From assembly GCA_963806635.1 (NCBI GenBank), contig CAWDZA010000002.1, positions 68,048-100,047 on the forward strand: DNA of 32,000 nucleotides, read 5' to 3'. The notes beneath the pieces are model-generated. The model saw only the letters and a program-made list of their open reading frames with translations. It had not been told where the DNA came from and made no database searches. Below, piece after piece: positions 1 to 32,000 of this stretch. The stretch comes from an uncultured Chloroflexia bacterium (GTDB taxonomy: Bacteria; Chloroflexota; Anaerolineae; Anaerolineales; Anaerolineaceae). The position numbers and the translations under genes were made by a program. Every line of letters starts with the position of its first letter. The first letter of the stretch is position 1.

Positions 1-2274
1 CCGCGGAACTTGCCGAAAAATATCTGGCTCCGCTTTCCGCCTTCATCGACCTGATGCTCCCGCCCGGTCTCAGCCAGCATGCGGATACGCTCTATTCGCG
101 TAATCCCGGCGTGGATGCGACAGTCGTGAACCCCACGCAAAAGCGCATCCTTGGGGAGATCGAAAAACGCGGACCTCTGCGTGGCAGGCAGCTGGATGCC
201 GCCATTCCTCGGGTGGATTGGCGCCCCTCCGCCGCCGCCCTGGTGAAGGCTGGAGTACTCATCACCCAGCCGGTGCTGCCCCCGCCCGCTGTGCGCCCCA
301 AGGTGGTGCGCACGGCGCAGCTTTCCCGCCCGTTGGAGCAGGCACACCAGATGGTGGAGGATGAGCCCAGGATGGCCGCAGCAGTTCGCGCACGCAGGCT
401 CTCAGCGCTGGAATTCCTGTCCCGCGAGGCAGTCCCGGTGAGCGTTTCCTGGGTGTATGCCGCGAGCGGCACGAAGCTGGCAGATCTGGAAAAACTGGCG
501 GAACTTGGGCTGGTGCAGCTCGGAGAAACCGAGATCTGGCGTGATCCGCTGCGCGATTTGGTGGCTCCTGTCTTTGATCCTCCGGTGCTCACCCGCGCCC
601 AGGAGGAAGCCCTGGAAAAGACCGACCGCGGATTGGAAAACGCCTCCCGCGGAGGCACCCCCAAACCCGCTCTTCTGCACGGCGTGACCGGCTCGGGTAA
701 AACTGAGATCTATCTCAAAGCCATTGAGCATACCCTGGCAAAGGGCAAACAGGCGATCGTGCTTGTACCCGAGATCGCCCTCACGCCGCAAACGGTGCGC
801 CGGCTGCTCGCCCGCTTTCCGGGCAGGGTGGGGCTGATCCATTCCCGGCTCTCCCCCGGCGAGCGTTTCGATACCTGGCGGCGCGCGCGGGATGGCGCCC
901 TGGATGTGATCCTGGGTCCGCGCAGCGCGCTTTTCACCCCCCTGCCCAACCTCGGGTTGATCGTGGTGGACGAATGCCACGAAGGCTCCTACTACCAGGA
1001 TGATCTCCCTCCCTTTTACCACGCGGTGGATGCCGCCCTGGCACTTGCCCGTCTCACGAAATCCGTGATCATTCTGGGGTCAGCCACCCCCTCTGTGGAG
1101 ATGGTGCAGCAGGCCAACCTGGAAGGTTGGGAGCGCCTGGAACTACCCAATCGCCTGCTTGCTCACCGGGCGGCGATCACCGGGGAATTGCAGGCGATGA
1201 AGAAAGAACTGCCCGCTCTCGCTTACGATCAGGACGCTATCACGCTGCCAATGCCCCCGGTCTCCATCATTGATATGCGTACGGAACTGAAGGAAGGCAA
1301 CCGTTCGGTCCTCAGCCGCGCGCTGCAGGTGGAGCTTGGCGCGGTGCTGGAGCGGGGTGAACAGGCTATCCTCTTCCTCAACCGGCGCGGGTCGGCAACC
1401 TATGTCTTCTGCCGGGAGTGCGGCGCACCATCTGCGTTGCCCGCGCTGCGAGCGGCCACTCACCTGGCATGAAGATACCGCCAGGCTGACCTGCCATTCC
1501 TGCGGATACACCCGCCAGATGCCGCAGAGCTGCCCCGTGTGCGGCAGCCGGGAGATCCGCCAGTATGGCACCGGAACACAGGCGGTGGAGAAATTGGTTC
1601 AGGAACTCTTTCCAACCGCGCGCACCCTGCGCTGGGATTGGGAAACAACCCGGCAGAAGGGCGCGAACGAGATGATCCTTTCGCACTTTGCCAACCACCG
1701 CGCCGATATCCTGATCGGCACCCAACTGCTGGCCAAGGGGTTGGATCTGCCGCTGGTGACATTGGTGGGGGTGATCCTGGCGGATGTGGGTCTGAACTTT
1801 CCGGATTTCCGCGCCGCCGAACGCACGTTTCAACTGCTCACCCAGGTGGCCGGGCGCGCGGGGCGCAGCCCGCTGGGCGGCAGGGTGATCTTCCAGACCT
1901 TCCAGCCGGAGAATTACGCCATCCAATCCGCCGCGCTGCACGATTTCAACGGCTTTTTTCACCAGGAACTGGGCTTCCGCCGGGACCTGGGGTATCCGCC
2001 ATTTACCAACCTTGTAAAGGTGGAATTTCGCGAGCTGGATGCGGGAAAGGCTGAGAAAAACGCGCGGAATTTCGCCGCGCAGGCGCGGGTGTGGATCGAG
2101 GAGGGCGGCTTCAAGGCGACCGAGCTGATCGGCCCAGTTCCGTGTTTTTTCTCGAAGGAGGGCGGCTATTACCGCTGGCAGGTGATCCTGAAAGGCCCCA
2201 ACCCGGCAGGAATCCTCCGGGGCAAGCCGCTGGGGGATGCCAGGGTGGTTGTGGATCCGCCCAGCCTGTTGTAG
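1..2274 (+). CDS. priA: Primosomal protein N' (replication restart helicase PriA), 5' end outside window, disrupted by a frameshift near 1425-1440
   Basis: ORF 54..1472 (frame open from window start) has Walker A HGVTGSGKTEIYL, VVDECHEGSYYQ, LGSATPSVE, FLNRRGSATYVFCREC. ORF 1336..2274 continues with HHLRCPRCERPLTWHEDTARLTCHSCGY...SCPVCGS and GTQAVEKLVQELFP. Together they form one PriA with zinc-binding Cys clusters. Confidence 0.93.
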
Positions 2275-2289
2275 TTATTTCCGACCGAA

Positions 2290-2309
2290 GGGCGGATAGC
2301 CATCCGCCC
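2290..2309 (+). terminator. Hairpin just downstream of the priA stop (possible terminator or small repeat)
   Basis: GGGCGGAT-AGCC-ATCCGCCC, perfect 8-bp stem; no clear T-run follows. Confidence 0.4.
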
Positions 2310-2334
2310 CTACAAAGTCAACCGAATAAATGAA

Positions 2335-2359
2335 AAAGGCGGGCATTGCGCCCGCCCTT
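2335..2359 (-). terminator. Intrinsic terminator of the clpC transcript, between convergent priA and clpC
   Basis: GGCGGGC(2338-2344)-ATTGC-GCCCGCC(2350-2356). On the minus strand the stem is followed by TTTTTC. Confidence 0.7.
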
Positions 2360-2405
2360 CAGAGATATTTTCGTGTGTTTCTTTTTTTTTCGTGGTAAAA
2401 AATTC

Positions 2406-4915
2406 TTATGCCGGCTCCGCCACCTTCTCGCGCTTGACCTTCACCTTTTTCTTCTTTGTCAGGATGATCTCCCCGGCTTTATCCAGGTCGATCCAGATGA
2501 TATCCCCATCCACGAACTCGCCGGCCAGCAGTTTATCCGAAAGGGCATCCTCGATCTTCTGCTGGATCACGCGCCGCAGCGGACGCGCGCCCATTTCGGG
2601 GTCGTAACCCTCATCCGCCAGCTTATTCAAGAGCCTCATCGGTGGCTTCCAGGGTCAGGTTGTGCTCAGCCAGGCGGTCGGAAACCTTCTTCAATTCCAG
2701 GGTCACGATCTCGCGGATCTGCTCGCGATTGAGGGCATGGAAGACGATGACCGAATCCAGGCGGTTGAGGAACTCGGGGCGGAAGACCTTTTTGAGCGAA
2801 TCCAGCAGGGTCTTGCGCATGTCGTCGTACTTCTGCTGCTCCTCGATGGCTTCATCGCGGGTGAGCTGAAAGCCGAGCGAGCCCTGCCTGCGGATCTCCT
2901 CCGCGCCGATGTTGGTGGTCATCACGATGATCGCGTTGCGGAAATCCACCTTGCGCCCCTTGGCATCCGAAAGATGCCCCTCCTCCATGATCTGCAGGAG
3001 CATGTTGTGCGCCTCGGGGTGGGCTTTCTCCACCTCGTCGAACACGACGATGGAATAGGGCTTGCGGCGGATGGCTTCGGTGAGCTGACCGGCTTCATCA
3101 TAGCCGACATAGCCAGGAGGCGCGCCCACCAGGCGGCTGACGGTGTGACGCTCCATGAACTCGGACATATCCAGCTGGATCATCGCGTCTTCGCTGCCGA
3201 AGAGGAAACGGGCCAGGGTCTTGGTCAGCTCGGTCTTGCCCACGCCGGTGGGACCCAGGAAGATGAAGGAGCCGATGGGGCGCTTGGGATCTTTGAGCCC
3301 GGCGCGCCCGCGCCGCACGGCTTTGGAGATGGCCTGGATGGCTTCCTCCTGCCCGACGATGGAGGTGCGCAGCTCATCTTCCATGTGCAGCAGGCGCTCG
3401 GATTCGGCGGTGGCCATCTGCATCACGGGCACGCCGGTCCACATGGAAACCACCTCGGCGATATCGTCGGCGGTGACCACGGGGCTGGTGGAGCGTTCCC
3501 AGGTGGTGCGCATTTTTTCCAGCTGAGCGTTGATGCTGCTTTCCCGGGTCAGCAGTGCCTGGGCTTCATCCAGCCGGCCATCTTCCACCGCGGTGGTGTG
3601 GCTCTGGCGCACTTCGCGCAGCTGGGTCATCAGGTCCTTCTGGGCTTTGGCCTGCGGGGATTTATACATGCGCACCCGCGAGGAGGATTCATCGATCAGG
3701 TCGATGGCCTTATCCGGCAGGAAGCGGTCGTTGACGTAGCGGGCGGAAAGGCGCGCGGCGGCTTCGAGGGCTGCATCGGAGATCACCAGGCGGTGGTGCT
3801 CTTCGTAGGGGGTGCGGATGCCGCGCAGGATCTGGATGGTCTCCTCCACGGTGGGTTCATTGACCATGATGGGCTGGAAGCGGCGCTCGAGGGCGGCGTC
3901 GCTTTCGATATTCTTGCGGTATTCATCGATGGTGGTGGCGCCGATCACCTGCAGCTCGCCGCGGGAAAGGGCGGGCTTGAGGATGTTGGCGGCATCCACC
4001 GAGGAACCGGCAGAACCGGCACCCACCAGCATGTGGACTTCATCGATGAAGAGGATGGACTTGGTGGCTTTGAGCTCGTCGATCACGCGCTTGAGGCGCT
4101 CTTCGAACTGACCGCGGTACATGGTGCCCGCCACCAGCGAGCCGACATCCAATTGAAGGACGCGCTTATTCGACGAGCGGCCCGGGGACATCCCCGGCGA
4201 TGATGCGCTGGGCGAGCCCTTCGATGATGGCGGTCTTGCCCACGCCGGGTTCGCCGATGAGGGCGGGGTTATTTTTGGTGCGGCGGGCCAGCACCTGGAT
4301 GACGCGCTCGATCTCCATCTGGCGCCCGATCACGGGGTCCAGCTTGCCTTCCTCGGCCTTGCCGGTCAGATCCGTGGCAAGCTGATCGACCAGGGGGGTT
4401 TTATCCTTCTTGCCGGATTCCGGTTTCTGCTGGGCGGTCTTATCCCCGCTGGCGGTGGTGGCACTGCCTGCCAGGCTGTTTTCGTTGAGCACGCGGTAGG
4501 TCTGGCGCCGGATCTGCTCCTGGGTGACGCCCAGCTTGCGCAGCACTTCCTGCCCGGCATCCTTGGTGGAATGGGTGAGGGCCAGCAGGAGGTGCTCGGT
4601 GCTGATGTATTGATTGCCCATGCGGCGGGCTTCCTCGATGGCCAGCTCCAGCAGCTCCTGCGTGCCGGGGGAAAGATCGATCTTGCCCTCGCGCTGCTCG
4701 CCATATCCGCCGATGCGCTCGACCATCTCCCGCACGCGGTCGGTCTCCAGTCCCAGGTCGCGCAGGACGCGCGAGGCGATGCCTTCCTCCTCCTCGATCA
4801 AACCCATCAGCACATGCTCTGTGCCGATGAAAGGCTGGCGAAAGCTTTCAGCAGCCTGGTGGGCCAGGCTGAGGACGTGGCGGGCGCGTTGGGTGAAGCG
4901 TTCCATTCCGGGCAA
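2406..4915 (-). CDS. clpC: ATP-dependent Clp protease ATP-binding subunit ClpC, disrupted by two frameshifts (~4180 and ~2635)
   Basis: ORFs 4166..4915, 2623..4191 and 2406..2639 join in order: Clp_N repeats ([19 protein letters not shown]), [10 protein letters not shown] Walker [15 protein letters not shown]-like middle region, [45 protein letters not shown]. Confidence 0.95.
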
Positions 4916-5121
4916 GGGTCAATCCTCCTGAACGATTAAAACGGTACTTGCGGATGCGTGCCATCCTGAGCGGGAGTCTGATCTCAAGTTTTGGGTGAGA
5001 GGGGAACTCAGTCTGGCTGTGTGGAAATGATTTTACCAAAGATTGGGGAGGAATTCCAACGGAGGGTGTACAGGGAACATAAGAGATGTATAAGAAATCC
5101 CTCTCCCTCTCCGGGTGGAAG

Positions 5122-5145
5122 ACAACCCCTCCCTAGCCCTCCCCA
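5122..5145 (+). repeat. 24-nt direct repeat, copy 1, upstream of the DUF559 gene
   Basis: acaacccctccctagccctcccca, identical to 5585-5608. Confidence 0.9.
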
Positions 5146-5233
5146 AAATAAAACCGATTTTGGAGAGGGGACTGGCAGCCTCCCTCTCCATCCGAAGGAT
5201 GGGGAGGGAGTGAGGGAGGGGTAAAATAATTAA

Positions 5234-5599
5234 GTGGCCAAATCCAACCCCACCTCTTCGATCCAATCCCGCGTTCGCGAAATGCGGCACGAACCGACCG
5301 AGGCGGAAGCCAGGCTCTGGTCCCAGCTTAGAGCACATCGGGTAAATGGTATTCATTTCCGCCGCCAGCATCCGCTTGGACCCTATATTGTGGATTTCTG
5401 TGCGGTGCAGTCCAGGCTGATCATCGAAGTGGATGGCAGCGGGCATCTGGAGCAGGAAGAATATGACCGCGAACGAACGGAATTTCTGGAAACGAAGGGT
5501 TACCGTGTGCTGCGCTTCTGGAACAACGAAGTGCTGGGCGATGTGGAGACAGTGATGGGGGTGATTTTGGAGACACTGGAAAGAACAACCCCTCCCTAG
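5234..5599 (+). CDS. DUF559 (Vsr-like/restriction endonuclease-fold) protein, 121 aa
   Basis: MRHEPTEAEARLWSQLRAHRVNGIHFRRQHPLGPYIVDFCAVQSRLIIEVDGSGH...DRERTEFLETKGYRVLRFWNNEVL is the characteristic DUF559 sequence. Confidence 0.9.
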   Translation: MAKSNPTSSIQSRVREMRHEPTEAEARLWSQLRAHRVNGIHFRRQHPLGPYIVDFCAVQSRLIIEVDGSGHLEQEEYDRERTEFLETKGYRVLRFWNNEVLGDVETVMGVILETLERTTPP

Positions 5600-5608
5600 C
5601 CCTCCCCA
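5585..5608 (+). repeat. 24-nt direct repeat, copy 2; contains the DUF559 gene stop codon
   Basis: acaacccctccctagccctcccca. The in-frame tag at 5597-5599 ends the ORF. Confidence 0.9.
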
Positions 5609-5635
5609 TCCTACGGATGGAGAGGGGATAAAAAC

Positions 5636-6796
5636 CTATATCTTCCCCACAAAACGCTCGATCCTGCGTAGCGCTTCCTCGATTTGGTCGTAGGCGGTGG
5701 CGTAGGAGCAGCGCACGAACCCCTCACCCCCCGCGCCGAAGGAATTGCCCGGCACCACGGCAACGTGTTCCTCCTGCAGCAGGCGGTGGGCGAATTCCTC
5801 GTCATCCAGCCCGGTGACCGAGACCTTCGGGAAGGCGTAAAACGCGCCGTGCGGCTCCACGGTGGGCAGACCGATGCGGTTCAGCCCATCCACGATCAGC
5901 CTCCTGCGCCGGTCGTATTCGGCGTGCATCTCCTTCACGTAGGGCTCACCGCTCTTCAGGGCTTCCTCCGCGGCGGCCTGAGCCGTGGTGGGGGCAGACA
6001 TGACCATATACTGGTGCACCCGTACCAACCCCTTGATGATCTCGGCGGGTCCGGCGGCATAGCCGATGCGCCAGCCGGTCATGGCGTAATCCTTCGAAAA
6101 GCCCCCCAGCAGCACGGTGCGGCTGCGCATGCCCGGCAGGGTGGGGAAGCAGACGTGCTCCACCCCGTAGACCAGGCGGTCGTAGATCTCGTCGGAGAGC
6201 ACCACCAGGTCGTGTTCCTCGGCGATGCGGGCGATCTGCAGCAGGCTTTCGCGGCTGGCCACCGCCCCGGTGGGGTTGCAGGGGAAGCCGAGCAGGATGG
6301 CTTTGCTGCGCGCGGAAACTGCTTTGGAGATATCGGCGGGATCTACATCGAAGTTATTCTCAAACCGGCAGGGCACCTCCACCGCCGCGCCGCCCGCCAT
6401 GATGGCGGAAGCCTGGTAGCTGACGAAGCAGGGGGTGGGGATGATCATCTCGTCGCCCGGGTCCAGCAGGGCGATGGCGCACAGGTTCAGCGCCTCCGAG
6501 CCGCCCACGGTGATGACGATCTCGGTGGCGGGGTCGTAGGTGACCCCGTAGAGCTTTTTGAGGTGCGCCGAAAGCGCCTGGCGCAGGGGGAGCGTGCCGA
6601 AATTGGAGGTGTAGTGGGTCTCGTTGCGCTGCAGCGAGCGGATGCCGGCCTGCAGGACTGGCTCGGGGGTGTTGAAATCCGGCTCGCCGATGCCCAGCGA
6701 GATCACTTCCTTCATGGTGGCGGCGATATCAAAGAACTTGCGGATGCCGGAGGGCCTGAGCCCGGCGATGCGGCGGGCGATGTATTGTTCGCGCAT
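5636..6796 (-). CDS. Pyridoxal-phosphate-dependent aminotransferase, class I/II
   Basis: 386-aa ORF with SLGIGEPDFNTPEPV, FPCNPTGAV, DEIYDRLVYG, GGFSKDYAMTGWRIGY (PLP Lys motif). Confidence 0.95.
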   Translation of the reverse strand: MREQYIARRIAGLRPSGIRKFFDIAATMKEVISLGIGEPDFNTPEPVLQAGIRSLQRNETHYTSNFGTLPLRQALSAHLKKLYGVTYDPATEIVITVGGSEALNLCAIALLDPGDEMIIPTPCFVSYQASAIMAGGAAVEVPCRFENNFDVDPADISKAVSARSKAILLGFPCNPTGAVASRESLLQIARIAEEHDLVVLSDEIYDRLVYGVEHVCFPTLPGMRSRTVLLGGFSKDYAMTGWRIGYAAGPAEIIKGLVRVHQYMVMSAPTTAQAAAEEALKSGEPYVKEMHAEYDRRRRLIVDGLNRIGLPTVEPHGAFYAFPKVSVTGLDDEEFAHRLLQEEHVAVVPGNSFGAGGEGFVRCSYATAYDQIEEALRRIERFVGKI

Positions 6797-6808
6797 GAGT
6801 CTCCTGTA

Positions 6809-7846
6809 TTATTCCTGCTGAGGGATGGGTTGATCTACTTCAACGATCGAGTTATCGCCGATATTGAGCCGGCCGCGGGCGCCCTTCACGATCACATCAC
6901 GTCCGAGATGCGAGTGGGTGAGGGTGCTATTCTCCACCATTGCACCCCGCTCGATGATCGCATCGTTCACGGTCACATTGTGCATCTCCACGCCCTCCGC
7001 CAGCGAGACGTGCGGACCGATGGTGCAGCTCTCCAGCTTTGCGTCCGCGGGGATGAAAACCGGCGGGATGACCTTCACACCGGCGTGGCGGGCGGCTTCG
7101 GCGGAGTTATCGTTGCCGCGCTCCAGCAGGTAGCGGTTCGTTTCGAGGGTAGCCTCGCGCGTGCCGGCATCCAGCCAGGTCTCCACGCTTTTGGTGGTGA
7201 AGACCGCGCCTTCCTCCAGCAGAACATTGATCGTATCGGTCACGAAATACTCGCCCTTGAGCGAGATCCCGCGCCGCACCTGGTCCTCGATGGCTTTCAT
7301 CAGGCGCGCACCGGATTTGAAATAATAGAACCCCACCACCACGCGGTTGTTGTGGATATCGGCGGGCTTTTCAACCATGCGGGTCACAAACCCCTTGGAA
7401 TCCACCTCCGCCACGCCAAAGCGGCGCGGATCGGGCACTTCCTTCACCCAGGCGACCCCATCCTGCTGCACGGTGGGCAGGAAGGCGAGATCCGTCTCGA
7501 TCAGCGTATCCGAAAAGGACATGAGCATGGGTCCGTGCAGGAATTCGCGCGCCAGGTAGAGCGCGTCGGATTGCCCGCGCATCACCGCCTGGATCACGTA
7601 TTCCACGCGCTTTTCCGGGTGAACTTTTTCCATGTACTCCTTCACCTGGTCAACCTGGAACGGGCTGCAGATGAAGACCCAGCGCGCGGATCCCACCCCG
7701 GGCAGGGTATCGAACTGCGCCAGGCAGTAATCGAGGACGGTCTTGCCCGCCAGGTGGATGAGCGGCTTGGCCTTGCTCCAGGTGTGCGGGCGCATGCGGG
7801 TGCCGTGGCCGGCCATGGGGATGGCAATGGAGAATGGTTCGCTCAA
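6809..7846 (-). CDS. Sugar nucleotidyltransferase with C-terminal left-handed beta-helix repeats
   Basis: 345 aa: IPMAGHGTRMRPHTWSKAKPLIHLAGKTVLDY, GVVVGFYYFKSG, EGVEMHNVTVNDAIIERGAMVENSTLTHSHLGRDV. Confidence 0.9.
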   Translation of the reverse strand: MSEPFSIAIPMAGHGTRMRPHTWSKAKPLIHLAGKTVLDYCLAQFDTLPGVGSARWVFICSPFQVDQVKEYMEKVHPEKRVEYVIQAVMRGQSDALYLAREFLHGPMLMSFSDTLIETDLAFLPTVQQDGVAWVKEVPDPRRFGVAEVDSKGFVTRMVEKPADIHNNRVVVGFYYFKSGARLMKAIEDQVRRGISLKGEYFVTDTINVLLEEGAVFTTKSVETWLDAGTREATLETNRYLLERGNDNSAEAARHAGVKVIPPVFIPADAKLESCTIGPHVSLAEGVEMHNVTVNDAIIERGAMVENSTLTHSHLGRDVIVKGARGRLNIGDNSIVEVDQPIPQQE

Positions 7847-7900
7847 ATCTGCCTCCGGTGAAGAGATCGGGTTGTAGAAATCATTTTACCCCAGGCAGGT

Positions 7901-9610
7901 TCACTTCGCAGCGGCTTCGAACCCGGCGATCTGCTCCTCGCAGAGGGCGATCAGCTCCCCGAGGGTGCCGGCATCAAAGGCCAGGCGCGCGCCGGCAGCC
8001 TGGTAAAGCTCCGGCAGGGGGACGCTGTTGCCGAGCGAGAGCGCGCGTCGGTAGGCTTTCACCGCGCCGGCCTGGTCCTGCAGGGCGTTGCGCCAGATCA
8101 TGGTGGCGCCCATCTGCGCCAGGCCGTATTCGATATAGTAGAACGGCACCTCGAAGATGTGCATCTTTCGGTGCCAGCCGGTGACTTTTATCTCTTCCAG
8201 CCCGGACCAATCCACGCCCTGCATGAAGCGCTCCCACAGGTCGCCCCAGGCGGCATCGCAACTCCGGGGGTCTTTCGCCTGGGCGGGATGCTCATAGACC
8301 CAGTGCTGGAAGCCATCCACCACAGCCATATACGGCCAGAAGAGGATGTTGCCCTCCAGGTGCTCGATGCGCGCGCGGGCGTAATCCGCGTCGTTGTAAT
8401 ACCCGCCCTTCTCGGCTTTGAGGTAGGGCGCAGCCAGCAGCTCCATGCTCATGGATGCCACCTCGGCGATCTCCATCGGGTAGTTGAGCTGCTCGGCATA
8501 GGGCAGCTTGCCGGCTTCAAAGACGTGGAAGGCGTGCCCGGATTCGTGCAGCATGGTCTGCACGTCGTCGTGGATGCCGACCGCGTTGTGGAAGATGAAG
8601 GGCTTGCGCGCCAGGGGGAAGGTATCGCAGTAGGCGCCGGGTCCCTTGTTCTTGCGGTTCATCAGGTCCAGCATATCTTCCTTCACCATTGTGTCGAAAT
8701 AGCCACCGAGATCGGGGTCGACCTGGTGGAAGATCGAGGAGGTCTTGCGGATGAGGGTCTGCTCATCCTGGAAGGGGCGCAGGGGCGGCCTGCCGAGCGG
8801 GTCCACGTCCAGGTCCCAGGGGCGCAGGCTGGAAAGACCCATCTGCTGCTGGCGGCGGGCGTAGATGCGCCGGGCGGCTGGGACGACCGCTTGCTCGATG
8901 GCATCCCCGAACTTTTTGGCGTCCGCGGGGGTGTAATCGAAGCGGAAGAGCTTCTGCCACATGTAGGCGCGGAAATCGGTCTTACCCGCGTTCTTCGCCA
9001 GCGAGAAGCGCAGGTCGAGGAAGCGGTTCCAGAGCGCGTTGTAGGCATCCCGGTCAGCCAGCTGCCTGCTGGTTGTTAATCGCCAGGCTTTTTCCCGCAA
9101 TGCGCGGTCGGTCTCCAGGTAGACCGGTTTGAGCTGGGTGACGGTGCGCTCCTCGCCCTCCCATTGGACGGTCTGCGCCCCGATGATGGCATCATATTCC
9201 GAGATCATCTTCTGTTCCTCGGCCAGGAGGGGCAGGTTCGCTTCGCGGTAGAGATCGGCTTCGGCGCGCATGTTGCGCATCTGCACCGCATAGCCCTTGG
9301 GCTCCAATCCGCTTGCCAGCAATTTTTCCTTCAACTTCTGCTCGGCAGCCAGGTAGGCGGGGTAGATATTATCCATGAAATCATTGAACTGCCTATCGAT
9401 CTTCTCATCCGCGGTGAAGCGGGTCTTGGCAACGTAGAGGCGTTCCTTCAGCTCATAAACGCAGGAGGCCACGTCCGACCATTCCTTGAGCCAGGCATCC
9501 ACATTCGCGGGGGAGATCCCGCGCGCGGCAAGCTCCTCATAAACAGGCTGGTAGGTGGACCAGGTGGATGCAAGCAACGCTTCGGTGGATTTCGGCAGGG
9601 CAGGATTCAT
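7901..9610 (-). CDS. M3 family oligoendopeptidase
   Basis: 569 aa with zinc motif HESGHAFHVFE, GPGAYCDTFPLARKPFIFHN, FYYIEYGLAQMGA. Confidence 0.93.
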   Translation of the reverse strand: MNPALPKSTEALLASTWSTYQPVYEELAARGISPANVDAWLKEWSDVASCVYELKERLYVAKTRFTADEKIDRQFNDFMDNIYPAYLAAEQKLKEKLLASGLEPKGYAVQMRNMRAEADLYREANLPLLAEEQKMISEYDAIIGAQTVQWEGEERTVTQLKPVYLETDRALREKAWRLTTSRQLADRDAYNALWNRFLDLRFSLAKNAGKTDFRAYMWQKLFRFDYTPADAKKFGDAIEQAVVPAARRIYARRQQQMGLSSLRPWDLDVDPLGRPPLRPFQDEQTLIRKTSSIFHQVDPDLGGYFDTMVKEDMLDLMNRKNKGPGAYCDTFPLARKPFIFHNAVGIHDDVQTMLHESGHAFHVFEAGKLPYAEQLNYPMEIAEVASMSMELLAAPYLKAEKGGYYNDADYARARIEHLEGNILFWPYMAVVDGFQHWVYEHPAQAKDPRSCDAAWGDLWERFMQGVDWSGLEEIKVTGWHRKMHIFEVPFYYIEYGLAQMGATMIWRNALQDQAGAVKAYRRALSLGNSVPLPELYQAAGARLAFDAGTLGELIALCEEQIAGFEAAAK

Positions 9611-9718
9611 GGGTTAACCTCGATACTCAGGGATGAATAAATTTTACCATCCGGATGGAAAAACCTTTGTGCAGAGAAGGGGAACACCTCGAAAATTCAA
9701 AAAGATTATAATTTACCC

Positions 9719-11129
9719 ATGCCCAAAGTCCATACCCGCTTCGTCTGCCAGCAGTGCGGCAAGGTGACCTCCAAATCCTTCGGACGCTGCCCGCAGTGCG
9801 GGTCCTATGCTTCGATGGTGGAAGAGGTGGTCACGGCTCCAGCCACCTCGGCAAGAACGGGTAATTCCGCTCAGCCTGGTAAACGAATCCCCCAAGAGCC
9901 TGGCGGAGATCACCGGCGACGCGGAAGAGCGCTTTGCCCTGCCGATTGCCGAGTTCGCCCGCGTGCTGGGCGGCGGCATCGTGCCCGGCTCCATCGTGCT
10001 GGTGGGCGGCGATCCCGGGATCGGCAAATCCACCCTGCTGCTGCAGATGGCGCATGGAGGTGGCGCCCGCTGGGGAAGGTGCTGTACGTCTCCGGCGAGG
10101 AATCGGTGCGCCAGATCAAGATGCGCGCCCTGCGGCTGATGCGCGAGGAAGGCGGAGCGCAAGGGGGCGATTCCCCGAACCTGCTGCTGCTGACCGAGAC
10201 CAACCTGGATGTCATCCTGCAGCACACCGCCGAGGTGAACCCGACCTTCCTGATCATCGATTCGATCCAGACCGTTTACCTGCCGGAAATGACCTCCTCG
10301 GCCGGATCGGTCGGGCAGGTGCGCGAGTGCGCCTCGCGGCTGCGCGAGCTGGCCAAAGCCAGCGGCATCGCGGTGTTCCTGGTCGGGCACGTCACCAAGG
10401 AAGGCACCATCGCCGGGCCGCGGGTGCTGGAGCACATCGTCGATACCGTCCTCTACCTGGAGGGCGACCGCTACCAATCCTACCGGCTGCTGCGCTCGGT
10501 GAAGAACCGCTTTGGCGCCACCGCCGAGGTGGGCGTTTTTGAGATGCGCGAGAACGGCATGATCGAGGTCAGCAATCCCTCCGAGGCCTTCCTGGCCGAG
10601 CGTATGGTGAACGCCCCCGGCAGCGCCATCGCGGTGACGATGGAGGGCACCCGCCCGCTGCTGGTGGAGATCCAGGGGCTGACCAGCCCCTCGAACCTGG
10701 GCAATCCGCGCCGCACCCCCAACGGGGTGGATTTCAACCGCCTGCTGCTTGTCACGGCTGTGCTGGCCCGGCGGGCGCACCTGAAGATCTGACGACGCGG
10801 ACGTGTTCGTCAATGTGGTCGGCGGATTGCGCATCGACGAGCCGGCAGCCGACCTGGCCGTGGCGGCGGCGATCGCCTCCTCCGTCAAGGATGCACCGGT
10901 GAAGGCCGATACGGTGCTGATCGGCGAGATCGGTCTTTCGGGCGAGCTGCGCTGGGTGAGCCAGATGAATGCCCGCCTGAACGAGGCGGTCAAACTTGGT
11001 TTCAAGAGCGCGGTGATCCCGCGCAGGATCAAACACGGGGAAAAGCTGCCCCCCGGAATTCAGATCATCGAAGCCCGCTCGGTGCGGGAAGCCCTGGAAT
11101 GGGCATTGAAAGGCGGAGAAAATGAATGA
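9719..11129 (+). CDS. radA: DNA repair protein RadA, disrupted by at least three frameshifts (~9865, ~10060, ~10792)
   Basis: N-terminal zinc finger [19 protein letters not shown]; [28 protein letters not shown] (frame 3); [38 protein letters not shown]; ORF 10803..11129 supplies [27 protein letters not shown]. Confidence 0.93.
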
Positions 11130-11643
11130 ACGCATCTTGCCGGTTGTGTTGAGCGCGGCGCGGACCACCCGGCTGAACCATGCCCTCGAGCATGCTACGT
11201 TGAACGTCCTTTCCCGGCTGGGAGTGCAGGCCAGGCTCGGGGGATATTCTGAAAAGGACGGGTTTTTCATCCTCGGCTCCATTGATTCGCAGGTGCTTAA
11301 GACTGCCGTGGACCAGGCTTACGAGCGACTGCTGCATGGCGAACCCTGGCTGGCCATCCACGAAAAATGCGGGACGAACTACGTGGCGGCCGGCGCGGTG
11401 GCCGGGTTTGCCGCCTGGCTGGGGATGCTCGGCGTGGGCAGTGGCTGGCGGCAAAAGGCCGATCGTCTGCCGATGGTGATGCTGCTCGTCACGATTTCGA
11501 CGATCCTAGCACAACCTCTGGGACCATTTTTACAGAAAGAGCTGACCACCGACCCGCGTGTGGATGCCATCCGGGTGGTTTCGATCACCCGCTACGACCG
11601 CGGCGCGCTGGTGGTGCACCGTATTCGCACGGCAAGAATCTGA
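11122..11643 (+). CDS. Small membrane protein, resembles DUF6391 family (HALEHATLNVL motif)
   Basis: 173-aa ORF; NHALEHATLNVLSRL, two hydrophobic segments; overlaps the end of radA. Confidence 0.6.
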   Translation: MNERILPVVLSAARTTRLNHALEHATLNVLSRLGVQARLGGYSEKDGFFILGSIDSQVLKTAVDQAYERLLHGEPWLAIHEKCGTNYVAAGAVAGFAAWLGMLGVGSGWRQKADRLPMVMLLVTISTILAQPLGPFLQKELTTDPRVDAIRVVSITRYDRGALVVHRIRTARI

Positions 11644-11652
11644 TCCGCGGGG

Positions 11653-12666
11653 ATGAATTTGACAACACCAAGAATCCGCATCCTGCAGTGCGAAGACGAG
11701 CTGGCCCTGGACCGAACCCTGCGGGAGGAGACCGCGCGGGTCAACCCCGATCCTGGGATCGCCGACTTGAATATCGCCCGTCTGGATGCGCGCGGGGCTT
11801 CGCAGGCGGAGATCGCCACCGCCATCAACGCCATGCCCTTCCTGGCTGAATATCGCCTGGCGATCCTCGAAAATACCGTCCCGGGTGGCAGGGATGAGGG
11901 GGCGAGGGAAAAATTCCTGCACCTGCTTGAAAATTCCCCTGAAACCACCCGTATCATCCTGGTGCTGGCGGATGAATACAAACCCTCGGGCGCGGGCAGC
12001 GGGTGGCAAACCTATAAACGCGACCACTGGCTTCGAAAGTGGCAGGATGGGCAGAAGGAGAAAGCCGGGTGGGAGGAGCTGCGGCTGCCGGAATTGCGGG
12101 CGATGCCCGCATGGATCCAGCAGGAAGCCCGGCGGCAGGGAGGCGAGATCACCCCGCAGGCGGCGCTGGAGCTCGCGAATGCCACCGGCACGGATACGCT
12201 TTCGGCGGCCTCCGAGATAGAAAAACTGCTGGCCTATACCGAAGCCAGGCGCCCGGTGAGCCTGGAGGACGTACAGGTGCTGTGCGCCTCGGGGGACCAG
12301 ACCAATATCTTCGAGATGGTGGAGGCAGTGACACGCGGGGATGCCCGCCGGGGGATGAAGCTGCTGCACCAGATGCTGGAAAAAGAGGACGCGCAGGTGA
12401 TCTTTGGGATGATCGTGCGCCAGTTCCGCATGCTGATCCAGGCGAAGGCGATCCTGGATGACCGCGGCGGGGTGAACGAGGTAACGCAGGCGCTCAAGAC
12501 TGCCGATTTCGTCGCCCGCAAGCTGGTGGAGCAGGCGCGGCGGTTCAGCCTGGCGGAGCTGCAGGAGATCTACCGCAAATTATTGGATATCGACCTGGAA
12601 TCCAAGAACAGCACCACCCCCTGGGAGGTGGCGTTGGATACGTTTGTGGTCGATATTTCCCGATAG
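11653..12666 (+). CDS. holA: DNA polymerase III subunit delta
   Basis: 337 aa; typical HolA layout: IRILQCEDELALDRTLREE, MPFLAEYRLAILENTV, WIQQEARRQGGEITPQAALELANATGTD, FGMIVRQFRMLIQAKAI. Confidence 0.85.
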   Translation: MNLTTPRIRILQCEDELALDRTLREETARVNPDPGIADLNIARLDARGASQAEIATAINAMPFLAEYRLAILENTVPGGRDEGAREKFLHLLENSPETTRIILVLADEYKPSGAGSGWQTYKRDHWLRKWQDGQKEKAGWEELRLPELRAMPAWIQQEARRQGGEITPQAALELANATGTDTLSAASEIEKLLAYTEARRPVSLEDVQVLCASGDQTNIFEMVEAVTRGDARRGMKLLHQMLEKEDAQVIFGMIVRQFRMLIQAKAILDDRGGVNEVTQALKTADFVARKLVEQARRFSLAELQEIYRKLLDIDLESKNSTTPWEVALDTFVVDISR

Positions 12667-12672
12667 GCACAG

Positions 12673-13287
12673 TTATTCAGGATTTTTATTCGCCAGTTCC
12701 GGCGAATTGCGTTCCCCGGTCAGCCTTCTGATAAAAACCACCCCGGCGGCAGCGACAACCGCCAGGAGCAATTGCCAGGGTTTACCCTGCCAGATCATCA
12801 ATGCCAGAATCACAGGGATGCCTGCGGCTGCCAGGGCAGGGCCGGGATTCCTGCGGAAGATGCGCGCGGAGATGATGCCCACCCCCAGACCGATCCACGC
12901 CACCCAGCCGGAGAGCGCCCAGATCGCGCCGCCAGTCGTCGCCAGCGCCCAGCCGCCGTATTTCCAGCGCAGGAAGGGCCAGCTATGCCCCGCCGCCGGG
13001 GCAGCGGCGATGAGCGGCAGCCAGTTGAGGTTCACATTCCAATGAAATGCCAGCCAGACGGGCAGGAAGCCCTTGCCGGCATCAAAGATCAGCACCAGCA
13101 GCGCGGGGAAGAAACCTATCTTGCGGAACACCGAGAACGTGCCGGGTTTTTCGCCGGTTTCAAAGGCCCGCTTGCCAAATTTAAGGCGGAAGGCCAGCTC
13201 TGCCGGCATCACCCCACCCAGCAGATAACCCCCGATCACCAGAAGAATTGGCGCGTATTCCATCCGGAGCAATCCCCCTTCAATCAA
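12673..13287 (-). CDS. plsY: Glycerol-3-phosphate acyltransferase (PlsY family)
   Basis: GYLLGGVMPAELAFRL, GKRAFETGEKPGTFSVFRKIG, LIFDAGKGFLPVWLA, GHSWPFLRWKYGGWALATTGG; multi-TM. Confidence 0.75.
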   Translation of the reverse strand: MIEGGLLRMEYAPILLVIGGYLLGGVMPAELAFRLKFGKRAFETGEKPGTFSVFRKIGFFPALLVLIFDAGKGFLPVWLAFHWNVNLNWLPLIAAAPAAGHSWPFLRWKYGGWALATTGGAIWALSGWVAWIGLGVGIISARIFRRNPGPALAAAGIPVILALMIWQGKPWQLLLAVVAAAGVVFIRRLTGERNSPELANKNPE

Positions 13288-14293
13288 AATTCAAGATCGA
13301 TTTTCGCAGTTCGCCCCACTTGAGCGAATCAGCGATGCCCTGCTCGATGGGCAGCTCTGCCTTCCAGCCCAGCAGCCGCTCGGCGGTATCCGCATTGGCA
13401 AAGGATCCGGCCACATCCCCCGGGCGGGGAGGCGATTCGCGGCTGGGGACCGGTTTGCCGTAGACTTTCTCGAAGGCTGTCAGCAGCTCCCGCACGGTCA
13501 CGCCCCGCCCGGTACCCAGGTTGATCACCAGGTAGTTGTCCGTCGGGTTGCCGGCGCGGGCGAAAGTTTCGTCAAAGTGCACCAGGGCACGGATGTGCGC
13601 GCGGGCCAAATCCCAGACGTGGATGTAATCCCGCACGCCGGTGCCATCCCGGGTGGGGTAATGGGTGCCGGTGATCTCGAAGACCGGTTGTTTCCCCAGG
13701 GCGGTATCCACCAGCTTGCCGATGATGTGCGAGGGGTCCTTCACATGGATGCCGGAACGCATCTGCGGATCGGCGCCGATGGGGTTGAAATAGCGCAGGG
13801 CGATCCCGCGCATGCCGTAGGCGGCGCAGAAATCCTTGAGGATCATCTCCATGGTCAACTTGGTGCGCGCGTAGGGGCTGATGGGCTTGAGCGGCGAATC
13901 CTCGGTGACCATGAAGCCGGGCACCACATCGTAGAGCGCGGCGGTGGAGCTGAAGACGATGCGCTTGCAGCCCAGGTCGCGCAGGCTGCGGAAGAGCTCC
14001 AGCGATTTGGCCACATTCTCGCGGTAATACTCGTAGGGCTTGGCCATCGACTCGGGTACCACGATCAGCGCTGCGCAGTGCACCACCGCCTGGATATCCG
14101 GGTGCTCGCGGAAGATCTTCTCCACAGCGCTGGAATCGGCGATATCCGCCTGGTAGAAGATGCGCCCGCGGGTGAACTCGATCCGCCCGGTGATGAGCGA
14201 ATCCAGGATGATGGGGGTGTGTCCCTCATCCTCCAGGGCCGAGCAGATGGTGCTGCCGATGTAGCCGGCGCCGCCGGTGATCAGGTATTTCAT
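13280..14293 (-). CDS. galE: UDP-glucose 4-epimerase
   Basis: GGAGYIGSTICSAL, SSTAALYD, YARTKLTMEMIL, LRYFNPIGAD, RDYIHVWDLARAH. Confidence 0.93.
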   Translation of the reverse strand: MKYLITGGAGYIGSTICSALEDEGHTPIILDSLITGRIEFTRGRIFYQADIADSSAVEKIFREHPDIQAVVHCAALIVVPESMAKPYEYYRENVAKSLELFRSLRDLGCKRIVFSSTAALYDVVPGFMVTEDSPLKPISPYARTKLTMEMILKDFCAAYGMRGIALRYFNPIGADPQMRSGIHVKDPSHIIGKLVDTALGKQPVFEITGTHYPTRDGTGVRDYIHVWDLARAHIRALVHFDETFARAGNPTDNYLVINLGTGRGVTVRELLTAFEKVYGKPVPSRESPPRPGDVAGSFANADTAERLLGWKAELPIEQGIADSLKWGELRKSILNFD

Positions 14294-14343
14294 AAAAACC
14301 TCATTCGTGACTTTTAAAAATTATAAACCGTTCTGGGAAATCC

Positions 14344-14730
14344 TTATACCTTCCAGCGCAGCCTCCAGATCAACCATCCGACCAAACCCAGGCCAACCAG
14401 CCAAAGGGAAACGATTATAAGAATCCCCCAAACATTTCGGATTGGCAACGCCTGATCCGAGTAAGCCGCTTTCTCCCGGGCAGAAGCCATGATCTCCGCC
14501 GGGATCAATTTGATCGCGAAAAAAATACCGAGGGGAAGGATGATCAGGTCATCCAGGTATCCCAGAACGGGGATGAAATCGGGGATGAGGTCGATCGGGC
14601 TGAGGGCGTAACCGATTACCAAAATTGCGGCAACCCTGGCGTACCAGGGCGTTCGAGGGTCGCGATAGGCCAGATAGAGCGCGGCTAATTCGCTCTTTAG
14701 CGCTCGCAGGCGATTTTTAAAATTCTCCAT
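14344..14730 (-). CDS. YkvA/DUF1232 family membrane protein
   Basis: LYLAYRDPRTPWYARVAAILVIGYALSPIDLIPDFIPVLGYLDDLIILPLGI is the DUF1232 signature; the likely start is the internal Met (MENFKNRL). Confidence 0.88.
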   Translation of the reverse strand: MENFKNRLRALKSELAALYLAYRDPRTPWYARVAAILVIGYALSPIDLIPDFIPVLGYLDDLIILPLGIFFAIKLIPAEIMASAREKAAYSDQALPIRNVWGILIIVSLWLVGLGLVGWLIWRLRWKV

Positions 14731-14790
14731 CCAGGAATTCCACAAACTGGAGCAAAGACCCCGGGCAAGATGCCAGGGCTTCAAACCCAA

Positions 14791-15777
14791 CTAGGGATAG
14801 ATCCCACGGATCAGGTAGACCGGGCGGTGCTTGACCTCTTGGAAGATGTAACCAATATACAGGCCAATGATCCCGAGCGAGGTGAGCACGCAGCCGCCGA
14901 TGATCAGAAGCATGAACATGAGCGAACTCCAGCCCGGCTCGAGGGCGGATTGATGACCGCCGAGCCACAAGCTGAGCACGTAGATGACCTCCACCAGGGC
15001 TAGGAGGAAAAAGAGCGCCCCGATGGAGATGCTGATATAGAGCGGCACCAGGGAGAAAGAGAAGATCGCATTGACCGCCAGGTTCATCATCTTGCGGGTG
15101 GTGTATTTGGATTCGCCGGCCATGCGTTCGGCGGGAGCGAACTCGAGGATGGCGGTCTTGAAGCCAGCCCAGGCGACCATCCCGCGCAGAAAGCGGTGGT
15201 ATTCCGGCATGCGCCGCAGCGCCAGCACAACCTGGTGGGTGAGCAGGCGGAAATCCGCTCCGCCCGGGAGGATGTAGGTATCCCCGATGCGGTTGACCAT
15301 TTTGTAAAAGAGTCCGGAGGTCATGCGCTTGAATGCCGAAAGATTTTCCTGATCCAGGCGGCGGGTGAGCACCACCTCAGCACCCTGCTCCGCCATTTCC
15401 AGCAACTGACCGATCAGCTCGGGAGGGTGCTGACCATCGCCATCCAGCGAGATGACGAAATCCGCGTCGGCGTGATCCAACCCGGCGGAAAGGGCGGCCT
15501 GGTGACCGAAGTTGCGGCTGAATTCGATGACCCGCACCCGGGCGTCTTTTTTGGCGATGGCAAGCAGCTTTTGCTGGGTTTTATCCACCGATCCATCGTT
15601 AACGTAAAGTATGCCCACCTGATATTTTAGCGGTTTGATCGCCCGTGCCAGGCGTTCATGGAATGCCTCGATGACTGCTTCCTCGTTGAAGACAGGAATG
15701 ACAAGGTCGAGGTTGGGAAATGCTTTGCGGATTGTTTTTCTGGGTTCCGCGGAGGCCGAATTGGATCGTGGGCTCAT
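14791..15777 (-). CDS. GT2 glycosyltransferase, polyprenyl-phosphate (DPM/GtrB-like) with C-terminal TM helices
   Basis: DLVIPVFNEEAVIEAFHERL, ILYVNDGSVDKT, FSRNFGHQAALSAGLDHADADFVISLDGDGQHPPELI. Confidence 0.93.
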   Translation of the reverse strand: MSPRSNSASAEPRKTIRKAFPNLDLVIPVFNEEAVIEAFHERLARAIKPLKYQVGILYVNDGSVDKTQQKLLAIAKKDARVRVIEFSRNFGHQAALSAGLDHADADFVISLDGDGQHPPELIGQLLEMAEQGAEVVLTRRLDQENLSAFKRMTSGLFYKMVNRIGDTYILPGGADFRLLTHQVVLALRRMPEYHRFLRGMVAWAGFKTAILEFAPAERMAGESKYTTRKMMNLAVNAIFSFSLVPLYISISIGALFFLLALVEVIYVLSLWLGGHQSALEPGWSSLMFMLLIIGGCVLTSLGIIGLYIGYIFQEVKHRPVYLIRGIYP

Positions 15778-15831
15778 GCAACTCCTCGCATTAAAGTATT
15801 ATACCAATGCGGGGGAAGCATTTTCAGTGGA

Positions 15832-18139
15832 TCACTTTCCCCCTGCCAGGAACATCGTTTTTCCGTCCGTGGTCACCACCAACTGCCCGTTGTCCGCAAC
15901 TTGTATCCAGGAATTGTCTGGCGCGGGCTGCACAGTGTCGTACCAGAGGATCCCCAGGGCAGGCAACGAGTTCCACTCCGCTGGAGGAGAAGCCACCAGG
16001 TCGTTTTTTCCCAGAAGGACGAGTGAAGGAGGGGAGCGGCGCGCACTTTCTTTTAATTCCTGCGGAGAAAAACCACCCGGCAGGAGCAGAGAGAAATTTT
16101 CGTAATCGAATACCAGCGCGGTACCGCTTTCGCCGGAGGCGAGCACCCTCAGGACCAGTCCGGGTTCGAGCTGATAGGTCTGTCCTGCTTCCAGGACGCT
16201 GCTCTTTGCGCCATCCTGCCGCAGGGTTGATTCCAGGCTGCGGGTGGCAGAATTGGCCGGGACAGCCCCGCCCCACAGGACGTTGTTCACCTGCACCTGC
16301 TCGGCGAGGAACGGCAAGCCGGCAAGGGGGCTGGCCTGGGCGTCAGTCAGGATCAACCCGTCCAGCCGGCGCTCGAAGGGGGAGAGCCGCGCATCCACCC
16401 GGGCGGTCAGCTCGCGCCCGTTGGCGGCGCCATTGATCAGGTAGGCCTGCCCACGCGGGGTGAGGATCAGGACCGCATGGCTGTTATCCAACCCTGGCAG
16501 CAGGATATGCAACCTGCCATCCGGCCGGGAGGCAGCTTCCATCCAGGCGGCCAGGGCAGCAATGCCGCAGATGGTGAGCAGAATGGCCGGTTTTGCCTGC
16601 GCTGGGAACCGCTTTGCGAGGAGATAGAGCCCTGCAGCCAGCGCCAGCAGCACAACGATCCACACGAAACCAGACTCGGATACTTTGAACGCCCCACCAA
16701 GATCGGAAAACGCTTCCACGATGCTTATCGTGTAGGTCAGCGGAACCAGGGCGAACCATCCCAGCAGGGAGCCCAGCGGCAAATAGATCATTCCACCAAC
16801 CATCGCCGCTGCACCCAGCATCATCACCAGCGGCTGGGCAGGAAGGATCAGTGGGTTGGCGAGGATGGCGCTCAGCGAGATCTGGTGGAAGTGCCAGGCC
16901 ATCAGCGGCAGGGTGGCGATCTGGGCGGCAAGCGTCAGCAGAACGTATTCTCCCACCGGCACTGCGATCCCACGCGCCTTCCCCGGAGGCATCCGTTTTT
17001 CCAGCCAGGCAGAGAACCAGTGAAGCAGACGGGTTACCCAGGACGATCAGCCCCAGGGTGGCGGTGAACGAAAGCTGAAAGCTGACATCCCAGAGCAGGT
17101 AGGGATCGAAGAGGCACATTACCGCGGCGGTGAGGACCAGGGTGTTCAGCCCTGATCCGCGCCGCCCGATCTGCATGCCCAGGATGGCCATGGCGCCCAT
17201 AATGGCTGCCCTCATCACCGCCGGCTCCATGCCTACCAGCAGGGAGTAGAGAAAGACCGCGATGATCGAGAATATCGCTGCTTTCCAGCGCGAGGTAAAG
17301 AGCCGCAGCGCCCAGAATACGAAAGCTGAGACGATGGCGATATTGAATCCGGAGATGGCGATGATGTGGGCGGTACCGGTCTGCTGGAAAGCGTTGGTGA
17401 GGTCATCGGGGAGATCTTGATCCAAACCGAGCAGGATACCATTCAGCAGCGCTGCTTGCGGCTGGGGCAGGATCTGGTTGATGACTGTGTAGCCCCGCAG
17501 ACGGAGAGAATATAGAGCGACGATGAGCGGGTTACCGTGCCCGTGTGACAATACTTCGATTTTGGGAAAGGCGACCAGGGTCTGGATGCCCTGGCGGGCG
17601 AGATATTCGCGGTAGGAGAAGGTCTCATCCTCAGGCGGGGTCTGCGGCTCTCCGGTGATCCTGAGCATGTCGCCATACTTGACCTCCGTTCCGGGCCGGG
17701 TTTGCACCTGGATCCTGCCGGAAGAGGGGGCGATTCCGGCTCCTTCCGACACGACATCGGCTTTGAATGAGGTTGTTTTCCCATTCGTTGTTGGCAGACT
17801 GGTGACGACTGCCGAGAAAGTTATCCCGCCGCGGTCATTTTGAGAAGCGATATGGTCAGGAGAAAATGAAGTAGTTTGGACAGGGTATCGCCATGCGCCC
17901 AGGGCTAGCGCGGCCAATAGATACTGCGAAGCGGAAGAGGGACTGATTCTGCGCCAGGATTGGAGCAGGTGCACACGGGCGGTGAAGCGCTTTTCCAGCA
18001 CCGCGAGAAGCGCACTGAGGATGAAAATTACAAATAGAACAGGTTTGGGAATGGTGCTGACGCTGCCCAGCCAGATGCCTGCGAGGAATGCTGTGGAGAG
18101 CCAGAGCAGGGGCATGGGGATATTATAAATAAGGCTCAA
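15832..18139 (-). CDS. comEC: ComEC/Rec2-family DNA uptake protein, one frameshift near ~17020; C-terminal MBL-like domain degenerate
   Basis: ORF 16484..18139: LLNGILLGLDQDLPDDLTNAFQQTGTAHIIAISGFNIAI, GMEPAVMRAAIMG, DPYLLWDVSFQLSFTATLGL. ORF 15832..16992 continues the membrane domain and then the MBL-like region. Confidence 0.9.
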
Positions 18140-18178
18140 AAATTGGCAAGCTGCTCCGGGACGATAGATTCAGCTGTG

Positions 18179-19744
18179 TTACTGGCTGAAAAACAAATCG
18201 AGCCCGTAATACTGGTTCATGCAGTCATTGACCCAACCTCCAGACGGACCCGAGACCATCCCGAGCGGATTCGGAACCGGTTGGATCGTGAATGAGGTCC
18301 GATCCTCCGACCTGGCAGTAAGAATCGCGCTATCCTGACGATCCCAATCCCTGGCAAACGTGCGGAAAGCATCCAACCTGGAAAAGGCACCACTGGTCAG
18401 GTAAAGGGAGTTTGTAACTAAAAGAACCATCCAAAGAGCGACCAGAACTCCTGTAATCCCGGAAAATGCATTTGGGGGGGATTTGAGATCCCGCGATGTT
18501 GCAACGGCATTCGATTCGCGGGACAACCTAAGCTCTGCGAGCCACCCCAGGGTAAAGCCCCAGCCGCCGCATCCCAGAACCAGGATGTAGGCAGGGATGA
18601 TCTCAGTGCGCCCAGGCGGGGCTTGCGACAGTGTCAGTGCTGCAGGAATGAAACAAAAATAAATAAGGAGAAACGTATACAGGGGGACATGGATAGCTAA
18701 CGACCGGGGAAAAACCGAAAGAGTGTTATCACTTTTACGAAATGCTGGCAGGATCAATGCGGATAGCAAAAACCCAGTCACAAATACCAGAACGCAGTTG
18801 AGGAGGTTTATTTCTTGGGAGATGATTTTGCCTAAAAATCCGACCATGGCAGTCAGGGAAATTCTGATCACCGCGATGAGATTGCCCTGCTGAGCGAGCT
18901 GCGCCTGGCGGATCTGGTTGCCGGGGGCCAGAGCCATTATGAGCAGCCCCGCGAACGTCCCCGCGATACATGCAGATATGAGTAAAACCCAAACACGTTT
19001 TTTCCCGGGATCCCCAAACCGCAGGATATTTCCAAACAGGAGCAAGAGGAATAGAAGATACACGAACGAAAAGGTTTCACTGAATCCCCCTCCGATCAGG
19101 GCAAGGAACCCAAGGAATACTACCCACCAACGGGATACATCCCAAAGACGTGAGAGGGTGATCACCAGCGCCAACTGGAGGGTGGCAAGGATCAAAGGCG
19201 GGAGGACGGAACGCATTCCCTGCCCCCAGTAGAGCGATTGGCCCAAATCAGGGGTGATTTGCAGCGTGGCTGCCAGGATCACAGCCGCGGCGGTTAAGGA
19301 TGCCAATAACCTTGTGAATCGACCGCTAAAACGGATGATCCGGGTGAGCAGCCACAAAAGCGCCACCAGCCATACAATCACGACGCTCAGTGTCGATATC
19401 CGGGTTGCATTTAGACCGAATCGACCCGTTATGGCATCCAAGAAGCTGGCTGCAAAACGCCCCGACCAGGTGAGATACCAGTAGCCAACTGCGCGAACGA
19501 CCCCCACCGAATTGACGATGGCTGCCGAACAGAAATCGTCGGCGATTAAGCGCATATGGGTGCCAAGAGCCGCGTGGGCTGCGAGGGGTAAAACGGAGAT
19601 CATTGAGGTTATCCCCAGGAGGATGGCACCTCTCCAGCCAAAATCCTCTCCCACGCGAATTGGCGTTTCAGCGGATCGAGAGGGGGATGGCTCCTCTAGG
19701 CCAGAGCCCGATCCAGGCAGTCCCTCCTTGGTTGGCTGAATCAT
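18179..19744 (-). CDS. Multi-TM protein, GT-C-like, resembles DUF6056 family
   Basis: 521 aa, about 10 hydrophobic segments, RLIADDFCSAAIVNS...YWYLTWSGRFAASFLDA (DD motif and WSGRF in the first periplasmic loop). Confidence 0.6.
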   Translation of the reverse strand: MIQPTKEGLPGSGSGLEEPSPSRSAETPIRVGEDFGWRGAILLGITSMISVLPLAAHAALGTHMRLIADDFCSAAIVNSVGVVRAVGYWYLTWSGRFAASFLDAITGRFGLNATRISTLSVVIVWLVALLWLLTRIIRFSGRFTRLLASLTAAAVILAATLQITPDLGQSLYWGQGMRSVLPPLILATLQLALVITLSRLWDVSRWWVVFLGFLALIGGGFSETFSFVYLLFLLLLFGNILRFGDPGKKRVWVLLISACIAGTFAGLLIMALAPGNQIRQAQLAQQGNLIAVIRISLTAMVGFLGKIISQEINLLNCVLVFVTGFLLSALILPAFRKSDNTLSVFPRSLAIHVPLYTFLLIYFCFIPAALTLSQAPPGRTEIIPAYILVLGCGGWGFTLGWLAELRLSRESNAVATSRDLKSPPNAFSGITGVLVALWMVLLVTNSLYLTSGAFSRLDAFRTFARDWDRQDSAILTARSEDRTSFTIQPVPNPLGMVSGPSGGWVNDCMNQYYGLDLFFSQ

Positions 19745-19784
19745 CGATCTCGTGTTGAGGAAGTGACTGAAGATCAGGTAGGTG

Positions 19785-20507
19785 TTAAAGATTCAACAGG
19801 ACATAAAAGCATGTGAACCAGGTTGCGAGAACTCCGGGAACTTGCTGTGAGGGCGGGGTGGTGAAACTTTGGCGGATGGGCACCAACCCTTTCGAAGGAC
19901 TCGGAATTTTGCTTTCATGAGTGGTGCCATCCCAGCGAATAACCACATCTTCCAGGCGGGAATCCCCGGTAAAAAAGAGCTCAGCCAGGCTGCCAGTTTT
20001 GCCCATCCAACGCAATGCGCCTGCACCGGGCCCCTGAAATAGCATGCCTTTACCCGAGGTCTGCCAATTGCCTTCCAATTGGAACTGTTTGAACCCCACA
20101 TCTCCTAGGCTGGTTGTGAACCAGTTCAGGGTGATCTCGCGGCCTGCAATTTCACCCCCACTTGAAGCGGGGATGGAAATTACCAGGGTGTGAGTTTCGA
20201 GAAGGCGAATCGGGGTTGGTGGCTTTGCCACAAGGACGAGCACATATCCACAAAGCGCAGAGATTAGCAGGAGCAGGCTGGAGAGCCATCGCGGCTGAAG
20301 ACGGAAGCGGGGCAGCAGAAAATGCCCCACCACAAGGTAATTAACCGGACACAGGACCACCCATAGAATAACTGCAAAAATCAATTCCCGCTTGCTGACC
20401 GCAGGGGTCTGGATGAAGTAGAGGTACGCGCTAAAGGTTATCGCCAGGCTGATCAACGCGGCCAGGATGCCCAGACCGATTCGCTCTGGAGATAGACGAA
20501 TTTTCAT
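19785..20507 (-). CDS. Short membrane protein, paralogue of the N-terminal third of the upstream 720-aa protein
   Basis: TSLGDVGFKQFQLEGNWQTSGKG...LRWMGKTGSLAELFF versus TSLRDIGFGEFLQKGDWQRTKTG...LTWSGRSGETATLVF in the neighbour; the ORF ends shortly after that domain. Confidence 0.7.
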   Translation of the reverse strand: MKIRLSPERIGLGILAALISLAITFSAYLYFIQTPAVSKRELIFAVILWVVLCPVNYLVVGHFLLPRFRLQPRWLSSLLLLISALCGYVLVLVAKPPTPIRLLETHTLVISIPASSGGEIAGREITLNWFTTSLGDVGFKQFQLEGNWQTSGKGMLFQGPGAGALRWMGKTGSLAELFFTGDSRLEDVVIRWDGTTHESKIPSPSKGLVPIRQSFTTPPSQQVPGVLATWFTCFYVLLNL

Positions 20508-22666
20508 TTTTCTGCCCCGGTCTCCTTCCCAGAGTGGTTGTGACCAAAATGGGCAGCAGGGTCGCGGGGAAAAGTGAAAGAGAGGATCAATAACCCCAGG
20601 CTGAATAGACCCACGAGATAAACCCCATATTGATAGCGGAAATCACGCGAGACGTTGATGAATAGCATCACCGCCGATTGCACAGCGGCAGGCAGGAAAA
20701 ATAGAAGAAATCGCGGCTGCCTGGCGCGGTATGCCATCATAGAAGAACAGAACAACCCCAGGTATAAGAATAACGCAGGAGTGAAGAACAGCACGTCCCA
20801 GGGTTTCCGAGAGGCGAAGTCCTTAAGCTTCGCCAGCGGGACGATCCAGGCAGAGAGCAAGCTGTTCTCTTTCAACCCTAGATCATTTGGCTCGATCCAG
20901 GAAACAGTTGCAGCTTCTGTTTTTTCCTGGTTGAGCATACAGTGGTTGGGCACCTCCCACACGAGCGAACTGACGCATACCAGGTGCTGAAGCTCCACTC
21001 CCGGCTCTTTCACAGCCAGATCTGCGAACAAACTCTGTATATCGGCAGCTTTTTCTGTGAAACGCGGCTCGGAGTAGGCTGGCTGGGTCCAGATGGGGAT
21101 ATTGGTACAGCAATCGTAGCTCCATTGATCCAGAGGCAGTATTCCGGATGCCAGGTCTGATTCGGCTGGCGTGAGCGGGCTGCCGGTGGCGATGTGCGCA
21201 GCGATGTGATGGATGAAAACCTGCTGTTTGAAGCCTGCGTTGCGATCCACCTTTAGAAGAGTATAGATCGGTCCCTGAATTAGCAGCCACGTACCTGCAA
21301 TCACACCCACACTGAGCAACACTCTTTTCCATTGATTTCGATAAACGATAGCCAGGACGATCAGGCTCAGAATTGGGACTGGAAGCCCGTTCAACCGGAA
21401 AAGGCTGATGCCCAGACCAACGAGTGTCAGCCAGAGCCAGGAAAAACGCTCACCCAGCCAGGTACCCTTGCTGAAGATGGCTTTCAGGATCATCAGCGAG
21501 AGCAGAAGAAGGCAGATGGAATAGGGGATATCCTTCCAGAGAGAGACAACCATATTCCCATTTACTGGTGAGAGGGCAAATACGAGCGCCAGCCCCCAGC
21601 CAGCCCAGCGCGGCAATCCCTGATCTTCCAGGAGATGGATGCCCCAGGCGACTGTCAGGGCGAGCGCAATGATTTGGAATACGATCACGACCGCAGGAGA
21701 AAACCATAGCCGGGTGAGCAGGATTACCAACAGGGTGTGAACCACCGGGAGCGCGTCGTTGAACTGCCCGCTGATCACCTGCCCCCATTGGCGGATCGAA
21801 TCGGGGGTCATGACGGCTGGGAAAAAGGTAAGCAAGTAGATACCCCACACGGCGATCATGGGCAGGGCATAAAGCAGCCAGAAGCCTTTCTTTGGTTGAA
21901 GTACTGGAGCGGGTTTGATCTGGACACCAGCGAGGAAAATGGTCAGCACCAGGAACAGGAAACCGGCAGTGAGAACAGCCATTAAATTGCTGAAGAGTGT
22001 GCTCATCCAGCTTCCCGGGAACCGGGAGGATGCGATCACCGGTGCGCCAGGCGATTCTGCGGGGTTCAGCGCAGCCAGGTTCCCATCCCAGCCTGCCTGG
22101 ACTTCCGCAATGCCTGGCGAATTGGAAAAAACGAGCGTGGCTGTTTCCCCCGAACGGCCGCTCCAGGTAAGCGAAGCGGGTTCCCCGCCTGTGTGGGTGA
22201 ACCCTGTTTTGGTTCGTTGCCAATCTCCCTTTTGCAAAAATTCTCCGAAACCGATATCGCGCAGGGAGGTCTTCGCGTACTCGAGCGTGACAGCCCGATC
22301 CGCGCTTCCCCCTGGGAGATTTATTTGTAAATGGTGAACCGGCAGCAGGAGAATCGCCTGGGGGGGATGGGTGACCAGGGCGAAAAGGATGCCGACGCCT
22401 GCAGATAAGAGGATCCAATTACGCCTGGCTTTGGGTGAGTATCTGAGGAGACGGGGGTGCAAAAATCGCGTGAGCAAGACATAAACAAGCGGTATTAATA
22501 AGAACCAAAGGAGCAGGGCAAAGGCATATTCGCGCCTGGCGAAAAGGGGAGTTTGAAAAGCCCAAAGATAACCGCTGATTGCCATGCAAAAACCGAGGCT
22601 TACAGCGATCCCCCAATAAAGGAGGTTGTGTTTGTTTTGTAAAGGGATTTGTGCGGATAAATTCAT
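20504..22666 (-). CDS. Large multi-TM protein, resembles DUF6020/GT-C-like family
   Basis: 720 aa; LTFFPAVMTPDSIRQWGQVISGQFNDALPVVHTLLVILLTRLW, ALSPVNGNMVVSLWKDIPYS. Confidence 0.65.
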   Translation of the reverse strand: MNLSAQIPLQNKHNLLYWGIAVSLGFCMAISGYLWAFQTPLFARREYAFALLLWFLLIPLVYVLLTRFLHPRLLRYSPKARRNWILLSAGVGILFALVTHPPQAILLLPVHHLQINLPGGSADRAVTLEYAKTSLRDIGFGEFLQKGDWQRTKTGFTHTGGEPASLTWSGRSGETATLVFSNSPGIAEVQAGWDGNLAALNPAESPGAPVIASSRFPGSWMSTLFSNLMAVLTAGFLFLVLTIFLAGVQIKPAPVLQPKKGFWLLYALPMIAVWGIYLLTFFPAVMTPDSIRQWGQVISGQFNDALPVVHTLLVILLTRLWFSPAVVIVFQIIALALTVAWGIHLLEDQGLPRWAGWGLALVFALSPVNGNMVVSLWKDIPYSICLLLLSLMILKAIFSKGTWLGERFSWLWLTLVGLGISLFRLNGLPVPILSLIVLAIVYRNQWKRVLLSVGVIAGTWLLIQGPIYTLLKVDRNAGFKQQVFIHHIAAHIATGSPLTPAESDLASGILPLDQWSYDCCTNIPIWTQPAYSEPRFTEKAADIQSLFADLAVKEPGVELQHLVCVSSLVWEVPNHCMLNQEKTEAATVSWIEPNDLGLKENSLLSAWIVPLAKLKDFASRKPWDVLFFTPALFLYLGLFCSSMMAYRARQPRFLLFFLPAAVQSAVMLFINVSRDFRYQYGVYLVGLFSLGLLILSFTFPRDPAAHFGHNHSGKETGAEK

Positions 22667-22697
22667 TCAGATTATGTCGGGACTATGTTTGCGAGGT

Positions 22698-24784
22698 TCA
22701 AGGGTTTCCGGTCAACCGTGAGATCATATTTCTGAACTCTGACTTTCCGGCAGATTCAGGGGTGTTTATCTCAATGAATTCCCAGGTGCTTTCCATTAAC
22801 TTAAAATTCGGAGTGTCATCCCTGGCGATACGTAACTTCACAGCCCTATTCATAAGCTCGGTTGCTTTTTGCCACTCCCCGCCCAGGGCGTACGCCAGGA
22901 TGAAGGGCATAAGTTCGGTATCCAGCGAGGTGATAAACCCCTGCCGGAAGATCGCCTTATCTCCCAGCTCCCTCACAGACTGCCAGTCCTGGGTTTGACG
23001 GGCAAGATCGGCCTTCTCGTAATAATAACACCAGCCTCTTTCCGGTCCGGCTCCCAAGTGGATGGCTGACGGGTCGATCGGGTTCTCGGCGTTCCCAGGG
23101 AGGATCGGTTTTAGGCTGGCGAATGGAAGCCAATTCTCCGCCCTGGAGTCCATCGATGGAAATTCCGCCGAGAAATCGGGGTTATACACCTGGGGGCAGT
23201 TCTTCCCGTTGTAATTTAAAAAGATCGTTTTCGATAAGTCGGGTTTGAAATGTGCTGCGATCAAACCCATATCGTCCCTGCCTCTGGATTGATAATCCTC
23301 CAATTGCGACGCGAGCATGATCAGGTAGGGGAAATTGTTGGAGGTGAGATCGGGCGCATACAAGCCAGTTGAAAATATACGACCAGGCAGTGGCCCCATC
23401 CCCGGTGGGCATGTCGTTGGTAAGGATCATGGTGCCCGGTTCCAGACTGGGGATACGGTAGGTAAGATTCCAGAAGAAATTGTTGCGCCTCACGTCCACC
23501 GCCCGTAGCTCGTTGGAGGAAATGAACTGGAGCCCGGCGCTGAGTCCAACCACCGCGCTCAGCACAAGGATCTGTATCCAATAGCGCTTCAGCAATACCT
23601 CGATCAAAAAGGCGACCCACAGGCAGGAGACAAGCAGGAAGGGCAAAAGGTAGCGGGTTTCATACCCGCCCACGCCAGCCGCCAGCCCGACGACAATAAA
23701 TGGGATGCCCCCCAGCAGCCAGGGTACTACGCTCAATCCCATCAGTTGAATTGCAAGTGTCTTGTTCTTCTGATCCGCGGGTGGTTTTGGCAGGTGGTAG
23801 GCGCGCAGCACCAGGAAGGTGATCCCCCCCGTGATGAGCACAACCGATAAATAGACAATCGAGGAAAGCGAGCCCCAATTAATGCGTTCCCAGGTAACCG
23901 AAACGATCTGGGTCCAGGCGCGTACCATCCCCATCCAGAAATACTAATGCGGTCTGCCTGATAAGCAGGAGAATCCCCGCGAACCAATTCTCCCGTAAGG
24001 TGGAAAGCAGGCTGAGTGAGTGGTTGTAGGTCTGGTAGGGGAAAAGGAAAACCCGCCAATATAGTACTGCGCAAAAAGCGATAAAAAATGGCAGGAAATG
24101 AAGAGTGGTTTTTCGAAGCTTCTGTTTGACTGTCAGATCGGTCTCGGAGAGCACAATCCAAATCACAAACGGACGCATCAGTTCCATAAAGAGGAAGTAT
24201 TCCATCGCCAGCATGTTGTAAATGCTGAGCCCGAGCGCCAGGAGATAAAACAGCCAGAATCGTTTCGGATGTCGCAGAGAAAGAACCGTGAAGGTGAGCG
24301 AGAGCAGGAAGATCGCCAGGATGATGTTGCGGTGACCCGTGGTGAGCGCCACGCCGTGCGAGAGATACCCCGGGAAAACCGCGATCAGGATGCTGGCAAA
24401 CACCGCCAGGCGCACGCGCCTTGGCCACAGGTTTTTTACCAACCACCAGCCAGAGAGACTGGTGAGCCAGGGAGCCAGCACCGCAAAGAGCTGCCAGCGC
24501 CAGGGATCGGGTCCCAGCAGGGGCAACAGCACCTGATACAGCGGTGCCAGAAAGGGGCGGTTGGTAACGTGATAATAATTGACCCCCCACGCACCCAGCT
24601 TCTGGTAGATCCAGAGCATGATCCAATCGTCAGCGTAGAACCCGAGCCAGGGGAGCAGAACGCCATAGGCAAGGAAACAAAGCAGCAGGAGGAAAAAGGG
24701 ATGGAACAGCGGATGAGTTGTTACCCTGGTGTACCATCTCCGATTTTCGCCGGCGGTTTCCACCGTTGTGATTTGCTCTGGCAT
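22698..24784 (-). CDS. GT-C-like multi-TM glycosyltransferase (reconstructed from three ORFs; frameshifts ~23930 and ~23385)
   Basis: ORF 23879..24784 (FYADDWIMLWIYQKLGAWGVNYYHVTNRPFLAPLYQVLLPLLGPDPWRWQL), ORF 23182..23934 (TM region plus LTNDMPTGDGATAWSYIFNW), ORF 22698..23399 (LYAPDLTSNNFPYLI... soluble tail). Confidence 0.7.
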
Positions 24785-24955
24785 GCAGCTCCTGAGAACC
24801 TATCGATTACGATTAATTTCCTGACCTAAAACCTTTCCGGATTCCCGTTGGAATTTTACCTTATTCGGGGGCAAGCGCCTTCTTTAGAGCGTCGAATAAA
24901 ATAAGGTATCATTCTAGATGAAGAGTTCCTTATCTCTCAAACCTGGGTCACGTTT

Positions 24956-26224
24956 ATGACCGAATCTGTCCATCCGGAAACTAAAACCAAATCCTCTGCG
25001 CTCGATCCGTTCTGGCTCGTCTTAGGCGCTTACCTTTTTACTTTCATCTGGTTCTTCATCCGCAGCGTTTTCTTCAACCCCAACCAGGTGATGATGGTTT
25101 TTGAGACCGTTCGGCGACTGGACCCGATCGGCTACGACCTGATGATGATGCTCAGCCATGCCTCCGCCTGGCTAAATCACACGATCTCTCCATACGCTTC
25201 GTTCAATAATTTCCCGCCTCTCGCCACCCTGCTCTTCACCCCGCTCACCATGGTACCCATCCAAAGAGCATATGCGATCATCACCTTCATCACTCTGGCG
25301 AGCTTCTTCTGGATCGGTTTCCTCTTTCCTTATTTTTCCAACAAACCCCGCGAGGTGAAGCCGGTACTTGTGCTTGTGTTCATCACCGCGCTTACATCGT
25401 ATGGAATGCAATTCGAGATCGAACGCGGGCAGTTCTATTCCATCGCCTTCGCGCTGGCTTTCGCGGGCATCTACCTCTTCCACCGCTACCCGAAGCTCTC
25501 CTGGCTGGCGTATATCCTCTTCACGCTGGCAATTCAGATCAAGATATTCCCCGCCTTCCTGATCTTCCTATTCATCCGGGATTGGCGGGACTGGCGCGGA
25601 AACCTGATCCGCATTCTTGGCCTGGGGGCGGCGAACTTTGCGCTGTTCTTCGTGCTGGGTTGGACCCGGTTCCTGGAATTTGTGAACATCCTGGTGGCGA
25701 TGGTGGATGACTCGGGCATTTGGGTGGGCAATCTCTCGGTAAAGTCCTTTGCCTACTACCAAATGCCGATCCTATTGAAACGCATCAATTTGGGTGATTT
25801 AAACGCTGCCGGCATGGTTGAAGGAGTTTTGATGGCGCTGGTGTTGATCCTGCTGATGTTGGGGATCTTCCAGGCGTATCGGCGCAACCGGTGGGGGATC
25901 GACCCTTATTTGCTCTTCATTTGCACCTGCGCCGCGATGGTCATTCCACAGATCAGCCACGATTACAAACTTCCCGTTCTGGCTGGTCCCGCTGCCATAC
26001 TGCTCATGACCCTCAAACTTTCAAAAAAGGACTCCAAAGCACGAATCATCCTCATGTCGGCGGGGATTGCGGTGTTTTCTCTGGCGTATTTTTCCACCCA
26101 GTATTCCTATGTGATGAAATCGCCCCTAATTGCGAACAACTTCCTGGCCGTTTTCCTAATGATGGTTCTGGGGGTTATTTTCGCCTTCACCGAGCAGGCG
26201 GATGGAAACGATCCGGCAGGTTAA
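24956..26224 (+). CDS. Multi-TM protein, DUF2029/GT87-like mannosyltransferase family
   Basis: 422 aa; NNFPPLATLLFTPLTMVP, IERGQFYSIAFALAFAGIYLF, IKIFPAFLIFLFIRDWR. Confidence 0.7.
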   Translation: MTESVHPETKTKSSALDPFWLVLGAYLFTFIWFFIRSVFFNPNQVMMVFETVRRLDPIGYDLMMMLSHASAWLNHTISPYASFNNFPPLATLLFTPLTMVPIQRAYAIITFITLASFFWIGFLFPYFSNKPREVKPVLVLVFITALTSYGMQFEIERGQFYSIAFALAFAGIYLFHRYPKLSWLAYILFTLAIQIKIFPAFLIFLFIRDWRDWRGNLIRILGLGAANFALFFVLGWTRFLEFVNILVAMVDDSGIWVGNLSVKSFAYYQMPILLKRINLGDLNAAGMVEGVLMALVLILLMLGIFQAYRRNRWGIDPYLLFICTCAAMVIPQISHDYKLPVLAGPAAILLMTLKLSKKDSKARIILMSAGIAVFSLAYFSTQYSYVMKSPLIANNFLAVFLMMVLGVIFAFTEQADGNDPAG

Positions 26225-26233
26225 GTCCAGCCT

Positions 26234-27664
26234 TTACACGAACTTGATCTTGCCCATGGCGAAGAAGACCATTTTGAGCAGCATCCAGCCATGCTTCCAG
26301 CGCTGAATATTGGTCGTCCCATACACCCGTTCCTGGTAGCGGATGGGCAGATCCACGATCTTCAACCCCAGTTTGTCAGCTCCGAGGAGCAAATCAAAAT
26401 CACCGAAGGGATCGAACTCCCCAAAATAACCCCGGTTTGCCGCGATCCGTTCGTAGTCTGCTTTCCAAAGCACCTTCGTGCCGCAAAGGGTATCCTTAAT
26501 CGGTTGACCCAACGTCCAGCGGAAAACCAGGCTGAAGGCTTTGTTGCCCAGCAGGTTGAGGGGGCGCATGGCGCCGCCTTCCATCGGATAAACCAGGCGC
26601 ACCCCATTGATAAAATCGCCTTTTCCGCTCGCGATGGCTTCATAGAAAGCCGGTAGATCTTCCGGTGCCACAGTCAGGTCTGCATCCAGTATCATCAGAA
26701 TATCGCCCGAAGCGCGCGCGAACCCCTCCCGGACAGCGTCCCCCTTCCCCGTTCCCGTTTGCCTGAAAAGGGATGCCTTGCATACCGGGTTCGAGAGGAT
26801 CGCATCTTCGATCGCTTTGTAAGTATCATCCTTTGAGTGACCTTCCACGAAGATCAGCTCTGTTCCGCCCCCCATTTCCGGCACTCTTCGGAAAATATCC
26901 GCGATGTTTCCGGCTTCATTCCGGGCGGGGACGATCACGCTGACCCTGGGAAGTGGTTTGCGAGCGGATGGCTGGGGCAATGGTCTGGCCATGATGATAT
27001 TGGTGAGAGCAAAGTAATGAAAGGGCCAGATCTTGACCAGGAATTTATTGAAAAATGAATTGAGCAGCGGGATTGGTAAGGGAAAAAGGATCTCGTGCCA
27101 GTGGCGCAGAGATTCGAAACCTTCGAGGGAAAGCAGGTTGCGGATATCGTCCGGGGTCAGCCAGTTCTGGGGTAAATTGGGCCTGGCCAGACCCACGACG
27201 GCAGCAAGGGAAAGGATGGGGGACCACATCCGGCTGTAGAAATTGATGATAATGCGGGTTTTGGGGTTGCAGCAGCCCCGCAAGGCGCCAAGTACCTGCT
27301 GCACGTTCCACAGGTCGTTGACCAGGTCCGAAAGGATAACGTAATCAAAAGTACCATCCCCTTCGAACTGGTGCGCGTCCATTTCCAGGAATTCCAGCTC
27401 GGGGTGATTTTGCCGGGCGATGGCGATCATTTCCGGGCTAAAATCCACGCCAAGCCCGCGCGCAGGCTTGAGGCTGGCGAGAAGATCGCCTCCCCCGCAG
27501 CCGAGCTCCAGGACAGACGCACCTTCGGGAATGAGGAAGCGGAGGAATTCCGCCAGACGGCGGTGATAGGCTTTTCCAGCCGACCAGCGCTTTGTATCGC
27601 GGGCGATGTTGTTCCAGTGCTCCACCCGCCCGCGGGTGTAAAGTTCCTGTTTTGCCTGGGTCAC
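26234..27664 (-). CDS. Bifunctional class I SAM-dependent methyltransferase / GT2 glycosyltransferase fusion
   Basis: N-terminal half: SVLELGCGGGDLLASLKPARGLGVDFSPEMI. C-terminal half: RVSVIVPARNEAGNIADIF, ELIFVEGHSKDDT, GKGDAVREGFARASGDILMILDADLTVAPEDLP. One uninterrupted 476-aa ORF. Confidence 0.88.
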   Translation of the reverse strand: MTQAKQELYTRGRVEHWNNIARDTKRWSAGKAYHRRLAEFLRFLIPEGASVLELGCGGGDLLASLKPARGLGVDFSPEMIAIARQNHPELEFLEMDAHQFEGDGTFDYVILSDLVNDLWNVQQVLGALRGCCNPKTRIIINFYSRMWSPILSLAAVVGLARPNLPQNWLTPDDIRNLLSLEGFESLRHWHEILFPLPIPLLNSFFNKFLVKIWPFHYFALTNIIMARPLPQPSARKPLPRVSVIVPARNEAGNIADIFRRVPEMGGGTELIFVEGHSKDDTYKAIEDAILSNPVCKASLFRQTGTGKGDAVREGFARASGDILMILDADLTVAPEDLPAFYEAIASGKGDFINGVRLVYPMEGGAMRPLNLLGNKAFSLVFRWTLGQPIKDTLCGTKVLWKADYERIAANRGYFGEFDPFGDFDLLLGADKLGLKIVDLPIRYQERVYGTTNIQRWKHGWMLLKMVFFAMGKIKFV

Positions 27665-28338
27665 ACCTTATCCACCCCGGTCGCTTCCAGCTCTTTCACC
27701 CTCGGATTGTCCCGATACACCCCGCGGTACTCCTCCGGCAGCAGCACAGCCATTCGGCACATCACCTCGTCCGTCCAGCGCTCCATCTCCGCTTCGCGGT
27801 TCTCCCGCCCGATCTCGGGGATGACAATCGGCGGGCCAAAAGTCGCCTTCATCTTCGGCTTCCGGAAGTGCAGCAGCTCGCGCACACCGTTTGCTGTCCC
27901 GGTGATCCCAACCGGCACGATCGGCGCCCCGCTGCGAATTGCCAGGAAGACAATACCGGATTTGCCCGGCAGCAAGCCCCCAGTGGTGCTGCGGGTGCCC
28001 TCCGGGGAAACCCCCAGGCAGCCGCCTTTCTTTAAATGATCCAATCCAGATTTAATGGCGGTGAAATCGGCAATATCGCGGTCGATCCAGATGGCTTCTC
28101 CCATCCAGGCCAGGGGGGCGATGAGAAGGTTCTTTTTGTATTTGGTGGTGAGCACGCAGGTGATATCCGGGCGGGCAGGGATATCAAGGAGTACCGGGAT
28201 ATCTAGCCGGCTGAGATGATTGGTGGCGATCAGCACGCCGCCCGAGGGGGGGAGGTATTCCATCCCCTCGTAGGATGTTTTCGTAAGTGCTTTTAGCAAA
28301 TAGTGAACGATGCTAAAAAGGAATTCCCGCTTTCCCAT
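27661..28338 (-). CDS. 1-acyl-sn-glycerol-3-phosphate acyltransferase family (PlsC-like)
   Basis: NHLSRLD (HX4D motif), GVSPEGTRST, PIVPVGITG. Confidence 0.88.
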   Translation of the reverse strand: MGKREFLFSIVHYLLKALTKTSYEGMEYLPPSGGVLIATNHLSRLDIPVLLDIPARPDITCVLTTKYKKNLLIAPLAWMGEAIWIDRDIADFTAIKSGLDHLKKGGCLGVSPEGTRSTTGGLLPGKSGIVFLAIRSGAPIVPVGITGTANGVRELLHFRKPKMKATFGPPIVIPEIGRENREAEMERWTDEVMCRMAVLLPEEYRGVYRDNPRVKELEATGVDKV

Positions 28339-28430
28339 GGTCCAACCTCCAATAATCCGATCTGGATTGAGTATATCAAAATTGAAGCGCTTCCCGCGTT
28401 GTGATTCAATAATCTCACCTGTATTGGCAT

Positions 28431-28467
28431 GAAAACAGCGTGCTCGAGGTATCCTCGAGCACGCTGT
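28431..28467 (-). terminator. Strong intrinsic terminator downstream of the J/thioredoxin/PPIase gene
   Basis: ACAGCGTGCTCGAGG(28435-28449)-TAT-CCTCGAGCACGCTGT(28453-28467): perfect 15-bp stem, followed on the minus strand by TTTTC. Confidence 0.8.
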
Positions 28468-28502
28468 GATGTCCTTCTTATTGCTTATTTATGACCAGGG
28501 GA

Positions 28503-30101
28503 TCATTTCTCCTGGATGGTCACCGAAAGGATCGTATCCGCGGTGGGCAGAGTGCCGCCCTGGGAAGGATCGCGTTTGGTGAGCGCGTTGACCACGTCCA
28601 TACCCTCCACCACCCGGCCAAAGATGGTGTAATTGCCATCCAGGTTGGGCTGTGGGGCGAGGGTAATAAAGAACTGCGAACCATTCGTTCCGGAACCTGA
28701 ATTAGCCATGCCCAGAACGCCGGCGGCGTCAAACTTGAGATCAGGGCTGATCTCATCCCCGAACTGGTAGCCCGGTCCGCCCAGGCCCGTGCCGGTGGGG
28801 TCGCCCGTCTGGGCAACGAAGCCATCCAGCACACGGTGGAAGGGCACGCCATCGAACCATTTATTTTGGGCCAGGAATACCAGGCTGTTGACGGTGAGCG
28901 GGGCCTGCTTCGCAAAAAGCTCCACCACGATATCACCCTTGGTGGTCTGGATGGTGGCAGTATATTGCTTATTGGGGTCGACCACCATCGGCGGGCATTC
29001 CTTATATGACTTCTGCTCCAGTTTCCAAATATTCAGAACGGCATCCAGGTTTTCCTTGCTCAGTCCGATGGAATCGTTTGGATCCACGTTCACGGCAAAG
29101 ACAAGTTTGCCGCCCATTTCAATGAAGACGGAAGGCGTGGCGTTGACGCCCACATTCCCCGCCGCGGTGCGGAACTCTTCCACTTTCTTGACCATGGCAT
29201 CGCTTGTGAGGTCTTTGGTGAACTGCTCTGCATCCAGTCCAATTTCACCTGCTTTTCCAATGACCCAGGTCTGAAAGTCCTCGGGGGTCATCGCAGCCCA
29301 GGTCTGCCAGGTATCCGGGTTGAAGAGCACGTCGTGCATCTCCCAGAATTTACCTTGCAGGGAGGCTGCTTCGGCCGCCTGGAGGGCGATGGCGGATTTA
29401 TCGTGGCTGAGAGGGAAGTGCCGGTAAACGAAGCGGACGTCGTTGGGGTTGTCTTTGATGAATTGCTCCATCACGGGAGCAAGCTGGGCGCAGTACGGTC
29501 AGGTAAAGTCTGAATATTCGATGATGGTCATCACCGCATCTGCAGGACCTTTAACATAGTCCGTGCTGCTGACGGGCGGCAGTTTGGCAGCGTACTCCGT
29601 TTTCTCGGGTGGGAAGATCGAGGTGGCTGGCAGGCATTCACCAGGTTTGGCACCCACGATCTCCGGCACGGCCGTGGCAGCGGAGGGGGTTAATTCATTT
29701 CCGGCTGACTCCACCTGGGTGGTGCTCGCGCTGTTCTGGCTGCCGATGGGCAGGAATCTGCCCGCCAGCCCCGCGCCAACGATCAGCAGCAGGACAACAA
29801 CTCCGCCGAGCACATACAGCCAGGTGCGGTTCTTTGGTTTTTGCGCCGTTCCGGGAACTTCGTCAGGCGTTTTTACGCTCTTATCCGCTGCATAGCGGTC
29901 GTAATCCGCCCGGCGGGTTTTATCGGAAAGCACCTGGTAGGCTTCCTCGATGGCGGCAAAGTCCTTTTCCGCCTTGTCTTTCTGGGCGGGGTCCTCGAAT
30001 TTATCGGGGTGGAATGCCTGAAGGAGGAACTGGTAGCGCTCCTCAATTTCCTTTTTGCTCGCGTTCTTTGGGACACCAATAATATCGTAATAATCTTTCA
30101 T
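28503..30101 (-). CDS. Candidate selenoprotein: DnaJ-like J-domain, TM helix, thioredoxin/DsbA-like domain with U-P-Y-C motif (TGA at 29499-29501), cyclophilin-type peptidyl-prolyl isomerase
   Basis: ORFs 29499..30188 and 28503..29474 share one frame (30188 and 29474 are both 2 mod 3) and are split by a single TGA. Sequence: [15 protein letters not shown]...[10 protein letters not shown] (HPD); [21 protein letters not shown] (TM); [11 protein letters not shown]-[TGA][31 protein letters not shown] (Trx/DsbA-like); [20 protein letters not shown]...[25 protein letters not shown]...[13 protein letters not shown] (cyclophilin). Start is taken as the ATG at 30101. Confidence 0.75.
29463..29482 (-). 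promoter_or_regulatory. Putative bacterial SECIS-like hairpin downstream of the in-frame TGA
   Basis: mRNA: UGA-(CCGUACUGCGCCCAGC, 16 nt)-UUGCUCC-CGUGAU-GGAGCAA. Perfect 7-bp stem, 6-nt loop with G at loop position 2; the loop begins 23 nt after the UGA. Confidence 0.5.
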
Positions 30102-30105
30102 ATAT

Positions 30106-30735
30106 CTACCTCTCTTGGATTGCCGGCAGGCGGGAATCGACCGCCGCACGAATTTGGGATTGTACCACACTGCTTTCGTGGGCGGCATCGATGACCACCC
30201 AGCGCTGAGGCGCTTCCGCGGCCAGCTTCAAGTAACCGGCGCGCACCCGCTGGTGCAGCTCCAGCTGGTAATCGTCCATACGGTTCCATTCACCTCCGCC
30301 GCTTTTGCGGCGTTTCAAGCCCTGCTCGGCGTCTATATCCAACAACAGGGTCAGATCGGGAACGAGGCCCCCTGTGGCGAAATTCAGTATCTGGCGCAGC
30401 TGATCCAGGTCGTTGCCATGCCCGTAGCCCTGGTAAGCCAGGGTGGAATCGGCGTAGCGGTCGGAGATGACCACCTCGCCTTTTTCCAGATGAGGGCGAA
30501 TCACTTCGGCCACAAGTTGGGCGCGGGCAGAGCAGAAGAGCAGGGTTTCGGTGCGCGGATCCATGCCCTGGTTGCGCATGTTCATCAGGATCTCCCGCAC
30601 CTGGTCGCTGATCTCGGTACCCCCCGGTTCGCGGGTGGTAAGGACGGTGTACCCCTGCGAGCGTAGATGATCTGCCAGGGGCAGCATCTGGCTGGTCTTT
30701 CCGCTTCCATCGGGGCCTTCAAGAGTAATGAACAT
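30106..30735 (-). CDS. tmk: Thymidylate kinase
   Basis: MFITLEGPDGSGKTSQ, TREPGGTEISDQVREIL, DRYADSTLAYQGYG; the ORF extends to 30828 but the likely start is MFITLEG. Confidence 0.95.
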   Translation of the reverse strand: MFITLEGPDGSGKTSQMLPLADHLRSQGYTVLTTREPGGTEISDQVREILMNMRNQGMDPRTETLLFCSARAQLVAEVIRPHLEKGEVVISDRYADSTLAYQGYGHGNDLDQLRQILNFATGGLVPDLTLLLDIDAEQGLKRRKSGGGEWNRMDDYQLELHQRVRAGYLKLAAEAPQRWVVIDAAHESSVVQSQIRAAVDSRLPAIQER

Positions 30736-30862
30736 ATCTATTTTTCGTTTCGCAGAGGCGCAGGGGAGGGAAAAAGCGTGCAGGCGAAGCATGGAAATGC
30801 AAGGTAGAGTACCATTCTGCTTCGGCAATCGTGTTTTAATCTTTGCATCTCTACGTTAACCA

Positions 30863-32000
30863 TCAATCTTTAAATATCCGCACCCGCCGGTTGGGATCCT
30901 TGCCGTAGGAATGCGAAACGAGCTCCGCCTGGCGGGCCAGGTCGTGCTGCAGGCGGCGGACGGAGGGTGTTGCGGGTGGCAGGTCCACAAAGCGCTGCCC
31001 GTTGAGCACCGCCTGGATGGCAGCCTGGGTCTGCTCGGCGGCGGATTCGTAATCACCATTCACATATCCGCCGGAGGGCAGGTTGAAAAGCTCGCCCAGG
31101 GCCTGTTCCATCTGGGTGACGGTGTTGGCGCGCAGGACGTAGATCGGTGACGCCGCGGGCTTCGGCTTCCAGGATCACCTGCTGGCGGTTGCGGTAGTAG
31201 GTGCGCAGGGTGATGAGCACCTCGGCATCGCCGGGCTCGCGGGTGATGATGGCCGGCACGCCCATGCGTTTGGCAGCCTGCAGCAGGCGGTTGCGTGCCA
31301 CCCCGTAGGGATAAATACGGATCGCGGGCAGCGCGGAGAGTTCCGGCGGATACTGCTCGCCATTGGTCACTTCCTCGCGGCGGCGAGGTTCGCGATCGGT
31401 GGAAAGCGGGGTACCCTCCACCCGCAAAGGTGCGGCGCTGCCCCTGCACAGCCTGGCGCTGGATGGGCGGGGTGGAGGCTTTTTCGGTGTGGATGCCGCC
31501 TTCGGCATCCCGCGAGCGGATCTCGGGGTGCAGCGGGTAGCCGCGCACCAGTTCATCCACCGCTTCGGCCACATCGTGGATGAACGACCAGCCGGTCGCG
31601 TTCCTGGATCTCGACCAGCACGTCGAAGGTGGGCGGGGCGCGGCGCTCGAGGACGGTCTTCTGCGTGCCGCGGCGGCGGGCTTCTTCATCAGAAAGGGTC
31701 ACGGATTCGATCCCGCCGATCAGGTCGGAGAGGGTGGGGTTGAGGAGCAGGTTTTCGAGGGTGCGTCCGTGGGCGGTGGCCACAAGCTGCACACCGCGCT
31801 CGGCGATGGTGCGGGCAGCCAGGGCTTCCAGCTCGCGCCCGATCTCATCGATGACGATCACCTCGGGGTTGTGGTTCTCGACTGCCTCGATCATCACCTC
31901 ATGCTGCAGGGTGGGCAGTGCGCACCTGCATGCGGCGCGCGCGTCCCACGGCCGGGTGGGGCACATCGCCATCCCCGCCGATCTCGTTGGAGGTATCCAC
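30863..32000 (-). CDS. R3H domain / SpoIIIAA-like (Ycf45-type) AAA ATPase, 5' end outside window, several frameshifts
   Basis: [26 protein letters not shown] (31925-32000), [102 protein letters not shown], and C-terminal R3H: LFNLPSG...[29 protein letters not shown]. The pieces lie in different frames. Confidence 0.85.

Follow-up and report, generated by a model that had tools for sequence, protein, structure and literature searches.

A predicted DsbA–cyclophilin selenoprotein encoded across an in-frame TGA codon in Anaerolineae

The locus described here raises the question of whether a TGA codon in the middle of a minus-strand reading frame ends one protein or encodes an amino acid within a longer one. 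It lies in a stretch of 32,000 nucleotides from an uncultured member of the Anaerolineae (Chloroflexota), referred to below as the window. Two listed open reading frames (ORFs), 29499..30188 and 28503..29474, had been described in the original prediction as belonging to one frame and being parted solely by TGA. Retranslation of the minus strand confirmed this: from 30101 to 28503 the window holds 533 codons with a sole internal stop at codon 201, in the context …EYSDFT-U-PYC…. Based on the comparison of this gene with its homologues, we consider it very probable (approximately 0.92) that it encodes a selenoprotein and that UGA201 is read as selenocysteine (Sec) by standard bacterial decoding.

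Gene structure and predicted product

The features of the gene are collected in Table 1. The orthologue L003 had the same MKDYY start as the window gene, and orthologues terminated at the same residue (…IQEK), with TAA, TAG, or TGA as the stop codon. Synteny with tmk and an acyltransferase gene was also conserved.

Table 1. Features of the predicted selenoprotein gene and its product, with positions in the window.
Feature	Position	Strand	Details
Whole predicted selenoprotein gene	28503..30101	minus	532 residues and terminal TGA stop
Probable start codon, ATG	30101	minus	GAGAGG Shine-Dalgarno-like motif upstream
J domain, residues 3–68	29898..30095	minus	Predicted cytoplasmic; PF00226, 65.4 bits vs. 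cut-off of 27.8
Single hydrophobic transmembrane (TM) segment, residues 94–116	29754..29822	minus	Read from the sequence
DsbA-like thioredoxin-fold domain, residues 180–335	29097..29564	minus	PF13462, 70.5 bits; PF01323, 58.7 bits (gathering score 25.6)
Predicted Sec codon UGA, residue U201	29501..29499	minus	Replaces first Cys of UPYC motif
Codon of C204, second (resolving) Cys of UPYC	29490..29492	minus	Invariant in alignment A1
bSECIS-like hairpin	29482..29463	minus	UUGCUCC (29482..29476), loop CGUGAU (29475..29470), GGAGCAA (29469..29463)
Cyclophilin-type peptidyl-prolyl isomerase domain, residues 383–527	28521..28955	minus	PF00160, 145.3 bits vs. cut-off of 21.7
Terminator, also TGA, read as stop	28503..28505	minus	

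Domains were assigned by a Pfam scan in which Cys was put in place of the internal stop. The TGA fell within the DSBA/Thioredoxin_4 domain (residues 180–335), at the first Cys of the CxxC motif. This placement, together with full-length homologues reading DFTCPYCAQ, supported the earlier claim that the TGA replaces the first Cys of a DsbA-type CPYC motif. The DsbA-like domain also contained a cis-Pro loop at T322-P323, in which T-P-S was invariant, and the J domain carried its HPD motif at residues 31–33 (HPE in the orthologues L006 and L007).

The layout of J domain, TM helix, DsbA-like domain with Sec, and cyclophilin was common to the window protein and the orthologues L001, L003, L006, and L007. 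Most other TGA forms (about 415–445 aa) had a lipoprotein signal peptide and lipobox, which replaced the J domain and helix. J-domain proteins with Cys at the active site also exist (P0085 and P0117). In every form, the DsbA–cyclophilin module is predicted to reside outside the cytoplasmic membrane.

P0011, the nearest of the full-length Cys homologues, gave a confident AlphaFold model (pLDDT 89.4, pTM 0.81), which placed CPYC (residues 99–102) at the opening of helix 100–115, the helix-cap position of UPYC, and T220-P221 just ahead of a strand, where a cis-Pro loop would be expected. A Foldseek search of this model against the PDB returned cyclophilins with target-normalised TM-scores up to 0.89; these matches were to single-domain cyclophilins only, and no solved two-domain analogue was among them.

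Judged from domain homology, the product would be an extracytoplasmic thiol/selenol-disulfide oxidoreductase and prolyl isomerase. Its most likely role is that of a membrane-tethered foldase, which would combine selenol/thiol-disulfide exchange at U201/C204 with prolyl isomerisation. Sec has a lower pKa and a higher nucleophilicity than Cys, and we infer that these properties provide the selective advantage here.

Conservation of the TGA codon, its hairpin, and nearby tRNA-Sec genes

The ten closest database proteins (61–99% identity; JGI, ENA, and Logan) were all 318–322 aa long and all began with MEQF or MEQL, nine codons past the TGA. In the same protein search, matches at approximately 60% identity and below were full-length and had DFTCPYCAQ at the Sec position. 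The DNA of five loci encoding the closest proteins contained TGA at the same codon, with an upstream ORF ending there in frame. These loci stem from separate metagenome samples, drawn from two JGI projects, an ENA assembly, and a Logan run. A check in independent sequence gave the same codon: contig L128, from another metagenome, matched the gene at 97.2% identity without a gap opening and likewise had the TGA. Altogether, 26 other loci (JGI, ENA, Logan, and GTDB MAGs) were found to carry the TGA, and 22 of them belong to GTDB species representatives. Orthologues with the TGA spanned roughly 45–97% identity and were derived from independent Illumina and long-read assemblies.

Homologues with either Cys or UGA at this column had been proposed as a check of the original prediction, and Cys in all close relatives as evidence against it. 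Both forms were recovered, as 27 TGA forms (window included) vs. 43 TGC/TGT forms in a single alignment column, and UGA was found in close relatives too. Scanning one genome per GTDB species yielded 80 loci, almost all of them from MAGs of Anaerolineae/Chloroflexota, 65 of which were parsed by a motif regular expression (22 TGA, 43 TGC or TGT), leaving 15 unclassified. The cultured relatives retrieved (Longilinea arvoryzae, Bellilinea caldifistulae, Thermanaerothrix daxensis, and T. solaris) all had Cys; the Sec forms came from MAGs and metagenomes only.

A DNA pattern combining the TGA and its hairpin matched at least 120 metagenome stretches. All of these had the context [DE][FYL]x-U-PxC with the frame open on both sides, and together they comprised 106 distinct peptide variants. 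Over at least 145 loci in all, the stop was always TGA and never TAA or TAG. The position of the TGA is far beyond chance: it was present in 26 of the 26 other orthologous loci first examined, in addition to the at least 120 metagenome stretches.

Counted from the UGA, the stem of the hairpin begins after 16 nt and the apical loop after 23 nt. A 7-bp hairpin at the 16-nt distance, with the loop CGUGWU, was present in 27/27 TGA forms, and its stem varied (UUGCGCC/GGCGCAA, UUGUGCC/GGCACAA, UUGAGCC/GGCUCAA, AUGCUUC/GAAGCAG, and UUGCGCU/AGCGCAA). Across these 27 forms, 98.9% of cells were paired, with both-sided compensatory changes in six of the seven pairs; none of 500 shuffles matched the observed values, and slid controls were 24–55% paired. 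The same helix was predicted independently by RNAalifold. Entropy at third codon positions was 0.39 bits in the hairpin vs. 1.35 bits in the flanks. At the same offset in the 43 Cys forms the hairpin was absent, with 0–5 of seven positions pairable.

Folded alone, the hairpin had a minimum free energy (MFE) of −9.9 kcal/mol (z = −3.26; 0 of 200 shuffles as stable). Folding of the whole 81-nt region gave an unremarkable z-score of −0.5, the signal being limited to the 20-nt hairpin and the comparative analysis. The published model for bacterial SECIS (bSECIS) elements comprises a loop of 3–9 nt, a stem of 4–16 bp, a G in the first two loop positions, a distance of 16–37 nt between UGA and loop, and an MFE of at most −7.5 kcal/mol (PMC13188914). 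The hairpin lies within all these constraints, with a 6-nt loop, a 7-bp stem, a spacing of 23 nt, and −9.9 kcal/mol.

Nine of the fetched loci, all of the TGA form, contained a tRNA-Sec gene according to ARAGORN, oriented divergently to the selenoprotein gene and 177–4203 bp upstream of it. Seven of the nine were confirmed with Rfam model RF01852 (68.6–76.2 bits vs. a gathering score of 47), and the ARAGORN calls in L123 and L200 were identical in sequence to the tRNA-Sec of L097. The tRNA-Sec gene (selC) was found within 2 kb in 7 of the 72 TGA-form loci having at least 2 kb of upstream sequence, and beside 0 of the 43 Cys-form loci. Such linkage greatly exceeds what chance would give for a single-copy gene, with several of the nine loci coming from related lineages.

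The window itself contained none of selA, selB, selC, and selD (Pfam scan of 20 ORFs; tRNA search) and no tRNA genes, and no redox partner (DsbB, VKOR, or CcdA) was obvious from Pfam among its 20 ORFs. Searches by tblastn with E. coli SelA, SelB, and SelD gave no match in the window and approximately 2 Mb of fetched loci, which amount to approximately 0.5% of each genome, a sample too small for the lack of matches to be informative. SelB has been reported in single-cell genomes of Anaerolineales and in Anaerolinea thermophila (PMC4959059).

Alternative readings and proposed decoding

The TGA could have arisen through faulty sequencing or assembly, or through a nonsense mutation in a single strain that turned a Cys-type DsbA–cyclophilin gene into a pseudogene. 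A single base change suffices to convert TGC to TGA, and the window does have assembly-type defects: the frame changes near 17029 in ComEC and several times in the SpoIIIAA-like/R3H ATPase gene (30866–32000), and ClpC is split into two overlapping ORFs. The claim that the other gene disruptions in the window are indel frameshifts holds for these three genes. However, an error or private mutation would hardly recur in a gap-free, 97%-identical contig, at 26 further orthologous loci, and across at least 120 metagenome stretches sequenced in many projects and on many platforms, nor would it leave the frame open and conserved on either side or co-occur strictly with a covarying hairpin. Because the TGA is conserved across independent assemblies, we rejected both error and pseudogene, and we consider the chance that either applies negligible. 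A real stop between two proteins is very unlikely, although public gene calls split the locus in exactly this manner. It would leave a membrane anchor ending in …DFT and a separately initiated, truncated DsbA–cyclophilin of approximately 322 aa, for which an ATG (Met210), or a GTG or TTG in the hairpin loop region, is available after the TGA, with the hairpin acting in regulation or translational coupling. Yet such a split cuts the thioredoxin fold at its active site and deprives the downstream product of a signal or anchor and of the first strand of the fold, while the Cys homologues are single continuous proteins. Met210 is unconserved, being Leu in many TGA forms, and a plain stop does not account for the exclusive use of TGA over TAA and TAG at the at least 145 loci, for a hairpin of bSECIS geometry, or for selC as a neighbour in nine loci.

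Insertion of Trp, Cys, Gly, or some other non-Sec residue at the UGA, through near-cognate or suppressor decoding or a lineage-wide change of the code, is highly improbable as well. UGA reassignment exists in some uncultured bacteria, and the identity of the inserted residue is here a prediction from sequence. Against this, many ordinary genes in the window end normally with TGA, as does the selenoprotein gene itself, and lineage-wide recoding of UGA was rejected for this reason. Moreover, the codon that is read through aligns with a redox Cys only, a dedicated downstream hairpin is required for SelB-type recoding only, and genuine tRNA-Sec genes stand beside orthologues. Taken together, the Sec/Cys pair, the conserved TGA, the covarying bSECIS-type hairpin restricted to TGA forms, the nearby tRNA-Sec, and the use of TGA as an ordinary stop elsewhere argue for the original proposal of Sec at the catalytic first Cys.

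Under the selenoprotein reading, the minus-strand frame from 30101 to 28503 would constitute one intact gene. With a ribosome at UGA201, the hairpin that starts 16 nt further on would serve as the bacterial SECIS element and recruit SelB·GTP·Sec-tRNASec through a presumed interaction with SelB, so that Sec is inserted. Translation would then run on to the terminal TGA, which is without such a hairpin. The predicted topology of the product comprises a cytoplasmic J domain, one TM helix, an extracytoplasmic DsbA-like fold with U201-P-Y-C204, and the cyclophilin domain. Most likely it works as a foldase at the membrane's outer face, where the selenolate would attack disulfides or thiols of putative substrates, in a presumed oxidase, isomerase, or reductase reaction. 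Selenenylsulfide intermediates would be formed and resolved with C204, and the fused cyclophilin would isomerise prolyl bonds.

Relation to known selenoproteins and implications

DsbA-like selenoproteins with a UxxC motif were first described in 2005 in the Sargasso Sea selenoproteome (PMC1088965), were listed again in PMC1794560, and were counted in 41 organisms in 2016 (PMC5029168). A 2026 review carries the entry 'DsbA-like protein form 1, PF01323, UxxC' (PMC13188914). The window protein scored above the gathering score of PF01323 and has UxxC at the helix-cap position. It shares with DsbA-like form 1 a DsbA-type fold, Sec in place of the first Cys, a bSECIS element directly downstream, widespread Cys homologues, and an occurrence in anaerobes. 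Form 1 sequences from the Sargasso Sea were assigned to COG2761, and later carriers include Deltaproteobacteria and Clostridia, whereas the window protein comes from Anaerolineae (Chloroflexota), is of the BdbD/Thioredoxin_4 type, and is fused to a cyclophilin; members of its family have either a lipobox or a J domain and TM helix as their anchor. The 2026 review makes no mention of cyclophilin, DnaJ, Chloroflexi, or Anaerolineae (PMC13188914).

The best NCBIfam match, over residues 126–325, was NF041057 (the Rcas_1661 family), which contains UxxC thioredoxin-like (seleno)lipoproteins with Sec and Cys members and is assigned to a 'DsbG-like' selenoprotein family (PMC13188914). Membership was rejected, the score being 75.1 bits vs. 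a cut-off of 190. The NF041057 model, 247 positions long, aligned to the DsbA-like region only, and the window protein differs in having a J domain and TM helix and no lipobox.

The closest solved structures by sequence were 3gyk, Corynebacterium DsbA (4pwp), and Bacillus subtilis BdbD (3eu3), with E-values of 1e-8 to 2e-16. All three resemble the window protein as extracytoplasmic DsbA-like oxidoreductases with the CPxC helix-cap and cis-Pro architecture, but they contain Cys rather than Sec and are single-domain proteins without a fused prolyl isomerase. At the RNA level, the hairpin resembles the SECIS element of E. coli fdhF in lying within the coding region directly 3′ of the UGA and in having a small apical loop with G then U. 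Its distance from the UGA is inside the 16–37 nt range of the consensus model, while its sequence is unrelated to that of fdhF, and SelB-dependent recoding is a prediction for the window gene.

The window protein is a new, widely distributed, and unannotated member of the known DsbA-like selenoprotein class. In the literature searched, no description of the cyclophilin fusion, the J-domain anchor, or the linkage to selC was found. More tentatively, the family might be an undescribed type of selenoenzyme that unites a PDI-like Sec site and a prolyl isomerase in one foldase, with the J domain coupling it to Hsp70 (DnaK) across the membrane in the subclade of the window and with selC linkage in some lineages. 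If this doubtful proposal were true, the foldase would rank among the chief reasons for the retention of the Sec machinery in many sediment Anaerolineae.

Sec and Cys forms were interspersed in a neighbour-joining tree, which is approximate and compatible with an ancestral Sec or with other histories. All Sec forms had a homologous hairpin at one position, and therefore a single origin of the Sec form, followed by repeated replacement of Sec by Cys, is the simplest reading, although this is not proven. The 'dynamic evolution' described in PMC1794560 fits such repeated replacement. One locus, L029, looks like a recent case: it has TGC at the active site and still encodes the peptide …AQAAPVMEK…, and 3 of 7 pairs are left in its decayed hairpin.

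The truncated downstream products are labelled 'peptidylprolyl isomerase' by NCBI and JGI, and because public gene calls split the gene in two, the selenoprotein is missing from annotations and selenoproteome counts. With at least 145 loci, including 22 GTDB species representatives, it would be a widespread selenoprotein of sediment and wetland Anaerolineae. Its recognition would correct these annotations and extend the known set of Sec enzymes by an extracytoplasmic foldase. It leaves the established principles of Sec decoding as they are. The family also offers a clean natural series of Sec and Cys forms with a covarying SECIS element, which may be useful for understanding why Sec is kept or replaced. 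The fusion of DsbA-like and cyclophilin domains and the J-domain-anchored form suggest testable ideas on extracytoplasmic protein folding in anaerobic Chloroflexota.

Gene neighbourhood and tRNA-Sec

The order SpoIIIAA-like/R3H ATPase, thymidylate kinase, selenoprotein gene, acyltransferase was common to the homologous loci L003, L004 and L005 from other genomes or metagenomes, and its retention supported the orthology of the TGA-bearing genes. A gene for a PrsW-like protease was present between the selenoprotein gene and the acyltransferase in some loci. At nine loci, selC (the tRNA-Sec gene) was located 0.2–4.2 kb upstream of a Sec-form DsbA-cyclophilin gene and divergently oriented, with a class-I SAM-methyltransferase-like ORF lying between the two in L097. 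None of the fetched Cys-form loci carried selC beside the DsbA-cyclophilin gene.

Features of the window and of homologous loci
Feature	Location	Strand	Remark
Thymidylate kinase	window 30106-30828	(-)	flanks selenoprotein gene
Acyltransferase	window 27661-28338	(-)	flanks selenoprotein gene
C156	window 29634-29636	(-)	in KPGEC
C369	window 28995-28997	(-)	in KECPP
ComEC	window 15832-18139	(-)	frame switch near 17029
SpoIIIAA-like/R3H ATPase	window 30866-32000	(-)	several frame switches
ClpC	window 2623-4915	(-)	two overlapping ORFs
selC	L051:5552-5645		
selC	L097:5765-5860		
selC	L120:3103-3194		
selC	L123:3219-3314		
selC	L143:1452-1547		
selC	L145:1137-1230		
selC	L172:380-475		
selC	L200:2088-2183		
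selC	L205:7800-7895		

Frameshifts and assembly quality

Frameshifts disrupted three genes of the window (ComEC, the SpoIIIAA-like/R3H ATPase gene and ClpC), which looks like indel error of long-read assembly. Comparison of the selenoprotein gene with an independent, 97%-identical contig revealed 0 indels. Two TGA-form orthologues from long-read MAGs appeared truncated, one to 201 aa without the cyclophilin domain (L077:10145) and the other lacking its N-terminus (L050:10043); these truncations probably reflect assembly frameshifts rather than biology.

Divergence within the family

Besides C204 and U201 of the redox motif, the window protein contained only two cysteines, C156 and C369, which were near-invariant in the family; in alignment A3 they correspond to C54 and C263 of P0011, the nearest full-length Cys homologue. 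A structural disulfide between these two residues may connect the extension at the N-terminus with the linker between the DsbA and cyclophilin domains. The HPD signature of the N-terminal J domain was kept in the window protein and in the L001 and L003 orthologues, and was replaced by HPE in those of L006 and L007, two different species. Some members of the subclade may be losing a functional J domain. The Cys form at L029:155-220 carried TGC and still encoded the SECIS-imposed peptide …CAQAAPVMEK…, while its hairpin had decayed to 3 of 7 pairs; L029 looks like a recent Sec-to-Cys conversion.

What the first reader, a model, noticed from the sequence alone, without database searches (positions are those of the whole stretch)
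29463..29501. SECIS-like hairpin positioned correctly behind the in-frame UGA
Immediately downstream of the UGA the mRNA reads CCGUACUGCGCCCAGC-UUGCUCC-CGUGAU-GGAGCAA, a perfect 7-bp stem with a 6-nt apical loop. Bacterial SECIS elements lie in the coding region just after the UGA, typically with the apical loop roughly 16-37 nt downstream and a G in its first two positions. Here the loop starts after 23 nt and has G at position 2. A perfect 7-bp stem inside coding sequence at this spacing is supportive but not conclusive, because bacterial SECIS elements are loosely conserved.
Basis: partly seen in the sequence, partly recalled or inferred. Interest (0 to 1): 0.8.

Follow-up and report, generated by a model that had tools for sequence, protein, structure and literature searches.

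The report
Selenocysteine insertion hairpin in DsbA-like gene

Summary
On the minus strand, UGA (29501..29499) is followed after 16 nt by a perfect 7-bp stem (29482..29476 with 29469..29463) and the loop CGUGAU.

Taken alone the hairpin is weak evidence: folding z-score is -0.78, and about 4% of window positions have one as good. Comparison with relatives settles it.
- The UGA replaces the first Cys of the CPYC redox motif of a DsbA-like domain. The gene is a single one: DnaJ, membrane helix, DsbA-like domain, cyclophilin.
- 26 loci from about 25 different assemblies carry TGA at this codon. Orthologues carrying TGC/TGT are interleaved with them in the tree.
- All 24 UGA orthologues have a qualifying hairpin, against 3 of 26 Cys orthologues.
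- In 20 aligned sequences the stem is 98.6% paired, and 4 of 7 pairs show compensatory double changes.
- The loop bases at synonymous sites are invariant (Pro CCC and Val GUG, 20/20), while the same sites vary in Cys orthologues.
- Every published bacterial SECIS constraint is met.

DsbA-like UxxC selenoproteins are a known family, so this is a new member of a known kind. SelB binding, selenium incorporation and the presence of Sec machinery in this genome were not tested.

The parts
28503..30101 (-). One gene of 532 codons, including the in-frame UGA at codon 201, plus its stop. Order of domains: DnaJ, TM helix, DsbA-like thioredoxin domain (U-P-Y-C), cyclophilin PPIase. The likely start is the ATG at 30101 ([10 protein letters not shown]). 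The mechanical ORF starts at 30188 but overlaps the upstream tmk gene.
   Evidence: Translation; Pfam hits PF00226, PF13462/PF01323 and PF00160 on the read-through protein; full-length Cys homologues P0085 and P0117 have the same architecture.
29898..30095 (-). J domain (aa 3-68), inferred to be cytoplasmic.
   Evidence: PF00226, E = 5e-18.
29760..29822 (-). Predicted single membrane helix [21 protein letters not shown] (aa 94-114). The N-side flank is more basic (KPKNR) than the C-side flank (R), so N-in/C-out is inferred.
   Evidence: Read from the sequence. Some Cys orthologues have a lipoprotein signal peptide in place of DnaJ and the helix (P0010-P0012), which supports an extracytoplasmic DsbA-PPIase module.
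29097..29564 (-). DsbA-like thioredoxin-fold domain (aa 180-335) with the redox motif U201-P-Y-C204.
   Evidence: PF13462 E = 2.5e-19 and PF01323 E = 8.8e-16. The motif aligns to the CPYC/CPFC active site of solved DsbA-like proteins 3gyk and 4pwp.
29499..29501 (-). In-frame UGA, inferred to encode selenocysteine, at the position of the first (nucleophilic) Cys of the CxxC motif. The next base is always C.
   Evidence: TGA occurs at the same codon in 26 loci and TGC/TGT in 80 others. The base after UGA is C in 26 of 26.
29483..29498 (-). 16-nt spacer that codes for P-Y-C-A-Q and the first base of the Leu codon. Its variation follows a coding pattern, so it is translated in frame.
   Evidence: Entropy at codon positions 1/2/3 is 0/0/1.68 for Pro(+1) and 0/0/0.61 for Cys(+3).
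29476..29482 (-). 5' arm of the SECIS stem, UUGCUCC.
29470..29475 (-). Apical loop CGUGAU. C-G-U-G is invariant in 20 of 20 sequences even though C and the second G sit at synonymous third-codon positions. The G-U at loop positions 2-3 is the presumed SelB contact.
   Evidence: Alignment A1; Pro(+8) is CCC 20/20 and Val(+9) is GUG 20/20.
29463..29469 (-). 3' arm of the SECIS stem, GGAGCAA.
28521..28955 (-). Cyclophilin-type peptidyl-prolyl isomerase domain (aa 383-527).
   Evidence: PF00160, E = 2.5e-42.
28432..28466 (-). Intrinsic terminator after the gene: 14-bp stem, 3-nt loop, then UUUU.

Best explanation
The hairpin at 29482..29463 (minus strand) is a bacterial SECIS element. It lies inside the coding sequence and is itself translated as L-A-P-V-M-E-Q. 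When the ribosome brings the UGA (29501..29499) into the A site, about 11 nt of downstream mRNA sit in the ribosome's mRNA tunnel. The stem starts 17 nt after the UGA, so the whole 7-bp helix stays folded outside the ribosome. SelB-GTP carrying Sec-tRNA(Sec) binds the loop, where the G-U at positions 2-3 of the invariant C-G-U-G is the likely contact. SelB then delivers selenocysteine to the UGA before RF2 can terminate. The product is one membrane-anchored protein: a cytoplasmic J domain, a TM helix, and an extracytoplasmic DsbA-like oxidoreductase with a U-P-Y-C active site fused to a cyclophilin. Shown here: the hairpin exists; it is conserved with covariation; it is constrained at synonymous sites; it occurs with UGA and not with Cys codons; the segment after the UGA is translated in frame; and the UGA sits at the catalytic Cys position. 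Inferred from the established bacterial Sec pathway: SelB binding, delivery of Sec-tRNA(Sec), and the identity of the inserted residue.
For: (1) All published bSECIS model constraints are met (PMC13188914): loop of 3-9 nt (here 6), stem of 4-16 bp (7), G in the first two loop positions followed by G or U (C-G-U), spacing of 16-37 nt (23), and MFE at or below -7.5 kcal/mol (-9.1 and -11.1). (2) 23 of 25 distinct UGA-containing sequences have a qualifying hairpin at or below -7 kcal/mol. The figure is 5 of 79 for Cys-containing sequences and 9% for background positions (Mann-Whitney p = 2e-13). Among orthologous DsbA-cyclophilin fusions it is 24 of 24 against 3 of 26. (3) In alignment A1 (20 sequences), 98.6% of cells are paired and 4 of 7 pairs have changes on both sides (U-A/G-C in 8 sequences, C-G/A-U, U-A/C-G). 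None of 500 shuffles reaches the observed values, and slid registers give only 21-56% pairing. RNAalifold predicts the same helix on its own. (4) The synonymous third base of Ala(+7) is U when codon +11 is GAG (Glu) and G when it is GCG (Ala), in all 20 sequences. (5) Loop bases at synonymous sites are frozen: Pro(+8) is CCC and Val(+9) is GUG in 20 of 20. Other invariant Pro and Val codons in the gene have third-position entropy of 1.7-1.9, and Cys orthologues use CCT/CCC/CCG/CCA at Pro(+8). (6) More distant UGA-containing DsbA-like genes (L023/L024, L062, L158, L017) have different hairpins at a similar distance, while their Cys relatives L101 and L102 lack them. (7) UGA serves as an ordinary stop for about 8 other genes in the window, so the code is not reassigned. 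The gene's own terminal UGA has no such hairpin. (8) DsbA-like and DsbG-like UxxC proteins are established selenoprotein families (PMC1088965, PMC13188914). The best NCBIfam hit is the Chloroflexi '(seleno)lipoprotein' model NF041057. Chloroflexi are documented Sec users (PMC1794560, PMC5389517, PMC13326102).
Against: No selA, selB, selD or tRNA-Sec was found in the window or in the roughly 130 kb of held UGA-carrying loci. These genes are usually unlinked to selenoprotein genes, and the whole genomes could not be searched. In the single sequence the hairpin is not statistically exceptional. The peptide L-A-P-V-M-E-Q fixes 4 of the 7 pairs whatever codons are used (my reading of A1), so part of the stem comes free with the protein sequence. 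The UGA sequences are phylogenetically related, so the counts overstate the number of independent events. The loop contains possible start codons (GUG, AUG/UUG), which gives another possible reason for their conservation. No Rfam family matches.
Confidence: 0.85

Rival explanations
1. The hairpin is a by-product of the conserved peptide LAPV(M/L)(E/A)Q and of codon bias. On this view the UGA may still encode Sec, but the signal lies elsewhere, or read-through needs no such structure.
For: The peptide fixes 4 of the 7 pairs regardless of codon choice (my reading of A1). The single-sequence statistics are unremarkable.
Against: Synonymous sites within the hairpin are frozen or covary with their pairing partners, while synonymous sites elsewhere vary freely. 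Cys orthologues with similar peptides (L084 AAPVMEK, L011 LAPILEE, L093 VAPMLDQ) do not form the hairpin. Unrelated hairpins occupy the same position in distant UGA-containing paralogues.
Confidence: 0.05
2. The UGA is a true stop. Two proteins are made: DnaJ-TM plus half a thioredoxin fold, and a 322-aa protein starting at the GUG/AUG inside the loop. The hairpin and its conserved GUG would then serve termination-reinitiation coupling. This is how public gene calls treat the locus.
For: All close homologues are annotated this way (P0001-P0009, P0114). GUG (29474) and AUG (29471) lie in the loop and the start of the 3' arm, and GUG is invariant.
Against: The 8 codons between the UGA and the GUG keep an in-frame coding pattern, with invariant Pro and Cys and free third positions. 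This split would cut the DsbA fold at its active site and discard both active-site residues. Cys orthologues are continuous single ORFs. There is no Shine-Dalgarno-like sequence before the GUG/AUG (sequence). TGA/TGC alternation at a catalytic Cys is the typical pattern of Sec/Cys selenoprotein families (PMC1794560).
Confidence: 0.04
3. The UGA is recoded with help from the hairpin, but the inserted residue is not Sec. For example, Cys could be delivered by a tRNA-Sec-like tRNA through SelB, or a near-cognate tRNA could read through.
For: Nothing here identifies the residue, and the Sec machinery was not located. From my own knowledge rather than a paper read here, SelB-dependent Cys insertion at UGA has been described in some bacteria.
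Against: This is rare compared with canonical Sec insertion. The position is a catalytic Cys in known UxxC selenoprotein families. Chloroflexi have tRNA-Sec and selenoproteins.
Confidence: 0.05
4. The TGA is a sequencing or assembly error for TGC, or the gene is a pseudogene, and the hairpin is irrelevant.
For: The window seems to carry frameshifts in two other genes: the clpB-like gene at 2623..4915 and the SpoIIIAA/R3H gene at 30863..31972.
Against: The same TGA is present at the same codon in 26 loci from about 25 different assemblies, down to about 45% protein identity. Reading frames on both sides are intact and conserved.
Confidence: 0.01

Closest known systems
Bacterial SECIS elements (E. 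coli fdhF/fdnG type; consensus bSECIS model used by bSECISearch)
   Same: A hairpin within the coding sequence directly downstream of the Sec-UGA. It has a small apical loop with G at position 2 followed by U. Its loop length, stem length, spacing and stability all fall within the published ranges (PMC13188914). The geometry fits the model in which the upper SECIS stays folded outside the roughly 11 nt occluded by the ribosome (PMC4513850).
   Different: There is no primary-sequence similarity to fdhF. The helix is a simple 7-bp stem with no conserved bulge and no conserved lower stem (RNAalifold finds only this helix). The loop motif C-G-U-G-N-U is conserved across this Anaerolineales clade. 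SelB binding was not tested.
DsbA-like selenoprotein family (form 1, PF01323, UxxC), first described from the Sargasso Sea metagenome
   Same: A DSBA/Thioredoxin_4 domain with Sec in place of the first Cys of CxxC, widespread Cys homologues, and a SECIS-like hairpin after the UGA (PMC1088965, PMC13188914).
   Different: Here the DsbA-like domain sits in a three-part protein, between DnaJ plus a TM helix and a cyclophilin. None of the selenoprotein papers I read mentions that combination (no occurrence of cyclophilin, peptidyl-prolyl or DnaJ). The lineage is Anaerolineales.
DsbG-like / Rcas_1661 family thioredoxin-like (seleno)lipoprotein (NCBIfam NF041057, UxxC)
   Same: It is the best NCBIfam match (E = 6e-21, aa 126-325). 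It is a Chloroflexi extracytoplasmic thioredoxin-fold protein curated as Sec-containing.
   Different: The score is 75 bits against a curated cutoff of 190, so this protein is not a member by NCBI's criterion. The domain architecture also differs.
Remnant SECIS-like structures in Cys homologues that evolved from Sec forms (M. succiniciproducens FdhA, D. hafniense HesB-like; PMC1794560, Fig. 4)
   Same: Locus L085 has TGC but keeps the hairpin UUGCGCC-CGUGCU-GGCGCAG at the same spacing, and it groups with UGA forms L008 and L090.
   Different: This concerns a relative, not the window itself. The direction of change (Sec to Cys) is inferred from a rough NJ tree.

Membership tests
Bacterial SECIS (bSECIS consensus model) | Located in the coding region immediately downstream of an in-frame UGA | tested here: met
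   UGA at 29501..29499 and hairpin at 29482..29463 lie in the same ORF.
Bacterial SECIS (bSECIS consensus model) | Apical loop of 3-9 nt and upper stem of 4-16 bp | tested here: met
   Loop of 6 nt and stem of 7 bp; constraint taken from PMC13188914.
Bacterial SECIS (bSECIS consensus model) | At least one G in the first two loop positions, usually followed by G or U | tested here: met
   The loop is C-G-U-G-A-U, and C-G-U-G is invariant in 20 of 20 homologues.
Bacterial SECIS (bSECIS consensus model) | Spacing of 16-37 nt between the UGA and the apical loop | tested here: met
   23 nt, the same in all 20 sequences of the main hairpin type.
Bacterial SECIS (bSECIS consensus model) | MFE at or below -7.5 kcal/mol | tested here: met
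   -9.1 kcal/mol for the hairpin alone and -11.1 kcal/mol for 62 nt.
Bacterial SECIS (bSECIS consensus model) | Structure conserved in UGA-containing homologues and absent from Cys-containing homologues | tested here: met
   98.6% paired, 4 of 7 covarying pairs; 24 of 24 against 3 of 26 orthologues.
Bacterial SECIS (bSECIS consensus model) | Bound by SelB and required for Sec insertion at the UGA | not testable with these tools
   Needs a reporter assay, EMSA or 75Se labelling.
Bacterial SECIS (bSECIS consensus model) | Sec machinery (selA, selB, selC/tRNA-Sec, selD) present in the same genome | tested here: inconclusive
   None was found in the 32-kb window, and no tRNA-Sec in 25 UGA-carrying loci. 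Whole genomes could not be searched. Sec use at phylum level is documented.
DsbA-like selenoprotein (form 1, PF01323, UxxC) | DSBA/thioredoxin-fold domain | tested here: met
   PF01323 at 58.7 bits (cutoff 25.6) and PF13462 at 70.5 bits (cutoff 23.2); PDB relatives 3gyk, 4pwp and 3eu3.
DsbA-like selenoprotein (form 1, PF01323, UxxC) | The UGA aligns with the first Cys of the CxxC redox motif, and the second Cys is retained | tested here: met
   U-P-Y-C aligns with C-P-Y-C or C-P-F-C in homologues and in solved structures.
DsbA-like selenoprotein (form 1, PF01323, UxxC) | Cys-containing homologues exist at the same position | tested here: met
   80 TGC/TGT loci against 26 TGA loci.
Rcas_1661 / DsbG-like (seleno)lipoprotein (NF041057) | Score at or above the curated NCBIfam cutoff of 190 bits | tested here: not met
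   75.1 bits.

The most novel reading that the evidence does not exclude
This may be an uncatalogued selenoprotein subfamily of Anaerolineales. It would be a membrane-spanning folding factor with a cytoplasmic J domain and an external Sec-containing DsbA domain fused to a cyclophilin. Its SECIS would be old within the clade and conserved in sequence (loop C-G-U-G-N-U, stem with covariation), and the Sec form would have been replaced by Cys several separate times, with the hairpin decaying afterwards. Public gene calls for the close relatives I found miss it by splitting the gene in two.
Probability: 0.4. Interest if true: 0.5.

Novelty: new member of a known kind. Interest (0 to 1): 0.4.

Why it matters
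First, it corrects an annotation error. The ten closest protein clusters found (P0001-P0009 and P0114) are recorded as a 322-aa "cyclophilin" that lacks the DsbA active site, next to a separate "DnaJ" ORF. They are in fact one roughly 530-aa selenoprotein.

Second, it provides an unusually clean natural test of a bacterial SECIS. There are about 20 homologous hairpins with compensatory changes, frozen synonymous sites in the loop, matched Cys sister lineages that have lost the structure, and one lineage (L085) that looks caught midway. Bacterial SECIS elements are hard to model, so such a set is useful for training and benchmarking predictors. It also suggests which loop bases the Anaerolineales SelB may read.

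Third, it places selenium in extracytoplasmic disulfide-bond and proline-isomerisation chemistry in an abundant but poorly studied environmental lineage.

Tried and rejected
- Rfam found nothing at gathering thresholds over the whole window. A permissive scan of 29350..29600 gave only noise (miRNA and snoRNA models, E > 3).
- ARAGORN found no tRNA, and so no tRNA-Sec, in the window or in 25 UGA-carrying loci.
- Pfam annotation of 20 long ORFs in the window found no selA, selB or selD.
- The metagenome and genome collection scans only reached relatives of 62% identity or less. The close relatives had to be fetched one at a time with the look-up of encoding contigs.
- Single-sequence folding significance was tried and is uninformative.
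- A scan of the window and the UGA-carrying contigs for a second selenoprotein candidate (in-frame TGA, nearby Cys, hairpin) gave only hits in non-coding frames.
- Genome-wide UGA reassignment was rejected, because UGA ends about 8 other genes in the window.
- Sequencing error was rejected, because the TGA recurs in about 25 assemblies.
- I did not build a covariance model. One built from A1 would mostly capture conservation of the coding sequence, which Cys homologues share, and would add little to the explicit hairpin and covariation tests.
- bSECISearch is a web tool and could not be run. I applied its published constraints in a script instead.
Full report
**1. The observation**

The feature lies on the minus strand. 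The mRNA reads UGA (29501..29499), then CCGUACUGCGCCCAGC (29498..29483), UUGCUCC (29482..29476), CGUGAU (29475..29470) and GGAGCAA (29469..29463). That gives a perfect 7-bp stem and a 6-nt loop. There are 23 nt between the UGA and the loop, and G is the second loop base.

RNAfold puts the hairpin in both the MFE and the centroid structure of the 62 nt starting at the UGA (-11.1 kcal/mol). The hairpin alone evaluates to -9.1 kcal/mol.

Taken alone the hairpin is not remarkable:
- The z-score against dinucleotide-preserving shuffles is -0.78, and 34 of 200 shuffles fold as well.
- 4.3% of all 63,820 positions on both strands of the window are followed by an equal or better ungapped hairpin that meets the same spacing, loop and G criteria.
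- A narrower control is more favourable. Of the 11 TGAs in the window that join two ORFs of at least 100 codons in frame, only this one has such a hairpin; the next best scores -4.2 kcal/mol.
- Of 8 genuine TGA stops in the window, one has a qualifying hairpin. It may be a terminator, which I did not check. The gene's own terminal UGA has none.

**2. The gene around it**

Reading through the UGA gives one ORF, 30101..28503 on the minus strand, of 532 codons. Pfam finds four domains on it:
- a J domain (aa 3-68, PF00226);
- a DsbA-like thioredoxin domain (aa 180-335; PF13462 E = 2.5e-19, PF01323 E = 8.8e-16);
- a cyclophilin PPIase (aa 383-527, PF00160, E = 2.5e-42).

A hydrophobic helix (aa 94-114) separates the J domain from the rest. 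The UGA is codon 201. It sits at the first Cys of the redox motif, giving ...EYSDFT-U-P-Y-C-AQL.... This aligns with the CPYC or CPFC active site of solved DsbA-like proteins 3gyk and 4pwp.

Some Cys orthologues carry a lipoprotein signal peptide where this protein has DnaJ and the helix (P0010-P0012). The DsbA-PPIase module is therefore probably outside the cytoplasm. That topology is an inference.

UGA is not reassigned in this organism, because about 8 other genes in the window end in TGA. A textbook intrinsic terminator follows the gene at 28466..28432.

**3. Homologues: the UGA is conserved**

The ten closest protein clusters (P0001-P0009 at 75-99% identity, and P0114 at 61%) are all annotated as proteins of about 322 aa. 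They start at the internal "MEQF", just after the CxxC position, and so lack the active site.

I fetched the DNA for six of them. Each has an upstream DnaJ or N-terminal ORF that ends exactly 27 nt before the annotated start. Each has TGA at the homologous codon, followed in frame by PYCA(Q/S)LAPV. Synteny is also conserved: SpoIIIAA/R3H, thymidylate kinase, this gene, then an acyltransferase.

The metagenome and GTDB genome scans added more distant relatives, nearly all from Anaerolineales or other Chloroflexota. Across all loci, 26 have TGA at this codon and 80 have TGC or TGT. The TGA loci come from about 25 different assemblies, which rules out a sequencing error.

The codons between the UGA and the hairpin show a coding pattern. 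Pro(+1) has entropy 0/0/1.68 at codon positions 1/2/3, and Cys(+3) is invariant. This segment is therefore translated in frame. That argues against termination at the UGA followed by reinitiation at the GUG or AUG inside the loop.

**4. The hairpin across homologues**

(a) Association with UGA. Using the published bSECIS constraints, 23 of 25 distinct UGA sequences have a hairpin at or below -7 kcal/mol. The figure is 5 of 79 for Cys sequences and 9% for background positions (Mann-Whitney p = 2e-13). Restricting to the 50 orthologous DsbA-cyclophilin fusions, 24 of 24 UGA forms have a hairpin at or below -6 kcal/mol, against 3 of 26 Cys forms (Fisher p = 2.4e-11).

(b) Phylogeny. In a rough NJ tree, Sec and Cys forms are interleaved, and the Cys sister lineages lack the hairpin. 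Examples are L001 next to L165, L091/L098 next to L089/L139, L014/L099 next to L086, and L101/L102 next to L023/L024. The one Cys locus with the hairpin at the homologous position is L085, which groups with UGA forms L008 and L090. It resembles the "remnant SECIS" cases reported in PMC1794560.

(c) Covariation. I aligned 20 ungapped sequences of the main hairpin type (A1).
- The helix (columns 20-26 with 33-39) is paired in 98.6% of cells.
- Four of the 7 pairs change on both sides: U-A to G-C in 8 sequences, C-G to A-U, and U-A to C-G at two positions.
- None of 500 shuffles reaches the observed pairing or covariation.
- Sliding the 3' partner by 1-3 columns drops pairing to 21-56%.
- RNAalifold predicts exactly this helix and nothing else.
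- The synonymous third base of Ala(+7) tracks a non-synonymous change 11 nt away. It is GCU when codon +11 is GAG (Glu) and GCG when it is GCG (Ala). L010 swaps both codons (GAG...GCU) and keeps the pairing.

(d) Synonymous-site constraint. Pro(+8) is CCC and Val(+9) is GUG in 20 of 20 sequences. These codons supply loop bases 1 to 4. Other invariant Pro and Val codons in the same gene have third-position entropy of 1.7-1.9 bits. Cys orthologues use CCT, CCC, CCG and CCA at Pro(+8).

(e) Convergence. More distant UGA-containing DsbA-like genes have unrelated hairpins at a similar distance:
- L023 and L024 have an 8-bp stem 16 nt downstream, and differ from each other by a G-C to U-A compensatory change;
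- L062 has a 7-bp stem with loop GUC;
- L158, from a Deltaproteobacteria MAG, has a 6-bp stem with loop GUC.

**5. Mechanism**

The best explanation is a canonical bacterial SECIS. The stem begins 17 nt after the UGA. With the UGA in the A site, the whole helix lies beyond the roughly 11 nt occluded by the ribosome. It is then available to SelB-GTP-Sec-tRNA(Sec), which delivers Sec and pre-empts RF2. This is the model for E. coli fdhF (PMC4513850).

The invariant C-G-U-G of the loop, with G-U at positions 2-3, fits the consensus of "G followed by G or U in the first two loop positions" (PMC13188914). It is the likely SelB contact. The base after the UGA is C in 26 of 26 loci. The Pro codon of the CPxC motif forces this. 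From my own knowledge, C is also the weakest termination context for RF2 in E. coli.

The sequence-level evidence above is shown. SelB binding, Sec insertion and the identity of the inserted residue are inferred.

**6. Comparison with what is known**

Every structural constraint of the bSECIS consensus model is met: loop 3-9 nt, stem 4-16 bp, G in loop positions 1-2, spacing 16-37 nt, MFE at or below -7.5 kcal/mol.

The protein falls within the DsbA-like UxxC selenoprotein family, first reported from the Sargasso Sea (PMC1088965) and listed as "DsbA-like protein form 1, PF01323, UxxC" in a 2026 review. Its best NCBIfam hit is NF041057, the Rcas_1661 "thioredoxin-like (seleno)lipoprotein" family, called "DsbG-like, UxxC" in the review. 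The score is 75 bits against a cutoff of 190, so it is not a member of that family by NCBI's criterion.

Chloroflexi are documented Sec users. The records are 3 selenoprotein families in 2006, tRNA-Sec with an 8/4 structure, and Dehalococcoidia genomes with 46-49 selenoproteins.

None of the selenoprotein papers I searched mentions a cyclophilin or DnaJ fusion, or Anaerolineae. That is absence from the texts I read, not proof that the fusion is new.

**7. What could not be done**

The Sec machinery was not located. There is no tRNA in the window, no tRNA-Sec in 25 UGA-carrying loci, and no selA, selB or selD among 20 long ORFs of the window. Rfam has no matching family. bSECISearch itself could not be run.

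**8. Verdict**

The hairpin is very probably a functional SECIS (confidence about 0.85) for a DsbA-like UxxC selenoprotein. Both the signal and the protein family are of known kinds, so this is a new member of a known kind with moderate interest (0.4).

Its value lies in three things: the clarity of the comparative evidence, the correction of a recurring gene-call error, and the unusual DnaJ / DsbA(Sec) / cyclophilin architecture in Anaerolineales.

Noticed in passing
window 28432-28466 (-): A textbook intrinsic terminator lies 36 nt after the selenoprotein gene's stop: 14-bp stem CAGCGUGCUCGAGG / AUA / CCUCGAGCACGCUG, followed by UUUU. The gene's own terminal UGA (28505..28503) has no bSECIS-like hairpin, which serves as an internal control.
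   Followed up: partly
window 2623-4915 (-): A ClpB/ClpC-like chaperone gene is split into two ORFs that overlap by 26 nt: 4166..4915 (Clp_N) and 2623..4191 (AAA_lid_9, AAA_2, ClpB_D2-small). This looks like a frameshift, either real or an assembly indel.
   Followed up: no
window 30863-31972 (-): The SpoIIIAA/PTPase/R3H gene is a single ORF of 394-532 aa in relatives L162, L163 and L165. In the window it is broken across at least three reading frames. Together with the clpB split, this suggests the window carries indel errors, perhaps from a long-read assembly.
   Followed up: no
L085 396-460 (JALUWE010000007.1, Anaerolineales MAG): This Cys orthologue (TGC) still carries the hairpin UUGCGCC-CGUGCU-GGCGCAG at the same 23-nt spacing. 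It looks like a remnant SECIS after a recent Sec-to-Cys replacement.
   Followed up: partly
L062 2164 and 3457; L067, L140, L149, L151: L062 has tandem DsbA-like paralogues on one contig, one with TGA (CPFC position, hairpin AAGGUCG-GUC-CGACCUU) and one with TGC. Other contigs (among those with a record title, Myxococcota MAGs and an unclassified bacterial MAG) carry 3-4 tandem DsbA-like CPFC domains.
   Followed up: no
L023 / L024 versus L101 / L102: A second, unrelated SECIS-like hairpin type occurs in a different DsbA-cyclophilin clade: an 8-bp stem 16 nt after the UGA, with loop UGGCC or UAGCC. L023 and L024 differ by a G-C to U-A compensatory change. Their Cys relatives L101 and L102, from Thermoflexales MAGs, lack the hairpin.
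   Followed up: partly
window 4803-4831 (-) and 2288-2311 (-): There are two strong local hairpins. One is a 12-bp stem inside the Clp_N coding region. The other is a GC-rich 10-bp stem (AGGGGCGGAU/GGCU/AUCCGCCCUU) about 300 nt downstream of the clpB-like gene, with no U-run after it.
   Followed up: no
window 5636-7861, both strands: A 725-aa ORF on the plus strand (5684..7861) has no Pfam hit. It overlaps two long minus-strand ORFs (5636..6796 and 6809..7846). I did not resolve which strand is coding.
   Followed up: no

Follow-up and report, generated by a model that had tools for sequence, protein, structure and literature searches.

A predicted selenoprotein joining a J-domain, a transmembrane helix, a DsbA-like domain and a cyclophilin in Anaerolineae

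DsbA-like selenoproteins with a UxxC motif ('form 1') have been an established family since 2005 (PMC1088965, PMC13188914), defined on stand-alone COG2761 proteins that occur mostly in Deltaproteobacteria, Clostridia and marine samples (PMC1088965). The protein described here, which is encoded in a 32-kb stretch of DNA (32,000 nucleotides, referred to as the window), shares with this family the PF01323-type UxxC domain, the existence of widespread Cys homologues and a SECIS hairpin with an apical G (PMC1088965). The words cyclophilin, peptidyl-prolyl, Chloroflexi and Anaerolinea are absent from the 2026 review (PMC13188914), and neither the fusion nor the anchor consisting of a J-domain and a transmembrane (TM) helix is described there.

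When considering the redox domain, the closest described proteins are BdbD (3eu3), the DsbA of C. diphtheriae (4pwo/4pwp) and the M. tuberculosis DsbA Rv2969c, which have the thioredoxin fold with the helical insertion, the CxxC-type motif and the T-cisPro loop in common with the window protein and are similar to it in sequence, with E-values of 1e-8 to 1e-11. They are extracytoplasmic and tethered to the membrane, as is also predicted for the window protein. Compared with these, the window protein has selenocysteine as the first residue of the motif (as supported below), a C-terminal cyclophilin and an extra pair of cysteines, and its anchor consists of a J-domain and TM helix, not of a lipid or of a TM helix alone. 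The cyclophilin fold and its catalytic residues are shared with M. tuberculosis PpiA (1w74). The streptococcal SlrA/PpiA-type cyclophilin lipoproteins and B. subtilis PrsA, being lipoprotein foldases outside the membrane, are presumably also analogues; unlike these proteins and 1w74, the window cyclophilin is fused to an oxidoreductase and is not part of a lipoprotein.

E. coli DjlA and DjlB/DjlC, which are thought to localise DnaK/HscC activity, also have a cytoplasmic J-domain that a single TM helix tethers to the inner membrane. In DjlA the TM helix is N-terminal, the J-domain is C-terminal and there is no enzymatic ectodomain, whereas in the window protein a catalytic ectodomain of ~415 residues follows the TM helix. 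DjlA links DnaK to envelope signalling, as described for DjlA–Rcs (PMC11709261). ERdj5/DNAJC10 likewise carries a J-domain and thioredoxin-like redox domains on a single polypeptide, and the J-domain of Sec63 recruits Hsp70 at the translocon. In ERdj5 and Sec63 the J-domain is on the luminal side together with Hsp70 (and, in ERdj5, with the redox domains), whereas in the window protein the J-domain and the redox domain are separated by the TM helix of residues 94-117 and would be on opposite sides of the membrane, which is not the ERdj5-type pattern. The resemblance to ERdj5 and Sec63 amounts to no more than an analogy, with homology confined to the individual domains. The literature searched, which covers few subscription journals, holds no description of a DsbA–cyclophilin fusion or of a foldase in which a J-domain and a TM helix are joined to a periplasmic part.

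The best explanation of the locus as a whole, to which a probability of about 0.72 is assigned, is that it encodes a selenoprotein in which an outside-facing DsbA–cyclophilin foldase is anchored by a J-domain that most likely recruits DnaK. The parts are all of known kinds, and no known principle is overturned.

The gene and its two predicted extracytoplasmic enzymes

Read on the minus strand from 30101 to 28503, the gene has 532 codons and a stop codon (TGA, 28503-28505), with exactly one internal stop, the TGA of codon 201; the joined product depends on the decoding of this UGA as selenocysteine. The sequence-only reading had proposed a joined product of ~532 residues with a four-part architecture, and this is in agreement with the single minus-strand frame and with the Pfam domains and TM helix that are found on the joined sequence of this one gene. 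The features of the gene and of its extracytoplasmic part are the following.

28503..30101, minus strand: complete selenoprotein coding sequence, with J-domain, TM helix, DsbA-like domain (UPYC) and cyclophilin (translation, Pfam, Cys homologues P0085 and P0117)
30109..30114, minus strand: Shine-Dalgarno-like GAGAGG, 7 nt 5' of the ATG at 30101 (read from the sequence)
28435..28467, minus strand: intrinsic-terminator-like hairpin located 36 nt 3' of the stop codon, with a 15-bp stem and a UUUUCAU tail
29634..29636, minus strand: Cys156 (GEC), 5' of the DsbA domain; conserved as Cys in at least 90% of the 82 members of the family alignment
29097..29564, minus strand: DsbA-like/Thioredoxin_4 domain, residues 180-335, with the cis-Pro loop T-P at residues 322-323 (Pfam)
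29490..29492, minus strand: Cys204, the resolving cysteine of UPYC (translation, family alignment)
28995..28997, minus strand: Cys369 (KEC-PP), in the DsbA–cyclophilin linker; Cys in at least 90% of the 82 members
28521..28955, minus strand: cyclophilin-type PPIase, residues 383-527 (Pfam Pro_isomerase, E 2.5e-42)

The stop codon of the preceding tmk gene (30106-30108; identified by Pfam) adjoins or overlaps the Shine-Dalgarno-like sequence, which suggests that the gene is translationally coupled to tmk, and the two genes may well be co-transcribed. An upstream ATG at 30188 was rejected as the start codon, as the split N-terminal homologues all start with MKDYY, supporting the ATG at 30101. 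The hairpin beyond the stop codon, which was missed by a simple terminator scan and revealed by folding, has a folding energy of -34.3 kcal/mol (z-score -4.8), and none of 200 shuffled sequences is equally stable. Apparent frameshifts in three other genes of the window (priA, a clpC-like gene and comEC) point to an imperfect sequence quality.

The proposed DsbA/Trx-like nature of the redox domain is borne out by two overlapping Pfam matches, to Thioredoxin_4 (PF13462, residues 180-328, E 2.5e-19, 70.5 bits with a cut-off of 23.2) and to DSBA (PF01323, residues 192-335, E 8.8e-16, 58.7 bits with a cut-off of 25.6), as well as by the UPYC motif and by the T-P of the cis-Pro loop, which falls in an invariant Pro column of the 82-member family alignment. 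The flanking cysteines in GEC and KEC, to which attention had also been drawn, are Cys156 and Cys369, and Cys156 probably has Cys369 as its disulfide partner. Such a disulfide bridge would staple the linker that joins the oxidoreductase to the cyclophilin.

The C-terminal cyclophilin, likewise expected from the sequence, matches Pro_isomerase (PF00160) with 145.3 bits, and the counterparts of CypA Arg55, Phe60, Gln63, Asn102, Gln111 and Phe113 are all present when it is compared pairwise with the human CypA sequence. Trp121 and His126 of CypA are replaced by Asn and Tyr, respectively; replacements of these two residues are common in bacterial cyclophilins. Among solved structures, the closest to it is that of M. 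tuberculosis PpiA (1w74), with which the model of the Cys homologue P0117 shares 48% identity. This AF2 model has a mean pLDDT of 84.5, with values above 90 for all three domains and of 94-97 for the J-domain, and the helical insert is visible in its DsbA domain. A Foldseek search of the PDB with the P0117 model finds only single-domain cyclophilin matches, and no solved multi-domain analogue.

It is proposed that the ectodomain is a two-enzyme foldase, in which a thiol(selenol):disulfide oxidoreductase that is similar to BdbD and the actinobacterial DsbA proteins, having the active site U-P-Y-C, works together with a prolyl isomerase. The foldase would act on proteins as they emerge from the Sec translocon, in a bacterium without a periplasmic chaperone pool, and selenocysteine would make the attacking and leaving-group residue a faster exchanger. 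It is also conceivable, if unlikely, that the redox domain is a reductase or isomerase, or that it handles metals or metalloids (in copper tolerance of the ScsC kind, in the maturation of cytochromes or in the chemistry of selenium and arsenic), and that the cyclophilin has a narrow set of clients. This agrees with the presence of ScsC and copper-resistance DsbA-like proteins (4gxz, 6nen, 6mhh) among the further solved relatives, and with the absence of a DsbB or VKOR partner from the 30 ORFs of the 32-kb window, as searched by Pfam. Moreover, a motif with Sec has a lower redox potential, and an oxidising pathway of the DsbB/VKOR kind is less to be expected in anaerobes, which most Anaerolineae are. 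However, the nearest sequence relatives with known structures are of the oxidase type (3gyk, C. diphtheriae DsbA 4pwo/4pwp and B. subtilis BdbD 3eu3), and the spectrum of active-site motifs across the family, CPYC/CPAC/CPGC, resembles that of DsbA oxidases. A general foldase is also suggested by the general PPIase to which the domain is fused and by the synteny with the house-keeping genes tmk and plsC. An oxidase function of the redox domain is considered the more probable one.

Exchange of a lipoprotein signal for a J-domain and TM helix

Two features precede the ectodomain.

29898..30095, minus strand: J-domain, residues 3-68 (Pfam DnaJ, E 5e-18)
29751..29822, minus strand: single TM helix of 24 residues, 94-117 (sequence and hydrophobicity)

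Both had been predicted by the sequence-only reading, and both are recovered: the match to DnaJ (PF00226) covers the full length of the model (positions 1-63 of 63) with 65.4 bits, compared with a cut-off of 27.8, and the HPD motif, H31-P32-D33, can be read directly from the sequence at window positions 30003-30011. On the N-terminal side of the TM helix are the basic residues of KPKNRT (K/K/R), which fits with a signal anchor of N-in/C-out orientation, so that a type-II membrane protein is predicted. The DsbA–cyclophilin part is predicted to be extracytoplasmic from its homologues, at least 90% of which carry a lipoprotein signal where the window protein has the J-domain and TM helix. The topology that had been suggested, with the J-domain inside and the DsbA-like and cyclophilin domains outside, fits with this signal.

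The DsbA–cyclophilin part belongs to an abundant lipoprotein family of Anaerolineae, which is automatically annotated as 'cyclophilin family PPIase/protein-disulfide isomerase'. A lipoprotein signal peptide is present at 51 of the 53 homologous loci, and the lipobox cysteine in at least 90% of the family members. The window protein has no lipobox (L-x-[AG]-C); the J-domain and TM helix fill this position, and it is hence not a lipoprotein. This replacement is the rare feature of the protein. Downstream of the swap point, the J-type homologue P0117 is 87% identical to the lipoprotein P0285, and the gene order SpoIIIAA/R3H – tmk – gene – PlsC-like acyltransferase is the same at the J-type loci (the window, L165, L164 and L167) and at the lipoprotein-type locus L083. 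In a rough neighbour-joining tree, calculated without support values, the J-types are found at three separate places, in the same syntenic locus, which suggests that the anchor swap is recurrent and that the J-domain and TM helix have been acquired separately within the family. No stand-alone J-domain gene, being a possible donor for such a fusion, is found beside the lipoprotein-type loci within the flanks examined.

The architecture had been considered unusual, possibly without precedent. It is unusual in having the J-domain and TM helix in the place of a lipoprotein signal, which is rare, and not in its parts, as DsbA–cyclophilin fusions, UxxC DsbA proteins and J-domain/TM modules are each known. 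Nor is it without precedent, since public data already hold the same full domain order in two Cys homologues, P0085 (546 aa) and P0117 (577 aa), with DnaJ, DSBA and Pro_isomerase in one ORF, and, divided by gene callers into 'CbpA' and 'PPIase' genes, in Sec forms that make up at least nine clusters. None of these proteins with the full domain order is a characterised one. Within a lipoprotein family of Anaerolineae that is common but unstudied, the window protein represents a rare variant that has apparently evolved repeatedly.

With the lipoprotein anchor of most relatives exchanged for a cytoplasmic J-domain and a conserved TM helix, the J-domain would most likely bring DnaK·ATP to the membrane beside the foldase, and DnaK at this site may couple the holding of precursors in the cytoplasm, or the sensing of stress, to folding outside. 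Alternatively, and somewhat less probable than the non-oxidase function considered above, the J-domain may not be a working co-chaperone, but a plug that folds quickly in the cytoplasm, or a topogenic module, which together with its signal anchor simply takes the place of the lipoprotein anchor. This could be useful, for example, if lipoprotein processing were limiting, and the protein would then work exactly like its lipoprotein relatives; 51 of 53 relatives do this work with a lipobox. As a generic anchor would predict, N-terminal J-domain/TM modules occur widely with extracytoplasmic domains of other kinds and with many unrelated C-terminal domains. The HPD motif is also degenerate in some members, being NTE in P0085 and HPE in the close relatives P0124 and P0125, and the stimulation of Hsp70 may consequently not be universally maintained among the J-types. 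However, HPD is intact in nine of the 12 aligned J-type sequences, including the window, and the J-domain and TM helix are 71-100% identical within the clade of the window protein, whereas the linkers are 28-72% identical and those adjacent to the J-domain drift down to 28-50%, which points to selection on both the J-domain and the helix. In addition, a plain TM helix would be enough for anchoring, and the module appears to have entered the family at three separate points of the tree. The recruitment of DnaK is preferred over an inert anchor.

A more elaborate possibility, which is considered doubtful, is a trans-membrane relay, in which the J-domain loads DnaK on precursors or on the Sec machinery at the site where the ectodomain receives the chain, the TM helix docks on SecYEG/YidC or on a VKOR-type partner, and the repeated capture of the J-domain and TM helix reflects selection for this coupling. 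As in the sequence-only reading, the chain may connect Hsp70 with oxidative and prolyl folding on the other side of the membrane. The repeated wiring of a J-domain to a foldase with two activities suggests that Hsp70 may be coupled spatially to secretion-linked folding in bacteria without a periplasm.

Probable selenocysteine at the in-frame UGA codon

29499..29501, minus strand: in-frame UGA, Sec201, the first residue of U-P-Y-C (TGA/TGY alternation among homologous loci)
29463..29482, minus strand: SECIS-like hairpin UUGCUCC-CGUGAU-GGAGCAA (folding and covariation)

The in-frame TGA, in the context IIEYSDFT-[TGA]-PYCAQLAP, is located at the first Cys position of the DsbA-type CxxC motif. At the homologous codon, 23 of 53 DsbA–cyclophilin loci (including the window) have TGA and the other 30 have TGT or TGC. 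In relatives with 89% and 61% identity, the protein sequence is conserved before as well as after the TGA. The SECIS-like hairpin has a 7-bp stem, begins 16 nt past the UGA (+19 to +39) and has the loop CGUGAU with G and U; the spacing between UGA and loop that Zhang and Gladyshev reportedly used as a criterion in 2005 is 16-37 nt. When the hairpin is compared over 18 Sec loci, 98.4% of the cells are paired and compensatory changes occur in four of the seven base pairs, a covariation that is reached by none of 500 shuffles, with slid controls being 24-56% paired. In one case, the pairing is kept by a synonymous change in the 5' arm (GCU→GCG) that accompanies a non-synonymous one in the 3' arm (GAG→GCG). 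Most of the Cys homologues are without the hairpin. These data support selenocysteine at codon 201, where the UGA would be recoded by the hairpin 16 nt downstream of it. A search of positions 29300-29600 against Rfam (E ≤ 10) returned only noise (mir-361, snoRNAs), and no bacterial SECIS model matches. No selA, selB or selD is found by Pfam among the 30 ORFs of the 32-kb window, and no tRNA, and hence no tRNA-Sec (selC), by ARAGORN in the window; a putative ability of the host to decode selenocysteine is inferred from the conserved UGA and the hairpin.

A reassigned genetic code, with UGA read as Trp or Gly, was rejected, as TGA terminates four other genes of the window and also this gene.

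That the TGA is a true stop codon is very improbable. In this case the locus would encode a 200-residue J-domain/TM protein and a cytoplasmic, truncated DsbA–cyclophilin protein of 323 residues from a GTG at 29474. This is how database calls split every Sec-type member (P0001-P0009, P0121-P0129), and a stop is the default meaning of TGA, which ends other genes of the window. However, the downstream piece would have no β1 strand, no active-site residue and no export signal, and the eight codons that separate the TGA from the start chosen by the gene callers, encoding PYCAQLAPV together with that start, are conserved as protein in all Sec loci. Homologues also have Cys at exactly this codon within one unbroken ORF, and the covarying hairpin keeps a constant spacing to the UGA. 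The frameshifts in priA, the clpC-like gene and comEC might bring to mind a noisy assembly, with a TGA that is due to an error of sequencing or to a mutation that has recently made a pseudogene; this can be dismissed, since the same TGA recurs across metagenomes in independent samples and assemblies with 61-99% protein identity, and at 22 other loci.

With selenocysteine as the preferred reading of the TGA, about 40% of the DsbA–cyclophilin loci compared (23/53) are Sec forms and are mis-called, and the systematic split into 'CbpA' and 'PPIase' genes hides a large group of selenoproteins in Anaerolineae, which are abundant in sediments, digesters and wastewater. The labels on the two halves in the databases are 'CbpA' and 'cyclophilin family PPIase'. 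The family provides a natural Sec/Cys series of one extracytoplasmic DsbA-like enzyme, which is a good system for studying the benefit of selenocysteine to a disulfide catalyst. The family shows frequent switches between Sec and Cys, with a fossil SECIS in at least one case.

Gene structure and domain order

The gene runs from 30101 to 28503 on the minus strand and comprises 532 codons, with a terminal TGA and, preceded in translation by IIEYSDFT, a single internal TGA at codon 201 (29499-29501). The features of the gene and its flanks are as follows.

30106-30828, minus strand: tmk (thymidylate kinase), immediately upstream of the gene
7 nt upstream of the ATG at 30101, minus strand: Shine-Dalgarno sequence GAGAGG, abutting the tmk stop codon
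aa 3-68, minus strand: DnaJ domain (Pfam E 5e-18, all 63 model positions)
aa 31-33 (30003-30011), minus strand: HPD motif, read directly from the sequence
aa 94-117 (29751-29822), minus strand: sole TM helix, strongly hydrophobic, with KPKNRT just before it
aa 180-335, minus strand: Thioredoxin_4/DSBA domain (Pfam E 2.5e-19 and 8.8e-16)
aa 383-527, minus strand: Pro_isomerase (cyclophilin) domain (Pfam E 2.5e-42)
C156 (in GEC) and C369 (in KEC), minus strand: two extra cysteines, present in the sequence
36 nt past the stop codon of the gene, minus strand: 15-bp hairpin followed by UUUUCAU (z = -4.8)

The true start codon is the ATG at 30101, with the Shine-Dalgarno sequence in front of it; the homologous N-terminal halves all begin with MKDYY. 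Given the hairpin after the stop codon, tmk and the window gene appear to be the last genes of a shared transcription unit.

In the Pfam search of the joined protein, for which codon 201 was entered as cysteine, three domains exceed the curated cut-offs. The parts are arranged in one gene in the order J-domain, signal-anchor helix, disordered linker, Cys156, DsbA-like domain with U201-P-Y-C204, Cys369 and cyclophilin, and each of the parts named in the sequence-only reading (the J-domain with its HPD motif, the single TM helix, the redox domain, the flanking cysteines and the C-terminal cyclophilin) is recovered. The counterparts of the cyclophilin catalytic residues Arg55, Phe60, Gln63, Asn102, Gln111 and Phe113 are all six found in an alignment to human CypA, and the thioredoxin-fold T-cisPro loop does not vary across an alignment of 82 family sequences.

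Recoding signals at the in-frame UGA

Four independent lines of sequence evidence support the assignment of the TGA at codon 201 as a selenocysteine codon, and with it the joined product of about 532 residues that had been proposed. For comparison, 163 loci were fetched from genome and metagenome collections and five more by exact-protein look-up; of these with the window added, 53 encode a DsbA–cyclophilin fusion. Among these 53 fusion loci the codon homologous to 29499-29501 is TGA in 23 and TGT or TGC in 30, and the active-site motifs are UPYC, UPGC and UPAC in the Sec loci versus CPYC, CPAC and CPGC in the Cys loci. Protein conservation continues through the TGA in relatives at 89% (L081/L082) and 61% (L083) identity, and the nine codons after it are conserved as PYCAQLAPV(M), the last being the Met at which gene callers begin a second 'gene'. 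The Sec and Cys forms interleave many times in a rough tree.

The following element is found downstream of the UGA.

29463-29482, minus strand: SECIS-like hairpin UUGCUCC-CGUGAU-GGAGCAA, beginning 16 nt past the UGA

In a gap-free alignment of 18 Sec-type loci the pairing of this hairpin is kept in 98.4% of cells, with compensatory double changes in four of the seven pairs. None of 500 shuffles matches this, and the pairing falls to 24-56% when the partner is slid by 1-3 columns. In the most frequent switch a synonymous GCU→GCG (Ala) on the 5' side of the stem goes with a non-synonymous GAG→GCG (Glu→Ala) on its 3' side, a paired change that protein constraint alone can hardly account for. The hairpin is missing from most Cys-type homologues; in one of them (L007, the Anaerolineales MAG contig JALUWE010000007.1, with TGC and CPAC) it is kept as CUUGCGCC-CGUGCU-GGCGCAG at equal distance from the codon, which looks like a remnant left by a recent change from Sec to Cys. 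The UGA and the hairpin are established as recoding signals. A reassigned genetic code is ruled out, since TGA terminates four other Pfam-supported genes of the window as well as the window gene itself.

Within the 32-kb window no tRNA genes were found, nor selA, selB or selD by Pfam on the ORFs, and Rfam has no applicable SECIS model for the hairpin. TGA at the first CxxC position is also seen in three DsbA-like genes from outside the Chloroflexota (L056, L064 and L137), having UPFC and no cyclophilin domain; L137 encodes a multi-DsbA-domain protein with Sec confined to its first domain.

The DsbA–cyclophilin family and its anchors

The ectodomain family is very large, with at least 7,749 matches at E ≤ 1e-10 among 8,000 candidates scored, cyclophilin-only proteins included, and most of the best 120 matches have both DsbA and cyclophilin domains. 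Among the named sources, all Anaerolineae (Chloroflexota), are Longilinea, Bellilinea, Thermanaerothrix, Anaerolineaceae, Caldilineaceae, Ardenticatenia and Thermoflexales. Automatic annotation labels the family 'peptidylprolyl isomerase' or 'cyclophilin family PPIase/protein-disulfide isomerase'. A typical member has 405-445 residues and an N-terminal lipoprotein signal peptide (L-x-[AG]-C), and in the 82-sequence alignment conservation reaches at least 90% at each of the lipobox Cys, C156, the CxxC pair and C369. Because family members carry this lipobox, the DsbA–cyclophilin module is predicted to lie outside the membrane, and the topology suggested by the sequence-only reading, with the J-domain inside and the redox and PPIase domains outside, would agree with it. 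Such a lipobox-tethered protein resembles BdbD and the Gram-positive lipoprotein PPIases. Of the solved structures, 3gyk, C. diphtheriae DsbA (4pwo/4pwp), BdbD (3eu3) and some ScsC-type proteins come closest to the redox domain, and M. tuberculosis PpiA (1w74) to the PPIase domain. A second abundant group from the same taxa (P0017, P0019-P0021, P0024 and others) consists of large cyclophilin proteins of ~590-650 residues, in which cyclophilin is the sole Pfam match and the N-terminal regions have no Pfam assignment; it scores nearly as high as the fusions, with about 55-63% identity across the cyclophilin third.

Of the 53 fusion loci, just two have J+TM instead of the lipoprotein signal: the window and L081, a relative at 89% identity (L082 is a fragment of the same). 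A search with the N-terminal 200 residues finds P0121-P0129, nine clusters at the 90% identity level that comprise about 49 sequences and show 62-97% identity; four of them are labelled 'curved DNA-binding protein CbpA'. These are 139-206 residues long, most of them about 196-206 and ending exactly at the TGA, and they partner with nine 'PPIase' clusters (P0001-P0009, 321-322 residues), the halves adjoining on contigs. As judged from this side-by-side pairing, the window gene represents a small clade whose members are J-anchored and have Sec. Further J-anchored members, with Cys and in a single ORF, are P0085 (546 residues, CPYC) and P0117 (577 residues, CATC). In a neighbour-joining tree of the ectodomain, without support values and indicative only, the three J-types lie at three separate places amid lipoprotein types.

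From 'SPFEPIAGDTPM' to its C-terminus P0117 shares 87% identity with the lipoprotein P0285. None of the 18 closest relatives of P0117 has a J-domain, so that it would be a clear-cut case of a clean N-terminal module swap. The two proteins differ in the N-terminal ~200 residues only, where the J-domain of P0117 is followed by a long helix rich in K/E/R/Q and by a TM helix, and P0285 has a 24-residue lipoprotein signal. P0117 is a lone sequence on a 3.2-kb contig and is possibly an assembly chimera. J-type and lipoprotein-type genes share a common syntenic slot (SpoIIIAA/R3H ATPase – tmk – gene – (…) – PlsC-type acyltransferase), and no stand-alone J gene is found beside lipoprotein-type loci in the fetched flanks.

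The architecture had been considered unusual. This holds for the J+TM anchor only, not for the DsbA–cyclophilin part, an abundant family, nor for the J+TM build: in an exhaustive representative search (P0138-P0284 included), 87 of the 153 nearest relatives of the J-domain have an N-terminal J-domain with HPD near residue 31, a TM helix and a variable C-terminal part, such as FGE-sulfatase (P0200, P0205), Trypsin_2+TPR (P0182), RCC1 (P0268), SH3_3 or DUF4352. By this comparison J+TM is a mobile N-terminal module that is not unique to the window protein, and the proteins joining it to an ectodomain look like a broad and apparently unstudied class of membrane J-proteins.

Proposed function, known systems and neighbourhood

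Most likely the J-domain would recruit DnaK to the membrane next to the foldase. This is supported by the conservation within the clade of the window, where the J-domain and the TM helix are each 71-100% identical and the linkers only 28-72% and 21-62% (ranges that leave out P0121, 97% identical overall), by the HPD motif, intact in nine of the 12 aligned J-type sequences, window counted, by the repeated capture of the module and by the confident AF2 model of the P0117 J-domain (pLDDT 94-97). That the J-domain is an inert topogenic anchor is less likely but a serious rival: the altered motifs (HPE in two close relatives, NTE in P0085) and the lipid anchor of the great majority of the family are in its favour; against it are a J-domain conserved while the linkers drift, the mostly intact HPD and the repeated capture of the J-domain together with its helix. 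The helix equals the J-domain in conservation and far exceeds the linkers. For a helix that only anchors this would be unusual, and it hints at a specific intramembrane partner, possibly Sec/YidC or a VKOR/DsbB-like oxidase.

The following mechanism can be proposed. Sec would be inserted at codon 201 by SelB·Sec-tRNA, and the helix would insert N-in/C-out, so that the ectodomain of ~415 residues is exported. A structural disulfide may form between C156 and C369, two cysteines kept throughout the family on either side of the DsbA domain, and fix the relative position of the two catalytic domains. The U-x-x-C centre, which may act as a net oxidase, isomerase or reductase, would exchange disulfides or selenenylsulfides with unfolded exported proteins, and the cyclophilin would speed prolyl isomerisation of the same clients. 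Sec, having a low pKa and being a good nucleophile and leaving group, would speed the exchange, and the J-domain would couple ectodomain folding to DnaK on the cytoplasmic face.

The membrane J-proteins DjlA and DjlC, Sec63 and ERdj5, which joins a J-domain to thioredoxin domains, offer functional analogies but are no relatives; in each the J-domain either sits in the same compartment as its partner domains or has no enzymatic ectodomain. The UxxC DsbA-like selenoproteins go back to 2005, when they were defined (nine Sargasso Sea sequences, PMC1088965), and were counted in 41 organisms in 2016 (PMC5029168); a 2026 review (PMC13188914) lists them as 'DsbA-like protein form 1' and contains none of the words cyclophilin, peptidyl-prolyl, Chloroflexi and Anaerolinea. 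Full-text literature searches, covering a minority of subscription journals, turned up neither a described DsbA–cyclophilin fusion nor a described chimera of J-domain, TM helix and foldase. Instead of many characterised proteins with this domain order, the public cases are uncharacterised and mostly mis-split metagenomic predictions. The parts and principles of the window protein are all known; their combination and its recurrent evolution are undescribed in the literature so searched. The gene calls for a corrected annotation and would lend itself well to experiments on Sec-versus-Cys oxidative folding and on membrane-localised J-proteins.

Elsewhere in the window, priA (54-1472 and 1336-2274, plus strand), a ClpC/ClpB-like ATPase (2623-4191 and 4166-4915, minus strand, D2-small domain cut short) and comEC (15832-16992 and 16484-18139, minus strand) each fall into two overlapping ORFs in different frames, apparently by frameshifts that are probably assembly indels. 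The related 350-kb contig L164 has like gene fragmentation (tmk of 136 residues, cyclophilin in two pieces). Two genes downstream of the window gene lies a fusion of a SAM-methyltransferase and a GT2 glycosyltransferase (476 residues, 26234-27664, minus strand); there is also a run of ORFs of 233-720 residues without Pfam match (19785-24784, minus strand), with GT87, DUF6056 and GT2 genes in between. Together these genes look like an envelope glycan/lipid biosynthesis neighbourhood.
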